Positions 1 through 64,000 of a stretch of DNA of 64,000 bases are shown in pieces; the stretch's first letter is position 1, and every line of letters begins with the position of its first letter. Source of the stretch: an uncultured delta proteobacterium. GTDB taxonomy: Bacteria; Desulfobacterota; Binatia; UBA9968. The notes under the pieces are model-generated. The model was not told where the DNA came from, ran no database searches, and saw only the letters and a list, made by a program, of their open reading frames with translations. Position numbers and translations under genes: made by a program. The DNA is taken from assembly GCA_963727625.1 (NCBI GenBank), contig CAVSHR010000004.1, positions 1,376,001-1,440,000 on the forward strand, given 5' to 3'.

Positions 1-717
1 GACCGCCCCCCCGCCGACCGTGAAAACGCCGATACCCGCGGTTTTCACAGCGCGCCTCACCACGTTGCCGTCGATGACCACCCGGCGCGCGTGATTGACC
101 TCGAACTGGAGATCGTCGATGAAATTGTTGACGATCTGCACGTCCTGGCTCGGCGCTCGGCCCTTGCCCAAAACGACGGAGTAACGATCGGTCCTATCCA
201 CGGGTTTGGGCGCGCCGTCCCAAAACCAATTATTTTCGATGCGCAGGCGTTTGGCGGCGTAAAAGACCACACCGCCGTAGGACTTGACGCCGTTGGCGTC
301 GAAGCCGAGTTGGGTGATGACGATATCGGACGCGCCGTCGAATGTGGCGATGCGCTCCGCGCCGGCCTTTCGTTTGATCACGCTGCGCCGGCCGGTGCCG
401 GCAAACACCAAATCCGAACGATTGATCACCCGCAAATTGGACACCGGATAAATGCCCTCGGGAAATTTTATGATCGCGTTCTTTGGCGCTCCGTCGATCG
501 CCCTCTGGATCGCCGCCGTATCATCCGAGACCCCGTCGCCGCGCGCGCCCAAAGCGCGCACGTCAATCATCCTAGGCTGCGGATTTGTCGCGGCGAGATG
601 GAGCAAGCCGCCGGATCGCGGGAAACCCTGCTGCATGCGTGCCGGCACGGCGCCGGCTAGAAGAATCGCCAGCGGCGCCGCGATCATCAGGGCGGTTCTA
701 AACTTTGACGGTTTCAT
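1..717 (-). CDS. Secreted right-handed beta-helix (pectate lyase 3 / GH28-like) protein, 3'-truncated by the window edge
   Basis: Not in the ORF track. Manual translation from ATG 717 gives MKPSKFRTALMIAAPLAILLAGA (signal peptide) ... IDVRALGARGDGVSDDTAAIQRAID ... IKFPEGIY, and the frame is open to base 1. Confidence 0.8.
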   Translation of the reverse strand, partial: MKPSKFRTALMIAAPLAILLAGAVPARMQQGFPRSGGLLHLAATNPQPRMIDVRALGARGDGVSDDTAAIQRAIDGAPKNAIIKFPEGIYPVSNLRVINRSDLVFAGTGRRSVIKRKAGAERIATFDGASDIVITQLGFDANGVKSYGGVVFYAAKRLRIENNWFWDGAPKPVDRTDRYSVVLGKGRAPSQDVQIVNNFIDDLQFEVNHARRVVIDGNVVRRAVKTAGIGVFTVGGGAV

Positions 718-1942
718 TTTCCGACCTCGCTTTCCTAGGCTCGATGGCGACGCCGCGGATCGCTTTCTCGTCGAGCAGTTGCCGGTAAAGCTGATCCATA
801 TCGTCGATCAGCCGGTTCACGTCGAAGCGCCGGCGCGCCGCGAGCATGGCATTTTGGCCGAGGCGCGCGGCCTTTTCCCGATCGCCGAGCAGATCGAGAA
901 CCGCGGCGGCCATGGCCTCGGCATCGCCGGCCGTGACCAACCGTCCGGTGATCTCGTCCGCGATGATGTCGGGAATCCCACCGACGCGGGTCGCCACCAC
1001 CGGGCAGCTCGCTGCCATGGCTTCGATGGCGGAGAGCGGCGTACCCTCATTATTCGAAGAGACCACCAGCACATCCAAGTCCGCGTAGATGCGCGGCAGA
1101 TCCGTGCGCCAACCGGTAAAATTGACGCGCGCCGCGATGCCGAGCCGGCGCGCGTGATCTTCGAGCGCCCGGCGCAACACGCCGTCGCCGACGACGACGA
1201 AATGCGCGGCCGGTTCGGCTCGGGCGATGCGCGCCGCCGATTCGAGAAACAGCGCGTGATTCTTGATCGGAAACAGACGGCCGACGATGCCGATCAGTCT
1301 GGCATCGCCCGCAAAGCCGAACTCGCGGCGGAATTCGCCTTGGCGGCGCGGCGCCTGGAGAAACGGCTCGATATCCAGCCCGAGCGGAATGACGGTAATC
1401 TTATCCGCCCTGGCAACGCCGTAACCGATCAAATCCTGTTTAACCTGCTCGCTCACAGCGACCAAACGATCGCTCAGCCAGGCAAGCGACCGCTCCATGC
1501 GACGGAGCGTCCAGTTTTTAACCGCGCCGTAATAGCCATGAAGCACATGGCCGTGAAAGGTATGGACGACAATCGGCACGCCGGCCAGACGGGCGGCCAC
1601 CCGTCCGAGCAATCCCGCCTTGGCCGTATGGGTATGGACGATATGCGGCCGATAACGGCGCATCACCAGCCAAAGGCGTGCCAGCGCTTTAGCGTCGCGC
1701 GGCGTCAGATTAAAAGACGTGACGATCTCGCGGATGCGATGCGGCCACACGCCGCGCGAGAGCGCATAATCCAACATGGATCCTTCTGCTCGGCTCTCGC
1801 GGCCGATCACCAGCAGTTGTTCGAATCGGTCGGGATTCAAGCCCGCGGCCAAATTGACCACGTGGATGCTCGGCCCGCCGACATTCAAGCGGCCGATGAC
1901 GCGCAGAACTCGGACCTTGTTTTCGCGCTGACGGGAAGCCAT
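698..1942 (-). CDS. Glycosyltransferase family 4 (GT-B)
   Basis: HTHTAKAG and NEGTPLSAIEAMA (EX7E) motifs; likely ATG start at 1942. Confidence 0.9.
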   Translation of the reverse strand: MASRQRENKVRVLRVIGRLNVGGPSIHVVNLAAGLNPDRFEQLLVIGRESRAEGSMLDYALSRGVWPHRIREIVTSFNLTPRDAKALARLWLVMRRYRPHIVHTHTAKAGLLGRVAARLAGVPIVVHTFHGHVLHGYYGAVKNWTLRRMERSLAWLSDRLVAVSEQVKQDLIGYGVARADKITVIPLGLDIEPFLQAPRRQGEFRREFGFAGDARLIGIVGRLFPIKNHALFLESAARIARAEPAAHFVVVGDGVLRRALEDHARRLGIAARVNFTGWRTDLPRIYADLDVLVVSSNNEGTPLSAIEAMAASCPVVATRVGGIPDIIADEITGRLVTAGDAEAMAAAVLDLLGDREKAARLGQNAMLAARRRFDVNRLIDDMDQLYRQLLDEKAIRGVAIEPRKARSENETVKV

Positions 1943-3843
1943 GAGCTCACCTCGCAATCGATGAACTGGCGATGCCAGATTTCCAGAGTCAATAGAGCCC
2001 AGAGACGGTGGCCGTGATCGCGTTCGCCGCCGAGATGTTCACCGACCAGCCGGCGCAGCGCTTGCTCGTCGAAATAACCGCGGCGCAGCGCTGTCGGCGA
2101 CAATAAATGGTCGCAGAGAAAATCCCGCAGACCGGCGCGAAACCAGCGTCCGACGGGCACGCCAAAGCCATGTTTCTTTCGCCAGAGGATCTCGCTCGGC
2201 AAGAGACCCTCGAAGGCACGCTTCAAAACATACTTCGTCGTCATCCCTTTGAGTTTGAGCGAAGTCGGGATCCGGCTGGCGTATTCCAATAGCCGGTGGT
2301 CGAGAAACGGGCAGCGCGCCTCCAAAGAATGGGCCATCGTCATGCGATCGCTCTTCACCAGCAAATCTCCCGGCAGATAACTCGAGAGATTGACCGCAAG
2401 CAACTCGTCGATCGGATCCGCGCCCGCGCGACCGCTAAAATAGCCGCGAAAGTGAGCGACCGGATCGATCTCGACGGTATCGGTGATCAGCTGGCGCAAT
2501 GCCTCGGGCGTGAAGATGCCGACCCATTCCAAATAGCGCTCGGGCAGCGGCAGCGCCGCGCTGCCGACGAAACGTTTGACCCGGCGCGCCAGATCGTCGT
2601 ACGCGGTTGATTCCGGCCAGAAGCGCGCCAGCCGGTTTACGGCATCCTGGACGCAGCGCGGCGCGCGCCGGTAGTACTCCGCCAGACGGGCGGCGGCAAA
2701 TCTTTCGTAGCCGGCGAAAAGCTCATCGCCACCGTCGCCGGTGAGCACCACTTTGACATGGGCCTGCGCCAGCCTTGCGACCCAGTAGGTCGCAAGCGCC
2801 GACGAATCCGCGAAGGGCTGATCGTAGTGCCACACCAGCTTCGGCAGCAACTCGACCGCGTCCGGCTGCACGATCAGTTCGTGGTGGTCGCTGCCAAACT
2901 GCCGCGCCACCCTGCGCGCGAACGGCAGTTCGTTGAACGACGGCTCGTCGGCGAAGCCGATGGAAAACGTGCGCACCGGCCCGCCGATCAGCCTGGTCAT
3001 CACGGCGACCACCGCCGCCGAGTCGACACCGCCGCTCAAAAACGCGCCGAGCGGCACATCGCTGGTCAAGCGCAGCCGCACCGCTTCCTCGAAACGCTCG
3101 CGCACCTGTTGGATATATTCCGATTCGAAAAACCGCGGCGCGTCGACCGGCTCCCGCGGCGCGCTCCAGTAACGGCGGATGGCAGTCTGATCGCCTTCGA
3201 CCCATAGCATGTGACCGGGCGGCAGCTCGTGGATGTTCTCGAAGAAGGTGAGCGGGCTCGGCACGTAGCCGTAGGCCAGATAGAGCGGCATCACCGCGCG
3301 GTTCACGATGGCGCGGACGCCGGGGTGGGCAAGCATCGCCTTGATCTCCGAACCGAAGACTAGTCGGTTCGCATCCTGGTGATAATAAAGTGGCTTCTTG
3401 CCGAGCCGATCGCGCGCCAGGAACAGCCGCAACTCGGCGCGCTTTCGGCCGTCGTAGATGGCGAAGGCGAACATGCCGCGCAACCGCTTCACGCAATCGA
3501 CGCCCCACTCCTCGTATGCGCAGAGAACCACCTCGGTGTCGGATCGGGAGCGAAAGCGGTGACCGCGGCGCTTGAGCTCGTCGCGCAAGTCGACGAAGTT
3601 ATAGATTTCGCCGTTGAAAACGATCCAGCAAGTCTCCGCTTGATTGGCTATTGGCTGCTGGCCGCCCTCGATATCGATAATGCTCAGCCGGGTCATGCCG
3701 AGAACGGCGTCGTCGAAGACTACCGCGCCGTGATCGTCGGGGCCGCGATGGGCCAGCGCGGCGTTCATCGGCTCAAACAGCGCCGTCGACCACCCGATGT
3801 CGCTTTTGCCCTGAAGCTCGATCCATCCGCAAATACCGCACAT
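1885..3843 (-). CDS. asnB: Asparagine synthase (glutamine-hydrolysing) family amidotransferase, EPS-associated
   Basis: N-terminal MCGICG, HRGPD, FNGEIYN, LSGGVDS and LTGDGGDE motifs. Confidence 0.92.
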   Translation of the reverse strand: MCGICGWIELQGKSDIGWSTALFEPMNAALAHRGPDDHGAVVFDDAVLGMTRLSIIDIEGGQQPIANQAETCWIVFNGEIYNFVDLRDELKRRGHRFRSRSDTEVVLCAYEEWGVDCVKRLRGMFAFAIYDGRKRAELRLFLARDRLGKKPLYYHQDANRLVFGSEIKAMLAHPGVRAIVNRAVMPLYLAYGYVPSPLTFFENIHELPPGHMLWVEGDQTAIRRYWSAPREPVDAPRFFESEYIQQVRERFEEAVRLRLTSDVPLGAFLSGGVDSAAVVAVMTRLIGGPVRTFSIGFADEPSFNELPFARRVARQFGSDHHELIVQPDAVELLPKLVWHYDQPFADSSALATYWVARLAQAHVKVVLTGDGGDELFAGYERFAAARLAEYYRRAPRCVQDAVNRLARFWPESTAYDDLARRVKRFVGSAALPLPERYLEWVGIFTPEALRQLITDTVEIDPVAHFRGYFSGRAGADPIDELLAVNLSSYLPGDLLVKSDRMTMAHSLEARCPFLDHRLLEYASRIPTSLKLKGMTTKYVLKRAFEGLLPSEILWRKKHGFGVPVGRWFRAGLRDFLCDHLLSPTALRRGYFDEQALRRLVGEHLGGERDHGHRLWALLTLEIWHRQFIDCEVSSWLPVSAKTRSEFCASSAA

Positions 3844-3876
3844 ATTGCGATCCTCCCTTCGAGCGGAATCAATTTG

Positions 3877-5016
3877 TCAGGCGAATACTCGCAAGCGAGT
3901 CGCGCCGCCGCTTAGGTCCTGATACAGCGCGATGGTCGCCGCGGCCATCCGATCGGCGCTGAAATACCGCCGCACCCGCTCGCCGGCCCGCTGCGCCAGC
4001 CGCTGTCGTCGCACCGGCTCGCGCGCCAGCCGAGCCAGCGCGTCGGCAAACGCGGCGGGTTGGCCGGGCTCGACGAGCAATGCCGATTCATCGTGCACGG
4101 CGATTTCCGTCAAGGGCGCGACTCGGCTCGCGACGATCGGTTTGCCGGCCGCCATGGCTTCGACCATGACCTGGCCGAACCCTTCCGAGCAGGTCGCAAA
4201 CGCGAACACGTCGAGGGCGGCGAGAAACGCGCCGATGTCGCTTTGAAAACCGACCAGGCTCACCCGATCGCCGACTCTGGAATCGCGAATCTGCCGGCGC
4301 AACTCGGCGCCGTAGCCCCAGGGATCATGGCCGGCGATCAATAACTGCGCGTCGGCAACTTGGCGCAGGATTTCGGGCATCGCTCGGATCAAAATCTGGT
4401 GGCCCTTGCGCGGCTCGAGCCGTCCGATCGAGCCGATGACGAACCTTCCATCGAGCCGCCAACCTTGACGCAGGTCGATGCGCGCGCCGGACAACCTTTC
4501 GGTGTCGATGCCGTAGTGAATGACCGCGGCGCGCTCGGGCGGCAGGCCAGCCCCGATCAGCCAATCGCAAACCGCATGGGAGATGCACAGGATCCGATCG
4601 GCGCGGCGCCAGAGCCTGTGCATCAACGGCAAACTCCACCGCGCCGACCAATCGACGCTGTAAACCGCGTGCACCGAGCTCACCCAGACGATCGACGGCC
4701 GGCGATATTTGACGAACGCGCCGGCCATGTCGGCGCGCGGCAGATGGGTATGGAGAATGTCCGGCTGTTCCGCGGCGACCAACCGCATGACTCGACCGAA
4801 AAAGCGCGAGTCATAGCGCCCCGCCGCACCGAGGTCAGCAACGCGAACACCCGACGCTTCAAAGTCGCGCCGCAGCGAGCGGCTGCCGACGACTCGCTCG
4901 CGCAAACAAGCGACGACCGGGTCAACGCCGCGGTCGCGCAGATGGCGGCACAGGGTGAGCAGATGCAATTCAGCGCCGCCGGCGGAAAGGGTATTGATCA
5001 GGTGAAGAACTTTCAT
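3877..5016 (-). CDS. Glycosyltransferase family 4
   Basis: Starts MKVLHLINTLSAGGAE; has the SEGFGQVMVEAMA motif. Confidence 0.9.
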   Translation of the reverse strand: MKVLHLINTLSAGGAELHLLTLCRHLRDRGVDPVVACLRERVVGSRSLRRDFEASGVRVADLGAAGRYDSRFFGRVMRLVAAEQPDILHTHLPRADMAGAFVKYRRPSIVWVSSVHAVYSVDWSARWSLPLMHRLWRRADRILCISHAVCDWLIGAGLPPERAAVIHYGIDTERLSGARIDLRQGWRLDGRFVIGSIGRLEPRKGHQILIRAMPEILRQVADAQLLIAGHDPWGYGAELRRQIRDSRVGDRVSLVGFQSDIGAFLAALDVFAFATCSEGFGQVMVEAMAAGKPIVASRVAPLTEIAVHDESALLVEPGQPAAFADALARLAREPVRRQRLAQRAGERVRRYFSADRMAAATIALYQDLSGGATRLRVFA

Positions 5017-5053
5017 GGCCTTCTGGACAGCCTCCGTGAGCCGCCTTGGCGCC

Positions 5054-6535
5054 TCACACAGAAACGCCCCTCCGTCTGACCCGCAGCAGGGTTTCACCCA
5101 AAAAGATCAGGCCGAACGTAAAACCAACCACCGTCAGAGCCTGGGGCCAAACCTCGAACGATGCCCACATCATCTGCAGAGAATATATGAGCGCGAGCAC
5201 ATAGACGGCGGCATGCAAACGCCCGCGGCGAAATTGCAGATAAAGCGTCTTGATCACGATGCCGTAAAGCAGCATCACGACGGCCACGCCGCCCAGACCG
5301 AAGTTAACATAGGCGTCGCCGATCAAAGAGGCATTGACCGCCCATTTGTCGTCTTCGGTGGCAAAGCCGAGCAGCGTTTCGACGATGTAAACCCCGGTGC
5401 TCCGCCCCGGGATAAAAATGAATTTGTTCAGCGGCCATGAGAGCGCGCCGATAAACGTCTGTCCGCCAAGGACGCCGGGACCGATGGCGATCGCTCCCGC
5501 CAGGCTGTGCAGTTGCCCGAGATCGGTAAAAATACTGACCTGCAGGTATTCCCAAAACCCGCTCAGGGTTAAGCCGTCGGAAAACGCCCGGGCGCCGAGC
5601 GCGCCGCGATACATCGCGCCGATATAAGACACGGAAAGCACCGCGAACAGGATCAACGGCGCGATCACGACGTAGGGATAGTTGACCGTAATCCTCGGCC
5701 AGCGCTGCTGCTGGCGGCGCAGATACCAGAGCAGCAACAAGCCGCCGACAATCGAGATCATCGCCCGATTCCGCCCGCCGAGCACCCAGTAAAATAGCGT
5801 CGCCAGCCCGGCCGGTAACAACGCGTGCCATGCGCCGACCTTCGGCAAGTAGTAGCAGGTCAGCAGCACGCTGCCCGAGATCAGCAGATAGGCCATGAAG
5901 AAATACTTGCCGGTGCCCTGTTGAATCGTCGTTTCACGAAACGCGCCGCTGCCGATGACCTCGAGCGAGGCGTTGCTGACGAGAAAAACGGCGAGCGCGG
6001 CAAACCCCAACAGCATGCCCGCCGCGGCGGCGGCACGGGCGCCCGGCGCCAAGGCGAACCTCAAGCCGGACGACGTGGCAAGCGGCCGCGCGCGCTGAGC
6101 CAAGAGCCATCCCAGAATGGCGGCAAGCAAGCCGAACAGAGCAAGCGCGTGTCCCCACCGCCAATCTTCGCCGGTCAGTTTCATCGCGTCGAAAAAGCGC
6201 CCGACCTCATCCGGCAGGACCGCGCCATGGAGCAGGAACAGCGCCGGAAGGAAGTGGCGGACCGCGCAGATCGCGCAAACCAGGCACAGCGGATTGAACG
6301 AATCGCGCCAGATTTGGATGGTTCGTAAGAAGGCGACGAGGATCGCCGCGTAAGCGACGATCGCGAAATAGGGCAAGAGCCCGGCCTGGCGCGCAGTCAT
6401 CGTGATGACGCCGAACAAAAACGCCGCGGCCGCCAGCCAAAAGGAAAAATAGCCGCGCGCCGCCCGTGCGTCGGCGTCAGCGGACCAGCGCGTCAAGGAT
6501 TTTTCAGAAGTGGCAATCAACATCGCCTTTCTCAC
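5054..6535 (-). CDS. wzy: Polytopic membrane protein, probable Wzy polysaccharide polymerase
   Basis: About 11-12 hydrophobic segments, GGRNRA and DAYVNFGLGG motifs, located inside a Wzx/Wzc cluster. Confidence 0.7.
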   Translation of the reverse strand: MRKAMLIATSEKSLTRWSADADARAARGYFSFWLAAAAFLFGVITMTARQAGLLPYFAIVAYAAILVAFLRTIQIWRDSFNPLCLVCAICAVRHFLPALFLLHGAVLPDEVGRFFDAMKLTGEDWRWGHALALFGLLAAILGWLLAQRARPLATSSGLRFALAPGARAAAAAGMLLGFAALAVFLVSNASLEVIGSGAFRETTIQQGTGKYFFMAYLLISGSVLLTCYYLPKVGAWHALLPAGLATLFYWVLGGRNRAMISIVGGLLLLWYLRRQQQRWPRITVNYPYVVIAPLILFAVLSVSYIGAMYRGALGARAFSDGLTLSGFWEYLQVSIFTDLGQLHSLAGAIAIGPGVLGGQTFIGALSWPLNKFIFIPGRSTGVYIVETLLGFATEDDKWAVNASLIGDAYVNFGLGGVAVVMLLYGIVIKTLYLQFRRGRLHAAVYVLALIYSLQMMWASFEVWPQALTVVGFTFGLIFLGETLLRVRRRGVSV

Positions 6536-7644
6536 AAGCTCTGGTCGAGCGAATGCGCCAGGCGCCCGTCCCGCCCCGCCTGCACGGACGCAAATAGCGC
6601 GATCAGCCGCTGCGCCAGCCGATCGATCGAATGGAGCGACTGCACCCGGATGCGCAGGTATGCGCCCATGCGGTCGCGCTCGGCGGCGGGGAGCGCCAAC
6701 AGGCGGGCCAGGCGCTCGGCCAACTGGCGGTCGTCACCGAAATCGTAGGTCAGCTCGTTCTTGAATTTTCCCAGCGTGGCGCAGAATCCTTCATTGGCAA
6801 CCACGCACGGCCGGGCGCAGCTCATCGCCTCCCACGCAACCTTGTCGCCGAATCCAATGGGCGACATGTTGACGTGCACGGCGCAACGTCGATAGCGCTC
6901 GGGCAGCCGTTCGATCGGCACCGCCGGTTCGAAGGAGACGACAGCCTGCAATTGCGCCCGATCGATCTGTTCACGGAGCTCTTGGACATAGGCGCGATCC
7001 TGTGCCACCGCCGGTGCGCCGACGATGACCACTCGGAAAGCGCGCGCGGCGCCGCGGCGCAATCGCTCGGCGGCCCGAATCAGGGTCGGATGATCTTTCA
7101 CCGGCGAAAGCCTGCCGACGCAAAGAATGATCGGCGGTTGGCTCGGCTGCGCGTCCGGACCAGGCGAAAATAGCTGGGTATCGATGCCGTGGCCGATCGC
7201 CACGAGCTTGTCGTGTTTATAGGGATAGGCGGTGTCGACGCTGGCGACCGTTTTCGCCGATAAGCGATGCGCCGCCTTGAGCGCCCAGGACGCGTGGGGA
7301 TGGGCGTACCAGGTGACGATCGGAACTTTTTTTCGCCGCAGCAACGGCGCGCCGAGGACGGTGAACAGCGGCATCATGTGCGCGAAGCAGACGTCCGGCG
7401 GCGATTCGCGCAAGACCCGGCTCAGGATTCGGTAAAATTCCGCCGCCCGGCGCGGCTCGCCGTAGCCCATCTCCTTGCCGACGGAATCGACCCGCACGTT
7501 GCTTGGGAGTTGCAACCGGCCCGCCCTCATCGTGATGACCTGCACGGAATCGATCCGCTGTGCCAGGGCGCGAATCCAATGGGTGGTAAAACCGAGAATC
7601 GGATCGTCGATGTCGGTGGCGAGATTAAAAATGAGCAATCGCAT
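6532..7644 (-). CDS. Glycosyltransferase family 4
   Basis: VGRLSPVKD and GFGDKVAWEAMS motifs. Confidence 0.88.
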   Translation of the reverse strand: MRLLIFNLATDIDDPILGFTTHWIRALAQRIDSVQVITMRAGRLQLPSNVRVDSVGKEMGYGEPRRAAEFYRILSRVLRESPPDVCFAHMMPLFTVLGAPLLRRKKVPIVTWYAHPHASWALKAAHRLSAKTVASVDTAYPYKHDKLVAIGHGIDTQLFSPGPDAQPSQPPIILCVGRLSPVKDHPTLIRAAERLRRGAARAFRVVIVGAPAVAQDRAYVQELREQIDRAQLQAVVSFEPAVPIERLPERYRRCAVHVNMSPIGFGDKVAWEAMSCARPCVVANEGFCATLGKFKNELTYDFGDDRQLAERLARLLALPAAERDRMGAYLRIRVQSLHSIDRLAQRLIALFASVQAGRDGRLAHSLDQSL

Positions 7645-8815
7645 GTTGCCTCGACGCGTTGTCGCTATGCGCGTGATGAATAATTTTTCGGTAACCGTTC
7701 AAATAGACTTCCGTGGAAAAAAACTCGTCGGCAAAGGCTTGCCCCGCCTGCCCCATGGCCCGCGCCGGGCGCGGGTTTTCGAGGATCCAGGCGAGCCGCT
7801 TCGCCAGCGCCTGCGGATCGTTGGGCGGAATCAAAAACCCGTTCACGCAGTTTTCGATCAGGTCTGGAATCCCGCCCACGGCCGTGCCGATCACGGGCGT
7901 CGCCGCCGCCATCGCTTCGATAAGGACGCGCCCGAGACCCTCCGACGCCGACGGCAGGACCACCGCCGCCGCACTCGACATGAGCGCGGCGAGCTCGACC
8001 TGAGCAACCGCCGGGCGAAATTCCACCCGGCCCTCAAGCCCGAGCAGAGAAACTTGCCGGCGCAGGGCATCGGCGTAGGTTTTATTCTGGCGGCGGCCGA
8101 CGATGAGCAATCGGCTCTCGGGAAATTCGCCGGCGATCACGGCAAAGCCATCGATCAATCGATCCACGCCTTTGAGCGGCGTCAAGACTCCGGCGTAAAG
8201 AATCCGCTGGCTATCCGGGTCTTGGGTCGCGCGCGCCGCCCGACGAAAAACGTTCATATCGGTCCAGGCAGGGAACTGCACCACCGGTTTTCCCGGCGCC
8301 CAGCGCCGGAGCTGGGCCTGCGTGGCGCTCGATATGGCGCGCAGGAGATCGGCATGACGCAGGGAGAAGCGCGCGCCGAGCGCCATCAGATCACGGTAAA
8401 AATTGGCAAAACGGATGCGCCGCTCGAGAAAAACGCTCCCGGCAAAATCGCCGTGCGCCTCCACGACCAGAAAAATCCGCCGGCCGAACCAGCCCGCGAT
8501 TTTTTTGATCACCGCCGGTGCGACCGCTTCATAGGGACTTTGCGCGACGATCAGCCGAACTTCATGGCGCAGGATGAGCCACAGCACAATCAACGCGCCC
8601 AGAATCCACATTTCCAGATAACGGACAAACCGCAGCGGTATTTCAGGCAGCAGATAAAAATGCGCCTGCTCGGAAAACCGCCGCGGCCGCGTCCCCTGCG
8701 CGAAGCCGACGACGAAGACCTCGCCGAGGCCGGCCAGCGCGGCAAATTTCTTGCGGTCCGTGGCATCGAGGGGTTGGCGATAGCGGGCGCCGCCGAAAAA
8801 GCAAACTCGGTTCAT
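7625..8815 (-). CDS. Glycosyltransferase family 4
   Basis: SEGLGRVLIEAMA and GGIPDLI motifs. Confidence 0.9.
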   Translation of the reverse strand: MNRVCFFGGARYRQPLDATDRKKFAALAGLGEVFVVGFAQGTRPRRFSEQAHFYLLPEIPLRFVRYLEMWILGALIVLWLILRHEVRLIVAQSPYEAVAPAVIKKIAGWFGRRIFLVVEAHGDFAGSVFLERRIRFANFYRDLMALGARFSLRHADLLRAISSATQAQLRRWAPGKPVVQFPAWTDMNVFRRAARATQDPDSQRILYAGVLTPLKGVDRLIDGFAVIAGEFPESRLLIVGRRQNKTYADALRRQVSLLGLEGRVEFRPAVAQVELAALMSSAAAVVLPSASEGLGRVLIEAMAAATPVIGTAVGGIPDLIENCVNGFLIPPNDPQALAKRLAWILENPRPARAMGQAGQAFADEFFSTEVYLNGYRKIIHHAHSDNASRQHAIAHF

Positions 8816-8821
8816 CGCGGG

Positions 8822-9883
8822 TCACTCCTGTAAAAGTTGTAAATACGCCGGCATCAGCACCGACCACTCGAGATGGGCTTCGGCGTATCGCATGCCCGCC
8901 TGCCCCAACGTCGATCGTTTTCCCGGCGAGCGCGCCAGCTCCACCAGGGCATCCGAGAACTCTTCGAGCGATCTGCACAGAACCCCGGAACCGGACTCCT
9001 GCAAAATCAAGCCTTCATCGAGCTCCGTCGAAACCACCGGCACGCCGCAAGCCATAAACTGGGCGATCTTGACGCTGAACCGGCCCGGCGGAGGCGACCA
9101 TGTGCGCGGGTAAACGCCGATGTCCAAATCCGCTAAATAAGTGAGCATGTCCGCCAGCGCGACATAGCCGAACAATTTGACCCAGCCGCTTCGCCCCGCG
9201 AGCACATGCGCCTTGAGGGATTCGCTCGCGTTGCCGAACAGCCAGAGGGTGAGCCTGGGCTCGGACAAGCGCGCGCGTTCGACGGCCTGGAAAAGAAAAT
9301 CGAGATCGTCCTGATCTCCCCGTGCCCTTTGCGCACCGTCGGCGCTCAGGGTTAGCGATGGGGCGTGAAAGCCGATGACGATCTCGTCGGCGCCTTTGAA
9401 TCGGGCGCGGATTTCACGGCGCTTGCCGGCATCGATCTGTCCCGCAGCGACTCCCTGTGGGATCACATGGATCGGCGCCCTCACTCCTCGCTCTTGGAAA
9501 ATCGCCTTGGCGCGATGGGTGGTCACGACCAGCGCTTTGACCTGGGGTAGGTTCAACGCCGCAACTTCCGCTTCGCTGAACAGCGGATCATCGAGATCGA
9601 CGACCACGCTGCGGTGTCTTGGCCAGGCGCGAATCTGTTCAGTGGTCACCGTGTAAAGGGTTTCATAGCGGCGCGCCAGATATTGGATCGACGCGGGATA
9701 AATCAGCACGCCGCTCAAGCGGTGCCAGATACGATACTGCACGGCGCGGATCCACCGGTGCTCGCTCAGACGAAATTTGCAAAAGCGCACCACCGAGCGG
9801 AGGCGAGGAAACAGCGCCGCGTAGCGCGGATTGTTGTGCTGCGGAAACCACAGGGTCAGGCAGACGGCCTTAGGCGCGGTCAC
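8822..9883 (-). CDS. GT-B glycosyltransferase
   Basis: FSVKIAQFMACGVPVVST motif; GTG start at 9883 overlaps the wzx stop and follows AAGGAGG. Confidence 0.8.
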   Translation of the reverse strand: MTAPKAVCLTLWFPQHNNPRYAALFPRLRSVVRFCKFRLSEHRWIRAVQYRIWHRLSGVLIYPASIQYLARRYETLYTVTTEQIRAWPRHRSVVVDLDDPLFSEAEVAALNLPQVKALVVTTHRAKAIFQERGVRAPIHVIPQGVAAGQIDAGKRREIRARFKGADEIVIGFHAPSLTLSADGAQRARGDQDDLDFLFQAVERARLSEPRLTLWLFGNASESLKAHVLAGRSGWVKLFGYVALADMLTYLADLDIGVYPRTWSPPPGRFSVKIAQFMACGVPVVSTELDEGLILQESGSGVLCRSLEEFSDALVELARSPGKRSTLGQAGMRYAEAHLEWSVLMPAYLQLLQE

Positions 9884-11295
9884 TCGGCGGCCTCCTTTCG
9901 ATCGGCGAGCCTGGAAAACATCAGCAGCATGGCGAGGATAAATCCGGCTTTGCCCACGGCGGCGAGCAGCGCCATGCCGGAAAACCCCCAGGCACGGACG
10001 ATGAACCAGGCCAGTCCGATCACCACGCCGGTTTGCAGCGCGTAACCGAGCGTCCAGAGGTTCAAGTGGGCCGAGGCGTAGTAAGCCGAATTCAACCAGA
10101 AGAAGATTGCGCTGACCGCCGCGCCCGCCATCATCAGCTGCACGCCGTGGACCATCGGCGCGTAGCGCGCGCCAAAGACCAGCGGAATCACGATCGGATA
10201 GAGCGGCAGGGACAGCAGCAGCAGGCCGCAAACCGGCAAACCGGCTTGAACGGTCCAGCCTTTCAACACGCCGCGCATGCGCTTGCCGCCGTCCAAGCTC
10301 CAGCGCGCCGAGAGCGAAGGATAGACCACTTTGCCCATGGAAGTTTCAAGATACGAACCGACGGTCACGATGCTGGCAGCCAGACGAAAAAAACCCGCGG
10401 CTTCCGGCCCGCGAAAATGGCCCAGCATCATCAAGGGCAGCTGACTCATCAAACCGCCGCCGGTGACGATCAGGTAATTCCAGCCAAACAGTCCGCTGAT
10501 TTCCTTGCGCAACGGACGGACCGCCGCCACCGAGCCGCTCCACCAAGCAGGCAAGTTTTCACGGCGCAATACATGATTCGCAATACCGGCGGCGAAGAGC
10601 GCGATCAGAACATTGCCGAGGGCGGCACCCAGTACGGCGCCGGCCACACCGTAACCGGCGAGCAACAAACCGATCACCAAAAGCGAGCCGATCAATTGAT
10701 CGAGCACTTGCAGCAGCGCGACCCAGTGGAATCGTTCGAACGACGTCAATACCGCCTGACTGGTCCCGCAGAGCGACCAGATCGGAAACGAAGACGCGAA
10801 CGCGATCATCAGCCAGGCGATATCCGCACGATTGAAAAATTGCTCCGCCACCCACCGGGCGGTGGCCGCAACCAAGAGTGCGGCGCCAAGCGAGACCAGG
10901 AAATCCAACGCGTAGCCCAACTTGCAGACGCCGGCGAGCATGGCCTCGCGCCGGTCGGAACGAAAGCGCGCTATGTATCGGGTCGTCACCAAACCGGATT
11001 TCACCGCCACCAGCGAGCCGAGCAGCATCGGATATGACATCACCACCGCTGTGAGGCCAAAATCTTTGGGCCCCAGCAAACGCGCGCTAACGATACTCGT
11101 CGCCAGGCCGATGGCGGCGGCGACATACTGCGACCCGGCAAGCAGCACCGCGCCTTCGGTCAAGGGATGGCGCGCCGTACGTCTGACCGCGGCGATCATG
11201 CCGTGGGTCAGCGTTTCGCGGCCCGCGACGCCGCTCAGCAGCGGCTCAGCCGCCTTGCCGGCTAAAGAATTTTTGAGCGATTGGAACCAAGGCAT
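9880..11295 (-). CDS. wzx: Wzx-type oligosaccharide flippase
   Basis: ARLLGPKDFG motif, many transmembrane segments, EPS cluster context. Confidence 0.85.
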   Translation of the reverse strand: MPWFQSLKNSLAGKAAEPLLSGVAGRETLTHGMIAAVRRTARHPLTEGAVLLAGSQYVAAAIGLATSIVSARLLGPKDFGLTAVVMSYPMLLGSLVAVKSGLVTTRYIARFRSDRREAMLAGVCKLGYALDFLVSLGAALLVAATARWVAEQFFNRADIAWLMIAFASSFPIWSLCGTSQAVLTSFERFHWVALLQVLDQLIGSLLVIGLLLAGYGVAGAVLGAALGNVLIALFAAGIANHVLRRENLPAWWSGSVAAVRPLRKEISGLFGWNYLIVTGGGLMSQLPLMMLGHFRGPEAAGFFRLAASIVTVGSYLETSMGKVVYPSLSARWSLDGGKRMRGVLKGWTVQAGLPVCGLLLLSLPLYPIVIPLVFGARYAPMVHGVQLMMAGAAVSAIFFWLNSAYYASAHLNLWTLGYALQTGVVIGLAWFIVRAWGFSGMALLAAVGKAGFILAMLLMFSRLADRKEAAE

Positions 11296-11393
11296 GTTGG
11301 CGTTTTCATGGGCGCGCCGGAGATCGTCGAGCCGGACTCGGCGCGTTTAGTCCACGGTTGATGAAAAAATATCTCCCCGGGCGCTGACGGCGC

Positions 11394-12242
11394 TTACTCC
11401 CGTATGCAGTAAAGATTGACGTACTTGGCGGCTTCGATCCGCGAATCCACCGGTTTGAGGCCGCGGTTGGCTTCGTCGATCATGAAGATCGCGAAATCGA
11501 GCCGGCGCAGCGCCGCCAGCAGCGATTGCGGCGATTCGCCGGCGAATTGCAGCGAGGTCGGATTGCACTCGACGAATAATTTTACCCTGCTGCCGGAATG
11601 CGCCAGAGTTTGGCTCAGCCCCCGTAGAGCCTGAATTTCGCCGCCCTCGATGTCGATCTTGACGACGTCGACCTTGAGTCCCCGATCGAGGAAATCGTCG
11701 GCGACGATGGTCTCGACCATGGTCGCATGGCCGCCGCCGGTGGCAATCAGGCTGCTCCGGCTCTGATCGCCGCCGTGGAGAAAAAACGGTTGCATACCGG
11801 CCTCGTCCGAGACCGCCTTGGGCAGGCAAATCACGCGCGCGCCTAGTCGATTCAAGCGCAGGTTCTCACTTAGCAGCTCATAATTGCGCGGATCGGGCTC
11901 GAACGCATAGACTCGTCCATGGGCGCCGACTCGGCGCGCCGCCAACAGGGTGTACCAACCGACGAAGGCGCCGATATCGAGCACCACCATCCCGGGGTGA
12001 ATCACATTGGCAAACAGGCGCGCCATCAGGGCCTCAATCTCTCCCCTGCGCAGCGCCCGGAGATAATGGCGGTGTTCCAATGACGCGCTGATATCGAATC
12101 CGTCGACCCGCACCGAAAGCCGGTTTCCCAAGAGCGGCATCAAAAGATTTTTTCCTGCGGGCGGCAACTGCGCCAGCCCGAGGCGCCGGCACAGGCCGCC
12201 CAATCGATCCAGCTTTTCGAGCACAGTCATTTGATCGATCAT
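11394..12242 (-). CDS. FkbM family SAM-dependent methyltransferase
   Basis: VLDIGAFVG, AFEPDP and KIDIEGGE motifs. Confidence 0.9.
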   Translation of the reverse strand: MIDQMTVLEKLDRLGGLCRRLGLAQLPPAGKNLLMPLLGNRLSVRVDGFDISASLEHRHYLRALRRGEIEALMARLFANVIHPGMVVLDIGAFVGWYTLLAARRVGAHGRVYAFEPDPRNYELLSENLRLNRLGARVICLPKAVSDEAGMQPFFLHGGDQSRSSLIATGGGHATMVETIVADDFLDRGLKVDVVKIDIEGGEIQALRGLSQTLAHSGSRVKLFVECNPTSLQFAGESPQSLLAALRRLDFAIFMIDEANRGLKPVDSRIEAAKYVNLYCIRE

Positions 12243-12275
12243 TGGAATCCCCTTTCCTCGCCACCCGGCCGCAGG

Positions 12276-13478
12276 TCAGCCGTCGTGCGCCTCGACCGCG
12301 CCGAGGCTTCGCCTCTCGCGCCGCTGTTCGCGCCTTGCGGTTGCTTGAAGCAGAGCCGCCGTCTGTTCGATCATCCGGGCGGAATTGAATTGCGCCGCAG
12401 TGCGCCGGGCTTCCTCGGCCAAGCGTTTTCGCAAGTCCGGCGTCGATAAGAGCTCCGATAAAACTTCGCATAGCGCGCCGTTGATCTCCGGGGCGATGAG
12501 CCGGCCGTTCTCGCCATCGCGCACCACTTCGGGCGTGCCGCCCACTGCCGTGGCCGCCACCGGCAGACCCAGGCTCATCGCCTCGAGCACCACATGGGGC
12601 AATCCTTCGGTGGTCGAATTGAGCACGAAAAGATCGCAAGCAGCCATCAAAGCCAGCGCTTCCTCCCTGCTTCTTTGCCCGGCGAAATAAACTCGCTCGG
12701 CCAGCCCGCGCTGCCGCGTCAACGCTTCCAGCCCCCGCCGTTCCGAACCGTCGCCGACGATCACCAGTCCGACGTTATCCAGCGCGGCCACGGCCTGGAC
12801 GATGCGGTCGACCTGCTTGATGGGGATCAGCCGGCCGACGGTGACGATCTTGAGCGCGGCGGCCAGCGGGATTTTTGCCGGCGCCACGGCCGGGCAATCG
12901 ACGCCATTGAATATCGGCGCGATTTTTTCCGCGGCTACGCCCCAGGCCGCGACAGTGCGCGCCAGATATCGGCTCGGCGTGATCAGCGCATCGGCACGGC
13001 GCGCGCAAAAATTCCTCAGGGCTTTAAAGGTCTGCACTCGCCAGCCGGACCATTCGTTTTGAAATGTCTCGAAGCTCGAGGCTACCCAGCCCTGTTGCAG
13101 CGAATGCTCCCACGCCCAATCACCGACCCATTTCTGCACCAGCGGTTTACGCAACAGAAGATTGGCCAGCGCCGCTTCCATATAGAGTCCCTGGACAAAC
13201 AGTAGATCGGCGTCTTGGGCGCCGCGCACGAGCGCGGCCACGGTGCGGAAAAATCGCCAGGGCTTGAACAAACCGCGGCGAATGCGCGTCACGGCAAAGG
13301 GAAAACGAGCAGTGGCGCCGGCGGATTCACTCAGGGTCAGCACCGCGACCCGATGGCCCCGTTCGGCCAGCGCCGTCGCTATCTTCGGCACGTAGGTGGC
13401 TGGGCCGCCGATATCGGGAGGAAAGATGCCGGTGACGAATTGGATATTGAGCCGGTCCGAAGCCGCGTGCCGCGCCAT
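12276..13478 (-). CDS. Glycosyltransferase family 4
   Basis: FPPDIGGPATY and EGLPHVVLEAMS motifs. Confidence 0.9.
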   Translation of the reverse strand: MARHAASDRLNIQFVTGIFPPDIGGPATYVPKIATALAERGHRVAVLTLSESAGATARFPFAVTRIRRGLFKPWRFFRTVAALVRGAQDADLLFVQGLYMEAALANLLLRKPLVQKWVGDWAWEHSLQQGWVASSFETFQNEWSGWRVQTFKALRNFCARRADALITPSRYLARTVAAWGVAAEKIAPIFNGVDCPAVAPAKIPLAAALKIVTVGRLIPIKQVDRIVQAVAALDNVGLVIVGDGSERRGLEALTRQRGLAERVYFAGQRSREEALALMAACDLFVLNSTTEGLPHVVLEAMSLGLPVAATAVGGTPEVVRDGENGRLIAPEINGALCEVLSELLSTPDLRKRLAEEARRTAAQFNSARMIEQTAALLQATARREQRRERRSLGAVEAHDG

Positions 13479-14779
13479 CACAGGCTCCAGTACAGGACGC
13501 CGTTTTTGTCGCCGGCATCGCGATAGGCGCCCTTGATATCGATGAACACGGCCGGCTTGCCGCCGTTGCGCAACAGTCCAGTATAGGCTTCCGGCGGCAT
13601 ATCGAGAAACATGCGGTGCGGCACCGCCAGCACCACCGCGTCGAATTTCTCTTTCGCCGCAAAGGGATTTTTGCGCGGCCGCATGTCGAGTTTTTGGATC
13701 GCGTCGGCGCCGACATGGGGATCGTAAACCGCCACTTCGACGCCGTGGTTCTCCAGCTCTTGAACCACTTCGACCACCCGGGTATTGCGCAAATCGCTGA
13801 CGTCTTCCTTGAATGTCGCGCCAAGGATCAACGCCGAGGCGCCGCGCACGACGCGCCTGGCGCGAATCAACAGCTTGACCGTTTCCTGAGCCACGTAGTG
13901 CCCCATGTAGTCATTGATTCTTCTTCCAGCAAGAATCACGTCCGGATGGTGGTCGAGTTCCTGGGCTTTGAACGTGAGATAGTAGGGGTCCACCGGAATG
14001 CAGTGGCCGCCGACCAGGCCCGGCTCATAGCAGAGAAAATTCCATTTGCTGCGCGCCGCCTTGAGCACCTCCTGGGTGTCCAGGCCCATGCGGTGAAACA
14101 GCACCGCCAGCTCGTTCATCAGGGCGATGTTCAAATCCCGTTGCACGTTTTCAATCACCTTGGCGGCTTCGGCGGTGCGAATGGTCGGCGCCCGGTAAAC
14201 TCCCGCGTCGACCACCAGGCCATAGATTGCGGCGAGTTTTTCCGTCGTCTCATCGTCCTGTCCGGCAACAATCTTGGTGACTGTGTGCAGCGCGTGTTCA
14301 TGATCTCCAGGGTTGATCCGTTCCGGGGAGTAACCGACTTTGAATTCGCGGCCGGCCTTCAGGCCGGACTCGGCTTCGAGCACCGGCACGCAGACCTCCT
14401 CGGTGCAGCCGGGATACACCGTGGATTCATAGACGACGATCGCGCCGCGAGTGAGATTTTGTGCCACCAGCCGGCTGGCGTCGACGAGATGCGACAAGTC
14501 CGGCCGCTTCGCCTTGTCCACCGGCGTCGGCACGGCGATCACAATCACCGAGGCCCGTTGCAGAAGCGCCGGGTCGCTGGTGAACTCCAGGAGCGGCCCG
14601 CGCAGGTCCGCTTTGCTCAGCTCGCCGTTGCGATCGTTGCCTTCGAGCAGCTCCCGAACCCGCTGCTCGTCGACGTCGAAGCCGACCGTCGGAACGACTT
14701 TGCCAAATGCCGAAGCCAGCGGCAGCCCCACATAACCCAATCCGACGACGGCGACACAGCGGGGCAAATTTGTTTTCAT
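13478..14779 (-). CDS. Nucleotide-sugar 6-dehydrogenase (WbpO/TviB-like UDP-HexNAc dehydrogenase)
   Basis: VVGLGYVGLP, YESTVYPG, YSPERINPG and GGHCIPVDPYY motifs; ATG at 14779. Confidence 0.9.
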   Translation of the reverse strand: MKTNLPRCVAVVGLGYVGLPLASAFGKVVPTVGFDVDEQRVRELLEGNDRNGELSKADLRGPLLEFTSDPALLQRASVIVIAVPTPVDKAKRPDLSHLVDASRLVAQNLTRGAIVVYESTVYPGCTEEVCVPVLEAESGLKAGREFKVGYSPERINPGDHEHALHTVTKIVAGQDDETTEKLAAIYGLVVDAGVYRAPTIRTAEAAKVIENVQRDLNIALMNELAVLFHRMGLDTQEVLKAARSKWNFLCYEPGLVGGHCIPVDPYYLTFKAQELDHHPDVILAGRRINDYMGHYVAQETVKLLIRARRVVRGASALILGATFKEDVSDLRNTRVVEVVQELENHGVEVAVYDPHVGADAIQKLDMRPRKNPFAAKEKFDAVVLAVPHRMFLDMPPEAYTGLLRNGGKPAVFIDIKGAYRDAGDKNGVLYWSL

Positions 14780-16590
14780 GATTTTCTGACTCCCTCCTCG
14801 ATGAATTCGAATTGCAGCGACTTGACCCAGAGCCCGAGCGGTTCGCACAGCGCGCGGATCTGCTGTGCCTGCCCCCCGGCGAGAAGATCCGGTGCGGCAA
14901 TGATGCAGCCGCAAATCTGATTGCGCTCGAGGATTTGCGGCAGCTTTTCCGCGCCGCCGAAGATCCGCAGACCGGCGACGCTACGGCCTTCCTTGATGGG
15001 ATCGTCGTCGAGAAAGCCGATCGGGCAGTAAGCGATCTTAGGATTGTGCCGGCACTCGCGCACCACGGCCTCGCCGCGATCACCCGCGCCGTAGACAAGA
15101 ATAGGGATGCGCTGTCGCCGCGGCCGGTCTATGAGCAGACCGAACAGCCGGAAGGAAAGGCGGCTGCCGGCCATGCCGACAAAGAGCAACAGGGCGTAGA
15201 GAATGAACACCACCCGCGAGTAGCCGGCGAAGCCGTACAAGTGGGTCAACGCGACCACCGCCAACCCGGCGGCGCAAAGCACGGCAGCGGCGATGCGCAC
15301 GAGGTCATCGAGGCCGGTGTAGCGCCACAGCCCGCGATAAACGCCCATCATCTGGAAGCCGGCGTAGGCGGCGATCATCACGATGGGTAGCGAGGCGAGA
15401 TAGAGATTTATCAGGGAAGGACTCAGGCGAAATTCAAACCGCAAGGCATAAGCCAGGTAGTAGGCAAAGGCGATCAGGAAAAAATCCAGCGTCACTTCCA
15501 TGAGCCGCCGTTTGTAAGCGAGCGCGGCTAGGAAAGCGGCCAGCTTCTTTGCTGCGGCGTGCCGCGCGCCGCCTGGAAGCGCCACCAGTTCGACCTGCGC
15601 CAGATAGGCCGTGAAAAGAGTGAAAATCAGAACGACCAGCGGAAAGACCGCCAAGCCCAAGGCGTAGGACAGCTGCTTGATGACCACCGCCGTGGCGCCG
15701 GACACCGCGGCCATGAAATAGAGCAGCAGCACCGCCTGGGACTCGCTCAAGCCGAGAAACACCAGGCGATGGGACGCATGATCCTTGCCGCCCTGGGAAA
15801 TCGGCTGGCCGCGCAACAATCGCGTCATCGTCACCAGCGTCGTGTCGAGGATCGGCACCAGCAGGATGCACGCCGGCACGGCGATCAAGGACAAGATGTT
15901 GGAAGCCTGGCCGTTGGCATGAATCGTCAGAAGGCTCAGCGACATCCCCAAGAACAAGCTGCCCCCATCGCCCATGAAGATCGACGCCGGATTGAAATTG
16001 AACAGGAGAAATCCGGCCACACCGCCGGCGAGCGCAAGGGCGGCGATGAAATAATCCTGCTCCCCCTGGACGTGGAACAGATACGCCAGATAAGCCGCCG
16101 CAATCAGACCGATGCCGGCGGCGAGACCGTCCATGTTGTCGAGCAGGTTGAAAGCATTGGTCAATCCGATGATCCAAAACGCGGTTAGCAAAAGGTCCGG
16201 CGGTCCCCAGGAGAAAAAGCGCAACTGAAAACCGAAGAACAGCGCTGCGGCGGCCGCGGCGATCTGCCCCGACAGTTTCGCCGCCGGCGTCAACTGCCGG
16301 AAATCATCGTAGACACCCAGGCAAAACGCCGCCGTCACGATCAGGAGATAGGGCGCCAGGGACCCGGGATGGGACGCAAAGCAGACGGTCAACAACAGGA
16401 TCGGAAAAAAGAACGCGATGCCGCCGCTGGTCGGCGTGGCGCTCTTGTGCCAGCGCGCGGCGTTCGGCACGGCAATGCAATTCCAGCGCGCGGCGAGGCG
16501 ACCGCAAATCGGCACGCTCAACGCGGTCAGCGCGAAAGCGCCGGCCGGAACGACCAACGAGGCTGCCTCTTGCCACTGGGTAATCATCAT
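14776..16590 (-). CDS. WecA/MraY-like polyprenyl-phosphate HexNAc-1-P transferase fused to a PglF/CapD-type N-terminal membrane + Rossmann-like domain
   Basis: TPTSGG, GVYDD, NAFNLLDNMDG, FMGDGGS and DHASHRL motifs. The C-terminal part has YRGLWRY, LVYGAGDRG and GFLDDDP. Confidence 0.85.
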   Translation of the reverse strand: MMITQWQEAASLVVPAGAFALTALSVPICGRLAARWNCIAVPNAARWHKSATPTSGGIAFFFPILLLTVCFASHPGSLAPYLLIVTAAFCLGVYDDFRQLTPAAKLSGQIAAAAAALFFGFQLRFFSWGPPDLLLTAFWIIGLTNAFNLLDNMDGLAAGIGLIAAAYLAYLFHVQGEQDYFIAALALAGGVAGFLLFNFNPASIFMGDGGSLFLGMSLSLLTIHANGQASNILSLIAVPACILLVPILDTTLVTMTRLLRGQPISQGGKDHASHRLVFLGLSESQAVLLLYFMAAVSGATAVVIKQLSYALGLAVFPLVVLIFTLFTAYLAQVELVALPGGARHAAAKKLAAFLAALAYKRRLMEVTLDFFLIAFAYYLAYALRFEFRLSPSLINLYLASLPIVMIAAYAGFQMMGVYRGLWRYTGLDDLVRIAAAVLCAAGLAVVALTHLYGFAGYSRVVFILYALLLFVGMAGSRLSFRLFGLLIDRPRRQRIPILVYGAGDRGEAVVRECRHNPKIAYCPIGFLDDDPIKEGRSVAGLRIFGGAEKLPQILERNQICGCIIAAPDLLAGGQAQQIRALCEPLGLWVKSLQFEFIEEGVRKS

Positions 16591-16617
16591 GGACTTCGCG
16601 GTGCCGGCGCTTGCCCG

Positions 16618-17631
16618 CTAGACGGCATGTTCCATCACGAGCTGCGGCCCCGAGGTCAAGCTTGCGGCGGCCTCCGCCCGGTAATAATCAATGACACTGG
16701 CGACGATATCCTCGATGCTTCGCACCGGGCGAAAAGCGACCAGTTTCTTGATCTTTCTGATGTCGGGCACCCGCCTGGGCATATCCTCAAAACCTTCTTC
16801 ATAGGCCTGGTCGTAGGGAATGAAGCGAATCGGCGACGCGCTGCGCGCAACCGAACGCACTAATTCAGCGAGTCGCAGTATGGTAATTTCGCTCTCGCTG
16901 CCGACGTTGAAGATTTCGCCGATCGCGCCGCGGTGAAGCGTCAGCCGGGCGAGCGCCTCGACGGCGTCCTCGACGTGGCAGAAACAACGCGATTGCGCGC
17001 CGTCGCCGTAAACCGTCAAGGGCAGACCCGCCAGGGCCTGGCGCACAAAGGTCGGCAGCACCATTCCGTAGCGCCCGGTTTGGCGCGGTCCGACGGTGTT
17101 GAACAGGCGCACGATCACCACCGGGAGTTTTCTTTCTTTGCGATAAGCGAGCGCGAGAAATTCGTCGATCGCCTTGGAACAGGCATAGCTCCAGCGCCCC
17201 TTGGAGGTCGGACCCATCACCAGATCGTCGGTTTCGGAAAAGGGAATCTTGCTGGCTTTGCCGTAGACCTCGGAGGTGCTGGCGATCAAGACCCGTTTTT
17301 GCTTCTTGCTGGCGAATTCCAGCACTCCTTCGGTGCCTTTGACGTTGGTCTCGATGGTGCGCACCGGGCTCTCGACGATCAGCCGCACGCCCACCGAGGC
17401 GGCCAGGTGAACGATCGAATCGCACTCATCGATGAGCTCGGCGAGCAAGGGACGATTGAAAATCGTGTCGACGACGTACTCGAATCGCGGCTCGGCTTTG
17501 AAATGCTCGATGTTATGCATCGAGCCGGTGCACAGATCGTCGAGAACGGTGACATGATGGCCGTCTGCGAGCAGCCGCTCGGATAGATGGGAGCCGATGA
17601 AACCCGCCCCGCCAGTGATCAAATAACGCAT
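16618..17631 (-). CDS. NAD-dependent nucleotide-sugar epimerase/dehydratase (extended SDR)
   Basis: MRYLITGGAGFIGSH, ASTSEVYG, YACSK and RLFNTVGPRQ motifs. Confidence 0.92.
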   Translation of the reverse strand: MRYLITGGAGFIGSHLSERLLADGHHVTVLDDLCTGSMHNIEHFKAEPRFEYVVDTIFNRPLLAELIDECDSIVHLAASVGVRLIVESPVRTIETNVKGTEGVLEFASKKQKRVLIASTSEVYGKASKIPFSETDDLVMGPTSKGRWSYACSKAIDEFLALAYRKERKLPVVIVRLFNTVGPRQTGRYGMVLPTFVRQALAGLPLTVYGDGAQSRCFCHVEDAVEALARLTLHRGAIGEIFNVGSESEITILRLAELVRSVARSASPIRFIPYDQAYEEGFEDMPRRVPDIRKIKKLVAFRPVRSIEDIVASVIDYYRAEAAASLTSGPQLVMEHAV

Positions 17632-17690
17632 AGAAACCGTTCCTCCGTGGCCAAAAATATTTTCTTCTTTCTGCATCCAGGGAATGCGAC

Positions 17691-19997
17691 TCACGCCAAC
17701 CGGACCGACGAATAGTATTCGCCGTCGTAATATTGATAGTAATCCTCGTAATCGCCGCTTCTCAGATCGACTCGATTGAGCACCACGCCGAGGAGCTTTG
17801 TGCGCTCGCCGCGCAATTCGGCGAGCGCGCCCTTGACCCAATTCTTCGGGGTTTCCTGCCCGCGCACGACGAAGACCACGCCGTCAACCATCTTGGACAG
17901 CATCACCGCATCGCTCACAGGCATCACCGGCGGCGAATCGATGAATATGAAATCGAAGCTCTCCTTGAGGCGCGTCAAGGCGTCGCGCATTCTTTGCGAA
18001 CCGACGAGTTCGGCGGGATTGGGCGCCGGAGCGCCGCAGTTGAGCACCGAGAGATTGGCCACCGACGTGGGCTGAATCATCCGGTCGAGCTCTTCTTGGC
18101 CGACCAGGAAATCGGTCAGGCCGCGATCGTTGTTCACCCTCAGAGCGCGGTGGCATTGCGGCCGGCGCAAGTCCGCGTCGATCACCAGGCAGTGATAGCC
18201 GAGATGCGCAAACATGATCGCCGTGTTGGTCACCGAAATGGTTTTGCCCTCGCCCGCAGTGCTGCTGGTAAAGAGAATCGTTTGAGGCGGCTGGGCCGGC
18301 CGGGAGTAGAGAATCGAGGTCCGCAGCTTTCGATACGCCTCGGTGATCACGGTAAACCGGAGATTGGAGGGCACCGGACTTTTGTTCGGCACGCAAAGCT
18401 GCGCATCAAGCACCGGCTTGCGCGAGGTAAAGGGCAAGCGCCATTTGGCCGCATTTCTCGGCAAGCTGAAGAAGTCCGGGACGACCACCAGATTGGTCAG
18501 ATGGAGATTGCGCTCGACATCCTCCGGCGTCCGCAGCGTGTTGTCGAAATGCTCCGAGAGAAACGCCCAGCCCAGGCCCGCCATCAAACCGAACACGGCG
18601 GCGAGCATCACCGTCAAGCGTTTCTGCGGCGCCGACGGCAGCAGGGGAATTTCCGCGTTGTCGATAATCGTAATATTCGACGCCGGAATCTCTGCGGCCA
18701 AGCCGACCTCCTTGATCCGTTCCAATACGCTGTCGTAGAGCTGCTTGTTGGTGTCCGCCTCGCGCGACAGGATGGCGTACTCGACCGACGCGTCCTTCAA
18801 GGCCAGGGCGTCGGATTTTTGCCGATTCATCTGTGTTCGGAGATCTTTTTCTTTCGCCGCGGCGGCGTAAAAGGAGGAGTTAATGCCTTCGACGACGCTT
18901 TTGATTTGGGCGGCGAGCCGTTGCCTGGCGTCCGCCAACTGGGCCTGCACCTGAGCCAGCTTCGGATAGCCGGGCTTGAACTGGGCGGCGAGGTTCGCTT
19001 CCTGGCCTTCGAGAGTGACGACCTGCGACTTCAAGTTCTGGATCAGCGGATTGTTGATTACCGCGGGAAGCGAATTGTAGTCGCGCTGCTGGATCATGCG
19101 TGCGTTCGCTTCCACGCCGATGCGCTCCGCTTCGGCCTCGGTGAGCCGCTTGTTGAGGTCGGCGAGGCGATCGACGACGATATTTTCTTTGTCGTCGAGA
19201 GAGATGATGCCCTTGCTGCGGCGGAACTGATTCAGTGACTCCTCGGAATTTTGCACGCGCTGCTTGAGCTCGGCCAACTTGCTTTCGAGAAATTTACGCG
19301 CTCCCTCGTTGGCTCGCGAACGCAATTGGATCCCCTGTTGAATGAAGGCGTTGGCGTGGGCATTGGCGATCGCCGCGGACAGCGCGGGGTCGGGCGTGCT
19401 CACGGCCACGTCCACCAGACGGCTGCGTTTGACCGGATCGATTGCGACCATTTTCTCATAGCCGTTGATCAACCGCGGATCGACGCCATAAGGATCTTGG
19501 GCTTTGCCGCCCGGCGTTCGCTGAGCGGTGATCCAAGCCGTCACCATCGACCATAATTGCCCCAGGGGTGATGCGCTGCTCCCCGTGAAAAGCGGATTCT
19601 TCTCCAGCCCGAGTTGGCGGATCACCGCGGCAGCCAGGCTCCGGCTCTTCAGCATCTCGTATTGGCTCTGATAGTAATTGTGCTCGTCGGACTCCACCGA
19701 CTCCGACAACACCTGCTGGACATTGACGACCTGCGGCCCTTTGCGCTCGATTACGAGCTTGGCTCGCGCCGTATAGATAGGCGTGGCCAGCAGCACGCTG
19801 ACGACGGCGACCACCACGGCTGCGGTCAAGCAACCAATGATGCGCCACTTGTGCTTTCTGGCGATCTGCCAGTAGTCGCGGATATGCGGGGCGTCGCTCG
19901 CATCGACAAGCCGGGCGCTCGCTAGCGGGTCTTCCTCCGCTTGGCCCGGGACAAAATAGAGTGTGCCTCGCTTCGAATAGGGTGAAACATCATTCAT
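17691..19997 (-). CDS. wzc: Polysaccharide co-polymerase / BY-kinase Wzc
   Basis: Two TM segments, coiled periplasmic region, Walker A TSSTAGEGKT, IDADLRRP, IDSPP and a C-terminal tyrosine cluster DYEDYYQYYDGEYY. Confidence 0.93.
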   Translation of the reverse strand: MNDVSPYSKRGTLYFVPGQAEEDPLASARLVDASDAPHIRDYWQIARKHKWRIIGCLTAAVVVAVVSVLLATPIYTARAKLVIERKGPQVVNVQQVLSESVESDEHNYYQSQYEMLKSRSLAAAVIRQLGLEKNPLFTGSSASPLGQLWSMVTAWITAQRTPGGKAQDPYGVDPRLINGYEKMVAIDPVKRSRLVDVAVSTPDPALSAAIANAHANAFIQQGIQLRSRANEGARKFLESKLAELKQRVQNSEESLNQFRRSKGIISLDDKENIVVDRLADLNKRLTEAEAERIGVEANARMIQQRDYNSLPAVINNPLIQNLKSQVVTLEGQEANLAAQFKPGYPKLAQVQAQLADARQRLAAQIKSVVEGINSSFYAAAAKEKDLRTQMNRQKSDALALKDASVEYAILSREADTNKQLYDSVLERIKEVGLAAEIPASNITIIDNAEIPLLPSAPQKRLTVMLAAVFGLMAGLGWAFLSEHFDNTLRTPEDVERNLHLTNLVVVPDFFSLPRNAAKWRLPFTSRKPVLDAQLCVPNKSPVPSNLRFTVITEAYRKLRTSILYSRPAQPPQTILFTSSTAGEGKTISVTNTAIMFAHLGYHCLVIDADLRRPQCHRALRVNNDRGLTDFLVGQEELDRMIQPTSVANLSVLNCGAPAPNPAELVGSQRMRDALTRLKESFDFIFIDSPPVMPVSDAVMLSKMVDGVVFVVRGQETPKNWVKGALAELRGERTKLLGVVLNRVDLRSGDYEDYYQYYDGEYYSSVRLA

Positions 19998-20031
19998 AAA
20001 TGACTCTCTCCTGGCCTTCGACACTGCCGCA

Positions 20032-21135
20032 TCATCGAATCGGGATGCTCGCGCCCACGCTCATGATCGAACTGAAGAATCGATAGATGCCGTAAGCGAC
20101 CAATTTGGGGCTGGAAGAGCCGACGTCGATGACATCCCCTTCGCGGATCGAGAGATCCGGTTGCGCGCCGCTTTTGATCGAGTCCAGATCGGCGACGAAG
20201 GAGGTCTTCCGTCCGCTCTTGTCGGTACGGATCACTTCCACCGATCCGGTATCGGCCGGAAACATCGGTCCTCCCGCGGCGGCCACCGCGCCCAGGACGG
20301 TGAGCCCGGAAGTGATTTTGTAGGAGCCCGGCTTTTCGACCCAACCCTGCACCAGCACCTCGCCGCCGCCGGGAACCATGATGATATCGCCGGCGCGCGC
20401 CGGCATTTGCAAAAAACGCTCGTTGTTGCTGCGATGGATGCTGTCGAGGCTGATCACGATCGGCTCGACGTTCTTCAAAATAAGCGGCGCGGGATCTTGC
20501 CGGACGACTTGCGACGGCATGGATTGCACGACTTTTTTCGCCTGATCGGAATCCGCCGGCTCGGCGGGGACAAACAGCAGGCGCTCGGCCGCCTCCGGCT
20601 TCATGCCGCCCGCTTGGGAGATCATATTCAAAAGCGTGTCCGAATAACTCGCGAGATTATAGAGTCCGGGTTTCTGCACGGCGCCGATCACCGCCACCTG
20701 CCGGCTGCGAAATTCTTTGACGAACAAATTCACTTGCGGATTACGCATGTAATTTTCTTCGAGGCGACGGCGAATTTCGTCCCTTAACGCTCTCTCTGTC
20801 ATGCCGTCAACTTTGATGACGCCGACAAAGGGTAGCGTAATCGTGCCGTCGCCATTGACCCGTTCCGACATGTTTTTGATTTCATCCATGCCGGGAATGT
20901 TCAGCTCGATCACGTCGCCGGGCCCGATCGGATAGTCGCTGCCACCGCCTTTTTGTTGACGCCGCTCCCAGATCGCGTTGAGGCGCTGAACATCATTGCT
21001 CTGCTGGGTGCTCTCATGGGCGACCGCGCTGGCGGTCGACAGCTTCTCGCCGCCGGTCTCCGCAGGTTGGGTCGCAACAGGGGCGCAACCGGCGGCAACA
21101 ATCAGAATTCCACACCAACCAAGACATAGTTTCAT
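20032..21135 (-). CDS. wza: Polysaccharide export lipoprotein Wza (Poly_export + SLBB)
   Basis: Lipobox AAGC; YPIGPGDVI, DGTITLPFVG and VIGAVQKPG motifs. Confidence 0.9.
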   Translation of the reverse strand: MKLCLGWCGILIVAAGCAPVATQPAETGGEKLSTASAVAHESTQQSNDVQRLNAIWERRQQKGGGSDYPIGPGDVIELNIPGMDEIKNMSERVNGDGTITLPFVGVIKVDGMTERALRDEIRRRLEENYMRNPQVNLFVKEFRSRQVAVIGAVQKPGLYNLASYSDTLLNMISQAGGMKPEAAERLLFVPAEPADSDQAKKVVQSMPSQVVRQDPAPLILKNVEPIVISLDSIHRSNNERFLQMPARAGDIIMVPGGGEVLVQGWVEKPGSYKITSGLTVLGAVAAAGGPMFPADTGSVEVIRTDKSGRKTSFVADLDSIKSGAQPDLSIREGDVIDVGSSSPKLVAYGIYRFFSSIMSVGASIPIR

Positions 21136-21271
21136 GGTCGCAACCTCAGGTTCGATCAGTCCATCGAAGTCACCGCACGCATCGGGACAATCCATTCGCT
21201 ACCGGCCTTGTAGGTTCGAAATACCAGAGTGACCTCCCATCGTTCACCGGGCCAACTCGCTCCTGGTCTAT

Positions 21272-21286
21272 GCAAACTGTCTGCCG
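21272..21286 (-). promoter_or_regulatory. Putative sigma54 (-24/-12) promoter of the wza operon
   Basis: Minus strand CGGCAGACAGTTTGC has GG-N10-GC spacing, about 135 nt upstream of wza. Confidence 0.5.
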
Positions 21287-21442
21287 CGAATTTTGCAGTG
21301 CAGTTTGTCAATCATTTCCCGCCGACAACTCAATGCGGACGCGGCCGGTAGGTAAATTTCTGCCATGACCCATCCGCACAGGCGGCGCGCTTGACTGATT
21401 TTCACTGCTTCTAAGAAGCTAACGGTGCATTCCCCACGGGGG

Positions 21443-21577
21443 TCATTCGAAATGGTCATCGTCACAATCCACCTGATGTTGACGCAAGCGATCCAAAGAC
21501 CCGAAGCCTTGGCCACAGTGGCTGCACTCGTAGCAGCGAATCAATTCCGTCGTCGGGCTGGGTTCTTGTTCGTTCAT
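21443..21577 (-). CDS. 44-aa microprotein with a single C2H2/C2HC-type zinc finger
   Basis: MNEQEPSPTTELIRCYECSHCGQGFGSLDRLRQHQVDCDDDHFE fits Y-x-C-x2-C-x3-F-x5-L-x2-H-x3-C; GAGG lies upstream of the ATG. Confidence 0.65.
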   Translation of the reverse strand: MNEQEPSPTTELIRCYECSHCGQGFGSLDRLRQHQVDCDDDHFE

Positions 21578-21772
21578 CTCTAACCTCATTGTTGGATCAC
21601 GATCGACAATCCGGCTATGGGGAACACTTGCGCGCCATCTACGATACAAACCGCCGGCGAATGTTCGGCAGTGCTGGCACCACTCTAACTGTCGCGAAGG
21701 CGGATCGCCGAGCGCAACGGCAGCCGCGCTTGATTGCGTGCGAATCAAATCATCAGTTAGTCATCGACTTCA

Positions 21773-21787
21773 GCAACCGCTGTGCCA
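21773..21787 (-). promoter_or_regulatory. sigma54 promoter upstream of the zinc-finger ORF
   Basis: Minus strand TGGCACAGCGGTTGC(T) matches TGGCAC-N5-TTGC. Confidence 0.7.
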
Positions 21788-22303
21788 TCACGTTGATTTC
21801 ACTTCCACTGTTTAAATCTCAACGGTTTAACGCGCTTCGAAGAGAATACGAGATCGCAGATTTGTAGAGCATCCCCTTCACTCACGTCGGTAAATTCCCT
21901 ATTGCGAGGCGCGGACATCCATTGGCGTTGCCTTGCGTGGAGACCGCGGGTCGCTCTCACGGCAGCCCAAAATGAAGTTATTGAAAGGCGGCATCGGCAC
22001 GCCGCGCCGCTCATCGAATGGAGGGACTAAAAAGCTGATGACGCTTACGAAGACGCCCTCGTGACTCGCGCCCTGCTACAATCCGTATGGATCGTCGCGG
22101 GCAACGCCCGAGGCCGATTGGCATAAACGCGGTTCGTCACGGGATCGATTGAGATAGAGTTTCGATTGCGCGCTCTTGGGTCGAGCGCAAAAAGGAGAGC
22201 AAACACGGTGTTTAGAATCACACTCCCGCAGCGCGTGCTTTTCGATAAGCAGTGAATCGGGTGAGGCGTCGCGTTCGCGCAAATTTGATGTTGGTATTCT
22301 CTA

Positions 22304-22343
22304 TAAAAGTGCCGGGCGAGGCCGTTCTCGGCCTCGCCCTGGT
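22304..22343 (-). terminator. Rho-independent terminator
   Basis: GGGCGAGGCCG/CGGCCTCGCCC stem followed on the minus strand by ACTTTTA, just after the stop at 22353. Confidence 0.75.
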
Positions 22344-22352
22344 TAAAAATAA

Positions 22353-22739
22353 TTATCGTTTCGCCTTGCTCGGCGACCCGGCGCGATCGGCAGATGCTGC
22401 GGACTTATGCACCGAGTCCGCGACCAAATTCGCGCCCTGTTCGCGGTAGGAGATCATGACTTGATCGCCGACCTTGATGGAATCCAGCGACTTCTTGGTC
22501 ATGCCGCCTTGGACTTTCAGGTCGAGTTCCCGATCCGCGGTCTTGACCTTCAATTTACCCGTCTTTGCGTCGATGGCGGTGACTTCGCCGCTCGCCTGCT
22601 TGGCGGTTTCCTTGCTATCGATGCCATGCTCCATTTTTCCTGGAGTCGACGGCTTGGTCTGCGCGTAGCCGGCGCCGGCGCTCAGCGCCAATAGCCCCGC
22701 ACCGGCCAACGAGAACGCCGCATTTATTGTCTTTTTCAT
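22353..22739 (-). CDS. Small secreted beta-barrel (OB-fold-like) protein
   Basis: Signal peptide (..AGYA/QT), GEVTAID...IKVGDQVMISY pattern, GGAGG RBS. Confidence 0.75.
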   Translation of the reverse strand: MKKTINAAFSLAGAGLLALSAGAGYAQTKPSTPGKMEHGIDSKETAKQASGEVTAIDAKTGKLKVKTADRELDLKVQGGMTKKSLDSIKVGDQVMISYREQGANLVADSVHKSAASADRAGSPSKAKR

Positions 22740-22768
22740 AAATTCCTCCTGTCGCTTTTTTGATTATT

Positions 22769-23011
22769 CTAACTCATCAGATTGCGCTCTCTTTTTGAGT
22801 CGGCGGTTTGGCGCTCGCACCATTCATTGGCCCAGCGCTTAATTTCTCCGCTGCGGTCGCCGTATCGCTTTTGCACGACACCGAGAAACTTGTCATAGTT
22901 TCCTTCGATTTCGAGCAAGTCATTATCAGTTAGCTGTCCCCATTTCTTCTTGAGCTCGCCTTTCAATTGACGCCAGCTGCCTTTGAATTGATCTTTATTC
23001 ACCGGGTTCAC
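22769..23011 (-). CDS. CsbD/YjbJ family general stress protein
   Basis: DQFKGSWRQLKGELKKKWGQLTDNDL...GVVQKRYG; AAAGGAGG RBS. Confidence 0.9.
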   Translation of the reverse strand: MNPVNKDQFKGSWRQLKGELKKKWGQLTDNDLLEIEGNYDKFLGVVQKRYGDRSGEIKRWANEWCERQTADSKRERNLMS

Positions 23012-23206
23012 CTCCTTTCGTGTTTTTCATGATCGTTACCATCTTTGGTTCTCTCGTCTGTCGCTGTCGTTCGCGGCAGCCGTCGCGCGCTTGATAGTAC
23101 TTGCAGTCAAGGCGCCGATACTGATCGAGCCTGGTTTTATCCTTGGATCGCCGCACGGCGAAAGAATTTCGTCATGTCGCGGAAGATCTCTTGACTGGAC
23201 TGTGAC

Positions 23207-23221
23207 GCACATACGATGCCA
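23207..23221 (-). promoter_or_regulatory. Putative sigma54 promoter upstream of csbD
   Basis: Minus strand TGGCATCGTATGTGC (GG-N10-GC). Confidence 0.5.
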
Positions 23222-23578
23222 ATTTGCGCTCTGATTGCGCACCGAGAATTTTCAATGGTTTAGAGCGCGAAGCTTGGCTCGCAATGAACTGAGTTGCAGG
23301 CTGCGGTCCTACGCAACTTGTAGGCCTGCGGGGATTTACCGACATCGGCGTGCCCGGCCATTTGTGGAATAATCCGATAATCTGAATTAATGCCGATGAC
23401 AAGCAGTGGGAAATTTGCGGCACGTCCACCGTGGAGGTTTAGAAAAGCTCTGCGGATCCTCGCGGGCGGGAGGTCCCGATCTTTGTCTTCCGGATTTTGA
23501 CGGCGACGAAAAGATCGGGACCCGATGTGGACAGACAATGTCGGCGGGATTGCTGTTGGTCTGTAAAAAGGCGCGGCG

Positions 23579-23743
23579 CTAAACCGGCGGCCGGCGCCCC
23601 ATGACGAGGCCAACCAGGAATAGAATCAAAAACACGACGAACAAGATCCAGGCAATCTGGGTTGCCGCGCCAGCAATACCACTCAGCCCCAAAACCCCGG
23701 CGATCAGAGCAATTACCAAAAATGTCACAGCCCAATTCAACAT
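23579..23743 (-). CDS. DUF1328 (UPF0391/YtjA) small membrane protein, 54 aa
   Basis: Below the ORF-track cutoff. [54 protein letters not shown] with an AAAGGAGG RBS. Confidence 0.9.
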
Positions 23744-23821
23744 CGGTGCGCCCTCCTTTCTGCGAACAAAAGGTTCGCTTGATTACAAAACTTCGGCCTG
23801 CTTTTTTTTGCCATCCCCCCG

Positions 23822-23959
23822 CTACATTCGCACTAACCCCAGGATACCGGTGACGATGAGATAGATTGCCACGATATAGTTAAGCAATCTGGGAATCATC
23901 AGGATCAGGATCCCTGCGATCAGCGCCACCAACGGCTGCAATGCGACGTAGATTTGCAT
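23822..23959 (-). CDS. DUF3096 small membrane protein, 45 aa
   Basis: QPLVALIAGILILMIPRLLNYIVAIYLIVTGILGL; GGAGG RBS. Confidence 0.85.
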   Translation of the reverse strand: MQIYVALQPLVALIAGILILMIPRLLNYIVAIYLIVTGILGLVRM

Positions 23960-24010
23960 GTGATCGTCCTCCAATCTTCGTTCATGGCCCGATGCCCGGG
24001 CTCTCAAGCG

Positions 24011-24559
24011 TCAGCGGAGATATGGGCTCGCCGCTTTCCCTGAGGCCGTCCCATCGTCGAGCAGTTCGATTTCGACTCGGGTCGTACCGTGATCGATCAT
24101 GCCCAAGGCCTGCGCGGCGGCTTGGGAGAGATCGATGATCCGGCCTTCGATATAGGGACCGCGGTCATTGATTTCGACTTCAACGGATTTTCTATTGCTG
24201 AGGTTGGTCACTCTCGCCTTGCTACCCAGCGGCAGCGTCTTGTGCGCAGCGGTGAGTTTCTTCGAATCGAAAATGTCCCCGCTAGCGGTTTTTTTGCCGC
24301 TGAATCCCGGGCCATACCAGGAAGCCTCTCCGACCTTTCGCAATCGGAAACGCGAGAGCTCACGGCGCAGATCAATTCCTTCGGTCATACCGTTACCGAC
24401 GCTTTCACCGGCTTCCCCGGGTGTTGCTCGGCCGATGGTTTCTCTCTCCTCTGGACCGTTGAGCGAATCTTCCCAACGGTCCGCAATGGCCGCACATCCG
24501 ACAACGATCGACGCGCATAGAAGGCAGAACAAAATCCACGAGGCTGGCTCGATTTTCAT
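24011..24559 (-). CDS. rlpA: RlpA-like (DPBB) lytic transglycosylase lipoprotein
   Basis: GEASWYG, TAAHKTLPLG and INDRGPY..GRIIDLS motifs; lipobox VVGC; start uncertain. Confidence 0.85.
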   Translation of the reverse strand: MKIEPASWILFCLLCASIVVGCAAIADRWEDSLNGPEERETIGRATPGEAGESVGNGMTEGIDLRRELSRFRLRKVGEASWYGPGFSGKKTASGDIFDSKKLTAAHKTLPLGSKARVTNLSNRKSVEVEINDRGPYIEGRIIDLSQAAAQALGMIDHGTTRVEIELLDDGTASGKAASPYLR

Positions 24560-24729
24560 TCCGAGCGACATGATCAACACCAATGGCTTTCGCCGATGCG
24601 TTAAAATTTTCTTGCTGCTCGGCTTATCGCGTCGGACGACTCCGTCACTCAACAGTTGAACACTTTAAATAAATCAGCACTCCCACCGCACGCCTGTCCG
24701 CTATCCGAGAACTTGAACGAAACGCTAGA

Positions 24730-24744
24730 GCAACGCTCATACCA
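24730..24744 (-). promoter_or_regulatory. sigma54 promoter for rlpA-DUF3096-DUF1328
   Basis: Minus strand TGGTATGAGCGTTGC(T). Confidence 0.6.
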
Positions 24745-25133
24745 TCACGATGGCAATCTTGGTTTCTCCAGGTAAAGCAGCGGCTTAATCACCGTGTCAC
24801 GGTATTATTTTGGCTTGAAGTGTCAGGACTTTTCCTGCATGCCGTTCGGCTGTCGCGATTTTCGACGTGATTGCGCGATATCTGCGTGACTGCACAAGGC
24901 GATAGCGACGATGTTGCCGCGAGTTGCTCTGAACAAATGCTTGAGTTGCCGAGCAGTCAGATTGCGAATCCAGCGACGGATTTCTTCGGCGCGAGGAGCT
25001 GCTGAAGGGAAACGTCCGAGGTGTCAGTCGTTTTCCTACTCGCACGCCGGTCAAAACACCAACAAACATTTTTGCGCAAATGAGCGCGCGAGCTAAGCTG
25101 TTTAAAAGCAAAGACATCCCTTTCGATGAAAAC

Positions 25134-25148
25134 TGGCACGGCGTTTGT
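25134..25148 (+). promoter_or_regulatory. Putative sigma54 promoter of the divergent lipoprotein/BON/YtxH unit
   Basis: TGGCACGGCGTTTGT has a perfect -24 element; the -12 element is TTGT rather than TTGC. Confidence 0.55.
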
Positions 25149-25246
25149 ACACCTACTTCAACAGATCATTGTTGACGGAAACGTCGTGGAAATGTCCGTC
25201 GTACCTGTGATTTGATCAGCAATAACATTTGGCAGGAGGGTACAAT

Positions 25247-25471
25247 ATGAAAAAACTTCTATTGTTAGCGATGCTGGCGGCTTTCAGCCAGTGGGGCTGC
25301 GAGTTTCTCGGTGGAGCGGCGGTGGGCAGTCTCGCCACCGGCGCCGGCTATGAAATCAACGCCAAGCGGCAAATGGACCGGCTCGAGGATGATTACCGCA
25401 AGGAGCGGATCTCGCGGCGTGAGTACGAAGCTCGCAAAGCCCAGATCGAACGCGGCTCGATCATCTATTGA
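25247..25471 (+). CDS. Small lipoprotein with a glycine-zipper-like segment and SHOCT-like C-terminus
   Basis: MKKLLLLAMLAAFSQWGC signal and ISRREYEARKAQI; AGGAGG RBS. Confidence 0.75.
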   Translation: MKKLLLLAMLAAFSQWGCEFLGGAAVGSLATGAGYEINAKRQMDRLEDDYRKERISRREYEARKAQIERGSIIY

Positions 25472-25539
25472 TCTTGGCGCAACCGGCCCCCAATTAAGCA
25501 CGACTGTTGGCAATTTCAAGTTTTTCGGAGGAGAGCCTT

Positions 25540-25863
25540 ATGAAGACGACCATTTTGAAACCTGTTGTTCTATCCATTGCGATAGCTTTGCTTCTGTCCG
25601 CAGCCGGATGCACTTCCCTGACCGGACAGTCGGCCGGTCAGTATGTCGATGACACGACGATCACAGCTTCGGTGAAGGCCAAGTTGGTTGCGGATAAAGC
25701 CGCGAATCTCACTCGTGTCGACGTCGAGACCACCAACAAAGTGGTTTCGCTGAATGGCGTCGTACAATCGCCGGACCAAAAACTGCGCGCTGAGCAATTG
25801 GCGATGCAAGTCGCGGGCGTGCAACGAGTCGATAATAATTTGCAGATCCAGCACCAAAATTAG
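25540..25863 (+). CDS. BON-domain lipoprotein (OsmY-like)
   Basis: Lipobox AAGC; VDDTTITASVKAKL..VDVETTNKVVSLNGVV..VAGVQRVDNNL. Confidence 0.9.
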   Translation: MKTTILKPVVLSIAIALLLSAAGCTSLTGQSAGQYVDDTTITASVKAKLVADKAANLTRVDVETTNKVVSLNGVVQSPDQKLRAEQLAMQVAGVQRVDNNLQIQHQN

Positions 25864-25917
25864 AACGGCTTGATGCTTGCTGGCATCGGTTTTTACGGAA
25901 CGAAAGAGATCAATGGC

Positions 25918-26202
25918 ATGAAAACTAACGAGGAAGAAAGTTTGGGGCTGTTGCTGGTTGGATTTGCCCTGGGGTTGGTGGCCGGAGTGCTATGGGCGCC
26001 TCCTTCAGGCCGGGATACGCGGCGCGAGTTGCGCCGTGTATCCCGGGACAAGTTAAGCTACCTGATTGATGAGGCCGAGCGACTCCGTGATGGCACCGAT
26101 CATCTGGCCGACAGCTCGAGGAAATGGCTTGCTCGCCTGACGACTTCAAGCCACCCTGCGAAAACGGCAGCAGAGCTCGGTTCCAGGGAATGGAATGTAT
26201 GA
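25918..26202 (+). CDS. YtxH-domain protein
   Basis: LLVGFALGLVAGVLWAPPSGRDTRREL motif. Confidence 0.8.
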   Translation: MKTNEEESLGLLLVGFALGLVAGVLWAPPSGRDTRRELRRVSRDKLSYLIDEAERLRDGTDHLADSSRKWLARLTTSSHPAKTAAELGSREWNV

Positions 26203-26287
26203 GCCATGGACGGCGCCGCTGCCGGCGCTTTTGACTTGGCGACGGCACGATTACACTGCGATTAACCCGTCGTCGAGTTAAACGTCG

Positions 26288-26437
26288 GTGCTGATATCCA
26301 TACTAGGGCTGCTTTTGGTCGTCTGGCTGTTTGCCGTAATAGCCGGGTATCTGCTTGGCGGATTGATCCATTTGCTTTTGCTCCTTGCATTGATCGTTTT
26401 GTTTATCGATGTTTTGGAACGACGCAAGTTTTTTTGA
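26288..26437 (+). CDS. lmo0937/DUF5670-like small membrane protein, 49 aa
   Basis: Below the ORF-track cutoff. MLISILGLLLVVWLFAVIAGYLLGGLIHLLLLLALIVLFIDVLERRKFF carries the GGLIHLLL motif. Confidence 0.7.
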   Translation: MLISILGLLLVVWLFAVIAGYLLGGLIHLLLLLALIVLFIDVLERRKFF

Positions 26438-26459
26438 CGCGAAGCAAAGGGAGTAAGCT

Positions 26460-26681
26460 ATGAAACCATTGATATTAGGTGGAATCGGATTGATCCTGCT
26501 CGGTATCATCGCGCTGTCCTACAACCGAATCACCTACACGACCGAAGAGAAAATCGCCGAAATCGGTCCGCTCAAAGCGACCGCCGAGAAGGAAAAGACA
26601 ATCTCGCTTCCACCCCTGTTGGGCGGCTTGGCATTAGTAGCTGGAGTCGGACTGATCGCGGTCGGATATAAGAAACCGTGA
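26460..26681 (+). CDS. DUF3185-like two-TM small protein
   Basis: GIGLILLGIIALSY..ITYTTEEKIAEIGPLKATAEKEKTISLPPLLGGLALVAG. Confidence 0.75.
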   Translation: MKPLILGGIGLILLGIIALSYNRITYTTEEKIAEIGPLKATAEKEKTISLPPLLGGLALVAGVGLIAVGYKKP

Positions 26682-27181
26682 CTCAGTTCAACCGGCTCCC
26701 TATGATGTTTTAATGGTCAATCGTGCGGATCTTTTGCAAGTACCCATAACCGCTGGCAAGTAAATCCGAAGTGTCCTAAGAGTTATCTAGTGTAGACTGT
26801 TGGATCTGTTTCGGTTGCTACCAGAGCGACCAAAACGCGGCTTAGCGTATAGCGTTTTATCCCTCAAAGCTGAATAGCGATCAAGTCGCGGCGATAGCGC
26901 CGAAGTTACGCCAAGGGGATAAAACGTGTTGGACTAAACTGCGGAGCAGCGCCCAAGTTGCGGCTATGGGGATTTTAATGAGGCAGAGGCGTCACGGCGC
27001 CAGGTTCTGGATGATACGAGGGCATCATCGCAATGGCGATGGGGTGTTGCAAAATTCCAACGTTGGAGATGGCCCGCTGGAAACAGAGCGTTGCGTATCG
27101 TTTTTCGCGTTTGCGGATACACCCGTCCATGCGACTGGCGAGGTCCAGAGACAAACCAGATGAAACTCGACGAAGCTTTGT

Positions 27182-28351
27182 TCATGAAGAATCCCAATAA
27201 CGCAGGTTGGGCGTCGCCGGCAGTTCGCCGACGGTGATCATGATTCCCTCATGGCAGCACGGGCAGCGCGAAAGATCGACGCCGGTGATCTTAAGCAGCA
27301 AGTCTTTGGCTGAAAGAACGGGGGATTGCGGCAACGCCGGATCGATTTCGAGCAGTTTACGGCACTGAGCCAGCACCTGTTTTTTGGATCGGTTAGCCAG
27401 AATGCCGAAGTGACGGATGCGCATGAAACCATCGGGCAGGACGTGGAGCAGGAAGCGGCGGATAAACTCTTGGGCCTCCAAGGTTATCGTTTTCTTGCGA
27501 TCGCCGTCTTTGCGATCCCGGTAGTTCAGAGTGACCTGGCCCTGATCGGTAGCGAGAATCCGATCGTTGGAGAGCGCTACCCGGTGGGTGTAGCGGCCCA
27601 GATAGTCGAGCACGGATTGTGGAGAGCCGAACGGCTTTTTGGCGTAGACGACCCAGTCCCTGTGGTACGGGAGCTGGATATGGTTGTCGAGGGGATCAAT
27701 TTTTCCTCGTCGACGAGCCCGTCCTAACAGGTCTAAGAACTTACCCCGAAACACCCGGCTCAGGGCCTTGACCGGAAACAGAAAGTTCTTACGTGCCGCG
27801 ATCCAACGATTTCGATCGATAGACAGAGCGCCAGCGGGAACCAGACAGTGCAGATGAAAATGATCCTTGAGGGTTTGGTCCCAGGTGTGCAGAACAGCAA
27901 TGACCCCCAGAGTTCCACCCAGACGGCTTTTACCGAAATCCAGCAACGTTTCGCTGACCGCTTTGAACAAAAGACTCAGGACGATTTTCTTATGAGCAAG
28001 AATCAGCCGGTTAAATTCATGGGGCAAGGTGAAAACCAGGTGGAAGTATCCCACCGGCAAAAGCTCAGAGGTTTGCTTCTCCAACCACTGGGCTTTGGCC
28101 AGCGACTGGCACTTGGGGCAGTGGCGGTTGCGACAGGAGTTGTAAGCCGGGCGCTCAAAGCCGCAGGCATCGCAGCGATCCAAGTGGCCGCCGAGTTCTT
28201 GAGTTCGGCAGACCGTCACAGCGCGGATCACCTTGTGCTCAGCAGCCGACACCCGATGGGTTTGCTCGAAGCGCGCCCCGTACTGACGAAAGATATCGGC
28301 CAACTCGGGGCGTGTTGTTTTCTCTCCTGCCGCCAGCTTGGCCAGCGACAT
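27182..28351 (-). CDS. IS91-family (Y2 HUH) transposase
   Basis: Zinc-binding YNSCRNRHCPKC, HLVFTLP, HUH in HFHLHCLV, Y2 motif YLGRY, and RFLLHVLPDGF. Confidence 0.93.
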   Translation of the reverse strand: MSLAKLAAGEKTTRPELADIFRQYGARFEQTHRVSAAEHKVIRAVTVCRTQELGGHLDRCDACGFERPAYNSCRNRHCPKCQSLAKAQWLEKQTSELLPVGYFHLVFTLPHEFNRLILAHKKIVLSLLFKAVSETLLDFGKSRLGGTLGVIAVLHTWDQTLKDHFHLHCLVPAGALSIDRNRWIAARKNFLFPVKALSRVFRGKFLDLLGRARRRGKIDPLDNHIQLPYHRDWVVYAKKPFGSPQSVLDYLGRYTHRVALSNDRILATDQGQVTLNYRDRKDGDRKKTITLEAQEFIRRFLLHVLPDGFMRIRHFGILANRSKKQVLAQCRKLLEIDPALPQSPVLSAKDLLLKITGVDLSRCPCCHEGIMITVGELPATPNLRYWDSS

Positions 28352-28363
28352 GGCGATTCCCCG

Positions 28364-29212
28364 TTAAAGCGGGGCGTCGCGCAGATCGAGCAAGTCCAGG
28401 GGACTGGCGGTGGCACCGAGCTTGGGCTGGCGAATCTGCAAATAGCGCTGGGTACTCTGAAGCGAGTTATGACCCAACAGCGTCTTGATGGTCACTAAGT
28501 CCACGCCACCTTCCAAAAGATGGGTGGCAAAACAATGTCGCAGCGTATGAATGCCTTTGCCTTTTTCAACCCCGCTTTTGTGCTTGGCGAGATTGTAGAC
28601 TTTCTGCGCGGCGGTGATGTGTAGGGGATCATTTCTGGTTTTACCAAAGAAGACCTACATCACGGGTTGATACGTTTGCTTGTATCTCTTCAGTTCCGCC
28701 AAAAGCCTCTTGGAGAGAATCGTGTAACGGTCCTTTTTCCCTTTGCCCTGTTCGACCCGGATCATCATCCGTTCGCAATCGATATCGCTGAGTTTGAGAT
28801 GGATTAGCTCCGTGACTCGCAGTCCGGCCGAGTATGCTGTCATCAGCAAACAGCGATCACGCAATTTGACGGCGGCTTGCAGCAATCGCTCGACCTCTCT
28901 GGGGCTTAACACTTCCGGTAAACGCCAGGTCCGTTTCCTTCGTGGCAAGAAGAACTGTTCTCGGCTCCATCCCAAAACTTGTTGATAGAAAAATCGGAGC
29001 GCCGAAATATTGACGTTCAGCGAACTACTCGACAAACCCCGCTCCTGCAAATGCAACAGATACGTCCGGATTTGGTCCTGGGTCAGCTGATCCGGGAACT
29101 GCCGATAATGCTTAGCTAACCCGACCATCGCGGCCAGGTAAGACTTCTGCGTCCTCGCCGCGAAGTTGCGCAGCTTCATCTCCGCAACCATCTTCTCTCG
29201 TAGTGCTCCCAT
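28364..29212 (-). pseudogene. Tyrosine recombinase interrupted by an in-frame TAG
   Basis: YSAGLRVTE...VEQGKGKKDR precedes TAG at 28657-28655. The same frame continues VFFGK...[36 protein letters not shown] to TAA at 28364. Confidence 0.88.
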
Positions 29213-29419
29213 AAAAACCCTCCTGGATTTAAGATGGGAGCGACGCTATCACGCAAATTGTGAAGACTGGCAGTGGCCTGACTTGATGGGAACTAATGCG
29301 AAAAACAAATGCAGATCAGGGCAGAAAACTTCGCACGGTATCCGCCACCGCGCAGCGGTTTAGTTCAACATTTTTTGGCGAAGGCGGATTCACAGCCCAA
29401 AGAATTGTTGTGCATGCTC

Positions 29420-29605
29420 TTATTCCACCCACAAATAGACGCCTCGGATAGCCGCCTCTGACGCCACCCATTCTACTACGACAATCCGGCGCCAGGCATC
29501 CGTGCTCGACTCTAGCTGCCGGCGCTCATTCAGGAATTCTCGTCGGGATTTCTCGTCTTCCATATATATCCGGTCCCCGATATTCGTCCCGTCATCGTTA
29601 GGCAC
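29420..29605 (-). CDS. Hypothetical small ORF (possible gene-cassette remnant)
   Basis: 61-aa ORF whose stop lies 6 nt before the attC-like hairpin; I recognised no motif. Confidence 0.3.
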   Translation of the reverse strand: MPNDDGTNIGDRIYMEDEKSRREFLNERRQLESSTDAWRRIVVVEWVASEAAIRGVYLWVE

Positions 29606-29669
29606 CTGGATTTTTAGCCCTGGAAGCTATGCTAAGTGAAGCTCCTTTTGGTTCCGGCGAAAGAACCCC

Positions 29670-30209
29670 ATGCACATACTAGTGGTCGAAGACGAAAAGA
29701 AGGTCGCAAGTTTCTTCAAACGCGGGCTTGAGGCGGCAAACTATTCTGTCGATGTGGAGCATGACGGCAAGGCCGGATTGAACCGAAAAATCGAAGGCGG
29801 ATTTGATCTGGTCATTCTCGATGTCATGCTGCCGACGCTCGACGGACTGAGCGTAATGAAGCAAATTCGCCTGCAACGGATCAGCGTGCCGATCCTTTTG
29901 CTCACCGCCCGGGTCACTGTAGCCGACCGGGTCAGCGGACTAGATCGAGGCGCGGATGATTATCTCACCAAGCCGTTTGCCTTTGAAGAACTGCTGGCGC
30001 GTGTGCGCGCGTTACTGCGGCGCGGAGGGCCGCTTGCGCCAACGGTGTTATCTGTGGCGGACTTGCGACTCGATCCGGTGACCCGTGAGGTTAACCGCGG
30101 CAATCGGCGCATCGAGCTGGCGCCCAAGGAGTTCGCCCTGCTTGAGTTTCTCCTCCGCCGGCACGAACAGATCCTCAGCGGCGCGCACTCAAAAACAGTC
30201 ATCAGATAG
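29670..30209 (+). pseudogene. OmpR/CusR-family response regulator, 3'-truncated
   Basis: Intact receiver domain (VVEDE, ILDVMLP, LLTAR, YLTKPF). The winged-helix domain breaks off after EQILS near 30180, and no kinase gene follows. Confidence 0.8.
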
Positions 30210-30481
30210 CCCTATATCGCCCGTTGATCTGGGGCTTTTGAGGTCCGTCGATGACGAACTCATCTGGCAGGGACGGCAGTGTCTCACGTACAACCACCAC
30301 GAAAAGATCAGACCACCGTTGCCTCGGATGCCGTTGGTACATTCAGGAACACCGCCGATCCGGAAAGACTTTGAAATTGCAGAGCCTCTCATAAGGTGAG
30401 TCATCGCCTGTCAACCTTGCCTGGAAAACTAGGATTCGACTGCCTTGATTTGTCCGTCGGCTTCGAATAACTAGTTTCCCC

Positions 30482-30816
30482 ATGAATATACACGATTTAA
30501 CCGTTAACCAACTTAGGCGGGCAGCCGCAATCAAAGAACAACTCGAATCTTTGAATAAGGAGCTGCGAAATATCCTCGGCGATCAGGCAACTCCCGGTTG
30601 GCGACAAAGAATCACGGGCCCATGAGCGCTTCTACGAAAAGGAAAATCGCGGCGGCTCAGAGAGCACGCTGGGCAAGCTTGCGGCGGGCGAACCCAGCGA
30701 AGCGGTCAGTCAAGCCTACTGCCAAAAAAATGAAAATGAGCCCGGCGGCCAGAGCGAAATTGTCGGCCAAATTGAAGGCTTACTGGGCGGCGAAGAAAGC
30801 TGGGAAGAAGACCTGA
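30482..30816 (+). pseudogene. Lys/Ala-rich basic (histone H1-like) protein split over two frames
   Basis: 30482-30625 encodes MNIHDLTVNQLRRAAAIKEQLESLNKELRNILG; a second frame gives MSASTKRKIAAAQRARW...MSPAARAKLSAKLKAYWAAKKAGKKT. Confidence 0.6.
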
Positions 30817-32085
30817 ATCTTTTCGCTCCTGCTATCAACTCGAGTAAAAATTTGATTTTTATCTTTTGTCTGCATTGTTTGAATTTCCACGTACTCCCTA
30901 ATCATAATTCCCTCCGCAACCCGTGTAGCCCATGCGATTCCCGCGTGTCTCGATGGTCGGCCCCGGTCCCTTAATAACACCTATGGCGTCACCGGTTCCT
31001 GCAGAACTGCCTGACACTCACTGCAGCCCGGCACCTGCAAGCACTTCTCTAGTTCTGATTCTAGACGGCCCTCATACTTTTCCGCGACGGTTCGCGCATC
31101 TTTCGCGCGGTCGAGGCCGCAGTTTGCGACGCGATATCTTTGTTCAGTAAACTTGCGCGATGCCGGGGCCAATCCCCGAATCGCCGCCGGTGATGACGAT
31201 TACCGGTGAGATTCATCATGACGGGTTTCATTGTCGCGCATTGATTTTATCTCTCTCGGACAAGAGCTCGTCCATTTGATGGCCACGAAAAATTCCGCCA
31301 TAGCGCTAGGCGGTTCCGTTCCGATCTGCGCGACCCCGCCAAAGATGAAAAGCGTAATGCTGCGCACCGGAATTTTATATTGCAATGCCACCACCGAGTG
31401 GCCCTTTTCAGTGGTCCCCTTCGTTGATATCGGGTGGGTCCCTAAAGTGAAATCGAACACGTTGCCATATCTGGATCCAATCGCCCTCTTTTGAGGCTGA
31501 TTACCAATATTCTGAAAGTGCTACAGGTCTAGCTACGATGCAGTCAATGGTTTCCTACCCAACGCGTCCCACATTGCCTGAAGCCGTGGTCGGCCGGGTT
31601 TTTCATGAATACATAGATGATCCGTAGCGGCTTTGCCGTACAATCTAGTGCAATCCCCGCAACAGCATCGGATAGTTTTACAAATCCTTTGCGCCTGGCG
31701 TCGAGGGAGGAACATGACAGTCTATTACCTTCGCGATTAATGAATCGATCACAAAGTATTCTGTTCACCAATTAAAACGGGTCAGGATAGCATGCTCAAG
31801 ACTGTGCGACTTTTGTGCGATGCCAGTTAGCACACCCGTGCATTTAGGCACCGTTGGCCTTATTCCACATCTCGTAATTTCGGGTAGTTAACTGTTGTAG
31901 ACGCTTGGTAGTACTTACATTTTCGTCTTCAAATCCCGGCCCCGCAACCAACTTCGAAGGCCTCTCCTCAAGTTTCTCCAAACGGAAAAGTCCCGTCCTT
32001 CGTCAGTCTTGCATTCCGGCCTGAATCATCCATCGACTAGCAAACCTCCGTCGATTGCGTCTGATGCGCCACATGATAATTTGAA

Positions 32086-32805
32086 TTGAAAGCCATGACC
32101 TTCAAATTGAAAAATGAATTTGCGAGCTTTCGACCAGTGACGTCGAATTTTCCGAGAGTGGCCGCCGGGCTGGTTGCTCTCGCTCTCATGCTTTTCGCAC
32201 CGTTGCAAAGCGGGGTCGATGCGTCTCCGAGTTATACCGATAAACAGATGGATGCCTTGGCAACGCGCGTGGGGCGGACTTTTTGGATCTACGCTCAGGA
32301 CAACAAGTTGCCGGTGTTCGTCACCGCACCCAACGCCGCGGCGGCGACGGTTCATCCGGGAAACAAGGAGTCTTTCGTCATCACGGACCTTGCCGGACGC
32401 GCAAAAAGGGACCCTTACTACACGGTAAAATTTGAGTCAGGAAAAATCGCATATATTCGACCGGACCTGTTTCATGAAGCGCTCAATCTGACGATTTTAT
32501 CTGTCGATCCCTTCGCTGACGAAAAGCGAAAGGCGGCACAACAGGCGGCCGAAGAAAAAAATCGCGTTGATTGGATCAAAGCCCAACCTTGGTCACTGGC
32601 GGTCAAAGAGGCGGCGATCAAAAAGCAGCCGACTCCCGGCTTAAACAGCGCGGAGGTGAGACGGGTCTTTGGTAAGCCGCAGCGAATCACGAAGCTGCGC
32701 GGTCCGATAAAGGTATCCGAGGAACACTGGTTTTATCCGGACGGATCAGTTTTGGTAATGACCAATGGACTGTTGACCGGAATGGAAAAACCGCCGAGCA
32801 AATGA
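32086..32805 (+). CDS. Hypothetical exported protein
   Basis: N-terminal hydrophobic signal and a C-terminal GLNSAEVRRVFGKP...EEHWFY pattern (BamE/DUF2845-like); start uncertain. Confidence 0.7.
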   Translation: MKAMTFKLKNEFASFRPVTSNFPRVAAGLVALALMLFAPLQSGVDASPSYTDKQMDALATRVGRTFWIYAQDNKLPVFVTAPNAAAATVHPGNKESFVITDLAGRAKRDPYYTVKFESGKIAYIRPDLFHEALNLTILSVDPFADEKRKAAQQAAEEKNRVDWIKAQPWSLAVKEAAIKKQPTPGLNSAEVRRVFGKPQRITKLRGPIKVSEEHWFYPDGSVLVMTNGLLTGMEKPPSK

Positions 32806-32980
32806 CCGCTTCCATGTTTTACTCGTTCTGCAGCGGCTACCACAGTTGCATAACACCACGGACACGATTTGGAGTTAAAAATAGTCCTATTCCCCGGAGA
32901 CCGCCACGGTTGGAAAAGGCTTTTTTTACGCTTTCCAGCTAGACCACGTCTGCGGGCGCCGACAACTTGTGGAGTCCACT

Positions 32981-33478
32981 CTATAATTTTAATTTTTTCA
33001 GCTTTTCATTTCGCCGCCGCTCAACTCTGGAAAGCCGGTTTGGATTGCCTCGCTTAGTTGCAGGATAAATCTCGTCTGCGAGATCGTCGCCACTCGGCCC
33101 GACATCCAGGCTGCGGAGAATTTGGCTGAATTCATTCGACGCGATCGCGACGGCGCCGAACCGCTCGACAGCGTTGCTAATCTCGCGATCGGAGGTTACC
33201 ACGACCGAACCGCCGCCCTTCTCGTGCGCCAACCGAACGATAACCGCATCGGCTTTTTCATTGAGCCGGGAATACAGAACTGCTATTCCATCGACTTTCT
33301 GCGACGTTTGCTCATTTCGGCCGGCGCGCCAACCGTCGAAGACTACCGTTACTTTAAACTGTTTGACTTTCTGGTATAACGAAAGCCGTTGAACCAGCCA
33401 GTTGCGTTTGGGCTCTAGGGCTCCGTGCAGCCCCTGTTCGCCGCCGATCAAATTATAGCCGTCAACAATAATGTCCAT
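32981..33478 (-). CDS. YacP/Rae1-like NYN-domain RNase
   Basis: IIVDGYN, VVFDG, EKADAVI and VVTSDREI motifs. Confidence 0.88.
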   Translation of the reverse strand: MDIIVDGYNLIGGEQGLHGALEPKRNWLVQRLSLYQKVKQFKVTVVFDGWRAGRNEQTSQKVDGIAVLYSRLNEKADAVIVRLAHEKGGGSVVVTSDREISNAVERFGAVAIASNEFSQILRSLDVGPSGDDLADEIYPATKRGNPNRLSRVERRRNEKLKKLKL

Positions 33479-33592
33479 GGCTCGGTCCCCACCCATACTG
33501 GGCCGGTTTAGAATGAGGCTTTCACAGTCGGTTGTCAAAACAGAAAAAAACAGGTACAACCGTTGCGATTTTCTAATGGAGGATCTGCGCAA

Positions 33593-34765
33593 TTGTCATT
33601 TAATATCAACAAAGCTAAAAGAATCAAAGAGTTGCCACCCTATCTCTTCGCCGAGATCGATCGCGGCAAACGCGAAGCATTAGCCCGGGGTGTCGATCTC
33701 ATCGATCTAGGTATTGGTGATCCGGATATCCCGACACCAACCCCGATCGTCGAGAAATTGCTCGAAGGTGCCAGCAAGCCAGTCAATCACCGTTATCCGA
33801 ACAGCTCGGGCATGTTGGAATTCCGAGAAGCAGTGGCTAATTGGTATAAATCGCGCTTTAACGTAACCCTCGATCCGTCGAAAGAAGTCGTTTCACTGAT
33901 CGGTTCCAAGGAAGGCATCGGCAATATGGCCGTCGCTTTTGTCGATCCGGGAGACGTGGTCCTTGTCGCGAGCCCCTGTTACCCCGTCTATCACATCGGC
34001 ACGGCCTTCAACGGCGGCAAAAACTATTTTCTCCCGTTGAAGCGGGAGAATCACTTTTTACCCGATCTCAACTCGATTCCGAGCGAGGTTGCCAAACAGG
34101 CCAAACTGCTGTGGATAAACTATCCTAACAATCCCACGGCCGCCGTCGCGGATGCCGATTTTTTCAAGCGGGTTGTCGAATTCGCCAACGAAAATCGCAT
34201 TATCGTTTGCCACGACGCCGCCTACACTGAGATGGGTTACGACGGCTACCGGCCGATGAGCTTTCTCGAAGTCGGCGGCGCTCGCGAAGTCGGCATCGAA
34301 TTTCACTCTCTGTCGAAGACCTTTAACATGACCGGCTGGCGCATCGGCATGGCCGTTGGCAACCCGGAAATTGTCGGCGGACTGGCCCAGGCCAAATCCA
34401 ACTTGGATTCCGGAATCTTCCAAGCGATTCAGGAAGCCGGCATCGAAGCGCTCCGCTTGGGCGATCAGATCATCGAGCCGTCACGTAAAATTTATCAAGA
34501 ACGGCGCGACATTCTGGTCGACGGCCTGCGTGCCGTCGGGCTCGACTGCGAAAAACCCCGCGCGACCTTTTACGTTTGGGTCGCTTGCCCCAAAGGGCTT
34601 TCGTCAGCCGATTTCACCGCCAAGCTGCTTAACGAAGCCGGGGTCGTAACCACTCCCGGCAACGGTTTCGGCGACGCCGGCGAAGGCTATGTGCGTTTCA
34701 CCGTTTGCGTTGACAAAGAACGACTGCGGGAGGTTGCGGAACGGATTCGACGGGTCAAGCTGTAA
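33593..34765 (+). CDS. dapL: LL-diaminopimelate aminotransferase-like class I/II aminotransferase
   Basis: LPPYLFAEID, LIGSKEGI, NYPNNPT, HDAAY and SLSKTFNMTGWRIG motifs; TTG start after GGAGG. Confidence 0.8.
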   Translation: MSFNINKAKRIKELPPYLFAEIDRGKREALARGVDLIDLGIGDPDIPTPTPIVEKLLEGASKPVNHRYPNSSGMLEFREAVANWYKSRFNVTLDPSKEVVSLIGSKEGIGNMAVAFVDPGDVVLVASPCYPVYHIGTAFNGGKNYFLPLKRENHFLPDLNSIPSEVAKQAKLLWINYPNNPTAAVADADFFKRVVEFANENRIIVCHDAAYTEMGYDGYRPMSFLEVGGAREVGIEFHSLSKTFNMTGWRIGMAVGNPEIVGGLAQAKSNLDSGIFQAIQEAGIEALRLGDQIIEPSRKIYQERRDILVDGLRAVGLDCEKPRATFYVWVACPKGLSSADFTAKLLNEAGVVTTPGNGFGDAGEGYVRFTVCVDKERLREVAERIRRVKL

Positions 34766-34789
34766 GAATTCCATTCCCGAAGCGGCGCC

Positions 34790-35293
34790 ATGGCAAACGC
34801 GATCACCCATCAAGTTTATGTCGGAATCGGTTCCAACGTAGGGAACAAGAAAGAAAATTTCATCGAGGCCGTAAACCGACTTACGAAGCTGCCAGACACC
34901 AAGGTGATCAAAGAATCATCGCTTTACGAAAGCGAACCTTTAGGGGACGCTAAAGATTGGTACGTCAACGGTGCCGTCGAGATCGAGACCAGATTCAAGC
35001 CCGACATGCTGCTCAAGAAATTTAAAAATATCGAGCGGGCCATGGGCCGAAAGAAAGTAAAGAAACGCTGGGGTTCGCGCATCATCGACTTGGACATCTT
35101 GCTCTACGACGCCGCGGTAATTAACAAGAAAAACTTGCGAATTCCGCACCCGGAAATGCCCAGCCGCAAATTTGTTCTCATCCCGTTGAGCGAGATCGCG
35201 CCGCAAGTAATCCATCCGGAGCTTGGCGTGACCATCTCCGAGCTCTTGATCAACATCAAAGATGAGAAGAAAATACACCTGTATCACGCTTAG
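34790..35293 (+). CDS. folK: 6-hydroxymethyl-7,8-dihydropterin pyrophosphokinase
   Basis: YVGIGSNVG, SSLYESEP, WGSRIIDLDIL and IPHP motifs. Confidence 0.95.
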   Translation: MANAITHQVYVGIGSNVGNKKENFIEAVNRLTKLPDTKVIKESSLYESEPLGDAKDWYVNGAVEIETRFKPDMLLKKFKNIERAMGRKKVKKRWGSRIIDLDILLYDAAVINKKNLRIPHPEMPSRKFVLIPLSEIAPQVIHPELGVTISELLINIKDEKKIHLYHA

Positions 35294-35326
35294 GTCTTGG
35301 TATAACCGTCAAACGGAAGCGAAATA

Positions 35327-35563
35327 TTGGTGTTCCGTCTCGTCGTAATTTTTGTATTATTTTACCTCCTTCTCTCGGTGCTGAAAGGGATTATTTTTCG
35401 CGGCAAGGGCAGCGCGCCGAGTCGGGAAAAATCGAAAACCGAGAGCGAGGAAATGGTCCTCGACCCGCAATGCCAAAGCTACATCCCCAAATCGGCAGCT
35501 GTGGTGCAATCAGGCAAGTATTTTTGCAGTCAGGAATGTGCGCGGCTTTATCTAGCGCGCTAG
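35327..35563 (+). CDS. Small membrane-anchored protein with a TRASH/YHS-like Cys motif (PP0621-like)
   Basis: N-terminal TM segment; EMVLDPQCQSYIP...YFCSQEC. Confidence 0.75.
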   Translation: MVFRLVVIFVLFYLLLSVLKGIIFRGKGSAPSREKSKTESEEMVLDPQCQSYIPKSAAVVQSGKYFCSQECARLYLAR

Positions 35564-36973
35564 AGCGCGAAGAATTTTTTCGTGGACGTTGTCGAACCCG
35601 CCGTTCGACATCACCAGCACCAAATCGCCCGGCTGTGCTTCGCGCGCGATGGTCCCGGCAATTTCGTCGGCGGTCGTTATTTGCCTGGCCCGGTCTTTGA
35701 CACCCGACCGATTGATCGCGGCCACGACATTCTCGACAGAGAGACGTTCGCCGTCGGCGACCTTTTCCGGCTGATAGACGCTTGCTACGAGGACTCGATC
35801 GGCCATAGCTAAAGCCCTGGCAAACTCTTTCTCGAAAATATTGCGTTTGCTGGTATTACTGCGCGGCTCGAAAACTGCCCACAACCTGCGGCCATTGTAG
35901 GCGGACTGGACCGCCTCGATAGTCTCGCGCACCGCAGTGGGATGATGCGCAAAGTCATCCATTACCAAAACCCCTCTGCGTTCACCACGCATCTCCTGGC
36001 GCCGCTTCACGCCGCGAAAACTCGCGAAACCGCCGAGGAGCTGGGTTCGCTCGATTCCGATGGCCCGACCCAACGCATAGACCGCCAAGGCATTTTTGAC
36101 GTTGTGTCGGCCGATCAAACCAACTTCGATCCGTCCTTCGGATTGTCCGCGGTAGCATGGTTCAAAGAACGTACGGCCTTGGTGGCATTCAAGGTTGATG
36201 GCTCGCCAATCGCTGCCGGCGCCATCGCCGTAAAGGACCCGGCCACAGCGCGCTGCGGCCGCGATTTCGCCAGCCACAGGATAATCGTTGCAGACGACCA
36301 GAGTGCCGTCCCGCGGAATAATGTCCATAAGGCGCAGGAACGCGATCCTCACATGGTCGAGATCACGATAAATATCGGCGTGATCGAATTCGACACTGGT
36401 GAGAATGACATGTCGGGGCCGGTAATGAAGAAATTTTGGCCCCTTGTCAAAGAACGCCGTGTCGTATTCGTCGCCTTCGATCACCACATGATCGCCCGTG
36501 CCAACCTTCCAGCCGCTGGAAAAATTGACCGGCACTCCGCCGACAAAAAAACCCGGGTCGAGCCCCGCGCAGGTCAAGACCCACGCGGCCAAGGCGCTGG
36601 TCGTCGTTTTGCCGTGGGTACCGGCCACCACCAGCGACTTTCTCGAGCCGATAAGGAATTCCCCCAGCGCCTGCGGAAAAGAAAGATAAGGGATGTTCTG
36701 TGCCAGCACCGTTTGCGCTTCTGGGTTGGCGCGCGACACGGCGTTGCCAACGATCACCAGATCCGGCCGCGGTTTTACATGATCGGCCTGGAACCCCGCG
36801 AGCACTTCGATGCCAATTTCGCTCAAGTACGTGCTCATGGGCGGATATATATTCTGATCGGAGCCGGTCACGCGGTAGCCGCACGATTGGAGCAGACCGG
36901 CCAGCGACGCCATGCCAACGCCGCACACCGCGATCAAATGAATATGACTGCCAGGCGCCGGCTGCTCGCTCAT
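35552..36973 (-). CDS. mpl: Murein peptide ligase Mpl
   Basis: VCGVGMASLA, VAGTHGKTTT, EGDEYDTAFFDKGPKFLHY, DDFAHHPTA and MSNGGF motifs. Confidence 0.93.
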   Translation of the reverse strand: MSEQPAPGSHIHLIAVCGVGMASLAGLLQSCGYRVTGSDQNIYPPMSTYLSEIGIEVLAGFQADHVKPRPDLVIVGNAVSRANPEAQTVLAQNIPYLSFPQALGEFLIGSRKSLVVAGTHGKTTTSALAAWVLTCAGLDPGFFVGGVPVNFSSGWKVGTGDHVVIEGDEYDTAFFDKGPKFLHYRPRHVILTSVEFDHADIYRDLDHVRIAFLRLMDIIPRDGTLVVCNDYPVAGEIAAAARCGRVLYGDGAGSDWRAINLECHQGRTFFEPCYRGQSEGRIEVGLIGRHNVKNALAVYALGRAIGIERTQLLGGFASFRGVKRRQEMRGERRGVLVMDDFAHHPTAVRETIEAVQSAYNGRRLWAVFEPRSNTSKRNIFEKEFARALAMADRVLVASVYQPEKVADGERLSVENVVAAINRSGVKDRARQITTADEIAGTIAREAQPGDLVLVMSNGGFDNVHEKILRALAR

Positions 36974-38097
36974 GAAAAGAGAACTTTCATGATCTGATCG
37001 TGGATATACGGTCGGAATTCTTTAATCTTGTCGTTTTTGCGGGTCGGATGCACTCGGTTGGTCAACAGCACGACATGGCAATGTTTCTCCAGGTCCCACC
37101 ATAGGGAACAGCCAGTGTAGCCCAAGTGACCGACCGAATGTTTCGAAAACAAACTACCGCTGGCCGAGCGCTCGGACGACGGCGTATCCCAACCGAGGGC
37201 AAAGACAGCATTGGGCGACGACTCGTCTTTCTTGAAAAATTCCTGGACCAGCTGCTGCGGCAAGAAACTATCCTTACCCTCAAAGCAGCGGCTCATGCGC
37301 AGCACAAACTCATGGACGTCGCGCGCCGAAGAGAAGAGTCCGGCATGGCCCACCACGCCTCCCATTGCGTACGCGTTATCATCATGGACTTCACCGCAAA
37401 GAACCTTCTTGCGCCAAGGGCAATTCTCGGTCGGAGCAATCATGTCTTCCACCGGTTGAAGACGGTGAGTGCGCAGCAGGGTGAGATCTACAAAACCCGT
37501 GGCGCGAAGCCCCAGCGGTTTAAAAATCTTGTCCTGACAGAAGCGATCCAGCGTGTTGCCCGTGAGCACCTCGATCGCTTCGCCTAAAATCATAAAGCCG
37601 AGGTCGCTGTACAGACACTGGCTACCCGGTGCGGTCAAAGGCCTTTCTCGGTGAATCTGTTCGAAGACGTAATTTTTCGCCGCCCGGCTGGCAACGAAAT
37701 TAATTCGGCCGGCTTTTTCGTGTTTTATAATTTCTTCGTAGAAGGCCTTCCAAGCCGGAAGACCCGAAGAATGGTTGAGCAGCTGCCGAATCGTCGTAAG
37801 ATTCTTGCCGAACACGCCGTACATCGGAATCACCCGGGTTATTAGATCGTCGAGTCGCAGTTTCTTTTCCTTGCCCAGGAGCATGATGGCAACCGTGGTC
37901 GCCATCGGCTTGGTCAGGGAAGCGAGATCGAAAATCGTACCGAGGCCCATCGGCGTTTTACGCGGTGCCAGCGAGCGATAGCCGAACGCTCGCTCATAGA
38001 CGACCTCGGCATCTTTACTCACGAGCACAACAGCTCCCGGAAAGACCCCCTCCGCAACCGCCTTTTCAAAAGCATTTTCGACGGGATAAAAATCCAT
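36970..38097 (-). CDS. Beta-lactamase-fold serine hydrolase (AmpC/AmiE-like)
   Basis: SxxK in ASLTKP, LLNHSSGL, YSD, GEVHDDNA and GHLGYTG motifs; no signal peptide. Confidence 0.88.
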   Translation of the reverse strand: MDFYPVENAFEKAVAEGVFPGAVVLVSKDAEVVYERAFGYRSLAPRKTPMGLGTIFDLASLTKPMATTVAIMLLGKEKKLRLDDLITRVIPMYGVFGKNLTTIRQLLNHSSGLPAWKAFYEEIIKHEKAGRINFVASRAAKNYVFEQIHRERPLTAPGSQCLYSDLGFMILGEAIEVLTGNTLDRFCQDKIFKPLGLRATGFVDLTLLRTHRLQPVEDMIAPTENCPWRKKVLCGEVHDDNAYAMGGVVGHAGLFSSARDVHEFVLRMSRCFEGKDSFLPQQLVQEFFKKDESSPNAVFALGWDTPSSERSASGSLFSKHSVGHLGYTGCSLWWDLEKHCHVVLLTNRVHPTRKNDKIKEFRPYIHDQIMKVLFS

Positions 38098-38130
38098 TTT
38101 CAACGAACTATGAAATTCCAAGCCACACGA

Positions 38131-39033
38131 TCAAGCAACGGGCGCTTCCAGTAACTCCAAGACCGCGGCGTCGCCGTCCAACAACATTCTTACGCCAAAC
38201 GGCAGGGCGAGGTTTTCCGGCCCATGGCCGGCCTTCATTCCCATAACCACGGGGTAACGCGCGTCGCGAAAGATATCGACGACAATCTCTCGCACGCCTC
38301 TGGTCCCCTCGTCTTCGCAGTTAGTGAAATCGCCCAGCACCACGCCCGCCACATGGTCGAGTTTTCCCGCCATCTTCAGATGGGTCAACATGCGTTCGAC
38401 CCGATACGGCCGCTCGCTCACATCCTCTAAAAAAAGTATTTTGCCAGCGGTATCGATTTCAAACGGCGTCCCGAGACTGGTGACTAAAAGAGATAGGCAG
38501 CCGCCCATCATCTCGGCTTCCACCCGGCCCGGCCTGATGCTTTCTCCCAGCGCAAGTTTCCACCCGCCCATGACACCGGCGAGAAGATTCCAAAAGTGCA
38601 TTTTGCCTTCGTCGCTCAACCCGCGTGCGATATCCATCGCCACCATGGGCGCGTGGAAAGTCACCATCTGGCAACTTTGGCACAGCCAATTCAGCAACGT
38701 CGTGACGTCGCTGTAGCCGGCAAAAATTTTCGGATGGCGACCCAGGTCCGAGCCCAAATAGGGAAGCAGTTGAACCGAGCCGAACCCGCCGCGGGCGCAA
38801 ATAATTGCGTCGATGTCCGGTCGGTGAAAAAAATCCACCAGATCTCGAGCTCGCGCTTGTGCTTTGCCGGCGAGATAACCGTTGCTGGCAAATAGATTCG
38901 GGCTCAGCTCGACTTCAAAACCCTGTGCGCGAATCGCGTCGACGCCAGCCTGAATCGTAATTCGATCGACTGTTCCGGCTGGCGCGGCCACACCGATTCG
39001 GCTGCCCGGTCTCAGACGTCGCGGTTTATGCAC
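38131..39033 (-). CDS. ldcA: LD-carboxypeptidase (peptidase S66)
   Basis: ARGGFGS, GYSDVT, LFLEDV and AGHG motifs. Confidence 0.9.
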   Translation of the reverse strand: MHKPRRLRPGSRIGVAAPAGTVDRITIQAGVDAIRAQGFEVELSPNLFASNGYLAGKAQARARDLVDFFHRPDIDAIICARGGFGSVQLLPYLGSDLGRHPKIFAGYSDVTTLLNWLCQSCQMVTFHAPMVAMDIARGLSDEGKMHFWNLLAGVMGGWKLALGESIRPGRVEAEMMGGCLSLLVTSLGTPFEIDTAGKILFLEDVSERPYRVERMLTHLKMAGKLDHVAGVVLGDFTNCEDEGTRGVREIVVDIFRDARYPVVMGMKAGHGPENLALPFGVRMLLDGDAAVLELLEAPVA

Positions 39034-39303
39034 AGCCTCGAGCCTTTTCCCTTGAGATGTTTATCCGACCGCGAGGCCGGAATTCGAGGCCCTGTGGATA
39101 ACTCTCCATGTGACATATTTGAGAATAGCACCGAAGGCATATATATTGGCAAAAAAGCTTTGTTTGTACAAGATTTTCCCGCCGCAAAGGAATGAGATCC
39201 CGGAAGCAAGGAGATGATTGACATCACCTCTGCGGCCGGTTAGATAGAAAGTAATTCACCGTAAATGCCGGTTTTTCCGCTGGTTGCTAAGAGGTTATCC
39301 ACA
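39026..39303. promoter_or_regulatory. DnaA-box cluster (candidate oriC or DnaA-regulated promoter)
   Basis: TTATGCACA 39026-39034, TGTGGATAA 39093-39101 and TTATCCACA 39295-39303; AT-rich tract at about 39110-39180; TTGACA-N17-TAGATA at 39218-39246. Confidence 0.6.
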
Positions 39304-39319
39304 GAGATTTCAACGCTCC

Positions 39320-39595
39320 ATGAAAATCAATCCGGACCAGATCGAGCGTCTCGCGTCGCTGTTAGTGGCAAACTATCGGGGCAAGCAGTTGATGACCACC
39401 AAGGCCGGCGAGGCCTCGATCAAAAACAAGATCGCTGAAGTGATCGCTAACAACTTCGCCGAGGAGGACGCGATCGAAGAGGAGGCGCGCCGGATGCTCG
39501 CTTCCCATGCGCGCGTGACGCGCGACATGGATCCCTACAAAATGTTTTCGCTCGCCAAGCAAAAGCTTGCCGCAAAGAAAGGCTTCATCCTTTGA
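39320..39595 (+). CDS. DUF507 family protein
   Basis: MKINPDQIERLA...KMFSLAKQKLAAKKGFIL. Confidence 0.8.
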   Translation: MKINPDQIERLASLLVANYRGKQLMTTKAGEASIKNKIAEVIANNFAEEDAIEEEARRMLASHARVTRDMDPYKMFSLAKQKLAAKKGFIL

Positions 39596-39867
39596 CGCGC
39601 GTCTCCGAGAGCCGCATTTCGCACCTTGCCCATCTAGTGTTGGACGGGCTACGCAAAGCACAATTGGCCGATTTTCCCAACGAGGGCCGTAGCTTGGTTG
39701 AGACAAAGCAAGTGTTGCACGACTTTTTCCAACGGGAAGATCACATCGACGAGGTGGCGCGGCAAAAAATCGCCTCGCTGTCGCGCCACGTGCCGCCGGG
39801 TAGCCGCGAGTGGGACATTCTCTACCGCAAATATTTCGAGGAAGAGTCACACAAGCAGCGCAAATAG
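39592..39867 (+). CDS. DUF507 family protein (second paralog)
   Basis: RVSESRISHLAH...ARQKIASLSRHVPPGSREWDILYRKYFEEE. Confidence 0.85.
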   Translation: MTRVSESRISHLAHLVLDGLRKAQLADFPNEGRSLVETKQVLHDFFQREDHIDEVARQKIASLSRHVPPGSREWDILYRKYFEEESHKQRK

Positions 39868-39934
39868 GCTTTTGCGACGGCCTTTCACCATGCTCGAAAT
39901 GGCTCATTTCAAAATGAATTTTTACCTAAAAACC

Positions 39935-39962
39935 TTGACATCTAAACATTGATGCTTAGATT
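39935..39962 (+). promoter_or_regulatory. sigma70-type promoter of groESL
   Basis: TTGACA-N16-TAGATT. Confidence 0.55.
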
Positions 39963-40064
39963 CAACTCGCCCTGGGTTCAAGTGGCTTCGTTCAGCCCAT
40001 GACAAACCCGAGCGAATCCTTAAAATTCAGCATCTTAACGTGAAACTCTGAAAGGAGACAGGAA

Positions 40065-42046
<1,982 letters not shown>

Positions 42047-42069
42047 CTCAAACTCAAATTGTCAGAATC

Positions 42070-42115
42070 GGCCCGTTGCGTGCGACAACCCCGCGCGTAA
42101 CGGGCCTTTCTATTT
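42070..42115 (+). terminator. Rho-independent terminator of groESL
   Basis: GGCCCGTTGCGTGCG/CGCGCGTAACGGGCC stem followed by TTTCTATTT. Confidence 0.85.
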
Positions 42116-42124
42116 CTAGCGAGC

Positions 42125-42153
42125 TTGACTCCGGAAACTTTTCATATTACCTT
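42125..42153 (+). promoter_or_regulatory. sigma70-type promoter of ffh
   Basis: TTGACT-N17-TACCTT. Confidence 0.5.
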
Positions 42154-42200
42154 GCTGGGAAACTTTCCCTTGAAAATATCGTCATTTAGCACCTGTATTC

Positions 42201-43541
42201 ATGTTCGAATCTTTAACTGACAAGCTTGAACTGACCTTTAAGCGGTTGCGCGGTCAGGGCAAGATTAGCGAGAGTAACATCGACGACGCGCTACGCGACG
42301 TTCGCCTCGCGTTGCTCGAGGCCGATGTCCATGTGCAGGTCGTCAAGAGCTTTCTCGAATCGGTCAAAACCAAGGCGATGGGGCAGGAGGTTTTGCAGAG
42401 CCTCACACCCGAACAACAGTTTCTCAAGATCGTTCGCGATGAGCTCATCGATCTTTTGGGCGGCGAACACCAAAATCTCGATCTCAAAGCGGCGCCGCCT
42501 GTCGTCATTATGATGGTGGGCCTGCAAGGCTCCGGCAAAACCACCACCCTGGCCAAGCTCGCCCGCTACCTCAAGAAAGACAAGAAGCGCGCGCCATACC
42601 TTGTCCCGGCCGATATTTATCGTCCAGCGGCCATCGAGCAATTGAAGATTCTCGGCAAGGAGCTGGAAGTGCCGGTATACGACGCGAATCCGGAAACCTC
42701 GCCGGTGTTGATTTGCCAACGTGCCTTACAAGAAGCTAAGCAGAGATTCTGCGACGTCCTGCTCATCGACACCGCGGGGCGCTTGCATATCGACGAAACG
42801 CTCATGCAAGAACTCCAGGCGATTAAAGCCGCGGTCAGGCCGCACCAGATCCTGTTCGTCGCCGATTCCATGACTGGTCAAGACGCCGTCAATCAAGCCA
42901 TGGGCTTTGAAGCAAAAATAGGGCTGTCGGGGATCGTCCTTACCAAGCTGGACGGCGACGCCCGCGGCGGTGCCGCGTTATCGATCCGTAAGATAGTCGG
43001 CAAGCCGATTTTATTTTCCGGCATCGGTGAAAAGCTCGACGCTCTAGAGCCCTTTTATCCGGACCGCCTGGCCTCGCGCATCCTCGGAATGGGCGACGTA
43101 CTGTCGCTGATCGACAAGGTTCAGCAGAACGTCGAACAAAAAGAAGCTGCGAGGCTGCAGCAAGCGTTTCAGAAGCAGCAATTCACCCTGGAAGAATTTC
43201 AACTTCAGCTCCAGCAAATTAAACGCATGGGGCCGGTGGGCAACTTGTTGGAGATGATTCCGGGCGGAAAAAAGCTCGCCGACCAGGTCGATTCGGATAA
43301 GGCGGAAAAAGAACTGAAGCGCGTCGAAGCGATCATCAACTCGATGACGCTGAAGGAGCGGCGTAATCCAGCGCTGCTGAACGGCAGCCGGCGGCGCCGC
43401 ATTGCCCAGGGCAGCGGCACCACGGTGACCGATGTCAACCGATTGATGAAACAATTCATGGAAATGAAAAAAATGATGCACAGGGTCAGCAAAGGCGGCA
43501 TGCGCGCGTTGCTCGGCCGGATGCCGAACCCGTTTCACTAG
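42201..43541 (+). CDS. ffh: Signal recognition particle protein
   Basis: [24 protein letters not shown] and the M-domain. Confidence 0.98.
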
Positions 43542-43564
43542 ACAAGGAGAAGGGAATAACTCGT

Positions 43565-43810
43565 ATGAGCGTAACCATAAGAATGAGCCGGCATGGGGCA
43601 AAGAAAAAACCTTTTTACCGCATCGTCGTCAGCGACCAGCGCTATCCGCGCGATGGCCGTTACATCGAGCAGGTTGGAACCTATGATCCGCGCGCCAAGA
43701 GCGGCGGGGTAAAATTGAATCAGGTGAAGATCGAAGCTTGGATTAAAAAGGGAGCCAAGCCCTCGCAAACGGTTTCCGAACTCATCAAGAAAGAAAAGAA
43801 GGCCGGTTAG
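43565..43810 (+). CDS. rpsP: 30S ribosomal protein S16
   Basis: [30 protein letters not shown]. Confidence 0.97.
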
Positions 43811-43821
43811 GCGTTCTTTCC

Positions 43822-44058
43822 ATGAAGGATCTGGTTCAATATCTTGCAAAATCTTTGGTGAGCAATCCCGATGCCGTCGAGATTACCGAAACGATCAGCG
43901 ACGGCACTTCGGTATTCGGGCTCAAGGTCGCTAAAGAAGATTTGGGCCGGATCATCGGCAAGCAAGGGCGCACGGCCAAAGCGATCCGCACTCTATTGAA
44001 CGCCGCAGCGACGATCGACAACCGCAGAGTCGCCCTGGAAATCTTCGAAGAAAAATAG
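43822..44058 (+). CDS. khpA: KH-domain RNA-binding protein
   Basis: DLGRIIGKQGRTAKAIR; sits between rpsP and rimM. Confidence 0.92.
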   Translation: MKDLVQYLAKSLVSNPDAVEITETISDGTSVFGLKVAKEDLGRIIGKQGRTAKAIRTLLNAAATIDNRRVALEIFEEK

Positions 44059-44079
44059 CGTCCATCCGGGCCGCTGCCG

Positions 44080-44592
44080 ATGGCTGAATCGATCGTTCCC
44101 CTCGGTAAAATCGTTACCACCCACGGTCTCAACGGCTGGTTAAAGCTCAACCCTTTCAACCTGGACACCACGGTGCTCGCCAGCGGCACCGAGGTTATTC
44201 TGGAAAAACCCGGGAACCAAACGGCGCATCGAGTCGAGGCATGCAACCCGCAGCGAAATCAATTCCTGGTCAAACTTGAAGACGTAAACAACATCGATGA
44301 CGCGACGCGCCATATTGGCGCGACTCTTTGCGTGAGCGAAGCGGCGCTGGAGGCGCTGGAACCGGGACAATACTACCACTACCAGGTCGTCGGCTTCGAA
44401 GTTTATGACCTGAGCGGCGAACGTATCGGAACAATTTCCGCAACGATGTCGACGGCGGGCGGCGAACTCTACGTGATTCAAGGCCCGGAGAAAGAGCACC
44501 TGATTCCAGCCGTGAAAGAATTTATCGAGAAGGTGGATTTCACCGCCCGCCGGGTGATCGTCAATCCGCCCGAAGGATTGTTGGACCTGTAG
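44080..44592 (+). CDS. rimM: 16S rRNA processing protein RimM
   Basis: [11 protein letters not shown] and EHLIPAV motifs; operon position. Confidence 0.93.
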
Positions 44593-44618
44593 ATCAATGG
44601 ATCCTGCAAAAGGCCGCG

Positions 44619-45896
44619 ATGCTCAATTTTACTGTCATTACAATTTTTCCGGCGATGTTCGATTCATCGCTCGGCCATAGCATTTTGAAAAAGGCGCGGG
44701 AGAAGGGTCTGATCAAGGTTACCCTCGTCGATCTGCGCGACTATACCAACGATCCCCATCGCAGCACCGACGACACTCCCTACGGCGGCGGCCATGGCAT
44801 GGTGATGAAGCCCGAGCCGCTGGCGGCGGCCATCGAACAAACAAGAAACAACAGCCCGGGCGCCCGGGTCATTTTGTTAACCCCGCGAGGCCAGGTCTTC
44901 GACCAGGAAACCGCCCAGCGGCTTTCTCAAGAACAAGAAGTAGTTCTGCTCTGCGGCCGGTACGAAGGAGTTGACGAACGGGTCACGGCATTTGTCGACG
45001 AAGAAATTTCCATCGGCGACTACACCCTGAGCGGCGGCGAGCCAGCCGCAACCGTGGTCATTGATGCCGTCGCCCGGCTGGTGCCCGGAGTCCTGGGAAA
45101 CGAAAACTCTGCCCTGGAGGAATCCTTTAGCAACGGACTGCTCGAATACCCACAGTATACCCGGCCCGCGGAGTTTCGCGGTATGAAAGTTCCCGAGGTA
45201 TTGCTCTCCGGCGATCATGAGCGCATTCGACAATGGCGCCACCGGCAAAGCCTGGAGCTGACGCACGAGCGGCGGCCGGAATTATATGCGCACACCCTAG
45301 AGCAACACAAAGAAGCAGTCCGAACACAGCGGGTCATCGCACCGATTTACGTCGCTCTCTTACACCATCCGGTATACGACAAGAACAGCCAGGTAGTTAC
45401 GGCGGCCGTGACCAATATGGATATTCACGACATCGCCCGCTCCGGCTGCACCTACGGCCTGGCGGGTTTCTTCGTAGTCACCCCGGTCAAGGCGTTACAA
45501 AAGCTCGCGCTAAAAATCATCGACCACTGGGAGACCGGCTACGGCAGCCAGTACAATGTCACGCGTAAGGAAGCCTTGGCGCTGACGCGCATTTGCGACA
45601 GCCTTGACGACGCTATCATCGCGGTCGAGCGGGAGACCGGCGAAAAACCGGTGGTGGTGGCTACTTCGGCCCGGCACGGGGAAACCCGCGCCTCTTTCCC
45701 TTGGCTGCGGGACATGTTACATAGAGAAACTCGGCCCTTTCTTATCCTCCTTGGCACCGGATGGGGCCTAACCGAAACCGTACTTTTACAATCAGATTAC
45801 GTGCTAGAGGCGATCGAAGGGCGCGGCGATTACAATCATCTTTCGGTGCGCTCCGCCGCCGCGATCATTTTGGACCGCCTGCTGGGACGTCAGTGA
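44619..45896 (+). CDS. trmD: tRNA (guanine37-N1) methyltransferase fused to a second SPOUT methyltransferase domain
   Basis: [29 protein letters not shown] and LEYPQYTRP motifs, then [39 protein letters not shown]. Confidence 0.93.
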
Positions 45897-45912
45897 GAAA
45901 TAGGAGTAAATT

Positions 45913-46257
45913 ATGAATATCGTCGGTCAACTCGAAGCGGAACAGGTCAAAAAAGAAGTGCCCACGTTGCGCCCGGGCGAAACCGTGCGCGTCCACGTCA
46001 AGGTTGTCGAAGGCGAAAAGGAACGGACCCAGGTCTTCGAAGGCGTCATCATCGGCATGTCGGGGAGCGGCAACCGCGCCATGTTTACCGTGCGCAAGAT
46101 ATCCTACGGCGTCGGCGTCGAGCGGATCTTTCCAATCCACTCGCCGCGCATCGACAAAGTCGAAATCGTCTCTCGTGGCAAGGTCCGGCGCGCCAAGCTC
46201 TACTTCCTGCGCGAGCTCTCAGGCAAAGCCGCTCGGCTGATCGGCCGGGATCGCTAA
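45913..46257 (+). CDS. rplS: 50S ribosomal protein L19
   Basis: [28 protein letters not shown]. Confidence 0.98.
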
Positions 46258-46275
46258 ACCGATCGACGTCGGCTG

Positions 46276-46635
46276 TCAATTTTTGCCTAAAATATTCCCT
46301 CTGCCGTCGAAGGTCGCCCCGGGGTGGATGCGCAGTTCGCCCACCCGGGCGTCGCCCTTGAAGTAACCGCCCGGCATTAGCTCAAAGCAGCCCATCGCTT
46401 GTACCGAACCCACCAGCCTGCCCTCCAGATGGACCTGGCGCGCGGAGATTTGGGCATCGACCTGCGCGTTGGCACCAATGACCAGCAGCTCGGTTGATTT
46501 GATCTCGCCGGTAAAGTTCCCGTCGATCTTCACCGGCAAATTATAGCTGAGCTTTCCGGAGATCGACGAATTCGCGAACAGCACCGTTCTTGGCGCCGCT
46601 CCTTGGATAAATGACGGGTTCTCGGTTTCGTTCAT
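46276..46635 (-). CDS. Bactofilin (polymer-forming cytoskeletal protein)
   Basis: ISGKL..VKIDGNFTGEI..LVIGANAQVDA..IHPGATFDG. Confidence 0.8.
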   Translation of the reverse strand: MNETENPSFIQGAAPRTVLFANSSISGKLSYNLPVKIDGNFTGEIKSTELLVIGANAQVDAQISARQVHLEGRLVGSVQAMGCFELMPGGYFKGDARVGELRIHPGATFDGRGNILGKN

Positions 46636-46752
46636 AGTCGTCACGGCGAATCATTGATGAAAACAGCCATAGAATAACATCGATGGCCGTTTAACGAAAG
46701 GCGAATGTCCGCGCCCTATAACGATACCGCCGAGCTGTGTTAACATGGCGAT

Positions 46753-48081
46753 ATGGATCTTTTCGGTTCGACGCCGTCTAAGCACCCATCATCCGCGCAG
46801 CCATTGGCCGAGCGCATGCGCCCGGCCCGTCTGGAAGAGTTCGTCGGACAGGATCACCTGCTCGGTCCCGGCAAACTTTTGAGCGGTATGCTCGCCTCGG
46901 CCAAGCTCCGCTCGCTGATTCTCTGGGGCCCACCCGGTAGCGGCAAAACCACGCTGGCGCAGATCATCGCGAAATCGGCGCAGGCGGTCTGCGTCAATTT
47001 TTCCGCTGTTACCGCGGGCGTCAAAGACCTCAAAAAAATCATTCAAGAGGCGGAACAGCTCCAAAGGGTCGGGAAGGTGACGGTGCTCTTCATCGACGAG
47101 ATTCATCACTTCAATAAGGCGCAGCAGGATAACTTCCTGCCCCATGTCGAGCGCGGCACGCTGATCCTGATCGGCGCAACCACGGAGAATCCCTCTTTCG
47201 AAGTCATTTCTCCCCTGCTCTCGCGCTGCCAGGTGCTCATGCTCAAGGCCCTCGCCCCGGCGGATCTCGGAAAAATCATCGACCGCGCGCTCACCGACCA
47301 GAAATGCGGCCTCGGCAAGCTGAACCTGCAACTCGCGGCTGGCGGCCGCGAGTTCTTGATTCAGCAGTCGCAGGGCGATTGCCGCACCGCCTTAAACGCT
47401 CTGGAAAACGCTGCCACCCTCGCCGAGGGCCACGGAGAAAACCAGATTGGTTTGGCACAGCTCCAAGAAGCGCTGCAAAGCCGCGCCTTGCGGTACGATA
47501 AGTCCGGCGAAGAGCATTACAATGTCATCTCGGCGTTTATCAAAAGCATGCGCGGCAGCGACCCCGACGCCGCGCTCTACTGGATGATCCGCATGATCGA
47601 GGCCGGCGAAGATCCGCTTTTCATCGCGCGCCGCATGGTCATCTTTGCTGCCGAAGATATCGGCAACGCCGATCCTCAAGCTCTCCAAATGGCGGTCGCC
47701 GCCAAGGATGCGGTCCATTTCGTCGGCTTGCCCGAAGGACGCATCCCATTGGCGCAAGCGGCCACTTACCTCGCCAGCGCGCCCAAGTCGAACGCGTCGT
47801 ACAAAGCGATGCTCGCCGCCGCGCAAGACGTGCAGGAACGCGGCGCCTTGCCGGTACCGATGCATTTGCGCAACGCACCGACCGGGCTGATGAAAGCTCT
47901 CGGTTACGGCAAGGACTATAAGTACGCCCATGATTACGACGACCACATCGTCGAGCAACGCCACTTGCCCAACGAACTGCAAGACAAACGGTATTACGCA
48001 CCCAGCGATTCCGGTTACGAGAAACAGATCCGCGAACGACTCAAACTCTGGCAGGAAAAAAAGCTTCAAAAAAAGCGTTGA
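46753..48081 (+). CDS. rarA: Replication-associated recombination protein A (MgsA)
   Basis: PLAERMRP, WGPPGSGKTT, GATTENP and SAFIKSMRGSDPDA motifs. Confidence 0.95.
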   Translation: MDLFGSTPSKHPSSAQPLAERMRPARLEEFVGQDHLLGPGKLLSGMLASAKLRSLILWGPPGSGKTTLAQIIAKSAQAVCVNFSAVTAGVKDLKKIIQEAEQLQRVGKVTVLFIDEIHHFNKAQQDNFLPHVERGTLILIGATTENPSFEVISPLLSRCQVLMLKALAPADLGKIIDRALTDQKCGLGKLNLQLAAGGREFLIQQSQGDCRTALNALENAATLAEGHGENQIGLAQLQEALQSRALRYDKSGEEHYNVISAFIKSMRGSDPDAALYWMIRMIEAGEDPLFIARRMVIFAAEDIGNADPQALQMAVAAKDAVHFVGLPEGRIPLAQAATYLASAPKSNASYKAMLAAAQDVQERGALPVPMHLRNAPTGLMKALGYGKDYKYAHDYDDHIVEQRHLPNELQDKRYYAPSDSGYEKQIRERLKLWQEKKLQKKR

Positions 48082-48181
48082 GCACCGACTGAAAGCACAG
48101 CGGATCGACAACGTTCATGGGTTGGAAAGTCAAGCCTCAGAAAACCCGTTTCGCCCGAGCGATCAGCATCGGAAATAGTTT

Positions 48182-48730
48182 ATGGAGCGGTTGCAAAAAC
48201 ACTTCGTCGTCTGCCTGATCACCGGACTGGTCGCGATCTTACCGATCGGCGGCACGATTCTGCTCATCGTCTTCGCCGAAAGATCGCTCAGTCCGCTGGT
48301 ACCGGCCCGTTTCTATTTTCCCGGTGAAGGATTGCTGCTCGTCATCGCGGTGATCTATCTTTTGGGGCTGACGCTCACCTCCGTGATCGGACATTGGCTC
48401 TGGAACGCTCTCGACGCCGGCTTAACGCGCCTGCCGGGTTTGGGGATGCTCTATCGCACTTTGAAACAAATCCTCGGCTTAGATGCCGGTGAAGGTGCTT
48501 TGTTTCAACGGGTCGTCCTGGTTCCCGACGATAGCACCGGCAGCGTGGAGATTGGTTTGGTCACCGCTTCCGACGGCCAAGGTGATACGACCCAATTGGT
48601 CGTCTTCGTGCCCAATTCGCCCAACCCGTCCCAGGGCCGCCTGCTGCGCATCGCCGCCAGCCGGGTTACGTCCACCGACTGGAGTATTGACAAAGCACTT
48701 AAAGCGCTCTTTTCTCTCGGCAAGATTTAG
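48182..48730 (+). CDS. DUF502 membrane protein
   Basis: Two TM segments; VFVPNSPNPSQG..IDKALKALFSLG. Confidence 0.8.
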   Translation: MERLQKHFVVCLITGLVAILPIGGTILLIVFAERSLSPLVPARFYFPGEGLLLVIAVIYLLGLTLTSVIGHWLWNALDAGLTRLPGLGMLYRTLKQILGLDAGEGALFQRVVLVPDDSTGSVEIGLVTASDGQGDTTQLVVFVPNSPNPSQGRLLRIAASRVTSTDWSIDKALKALFSLGKI

Positions 48731-48772
48731 ACATGGAGGAACCTTTTGGAACCGCTTTTGGAAACGCGGCGA

Positions 48773-50803
48773 TTAGTCGCGTATCCCGGCCAGATCGAGC
48801 AGAAAAACATATGAAAAGGCGGTTTCATGATGGCGCCGGAATCTTCCGGTGGCGCCGCCATGCCCCGCTTCCATGTTGGTTTTGAGCAGTAGGCGATTCT
48901 TGTCGGTCTTGAGCTCGCGCAGTTTTGCCGCCCATTTGGCCGGCTCCCAGTATTGTACTTGGGAATCGTGCAAGCCGCCGGTAATCAGCATGGCCGGATA
49001 GGCTTTCCCCTCGACGTTGTCGTAAGGCGAGTAAGATAGCACGTAGTCGTAGTACTCCTTTTGGTTCGGATCTCCCCACTCGTCGTATTCCCCCGTCGTC
49101 AACGGAATCGATGAATCGAGCATCGTCGTAACCGCATCGACGAACGGCACTTCGGCGACAATGCCCTTGAATAAATCGGGCCGCACGTTGCTGATCGCGC
49201 CCATCAGCAAACCACCGGCGCTCCGTCCCATGGCGAAAAGTTTTTCAGGACCCGTAAGCTTTACGCGAATCAGGAACTCCGCGCACGCGATGAAGTCGGT
49301 AAAAGTATTTTTTTTCTTGAGCAGCTTCCCGTCATCGTACCAGTGCCGCCCGAGCTCCTGGCCGCCCCGCGCATGGGCGATGGCGTAAATGAATCCGCGA
49401 TCGACCAGACTGAGACGCGGCGATGAAAACGCCGCGTCGATGCTAAAACCGTAAGCCCCATAGCCGTAAAGCAGCAGCGGATTGTTGCCGTTCCGCGGTG
49501 TTCCTTTGCGGCAAAACAACGAGATCGGAATCTCAGTTCCGTCCGGCGCGCGCGCATAAAGCCGCTCGGAGACATAGTTATCGGGATCGAATCCGCCCAG
49601 CACCGCTTCACGCTTGAGCAAAGTCTTTTGGCCGCTGGCCATATCGTAATCGTAGATCGACAACGGCGTCTTCATCGACGTGTATTCGAAGCGCAACAGG
49701 ATCGTGTCGAACTGCAAGTTGACGTTAAGATTGGCTCGATAAGCCGGTTCGTCGAACTCCAGGTAATGATCGGCGCCGCCAGACCAGGGAGTGATGCAGA
49801 TCTGCGTCAAGCCGCGGGCCCGCTCCTCCAGCACCAGGTAATCGCGAAAAAGCTCGAAATCGGCGAGATAAACATCATTTCGGTGTGGTATGATTTCCCG
49901 CCAGTACTCCCGTCCCGGCCGATCCAAGGACGTCTCCATCAGGCGAAAATTCATGGCCTGATCATTCGTGCGAATGATGAAGCGGTCACCGAAGTGTTCG
50001 ACGTGATACTCATGGTTGCGCCGACGCGCCTGAAACAGCTTGAATTCGCCGAACGGCTGGTCCGCTTCCATAAAGCGGTATTCCTGGCTGTTGGTATGCG
50101 AAGAGACCAAAAACAGGAATCGCCTCGATTTGGATTTGAAAATATAAGCAACGAAGGTTTCGTCGTCCTCCTGGTAAACCGGCTGATCCTCAGCCGGATC
50201 GGTGCCAAGGACGTGGCGCCAGATTTGATGCTGGCGCAGAGTGATCTCGTCCTGCTTGCCGTAAAAGAGCGTCTTGTTGTCGTTGGCCCAAGTCAAATTT
50301 TCAGTCACATTTGGCAGCACGTCGGCGAGCTTCTCGCCGGTGGTCAGGTTCTTGAAATAGATTGTGTAAATTCTTCTTCCCTGAGTATCCACCGCGTAGG
50401 CGAGAATATCCTGGCCAGAGCTCACCGCCGAGCCGCCGATGGCAAAAAACTCATGCCCTTCGGCCAACTGGTTGGCATTCAGCATAATTTCTTCCGCATG
50501 CTCCAGCGTGTCGCGCTTGCGCGCGTAGATCGGATACTCTTTCCCCTGCTCGTAGCGCGTGTAGTAATAATAGTCGTCGCGCTTGTACGGCACCGACATG
50601 TCGGTCTGTTTGAACCGCCCGATGATCTCCTCGAATAGTTTTTTCTCAAACTCGCGCGTATGCGCCATTTCTTTGGCGGCGTATTCATTCTCTTCGTTGA
50701 GATACTCGATCACTTCGGGATTGTCCCGTTCGCGCAGCCAATAATAGTTATCCACGCGCACATGGCCGTGCTTCTCAAGCTTAAACGAAATTTTTTTGGG
50801 CAT
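48773..50803 (-). CDS. ptrB: Oligopeptidase B (peptidase S9A)
   Basis: VRVDNYYWLR, GRSAGGLL, VPFVDAVTTMLD, HDSQVQYWEPAKW and AGHGG motifs. Confidence 0.93.
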   Translation of the reverse strand: MPKKISFKLEKHGHVRVDNYYWLRERDNPEVIEYLNEENEYAAKEMAHTREFEKKLFEEIIGRFKQTDMSVPYKRDDYYYYTRYEQGKEYPIYARKRDTLEHAEEIMLNANQLAEGHEFFAIGGSAVSSGQDILAYAVDTQGRRIYTIYFKNLTTGEKLADVLPNVTENLTWANDNKTLFYGKQDEITLRQHQIWRHVLGTDPAEDQPVYQEDDETFVAYIFKSKSRRFLFLVSSHTNSQEYRFMEADQPFGEFKLFQARRRNHEYHVEHFGDRFIIRTNDQAMNFRLMETSLDRPGREYWREIIPHRNDVYLADFELFRDYLVLEERARGLTQICITPWSGGADHYLEFDEPAYRANLNVNLQFDTILLRFEYTSMKTPLSIYDYDMASGQKTLLKREAVLGGFDPDNYVSERLYARAPDGTEIPISLFCRKGTPRNGNNPLLLYGYGAYGFSIDAAFSSPRLSLVDRGFIYAIAHARGGQELGRHWYDDGKLLKKKNTFTDFIACAEFLIRVKLTGPEKLFAMGRSAGGLLMGAISNVRPDLFKGIVAEVPFVDAVTTMLDSSIPLTTGEYDEWGDPNQKEYYDYVLSYSPYDNVEGKAYPAMLITGGLHDSQVQYWEPAKWAAKLRELKTDKNRLLLKTNMEAGHGGATGRFRRHHETAFSYVFLLDLAGIRD

Positions 50804-50966
50804 CTGAATCCTCGGCCCGGCCGAGGATCGGCCAGGACGGTCAATTCTAGCCGATTCTCGCGGGCACCTCTAGGTTGAGTTCCAACCCAACGCCAATCTA
50901 CGACTTCCGGTCAGCAAAGCCACAATCGGACAGTCAAACGCGGTCTCTCCGATGGAAAGTAAAACC

Positions 50967-51073
50967 GTACGGTGGGTTGAGGAGTAGGCCGCCAAAACCC
51001 ATCCAGGTTTTAATAGACTGCCGCTCGTCCGGCGGGTTGCGGCCGGTGTATCGCTTCGCTCCACCCTTCCTGA
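50967..51073. repeat. Degenerate inverted pair of GTAG-type REP-like palindromes
   Basis: GTACGGTGGGTTGAGG...AAACCCATCC (50967-51004) and, on the minus strand, TCAGGAAGGGTGGAGCGAAGCGATACACC (51073-51045). Confidence 0.45.
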
Positions 51074-51443
51074 GAAACTGCCACCTTACCAGTGAATCCG
51101 ACGACTTGTTATCGGGACGCGGACCCTGCGCGGCATGTCGCTTATGAGTCTTTACGGACCAATTCCAAGCTGAGCACCTGGTTAGCGTTGCCTTTCGCGC
51201 GCAGCGCTTTCCCCATCGGTGGTCATGAATCTGTTCACCAGAGCCGCATTCTCGCGTCGATTGACCACCACCGCAGCCCGCCCCCGCTCGTTGACACTGC
51301 GATGATTCATCGGCTACTCTCCACCCAAGCGAAATTCAACTTGCTCAATCCTGCTTGGAAGATGCGATGCGAAAACTAGAATTGACTCGGCTCACCGCCG
51401 CCAATTCCTCGGCGGCCATGCAACCCGATCCAAAGCCCAACCC

Positions 51444-53378
51444 TTGACGATGAAACTTCGCTTCAATCCGCCGCCAAGCATGCGGTGCGGCGCGCTTGGC
51501 TTCTTTCTTATCGCTCTGTTCTCATGGGCGGCGCCACAAATCGCCTTCAGCCAGACTGCGACTAAGGCGATCGTCCTCGCATGGGACGGCACCGTGCCGG
51601 CCTTTGCCCGCGAATTGCTGCGCCAGGGTAAACTCCCTAACCTGGCGAAATTGATCAAAGGCGGCGCTTTTGCCGACGACGTCAAACCAGGGTTTCCATC
51701 CAAGACCGCGCCGGGATTTGCCTCCTTGATCACCGGCGCGCCGCCGCGCGTGACCGGCATCACCGGCAATCGAGTGCCGCGCGCGCCCCGCGCCGACTTC
51801 ACCATCATCGAAAGCCTCGCGGGCTTCTCCGCTGCGCCGTTACGCGCGGAATCGATCTGGGCCGCCGCCCGGCGCGCCGGCAAGCGAGCGATCGTCTCGC
51901 ATATTCCCACCTTTGCCGGCGAGCGCGCCGAAGGCATTGTCAGGTTTTCCGGCTACACGTTGATCGCCGGCCGTGACGGCATCGTAACCAAGGACTCAGC
52001 GCAGAGCGCGGCGGGCGGCGCGTGGCAAAATGCGCCGCCGAGCAATGCGCTGCCCATGGAAATCAGTTTCAGCATCGGCGCAACGAGATTTTTTGGTCTG
52101 CTCATCGACGACCCCGACGACGCACAAGAGGGTTACGATACGCTGGCGCTCGCCACTGCGCGCGACGGCAGCGAAATCAAGGTCAGGCTCAAGCCCGCGC
52201 CGGCGGGCCCCGGCGGCGAGTTCTTTTGGAGCCAACCAATCGCGGTGAGGACCAACAAAAATCAGGAAGCCAAATTGTATTTTCGCCTCTTCGATCTCAA
52301 GTTCGACGGCAGCGATTTTTTTCTTTATCACACCCGGCCGGTGCGCGATTTGCCGCTCGCGGCCGATGGCAACGCGACCGCCAGCCCCACAGTGTTCAGT
52401 TTTGTCGGCAACGGTGCGTCAATTTTGTTTAAACGAGGCGGCTTCGGCCGTACGATCCCCAACGGCGGCAACGGCGGCGCCGAAGAGCGCTATATCGAGA
52501 CCCTCGCCTTCGCGCAGCATCAATTAATGGAAACCAACCGATGGGCGATGGAAAATCTTCCCTGGGACCTATATTTCGCTTATTCACCGTTTCCCGATGA
52601 AGCCGAGCATCTGTGGCGCGGCTACCTTGACGCAAGTTTGCCCAGTTATAAGCAAGAGGCCGCCGAGCGCGTGCGCCCGTACTTGGAACGAGCGTACCGA
52701 AGCGCCGATGAGCACCTCGGCCTGCTGCTGAGTAAGCGGCCCGCTGGCGCATTGTTCGCGTTGATCTCCGATCACGGTCTTCAAGGCGTCGACAAACGCG
52801 TCGCCCTGAATCAGGCGCTCCAACGCGAAGGATTGCTGGTCCTCGATAGCCATGGCCGAGTGGATCTAAGCAAAACCAAGGTGCTCTATCCAGCGGTCAA
52901 CAACGGATACTTGTTGATCAACTCGAAAGACCGCAAGGAGGGCATCGTCGGGAATGATGAACGCGCCGGGTTGGTCGACAAGGTGCGCAAATTGTTGCTG
53001 GCCCTACGCGACGGCGAGCACCCGGTGGTCAAAGCGGTTTTCGATGCCGCGATCGACGGCCCGTCCATGGGCATCGGCGGCGAAGTCGGCGGCGATATTT
53101 ACGTCGAGCTTGCGCCTGGCTACGACTTCGATCCACGCATCGCCGCCGGCGCCTTAATCACCACCACCCAACCCTATGGCAATCATGGCGCCAATCCCGA
53201 ACAAAGCGCGATGCATACCCTGATGGTCTTCAACGGTCCGGGAGTACGTGCCGGCCTGAAACTTACCGGTGTGCGCATCATTGACTTTGCGCCGACGCTG
53301 GCCTGGCTGCTTAATCTGCCCAAGCCCAGGGACGCCACCGGCCGAGTGCTGTTTGAAACCTTGGTCGCGCCGCATTGA
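51444..53378 (+). CDS. Exported alkaline-phosphatase-superfamily nucleotide pyrophosphatase/phosphodiesterase
   Basis: Signal peptide; VLAWDG, PSKTAPG (Thr nucleophile), DEAEH, ISDHG, GNHG and IIDFAPT motifs. Confidence 0.85.
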   Translation: MTMKLRFNPPPSMRCGALGFFLIALFSWAAPQIAFSQTATKAIVLAWDGTVPAFARELLRQGKLPNLAKLIKGGAFADDVKPGFPSKTAPGFASLITGAPPRVTGITGNRVPRAPRADFTIIESLAGFSAAPLRAESIWAAARRAGKRAIVSHIPTFAGERAEGIVRFSGYTLIAGRDGIVTKDSAQSAAGGAWQNAPPSNALPMEISFSIGATRFFGLLIDDPDDAQEGYDTLALATARDGSEIKVRLKPAPAGPGGEFFWSQPIAVRTNKNQEAKLYFRLFDLKFDGSDFFLYHTRPVRDLPLAADGNATASPTVFSFVGNGASILFKRGGFGRTIPNGGNGGAEERYIETLAFAQHQLMETNRWAMENLPWDLYFAYSPFPDEAEHLWRGYLDASLPSYKQEAAERVRPYLERAYRSADEHLGLLLSKRPAGALFALISDHGLQGVDKRVALNQALQREGLLVLDSHGRVDLSKTKVLYPAVNNGYLLINSKDRKEGIVGNDERAGLVDKVRKLLLALRDGEHPVVKAVFDAAIDGPSMGIGGEVGGDIYVELAPGYDFDPRIAAGALITTTQPYGNHGANPEQSAMHTLMVFNGPGVRAGLKLTGVRIIDFAPTLAWLLNLPKPRDATGRVLFETLVAPH

Positions 53379-53434
53379 CAACAAACCAACTGCGCCGGCC
53401 CGCGGTGGGCAGGGACTCCGAAGGAGAAGCGATC

Positions 53435-54736
53435 ATGAGCGATAAATCAAATTGGCAACCGCCCGCCATCGTTACCAAGGAGGAAGTGTTACATCTCAAT
53501 CAGCAGGTCACCGCGCTGCGAGAGCTGCCGATGAATATCCGCGAAGACATCTTTCGCATCCACGCTCTGGAAATGGACTGGGACATCGGCGCGGTGGCTT
53601 ATCAACCGCAAGACCAGAGTAAAATACCCACCGGTGCCGACGGCAAAAAAGTCGGCGTGTTTTTGCTCCATGGCGGCGTCTCCGACTTCAAATCGGTCGA
53701 GCGTATCGCGCAAACCCTCGCGTCAAAATTTGCTTTTAAGGTGACAACCCTGACCTTTCCCGGCCGATTTTATTTATTGGAACCGAGCCGGGACTGGCCC
53801 GGCGATGTCGAGTACGACGACGGCACGGCACGGACGCCGTTGTGGAGCAAAGAGACGCGCATTACCAAGGATCAGTATACGATTGTCCAGGACACCTCGA
53901 AGCGCGAAGACTACGGCACCCTCGTGTCGCTGGCGGCGAAGCCTGGCACGGAGTTTTTCTATCGCATGGCCGCCTGGCCGGCGGCCTTTGAAACGGCGAT
54001 CCAGGAAACCTGCCGGCGCCAGTTTCCCGAGGGAGAATTCTCGATCTACATGCACGGCCACTCCACCGGCGGCCCCTTCGCCATGATGGCCTCGCAGCGC
54101 GTCGCCAACGTCGCCGGCTTGGTCGGCTACGGCAGCTCGCCGTTCGGCTGGATGTACCCGATCATCAGCGGCGACGATTGGGAATTTCCTTTCCACCTAT
54201 TGCGCCTGCGCACCTGGCGTGACACCGCCCGCTATATGTATGAGGGCATGAAAGATCAGAACATCGGCTTGCCCATGCTGATCGAATTGACCTTTGAGCG
54301 CTGGGAGAGCGCCAAAAAGCGCCCCAACTTCAAGGCCGAGGACTTCATCCACAAGAATTCGACCAAAGCCTTGGAAGACGCCGCCCGGGTCTCGGCCGAA
54401 CGATTGAAGCTATCCAATCAAGAGAGCGACGCTTTGGTGCAACGATATCTGGGGTATACCCGCGAGCTCGCCGGCCGTGGAGCTAAGCCCGTGCCGAATT
54501 TTCTTTCGCTCCACGGCATCAACGACAACACGGTGACCCTACAGCGCTGCCAGCACTCCCTGCCGCTCTTCGCCAAACTCAACCCCGCGCCCAAAGTAAC
54601 CCCGGTCTCCCTCGGCGCCGGCGTGCATTCTTGGGGCTGGTCCGATGACACGCTGCCGCTCGGCATCGTGCCGCCGGTCGCCCAGCTCTGGCATGACGCG
54701 ATCATGAACGGGTATTTCGTTGGGCGCGAGGCGTGA
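53435..54736 (+). CDS. Alpha/beta-hydrolase-fold protein of unknown substrate
   Basis: FLLHGG, GHSTGG nucleophile elbow, HGINDNTV and GVH; AAGGAG RBS. Confidence 0.7.
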   Translation: MSDKSNWQPPAIVTKEEVLHLNQQVTALRELPMNIREDIFRIHALEMDWDIGAVAYQPQDQSKIPTGADGKKVGVFLLHGGVSDFKSVERIAQTLASKFAFKVTTLTFPGRFYLLEPSRDWPGDVEYDDGTARTPLWSKETRITKDQYTIVQDTSKREDYGTLVSLAAKPGTEFFYRMAAWPAAFETAIQETCRRQFPEGEFSIYMHGHSTGGPFAMMASQRVANVAGLVGYGSSPFGWMYPIISGDDWEFPFHLLRLRTWRDTARYMYEGMKDQNIGLPMLIELTFERWESAKKRPNFKAEDFIHKNSTKALEDAARVSAERLKLSNQESDALVQRYLGYTRELAGRGAKPVPNFLSLHGINDNTVTLQRCQHSLPLFAKLNPAPKVTPVSLGAGVHSWGWSDDTLPLGIVPPVAQLWHDAIMNGYFVGREA

Positions 54737-54787
54737 GCCCAAATCACCTTTGTCGAGCGCTCAACAGTTGTAACTTAAAACCTTGAA

Positions 54788-54838
54788 GTTCGAGCCGCGC
54801 GAGAGCTCGGCTTGAACGATTTGAACTGTTTGAACGAA
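54788..54838. repeat. Hairpin plus three tandem 9-mers (TTGAACnnn)
   Basis: GTTCGAGCCG..CGGCTTGAAC stem; TTGAAC at 54812, 54821 and 54830. Confidence 0.7.
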
Positions 54839-54855
54839 ATCATTAGGGTGACGTT

Positions 54856-55392
54856 ATGGCGGACAAAGATCATTTGATACTGACGGCGATCGGCCCGGAT
54901 CAAGTCGGCCTGGTGCAGAAGATCTCGGCATTCATCTCGCGCCATGGTTGCAACATCGAGGACAGCAAGATGGCGGTTTTTTGCGGTGAGTTCGCAGTCA
55001 TTGTGCTGATCAGCGGCGACTTCGCCGCTCTCGACCAGATCATGGGCAACTATCGAGAAATCGAAAACGAAACCGGCCTGTCGATTTCAATCAAAGCACC
55101 GCTGATGCGCACGCCGCCGCAAGCCTTCTTGCCCTACAAGCTCACGGCCTCCTGCATGGATCATCCCGGCATCGTTTACCGGATCAGCAACGTATTGAGC
55201 AGCCTCGGCGTGAATATCGAGTCGATGGAGACCAAAACTTACGCTGCGCCGGTCAGCGGTACGCCTATTTTTCAACTCGAAGCGGATCTCGCCGTGCCGA
55301 CCCGGACGAATATCAATCAGCTGCGCGAGCGCTTCAACGAAATCCAGCGCGAAGAAAATATCGACATCGACTTGGCCGCGATCAAAAGCTAG
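54856..55392 (+). CDS. Tandem ACT-domain protein (GcvR-like)
   Basis: LTAIGPDQVGLV..GCNIEDSKM and CMDHPGIV..GVNIESM. Confidence 0.88.
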   Translation: MADKDHLILTAIGPDQVGLVQKISAFISRHGCNIEDSKMAVFCGEFAVIVLISGDFAALDQIMGNYREIENETGLSISIKAPLMRTPPQAFLPYKLTASCMDHPGIVYRISNVLSSLGVNIESMETKTYAAPVSGTPIFQLEADLAVPTRTNINQLRERFNEIQREENIDIDLAAIKS

Positions 55393-55505
55393 CTTTCGCT
55401 ATTCAAAGGCCGGCCACCTTCGAGCAGCTTGCGAATTTTTCTCCGCTTTTTTTCCAGCGCTCGGTACGACTTGACCGGCTGGAACGATTGGATCGAAATG
55501 TCAAT

Positions 55506-56795
55506 CTAACGCGTTTGAGCGTGGGGTACCGCCCCAGAGTCTGGGGCCTGTTCAGTCTCCAGCGAGTTTTGTTTGCGCCCGAGCCATAACCCATTGATTA
55601 GCCAGGCAAGCGAGATCGGTACCGCCACCACGGCGATGCCGGTCATGCCCATGCCGAGCCAAGCCAGAGCCCCATAGGACCACGCGCCCACTTGATCGCC
55701 CGATCGGTAAATCACCGTGTCGATAAAACTCTTAGCTTTATATTTGTCCTCACGCGGCACGACCGTGAACAACACTTCGCGCGCCGGCCTGGCGAAGGCG
55801 AAGTTGCCGGCGCGCCGGATCACCTGATAGGCCACCAGCACTGCGATCGTCGGTGTCAACGCCAGCGTACTGAAGCCGATGATACTGATCAGCGGCAGCG
55901 CCGCCAGGGTGAGCGCTACGCCGAACCAGCGCAGCACCCGGCCGGTGAGAAAGAGTTGCCCTCCCAGCGTCAGAATATTCACCCATAGATCGACCCGAGC
56001 GAAGAAGGCCGTGCGTGCGCCGCGTGACACAAAGCTTTGCTTGACGATCTCGGCCTGCTGAAAATAAAGAAACGTCGACGTGATCGCGAACAGCAAAATA
56101 AAAAGGCACAGGTTGATCAGGTACGGCGAGGCGAGAGCATGTTTGAAACCGGAGAGCGCCGAACCGCCGATGGGCGATTCATCACGGGGCGCCGACGGTC
56201 TCAGATGCAAGGCGTCGGATAAACGGGAAAGACGCCGCACGCAAAAAATTGCCGCCTCCAGAAGCGTGGCGGATGCCAACAATAGATAGCTCGCCCGCAC
56301 GTGACTTGCCAGCGCGGCGGTGACGCTCGAGCCGACGATGCCGCCGACGGTCGCACCCGCGGCGATGAAACCGAAGAGCCGCTTGCCCTGCTCGGCATCG
56401 AAGACATCGACGATCAAGGCCCAAAACACCGACACCACGAACAGATTGAAAATTGAAACCCAAATAAAAAACAGCCGGCCGATCCATATATTTTCCGCCG
56501 CGCTGGCGCCATGCAGGAACAAGGCAAAAAAAAGTAGATTGACGAGAAAGAAACGATAGCTGGCAGCGATGAACTTAACTCGAGGCAACCGCGCAACTAG
56601 GGCGGCGAAAGCCGGATTGACCGCGATCATGCCGACCAAGGTGCCGGTAAACAGCCAGGGCAAATTCTCCACGCCTCCGGCGACCCCCATCTCGTCGCGG
56701 ATCGGCCGCAAAATATAATAAGAAAAAAGAACCGAAAAAATGTAAAGCCAGGCCCAACCGAGCGCGCGCAACTCGCTCGGCTGGACCGCAATCAC
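55506..56795 (-). CDS. NTT/TLC (ATP:ADP antiporter)-like MFS transporter
   Basis: YYILRPIRDEMG, FNLFVVSVFW, QGKRLFGFIAAG and AREVLFT..EDKYKAKSFIDTVIYRSGD motifs; the start may be CTG 56855. Confidence 0.85.
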   Translation of the reverse strand: MIAVQPSELRALGWAWLYIFSVLFSYYILRPIRDEMGVAGGVENLPWLFTGTLVGMIAVNPAFAALVARLPRVKFIAASYRFFLVNLLFFALFLHGASAAENIWIGRLFFIWVSIFNLFVVSVFWALIVDVFDAEQGKRLFGFIAAGATVGGIVGSSVTAALASHVRASYLLLASATLLEAAIFCVRRLSRLSDALHLRPSAPRDESPIGGSALSGFKHALASPYLINLCLFILLFAITSTFLYFQQAEIVKQSFVSRGARTAFFARVDLWVNILTLGGQLFLTGRVLRWFGVALTLAALPLISIIGFSTLALTPTIAVLVAYQVIRRAGNFAFARPAREVLFTVVPREDKYKAKSFIDTVIYRSGDQVGAWSYGALAWLGMGMTGIAVVAVPISLAWLINGLWLGRKQNSLETEQAPDSGAVPHAQTR

Positions 56796-56890
56796 CCACC
56801 GGAGCAGCTTGTGAACCGCGCGGTCGTTCGAGATGGTGGATTGTTCCGGTTCCAGCTTAGACCTCGCCGTTCACCGCTGACGCGATCCGA

Positions 56891-57817
56891 TCACAGACGA
56901 TCGATGAATTGTTCCATCTTGCGCCGCGTCGCCCCATCCGGCAGCCGGCCGCGCGCCGCGCCCAGATTATCGACGACATATTCCGGTTTCGCCATGCCTG
57001 GCACGGCACAGGTGATGGCGGGATGGGACACGATGTATTTGAGAAAGAACTGCGCCCAGCTCTTGCATTCAAACTCTCCCGCCCACTCGGGAAGCTTTTT
57101 TCCCTGCACTGCGCTGAACAGCCGACCGCGACCGAAGGGCAGATTGATCATCACCGCCATGCCACGATCGCCCGCCAGAGGAATAATACGTTCACCGGCA
57201 TTGCGGTTGTCCAGCGCGTAATCCACTTGAATAAAGTCCAGGGACTCCTTCTTCATCACCTGCTCGAGCTCGCCGTACTGCCTGTCGAAAGAAGTCGTGG
57301 TGCCAACATAACGGATGCGCCCGGCCTGCTTCAAATCGCGAAGCGTGCGCAATTGTGTTTCGGTGTCACGCAGGTTGTGCACCGCGATCAAATCGATTTT
57401 GTCGGTTCTGAGACGCTTGAAAGACTCCTCGATCTGCGCGATTCCCCCCTCGCGCCCGACCTTGCGCAAACTCACCTTGGTGGCGAGAAACAGCGAATTG
57501 CGCACCTTGAGGCCATCGACTAGTTCGCCCACCACCGCTTCTGCGGCGCCGTAGGAAGGCGAAGTGTCGATCACTTTGCCGCCCAGCGCTTGAAACTGCC
57601 GGATGGTTTCCCGGAGCGGCGCTTTCTCAACGTCGTTTTTAATTTCCTCGTAACGGCGCGCCGTGCCGATGCCGATGATCGGAATAGCTTCGCCGGAGGA
57701 TGGAATTTTCTTTTGGATCAGCGGCTGTGCCTGAGCGAACAGCCCCTTTTCAGGCAGCAGCATCGCCGCGCCCAGTCCAATCCCGGCCTTGAGCATACTT
57801 CGGCGATGAATGTCCAT
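56891..57817 (-). CDS. Aldo/keto reductase with a twin-arginine signal peptide
   Basis: MDIHRRSMLKAGIGLGAAMLL signal; catalytic tetrad in IDTSPSYG, LATKV and AVHN. Confidence 0.9.
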   Translation of the reverse strand: MDIHRRSMLKAGIGLGAAMLLPEKGLFAQAQPLIQKKIPSSGEAIPIIGIGTARRYEEIKNDVEKAPLRETIRQFQALGGKVIDTSPSYGAAEAVVGELVDGLKVRNSLFLATKVSLRKVGREGGIAQIEESFKRLRTDKIDLIAVHNLRDTETQLRTLRDLKQAGRIRYVGTTTSFDRQYGELEQVMKKESLDFIQVDYALDNRNAGERIIPLAGDRGMAVMINLPFGRGRLFSAVQGKKLPEWAGEFECKSWAQFFLKYIVSHPAITCAVPGMAKPEYVVDNLGAARGRLPDGATRRKMEQFIDRL

Positions 57818-58022
57818 AGGAACAGCTCCTTTTCGCGCTCAAGTCATCTAACACTGCGCGAGGGGCGATGCAAGAAACTGCGACTTAGAAAACCTCCGAA
57901 CGATGAAAGCGGAACCTGGCTGCCGATACTCTATCGAAGCCTCTTCCTCCTGTACTTTTCTGAGCGCGGCATTAGCATCGGCGGCCGTTGCGAATGGCAA
58001 ACCTCAAAGCGAGGGCGACAAG

Positions 58023-58302
58023 ATGGGGCACAGTATTATTGAGCAACTAAATCAAACTGCACGCGCCTTCGCCCGGGAACAAAAGCAAAAGGAATTCACC
58101 GGCAAGCTCACGCCGGCCCGCGCCCGCGACCTGACGCCGCAGCGTGCGCGTGCTCAATCCGCGTCCCTTTCCCACCGCCGGCGGAATTCAAACCGTGCTC
58201 GCCGAAATCGCCAAGGAAGCCAAAGATATAACATTCAAGTTCGACGATTTTGTCGACATGCGGGCGCTCAGAGAGTTGGAAAAAGAACGGGTCTTCAAAT
58301 AG
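58023..58302 (+). pseudogene. Fused remnants: 5' stub of an unknown gene and 3' end of an ABC substrate-binding-like protein
   Basis: ATG 58023 gives MGHSIIEQLNQTARAFAREQKQKEFTGKLTPARA. A different frame, 58135-58302, gives RSVRVLNPRPFPTAGGIQTVLAEIAKEAKDITFKFDDFVDMRALRELEKERVFK*. Confidence 0.45.
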
Positions 58303-60020
58303 CCGAGCCGCGACAGGTCGGCGCGCACCAGTACCAGCGGCGCGTCGCCTTCCGGGCCCCTGCCCTCGCTGCGCGCCAGAGGCGGCGGCAGATCGCCTGC
58401 CGCTTGCTGAATTTCCTTCCAGTCACGTTCGGTCATGATTAGGTACCCCTCGCCTTTGCCAACCGAGGCGGTTATGGTTGCCACCGGTTGCTCCAGCTTC
58501 GGGATAACCCCGCCGCGATAGAAGATCACCGGGTCGCTGTTGAACCGTCCGTAAAGATAAATCCTGTCGTTCGGTTGGACGCGTTGGTTCACGTCGTTCA
58601 TGAAACCACGGTAGCTCTTGCCCTGGGCAATCACCGGCATGACCACCGAAGAGCTGATCGAACCGTGCAGGACGGCGACCGCGACCAACTGATATGCCAC
58701 CGAAAGCAAGCGGCCCGACCACAGCGATCGCGCCAGCGAAAGCCACAAGAGCGCGGACAGCATCGCCGCCAACGTGAAGCTCCAACCGAAGTTATCGAGC
58801 TGGGTGCGCACCGCGACGAGATTGGCGCGGTCCTTGGCTTTGAGCAGCGCTTCGACGGGCGCAAAGAACCATCCTTGATCGTGGCTCCAAATGGCACCCA
58901 AGGTGATGATCACCAGCAACACGCCGCTGAACGCCGCAAAAATCGCTACGGCACGGTAGATCAGGAGCCGGCCCCTGCCGCATGCGACGGAATCGCGGAA
59001 CCAGCCGGCCAACAACAATGACAGCGCCGGATAGATCGGCAGCAAGTACACGGCGCGCTTGCCCGCGGCGACGGAGAAAAACACGAACATGACCAAGAAC
59101 CAGAGCTTTAGAAACCACCGATCATCGTCGGACCGGATGCCCGTTTTGAAAACATCCCAAAACATTAGCGGCAGAAAAATGCCCCAGGGCAAAGCCTGAG
59201 AAAACAAATATCCGATGTAGTAGTAGAATGGGTGGTTGTGGCCCGAGCCACCGGCGAAGCGGCGCAAATTTTCCTGCAAAATCTGCCGGTCGAAAAAGCC
59301 TTCGCCGCCGCGTGCTACCGCGACCACGTACCAACCCGTCGCCAACACCAGAGTCAAGACTACACCGGGATGAAAGGCAAATTTTTTGATTTTATCCCAG
59401 CGCCGCTCCAAGAGCGCGAAGGAGCCGGCCACCAGTCCCGGCAAGAGCAAACCCAACGGCCCCTTGGCCAGCGTGCCGATGCCGACCAGGACGAAAAACA
59501 GATAGAACCACAAAGCGTTGGTCAAATATTCGCGATAGAGCGCGTAAAACAGCACCAGGCTCAGGGTCACGAAGAAACACAGCGTCATATCCACCCGCGC
59601 GCTCAACGCCTGGTCCTGGTAAACCATCATGGTCGCGAGGATCGCCGCGCCGAGCAGTGCGGTTTTGGCGTTGTAAATCTTGCGGCCGAGCCAATACACC
59701 AACAATACCCCTAGGACAGCGTAGAGCGCCGACGGAAAACGAATGGTCGTTTCATTGAGCGACCCCGTCAGCTTTGTCACCAAAGCGGCGGACCAATGAA
59801 ACAGCGGCGGTTTAGAGGGAATGTCGGTGGCCCGCTTGAGCGGCACCAACCATTCACCGCGCTGGACGATATCCTGCACCGCCAGCGCCTCGCGCGGCTC
59901 GCCCTTGTCGAAAAATGGTGTCGCGTTGAGATAAGGGAAATATAAAATGCTGCATAAAAATAGCAAACAAATTACATGTGCCGGCGTACCGGCGTTGTTG
60001 CCAAGCTTGAAATCAAACAC
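58188..60020 (-). CDS. ArnT/PMT-like (GT83/GT39) lipid-linked glycosyltransferase
   Basis: FDKGEPREA, SKPPLFHW, ARVDM, LAKGP and GKRAVYLLPIYP motifs; GTG start after GGAGG. Confidence 0.88.
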   Translation of the reverse strand: MFDFKLGNNAGTPAHVICLLFLCSILYFPYLNATPFFDKGEPREALAVQDIVQRGEWLVPLKRATDIPSKPPLFHWSAALVTKLTGSLNETTIRFPSALYAVLGVLLVYWLGRKIYNAKTALLGAAILATMMVYQDQALSARVDMTLCFFVTLSLVLFYALYREYLTNALWFYLFFVLVGIGTLAKGPLGLLLPGLVAGSFALLERRWDKIKKFAFHPGVVLTLVLATGWYVVAVARGGEGFFDRQILQENLRRFAGGSGHNHPFYYYIGYLFSQALPWGIFLPLMFWDVFKTGIRSDDDRWFLKLWFLVMFVFFSVAAGKRAVYLLPIYPALSLLLAGWFRDSVACGRGRLLIYRAVAIFAAFSGVLLVIITLGAIWSHDQGWFFAPVEALLKAKDRANLVAVRTQLDNFGWSFTLAAMLSALLWLSLARSLWSGRLLSVAYQLVAVAVLHGSISSSVVMPVIAQGKSYRGFMNDVNQRVQPNDRIYLYGRFNSDPVIFYRGGVIPKLEQPVATITASVGKGEGYLIMTERDWKEIQQAAGDLPPPLARSEGRGPEGDAPLVLVRADLSRLGYLKTRSFSNSLSARMSTKSSNLNVISLASLAISASTV

Positions 60021-60101
60021 TGCTGCCTCCGTCTCTAAACGACGATAAAGCAATCGTCGCGTGTCCGCAAAATCTTATTGCTGTTGCTTTTCAGAAGAAA
60101 T

Positions 60102-63100
60102 TTATCGAGTCACGGCTGCATCTGCTTTGCCGACGCCCAAAAGCACCAACAGCGCCGGCAGAACGATGAGCGCCAGCGGCAGCTGCACGCAGAGCCCCGA
60201 AACAATCGCGATCGCCAGCGGCTGCTGCATCGCCGCTCCCTGACCGATGCCCAATGCCAGCGGCATGAGAGCCAAAATGGCCGCAAACGTGGTCATTGCA
60301 ATAGGACGCATGCGATTGTTGCCTGCCGCAATGAACCGAACGTGCGCATCAGGTTCTTCCGACAGATCCGCGTATTCGGTTAAGTAAAAAATGGCCACCT
60401 CGGTAACGATCCCAACGATCATCGTCATACCCATCATTGAGGAAATATTCATCTCGGTGCCAGTGAGCCAGAGCCCAACGAAGACTCCGGCTAGGGCCAA
60501 CACCGAGGTAGCCACCATGGCAATCGCGACGCGAAAGCTCTCGTACAGAAAAAGCAGGAGCAAGAAAACCAGAGCAACCGCCGCCACGAACACTGCGACC
60601 AGTCCGGCGAACGCAATCTGCTGCTGGGCATAAAGTCCTCCCAGACTATAGTACACACTCCTAGGCAGTAGTCCTTGGCGATCCAGCGCTCGCTTTACCT
60701 CGGGAATCACCGAGCCGATGTCGCGGCCACTGATACGACCGGTTACGGCGACCATCTGTTTGAGGTCATCTCGGGTAATCTCCGCTTGGCCCGTTAGGAC
60801 ACTAACCGCGGCCACCCTTTTGAGCGGGAAGAGATGTCCATCCGGCGCACGCATACGCAACTCTTCAATGTCGCGGCGAGTGGCGCGTTGGTCTTCGGGT
60901 ATCCATGCCCTCACCCCGATGATCTTAGGGCCGCTCTGGACCTGGGTCGTCACGGCGCCGCTCAAGTAGTCGGAGAGCATGCGCGTGACGGCGTCAGGAT
61001 CGACGCCTTCCAGGCTCGCTTTCACGCGATCCACTTGAATGACTAACGCATCGCCTGCCAGTACGATGCCGTCTTTGACATCCACCACCCCGGGAATTTT
61101 TTCGATCGCGCTCGCGACCTTCGGTCCGAGCTTTTGTAGGAGATCGCCGTCATCGGAGTACAATTTGATCTCGATCGGTTGTGGCACGGCCGTTAAGTCG
61201 CCGATTAAATCTTCCATCAACTGTGCCATTTCGATTTCCAATCCGGGCACGGAACGCTCCACACGGGTGCGGACATCGTCGATGACCGATTCAATCGGGC
61301 GGCGCGGCAACGGCTTAAGCCGAACAAAAAAATCCCCGCTGTTTGCCTCGGTCAATCCGCCGCCAAGCTGGAGCCCGGTTCGACGGGAGTAGGTTTGCAC
61401 CTCGGGTGTCGCGCGCAGGACCGCCTCGACTTGCCGCAGGAGACGATCCGTTTCGGTGAGCGAGGTGCCCGCAGCGGCGCGGTAATCGAGAATAAAGCCG
61501 CCTTCGTCAGTGGAAGGCATGAACCCAGAACCGACGTTTCGGTAGCTGGTCCAACCTGCCGCGAGAAATGCAACCGCGATTAACAGCACTAACCACGGCT
61601 GGACCAGAACCTGGCGCATTACCACGCCGTAAATCTGACGACAATTTTCGGTGAAACGGCCGCCTTCCTCTTGGCGAGCGTCCTTTTCAGTCAGCAGATG
61701 ATCCGCGAGCAGAGGTACGGCCAGCCAGGCGACAAAGAACGAGATGAATAGACCGGCAGCCATGGTCAAGGACAATGCTTTAAAAAAGGCGCCGGTGACG
61801 CCGGAGAGAAAGGCCAGAGGAGCGAAGATGATGATGGTCGATGCTGATGAACCGGCCAACGATTTGGTAAATTCCGAGGCAGCCCGCAACACCCGACCAT
61901 GGTGGTCGCCGGCGCCTTCGCGCAGCCGGCGCATGATGTGTTCTACCATGACGATAGCGTCATCGATAATCAGCCCCACCGCCGCCGCCATCCCTCCCAG
62001 GGTCATAATGTTGAAGCTCATGTGGAATACGTAGAGCAGGAGAACGGTGGCGGCCAGCACGGCCGGCACGGTAACGGCAGCGATCAGAGTGATCTTCAGA
62101 TTGCGCAGGAAAAGCAGCAGAATGACCACCGCGAAAACAATGCCGACGAGAATCGAGTCGCGCACGCTCGCGGCTGAAGCCACGATCAGTTCGCTTTGAT
62201 CATACCAGTTGGCGATCTTGATGTCGGGCGGCAACTGCTTGCGAAACTCGGCGAGCTTGGTTTTGATTTCTCCGGCGATCTGTACGGTGTTGCCGCCCGG
62301 TTGCTGATGGATCTGGAAAATCACCGCGTCGTGCCCGTCAGCGGTCACCCGCGTCCATTGCGGAGATGTCCCTTCGCTGATGACGGCGACATCCTCGAGC
62401 CGCACCAACCCGGTGGGCCCCGAGCGTAGGATGGTGTCACGGATCTGTTTGAGATTGAGAAGCCGGGTATCGGACATCACGAGATAGAGCTTATAGTGAT
62501 CCTCCATGCGCCCCACCGCCTGGACCACGTTGGCGGCGGAGAGGGCTTTGGCGACATCGCTCAGCGACAAACCGTAAGAATCCAATCTTGCCGGATTGAC
62601 CGTCACCCGATATTCCCGCTGCGCGCCGCCCAGGATTTCGATCTTGGCCACGCCGGTGATCGTCGACAGCAACGGCCGCAGCTGGTAGAAGGCCAGGTCG
62701 CGCAAGTCAACCAACGAGTGGGTATCCGAGGTCAGGCTGTACGCAAGAACGGGGAACACCGTCGGATCCATCCGGCGGGCGTTGAAAGAGGCGCCCTGGG
62801 GCAGATTGGGCATGATCTGATTGATCGCCGACTCGACCTGCAACATGGCCGCGACCATGTCTTCGCCCCAGTCAAAATTGATCGACAATTCGGCGCTGCC
62901 GCGGCTTGTGGTCGATCGGAGATTTCGTACACCCGGAACCGCCCGCACCGCTTGCTCCACTGGAAAGGTGACCTCGATCATCATGCGTTCTGCCGGGCGA
63001 TCGCCGGCATCCAGGCTGACGACGATCCGCGGGAAGATGACCTGGGGAAAAAGCGCCACAGGGAGGCTTCGGCTGACCGCAGCGCCGCCGACAACCAACA

Positions 63101-63158
63101 CCGCGATGAAGAACAGCAAAGAGCGCCGGTGCAGCTGGATCCACGCCGAGAAATTCAT
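60102..63158 (-). CDS. RND efflux permease (CusA/CzcA/AcrB superfamily)
   Basis: 1018 aa; FNIMTLGGMAAAVGLIIDDAIVMVEHI, RMRPIAMTT and QQPLAIAIVSGL motifs. Confidence 0.93.
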   Translation of the reverse strand: MNFSAWIQLHRRSLLFFIAVLVVGGAAVSRSLPVALFPQVIFPRIVVSLDAGDRPAERMMIEVTFPVEQAVRAVPGVRNLRSTTSRGSAELSINFDWGEDMVAAMLQVESAINQIMPNLPQGASFNARRMDPTVFPVLAYSLTSDTHSLVDLRDLAFYQLRPLLSTITGVAKIEILGGAQREYRVTVNPARLDSYGLSLSDVAKALSAANVVQAVGRMEDHYKLYLVMSDTRLLNLKQIRDTILRSGPTGLVRLEDVAVISEGTSPQWTRVTADGHDAVIFQIHQQPGGNTVQIAGEIKTKLAEFRKQLPPDIKIANWYDQSELIVASAASVRDSILVGIVFAVVILLLFLRNLKITLIAAVTVPAVLAATVLLLYVFHMSFNIMTLGGMAAAVGLIIDDAIVMVEHIMRRLREGAGDHHGRVLRAASEFTKSLAGSSASTIIIFAPLAFLSGVTGAFFKALSLTMAAGLFISFFVAWLAVPLLADHLLTEKDARQEEGGRFTENCRQIYGVVMRQVLVQPWLVLLIAVAFLAAGWTSYRNVGSGFMPSTDEGGFILDYRAAAGTSLTETDRLLRQVEAVLRATPEVQTYSRRTGLQLGGGLTEANSGDFFVRLKPLPRRPIESVIDDVRTRVERSVPGLEIEMAQLMEDLIGDLTAVPQPIEIKLYSDDGDLLQKLGPKVASAIEKIPGVVDVKDGIVLAGDALVIQVDRVKASLEGVDPDAVTRMLSDYLSGAVTTQVQSGPKIIGVRAWIPEDQRATRRDIEELRMRAPDGHLFPLKRVAAVSVLTGQAEITRDDLKQMVAVTGRISGRDIGSVIPEVKRALDRQGLLPRSVYYSLGGLYAQQQIAFAGLVAVFVAAVALVFLLLLFLYESFRVAIAMVATSVLALAGVFVGLWLTGTEMNISSMMGMTMIVGIVTEVAIFYLTEYADLSEEPDAHVRFIAAGNNRMRPIAMTTFAAILALMPLALGIGQGAAMQQPLAIAIVSGLCVQLPLALIVLPALLVLLGVGKADAAVTR

Positions 63159-64000
63159 CGCGCTGGGTCTACCTTGACCGACATGTCGTCCTTTAGCTGC
63201 GTGTTGCCCAAAATCACCACCGGCGCATCGCTAGGGAATTCCGTGGCTGCGATAATTTGGACCTCTGTCTTGTTCTGCAGTCCCAGGCGTACTGTATGTT
63301 CCTTGGCCCGGCCGTTTTCCACGGTAAAAAGAATGTAGTGGTCATCCATGGGAAGAACCGCGGAGCGAGGCACGATCAAACCCTGCGCGGAGGCGATGGC
63401 AATTTTTCCCAAGACATACTCGCCCAGTAAAAACTGCGAGGAAGGAGGCAGATCGGCAAAGACCTGAACCAGACGAGTGGCCGGGTCGGCAGCGCGGGAA
63501 ATTTTTTGAATGCGGCCGATGATCGCTCCGGATTCCGGCACGTTTACCCTTTGCAGCGATACTTTTTGTTCCGGCTTCACCTTGTCGATGTTATCCGGCT
63601 CGACGCCCAAGCGAACCGCCAGCCGGTTTTGCGCCACAACCTCGACCAGGGACGAGCCGGCTGCAACGATGGCGCCCTCCTGAACCGAGATTTTGGAAAT
63701 CAATCCGCTTACCTCGGCGCGAATCGCCCGCGAACTTTCGCTGCCGCGCCGGCGCATGCTTTCAGACTTGGCCTGGGCTTGGTCCAAAGCCTGCCGCGCT
63801 TGGAGCAGCTGATCGTTGGTCGCCAACTTGAGATCGAAGCGTTGCTGCATATATTCGAGCGCTGTCTTTGCCGACTGGTAATCATTGCGGGCCTGCTGCG
63901 CCAGAAGGCTGGTATCCGGGCTCGGCTCGATCTCCAGCAACGGCTCTCCCGGCGCTATCCGCTGGCCCTCGGTGACCGAAATGCGCCGAATTCTGCTTTC
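63155..64000 (-). CDS. RND membrane fusion protein, 5'-truncated by the window edge
   Basis: Lipoyl-like ISVQEGAIVAAG, ADPATR and VPRSAVL motifs; coupled to the permease. Confidence 0.88.
   Translation of the reverse strand, partial: ESRIRRISVTEGQRIAPGEPLLEIEPSPDTSLLAQQARNDYQSAKTALEYMQQRFDLKLATNDQLLQARQALDQAQAKSESMRRRGSESSRAIRAEVSGLISKISVQEGAIVAAGSSLVEVVAQNRLAVRLGVEPDNIDKVKPEQKVSLQRVNVPESGAIIGRIQKISRAADPATRLVQVFADLPPSSQFLLGEYVLGKIAIASAQGLIVPRSAVLPMDDHYILFTVENGRAKEHTVRLGLQNKTEVQIIAATEFPSDAPVVILGNTQLKDDMSVKVDPAR

Follow-up and report, generated by a model that had tools for sequence, protein, structure and literature searches.

The window, by which we mean the whole 64,000-nucleotide stretch analysed here, carries on its minus strand (29369..26839) one of two genomic copies of an insertion sequence of about 2.52 kb that belongs to an ISAzo26-like subgroup of the IS91 family. 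A subgroup of IS91 elements pairing a recombinase gene with a transposase gene is already known, and what the window adds is one further member. The features of the element and its immediate flanks, in the order in which the minus strand is read, are these:

29370..29413, minus strand: the "left hairpin" of the initial annotation, which is flanking DNA outside the element and is absent beside the second copy (fold z -0.68)
29366..29369, minus strand: left junction tetranucleotide GTTG, found in 26/30 family junctions and 56/77 metagenome junctions
29345..29365, minus strand: left end (terIS side), made up of AACTAAACCGC and then a small palindrome, ACCGC-TGC-GCGGT; present in the second copy from 29365 inward
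28364..29212, minus strand: tyrosine recombinase gene, 282 codons, broken by an in-frame TAG at 28657-28655 (Pfam Phage_integrase, 1.8e-35, and Phage_int_SAM_4)
27182..28351, minus strand: IS91-family Y2 HUH transposase gene, 389 aa, intact (Pfam Y2_Tnp, PF04986, 4e-57)
26928..26942, minus strand: inner inverted repeat of the left end, GCAGTTTAGTCCAAC, ending in a CAAC box (the RYYYAAC-like GTCCAAC); an invariant block in 22/22 relatives
26853..26926, minus strand: long hairpin of the oriIS-side module, with arms at 26926-26916 (CGTTTTATCCC) and 26863-26853 (GGGATAAAACG) and a variable interior of about 50 nt
26847..26852, minus strand: spacer CTATAC, a conventional IS91-type oriIS terminus, invariant in the close family
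26839..26846, minus strand: GCT+AAGCC (GTT+AGGCC in the second copy), the junction trinucleotide and a GTTRRRY-like remainder

As the initial annotation had proposed, the two genes form a unit of a tyrosine recombinase and an IS91-type Y2 transposase, and the Pfam and NCBIfam assignments agree with this. The transposase also matches Zn_Tnp_IS91 (PF14319, 1.3e-32) and the NCBIfam model transpos_IS91 (NF033538; 443.9 bits, cut-off 125), so that both the Y2 HUH domain and the N-terminal zinc-binding domain of an IS91 transposase are present; what we take to be the HLH and YLGRY motifs are visible in its translation. The recombinase gene stops 12 nt before the start of tnpA on the same strand.

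The recombinase is a member of the Xer/IntI clade of tyrosine recombinases. Its best matches are models and structures of the XerA, XerC and XerD type (4a8e, 6.3e-39; NF040815, 183 bits), and it scores below the cut-off of each family model: 183 bits for XerA (cut-off 220), 160 for XerC (335), 158 for XerD (330) and, in two stretches, 156 for the IntI model TIGR02249 (265). The alignment to IntI4 (2a3v) is likewise split in two (recombinase residues 12-176 against 13-179 of the IntI4 chain, and 195-273 against 240-318), with 18 recombinase residues where IntI4 has about 60, bearing out the earlier remark that the IntI-specific insertion is lacking. In the accessible text of a preprint (bioRxiv 10.1101/542381), the tyrosine recombinases of IS91 elements are assigned to an "Integron-like" subgroup and described as the nearest homologues of IntI, lacking its insertion. 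The gene is conserved and intact in most family copies, and we regard the window copy as decaying because of its nonsense codon, while copy 2, with TGG at that position and an open frame, is intact. Reading of the TAG as an amino acid was considered and rejected, given the TGG in copy 2.

Copy 2 lies on another contig (G000:C9:505194-507720) and is 97% identical to the window copy, with 75 differences over 2527 bp. The block common to both runs from 29365 to 26839 in the window (2527 bp), beyond which the flanks are unrelated; two genomic copies with unrelated flanks, together with 77 different flanks in metagenomes, mark this as a mobile IS91 insertion sequence. A boundary model taken at first from the two-copy comparison, 29365..26839 with GTTAGGCC inside the element, was dropped because relatives diverge from position +4 and because two of the last three copy differences, counted over the final 290 nt or so, fall in those 7 nt (within 26839..26846). 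The GTTRRRY-like remainder that follows the junction trinucleotide there is probably target-derived.

When each flank was used to search 40 relatives for an empty site, only diverged gene matches were returned, none spanning the junction; the relatives have diverged too far for an orthologous empty site of the window element to be expected among them. Four soil runs, chosen out of 24 listed, yielded reads from relatives at 90-95% identity only, with no empty-site or circle joint. Two small "skips" with short sides were noted in the soil reads.

The motifs listed in the initial annotation are all in place: the upstream stop TAA (29422-29420), GCACAAC (29413-29407), GTTGAAC (29369-29363), GTCCAAC (26934-26928) and the hairpin arms. 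Of the hairpins that it described as attC-like at both ends, however, only the right one belongs to the element. The 51-nt left stretch folds at -5.8 kcal/mol, and 48 of 200 shuffles are at least as stable, which is no better than chance. The true left end is of the form GTT|G-AACTAAACCGC, consisting of G-AACTAAACCGC and the 5-bp palindrome. It is nearly invariant across the 30 family loci, recurs in ISAzo26 and in a copy from an E. coli integron discussed below, and occurs as a 21-nt motif in at least 120 metagenome stretches; every ISAzo26-like member compared has a left end of the type GTTG(A/G)ACTAAACCGC. The GTT of the left junction is either common with the target or part of the terIS tetranucleotide, and the G that follows is the first invariant base of the element, since position -1 is G in 77/77 metagenome junctions. 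The sole exception is copy 2, whose left junction reads ACAC, without the otherwise invariant G.

At the right, or oriIS-side, end, a 15-nt inverted copy of the left end is followed by the long hairpin, the 6-nt spacer CTATAC and GTT, and this terminal module of about 105 nt is kept in 22/22 aligned relatives. The end-to-end inverted repeat reported earlier as 14/16 does exist: GTTGAACTAAACCGC (29369-29355) matches the reverse complement of GCAGTTTAGTCCAAC (26942-26928) at 13/15 positions here and at 14/15 in the family consensus, and the inner repeat GCGGTTYAGTCCAAC is found in all ISAzo26-like members compared. The module folds at -17 kcal/mol (z -2.16), as good a fold being reached by 4 of 200 shuffles. 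The stem is kept in 22/22 aligned relatives, with 17 predicted pairs retained and one compensatory pair in two sequences, and in distant relatives the pairing persists while the sequence changes, giving 20 distinct 5' arms. A hairpin of at least 9 bp lies within 3 nt of the box in 38/50 elements, compared with 84/1000 random positions (8.4%). The right hairpin is thus real, is conserved as a structure and belongs to the element. Box and stem are spaced asymmetrically, by 1 nt on one side and 6 nt on the other; the spacer is CTATTC, CTGATC or CTCTGC in some relatives. An Rfam search with the right module, the solo copies and the 200-nt repeat found no match.

The ends taken together are those of an IS91 insertion sequence, with hairpin-CTATAC-GTTN at the right and GTTG plus the ACCGC-TGC-GCGGT palindrome at the left. 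The right junction has the form hairpin-CTATAC-GTT|(A/C)G(G/A)C, and GTTN follows the hairpin and CTATAC in 22/25 right junctions. Beyond the junction, relatives have A, C, G or T at +4 in 24, 11, 6 and 2 cases respectively, G at +5 in 31/43 and C at +7 in 30/43. The element is flanked by GTT at the left and by (A/C)G(G/A)C at the right, which means that its landing sites resemble GTT(A/C)G(G/A)C. Such sites include the termini of other repeats and, for some relatives, the R' core of an integron attC. The expectation that the flanks would be more attC-like than background was not borne out: GTT is paired with an upstream AAC in the best fold of 6/53 landing sites and of 43/600 controls (p 0.27), and RYYYAAC occurs within 110 nt in 2/18 landing sites. 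Most landing sites are not attC, which is one among many GTT-type sites.

At the hairpin foot, the box is complementary to the junction trinucleotide and changes together with both junctions. It is CAAC in 39/44 parsed elements, and the boxes CAAT and CTTC occur with ATT and GAA at the junctions. Written as box/left/right, the combination CAAC/GTT/GTT accounts for 31/44, CAAT/ATT/ATT is found in L090, L072 and L112, CTTC/GAA/GAA in L134 and L087, and CTTC/GAA/AAA in L122; the 44 rows include two misparsed ones, L112, then read by eye, and L136, a false repeat match. In a separate comparison L106 and L127 gave false matches and were disregarded. Few subfamilies underlie the covariation, with a single GAA clade and two or three cases of ATT, and the ATT-type elements L093, L063 and L073 run counter to it in keeping CAAC. 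As to the position of the cut, the sequences would fit cleavage 5' of GTT as in IS91, within it (G|TT) as in integrons, or 3' of it as in IS608. Elements with unlike left and right trinucleotides were tried as a means of placing the cut within GTT, and neither side consistently matches the box.

The pairing of the two genes extends well beyond the window. Among 34 related loci, the order recombinase gene then transposase gene holds everywhere but in L015 and L034-L038, L029 being ambiguous; the pair is also present in 6/8 sampled plasmid matches, and the recombinase lies directly upstream of tnpA in L063, L062 and L072-L077 as well. The pair is already catalogued in ISShvi3 and in ISAzo26 (named in RefSeq), the latter from plasmid 2 of Aromatoleum aromaticum EbN1 (NC_006824), where the tyrosine recombinase gene again precedes the IS91 transposase gene, and ISfinder reportedly lists several IS91-family elements carrying an integrase gene. 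ISAzo26 has the same left end (GTTGGACTAAACCGC and palindrome) and the same right end (GCGGTTCAGTCCAAC, hairpin and 6-nt spacer), but its recombinase is only about 44% identical, and it differs in hairpin sequence and host phylum.

Canonical members of the family, namely IS91, IS801, IS1294 and IS1294b, resemble the window element in having a Y2 HUH transposase, in lacking long inverted repeats at the termini and in leaving no obvious duplication of the target. They also share with it, as far as the accessible text of PMC13181058 goes, a palindrome-bearing oriIS followed by a tetranucleotide of the G/C-T-T/C type and a terIS with its own tetranucleotide and palindrome. That text defines terIS as a tetranucleotide plus palindrome and oriIS as palindromes plus the adjacent target tetranucleotide, and it gives a single-stranded oriIS-terIS circle as the functional intermediate. 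The canonical elements lack the recombinase, its place being taken in IS91 by orf121, and unlike them the window element's family has a target extending beyond four bases, GTT(A/C)G(G/A)C.

The explanation that best joins these observations, to which we give a probability of roughly 0.78, is that this is an ISAzo26-like IS91 element with the ends described above, which its HUH transposase would move to positions beside GTT with the help of pairing to the AAC box. By analogy with IS91, the transposase would nick beside the GTT at the hairpin end, releasing a single-stranded circle in which CTATAC-GTT is joined to GAAC..., and the circle would then be re-inserted next to a GTT. The cut site might be read through pairing with the AAC box, in the manner of the guide sequences of IS200/IS605 elements. 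In the accessible text on IS608 (PMC3201880, PMC5934647), such guide sequences recognise the cleavage sites, and the likeness lies in a short box 5' of the foot of a subterminal hairpin that can pair with the cleavage or target site and covaries with it. The IS200/IS605 transposase is, however, Y1 rather than Y2, the families are unrelated, and the pairing proposed here is read from sequence only. The recombinase would be a putative accessory protein. The model gives it no role despite its conservation, which we count against this otherwise best explanation.

One role for the recombinase that we judge unlikely is Xer-like housekeeping, in which it would resolve tandem or multimeric products, or double-stranded circles, at the inverted-repeat arms and take no part in target choice. 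Its resemblance to XerA, XerC and XerD-type proteins fits such a role, as do the existence of head-to-tail copies, with a junction CTCTGC-GTT-GAACTAAACC in L151, and the terminal right-end duplications in L023 and L131; but no duplex site resembling dif, with its two arms flanking a 6-8 bp centre, was recognised, and the inverted-repeat arms lie about 90 bp apart.

The initial annotation had read the element as built like an integron cassette, and this reading is partly supported. The right end plus the left junction does give the series RYYYAAC, hairpin, GTTRRRY, although most of the sites occupied are not attC. The claim of a "decayed distal core", GCTAAGC (26846-26840), does not hold: copy 2 reads GTTAGGC there, a perfect GTTRRRY. 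With GTCCAAC, the hairpin and the GTTAGGC of copy 2 all present, the R boxes pair at 5/7 positions in the integrated form and at 6/7 with GTTGAAC. The relative in the E. coli plasmid pM216_AC2, which shares the gene pair and the ends, lies exactly at a cassette boundary of a class 1 integron, within an array next to intI and attI. There, the attC of aac(6')-IIa reads ...CAGGT|GTTGAAC..IS..CTGATC|GTTAGGC, followed by aadA4, where an unoccupied attC reads ...CAGGT GTTAGAT. The boundaries of this relative are those of the G|TT cassette boundary of integrons. The neighbours of the window element are not cassette-like, and no array beside intI or attI accompanies it. The earlier statement that no intI is nearby holds for the window, but a true integron integrase is encoded on the same contig about 1.03 Mb away (C4:370957-371898, 468 bits against a cut-off of 265).

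The element differs from integron cassettes in carrying two genes, its own mobility genes among them, in its conserved stem sequence, in its asymmetric 1-nt and 6-nt spacers and in a recombinase without the IntI insertion, while sharing with them the RYYYAAC-like box, hairpin and GTTRRRY series and a recombinase related to IntI. Other elements that target attC, namely the IS1111-attC group and the group IIC-attC introns, are mentioned in the accessible text of PMC9229058, where the catalogued IS91-like element ISShvi3 is reported to adjoin an attC; some relatives here share that target, but the enzymes differ.

We consider it distinctly unlikely that the element is a self-mobile cassette, whose single-stranded circle, made by the HUH enzyme, would fold like an attC and be recombined at GTTRRRY-type sites by the IntI-like recombinase. 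The fold would comprise a 15-bp R box (GTTGAAC paired to GTCCAAC), the 1-by-6-nt spacer and an L-box hairpin. The kinship of IS91-element recombinases to IntI, with which the IntI4 alignment agrees, speaks for it, as do the position of the E. coli relative and the attC-looking landing sites of L030, L110 and L141. A G|TT crossover would also account for the first base of the right junction being G in 25/25 family copies while the left -4 base varies, and the 15-nt inverted repeat was not found in the two recombinase-less elements compared, IS1294 and IS91 (best match 10/12, with left ends placed unreliably from element lengths). Set against it are the landing sites, which overall are not attC-like, and the box-to-stem spacing; attC sites are not known to be spaced by 1 nt on one side and 6 nt on the other. 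ISAzo26 has GTT at its left junction and ATT, rather than the GTT of the window element's family, at its right, which a cut 5' of the tetranucleotide fits better than G|TT. Moreover, a recombinase-less IS1294-type copy ends in ...CCTATAC|GTCC, the same CTATAC-GTNN arrangement, and therefore the HUH transposase alone can explain the geometry. A weaker version of the proposal, which holds up even if the recombinase takes no part, would have IS91-type elements read the cut or target trinucleotide by pairing with the hairpin-foot box. The literature consulted, whose supplements may hold end sequences, states no mechanism in its accessible text that ties an IS91 recombinase to attC-like folding, nor any guide-type recognition in IS91.

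It is very improbable that the hairpins and core-like motifs arose by chance in an ordinary insertion sequence and have no structural role: the left hairpin is indeed at chance level and short motifs such as GTTRRRY are common, but for the right end the conserved module, the conserved stem in its many arm sequences and the covariation of box and junction trinucleotides contradict it.

Taken by itself, the window element is an ordinary insertion sequence, dead in part, and its interest lies in features of the family. The recombinase is among the closest known relatives of integron integrases, the ends mimic cassette boundaries, and in a clinical class 1 integron at least one relative occupies the place of a "cassette", with resistance cassettes on either side. 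The chemistry of IS91-type transposition is still poorly defined, and the covariation of box and trinucleotide offers a concrete hypothesis, testable by mutation, on how IS91-type cut and landing sites may be chosen; it also raises the question of whether that choice could be reprogrammed. If a single-stranded circle, an attC-like fold and the recombinase did act together, the family would represent a self-mobilising "cassette" able to enter integron arrays, and would form a living connection from rolling-circle transposons of the IS91 type to the origin of the IntI/attC system of integrons. The family also includes non-autonomous derivatives that retain both ends, namely L035 (508 bp), L116, L103 and L119.

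All of the motifs named in the initial annotation, which had described a self-mobile, integron-like cassette with attC-like hairpins at both ends, were found on the minus strand where it had placed them, and they are listed here together with the two genes of the element.

29422-29420, minus strand, ORF stop
29413-29407, minus strand, GCACAAC
29369-29363, minus strand, GTTGAAC
29212-28364, minus strand, recombinase frame, with an in-frame TAG at 28657-28655
28351-27182, minus strand, transposase gene, open frame
26934-26928, minus strand, GTCCAAC
26926-26916 and 26863-26853, minus strand, arms of the right hairpin

The source genome (15 contigs, of which C2, C4, C5 and C9 are named here) holds a second copy of equal length at C9:505194-507720, with 75 differences from the window copy over 2527 bp. 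The block common to both runs from window position 29365 to 26839, with no shared sequence beyond. Because the copies share nothing outside it, the stretch at 29413-29370, previously read as a left hairpin of the element, is flank specific to one insertion; its single strand has a folding energy of -5.8 kcal/mol (z -0.68), equalled or bettered by 48 of 200 shuffles. Over the last ~290 nt at the right (oriIS-side) end the genomic copies show three differences, of which two lie in the final seven bases, and close relatives differ in sequence from +4 onward, past the right GTT. Given this divergence and clustering, we take the element proper to start with the G at 29366 and finish with CTATAC(GTT) at 26847/26844.

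The recombinase gene matches the Pfam Phage_integrase and SAM-like domains, and the transposase gene matches Y2_Tnp and Zn_Tnp_IS91, the latter protein being named IS91 family transposase by NCBIfam (it scores 444 bits, where the cut-off is 125). Because the codon at the window TAG is TGG in the second copy, the TAG is no recoding signal; the window copy is decaying and this is a nonsense mutation in it. The recombinase scores below every Xer and IntI cut-off; the structures nearest to it in sequence are those of XerA (4a8e) and, next, IntI4 (2a3v). Its alignment to IntI4 falls in two stretches that pass over the IntI-specific insertion, so the earlier statement that this insertion is absent holds. 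Recombinases of IS91 elements have been placed in an "Integron-like" subgroup, the closest homologues of IntI, in bioRxiv 10.1101/542381.

The gene pair is already catalogued, as ISAzo26 (the RefSeq name) of Aromatoleum aromaticum, and the ends also agree, with GTTGGACTAAACCGC at the left (terIS side) and GCGGTTCAGTCCAAC, a hairpin and CTCTGC at the right. The window element is a new member of a known subgroup, the ISAzo26-like IS91 elements. Recombinase relatives, ~44-46% identical, occur on 449 plasmid records; two were examined closely, ISAzo26 and a copy on the E. coli plasmid pM216_AC2, and the gene pair was also present in six of eight further plasmid matches sampled across the ranking. 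Among MAGs labelled Binatia, "delta proteobacterium", Syntrophobacter and others, 34 loci are related to the element, with recombinase preceding transposase save at L015 and L034-L038 (L029 is ambiguous). A scan of metagenome contigs with a 21-nt left-end motif gave at least 120 stretches, 80 of which were taken as loci; most of those listed with enough downstream sequence have the recombinase and transposase genes, which are only 40-55% identical to those of the window element. Some 240 nt (window 26964-27197, minus strand) separate the transposase stop from the right-end module; within them lie a frame of 77 codons and a motif, AATCCCCATAGCC, that is also found in ISAzo26.

The right-end module terminates 21 elements among the 34 related loci, including the internally deleted L035. 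In an alignment of 22 modules, GCGGTTTAGTCCAAC, both stem arms and CTATAC-GTT are nearly invariant around a variable interior of ~50 nt, and RNAalifold retains the 11-bp stem in 22 of 22, one of its pairs being compensatory. For the window module the folding energy is -17 kcal/mol (z -2.16). More broadly, 38 of 50 elements have the hairpin, compared with 8.4% of random positions, and it persists as structure across 20 distinct arm sequences. Two further places in the genome, C5:231640-231743 and C5:58426-58525, have the last ~105 nt by themselves, and no transposase is close by; these solo modules (~100 nt) are partly decayed, and each is a candidate footprint, abortive event or mini-element. 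Within the hairpin, a conserved ACTTGATTGC (window 26880-26856, minus strand) is followed 17 nt on by GATAAA, an outward promoter-like arrangement; outward-facing promoters have been reported for ISCR1 in PMC6218425.

Junction sequences (right-side positions +4 to +7 from 44 parsed elements, 2 of them misparsed)
Left, close family, n=30: GTTG 26, TTTG 2, GGTG 1, ACAC 1 (second genomic copy)
Right, after CTATAC, close family, n=25: GTTA 14, GTTG 4, GTTC 3, GCTA 2, GTTT 1, GATT 1
+4 beyond the right GTT: A 24, C 11, G 6, T 2
+5: G in 31/43
+6: G 23, A 10
+7: C in 30/43

All 77 of the metagenome left junctions have G as the base adjoining AAC, preceded by GTT in 56, GAA in 8, ATT in 7 and six others. 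The sole left junction among 107 lacking this G belongs to the intact second copy, which reads CACAC/AAC (L002 1490-1503, C9:~505190) rather than (N)GTTG. From these counts the landing site is best described as GTT(A/C)G(G/A)C-like, a motif that coincides with GTTRRRY in part only.

Many of the related MAG copies abut the 3' end of a repeat of ~200 nt that finishes with CACTTAATA GTTAGGCC and forms the left flanks of L005, L008-L010, L012, L015, L016, L019 and L026. This repeat has 11 element-free occurrences in the source genome, outside the window (C9:503030-503231, C2:110085-110275, C4:1357170-1357358 and eight more), and no Rfam match. It contains a sigma-70-like TTGACA-17 nt-GATATT; since the copies sit exactly at the repeat's 3' end, transcription from this putative promoter would enter the recombinase gene.

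As regards anatomy, the idea of a cassette-like element has partial support; as a mechanism it is a candidate. On pM216_AC2, a class 1 integron has the gene pair inserted between its aac(6')-IIa and aadA4 cassettes, with junctions TTAATTCAGGT/GTTGAACTAAACCGC on the left and GCTGATC/GTTAGGCATC on the right; comparison with the aac(6')-IIa attC without insertion (TTAATTCAGGT GTTAGAT) places it exactly at the cassette boundary. L030, L110 and L141 also occupy attC-looking sites. The flanks in general were no more attC-like than background to a significant degree: when the best fold is taken, an upstream AAC is the pairing partner of the junction GTT at 6 of 53 sites, compared with 43 of 600 GTTG sites used as controls (Fisher p 0.27); fold energies average -17.5 kcal/mol at the landing sites and -15.4 kcal/mol at the controls (p 0.09); and 2 of 18 rebuilt landing sites have RYYYAAC within 110 nt upstream. 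Landing sites as a class are not attC sites, though some are. The initial annotation had also noted no intI nearby; this is so within the window, but a true integron integrase gene lies on the same contig ~1.03 Mb away (C4:370957-371898; TIGR02249, 468 bits). In a crude scan, a single attC-like site of 100 nt (C4:366303-366402, GTCTAAC...GTTAGAC) came up 4.5 kb from that integrase.

For IS91, IS801 and IS1294, PMC13181058 describes a target tetranucleotide abutting oriIS, a terIS with its own tetranucleotide beside a palindrome, and a single-stranded oriIS-terIS circle as the functional insertion intermediate. As a recombinase-less IS1294-type copy ends in CCTATAC/GTCC, the same terminus as the window element, the HUH transposase can, on this likeness, account for the junction geometry. 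In the published main texts searched, we found no stated recombinase mechanism and no pairing rule for IS91 ends.

The left end has a 15-nt inverted copy that closes, directly 5' of the hairpin foot, with a CAAC box, and this box varies with the junctions.

Box at the hairpin foot and the left/right trinucleotides
CAAC, GTT/GTT: 31/44 parsed elements (2 of 44 misparsed)
CAAT, ATT/ATT: L090, L072, L112 (L112 read by eye)
CTTC, GAA/GAA: L134, L087
CTTC, GAA/AAA: L122

That three separate sites change together speaks for pairing between the box and the trinucleotide at the cut sites. Such pairing would resemble that of R'' with R' in attC and, by the published rule, of guide and cleavage site in IS608. 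Exceptions are L093, L063 and L073, which retain CAAC with ATT; where left and right trinucleotides are unlike, neither side fits the box consistently, and the cut within the shared GTT could not be placed.

Non-autonomous derivatives of ~450-510 bp (L035 3857-4369, L116, L103 and L119) retain the left end and right module, and are internally deleted and MITE-like in appearance. On one metagenome contig (L151), a second element follows the first in head-to-tail orientation, joined to it by CTCTGC-GTT-GAACTAAACC, the sequence expected of a circle junction or of a copy landing at another's end. Another (L132) has the same 21-nt left end followed by ~1.3 kb of different cargo, and its end resembles a true attC, GTCCAAC-TACCC-GTTGAAGCCGC...GCGGCTTAAC-TAAAC-GTTAGGC. 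Distant recombinase relatives without an IS91 transposase occur on plasmids of Bacteroides ovatus (L079) and Acinetobacter indicus (L078); one of the two starts a run of immunity-type genes (SMI1/KNR4, Imm26), and the other is a shortened recombinase gene near tet(X3) and an ISVsa3 copy.
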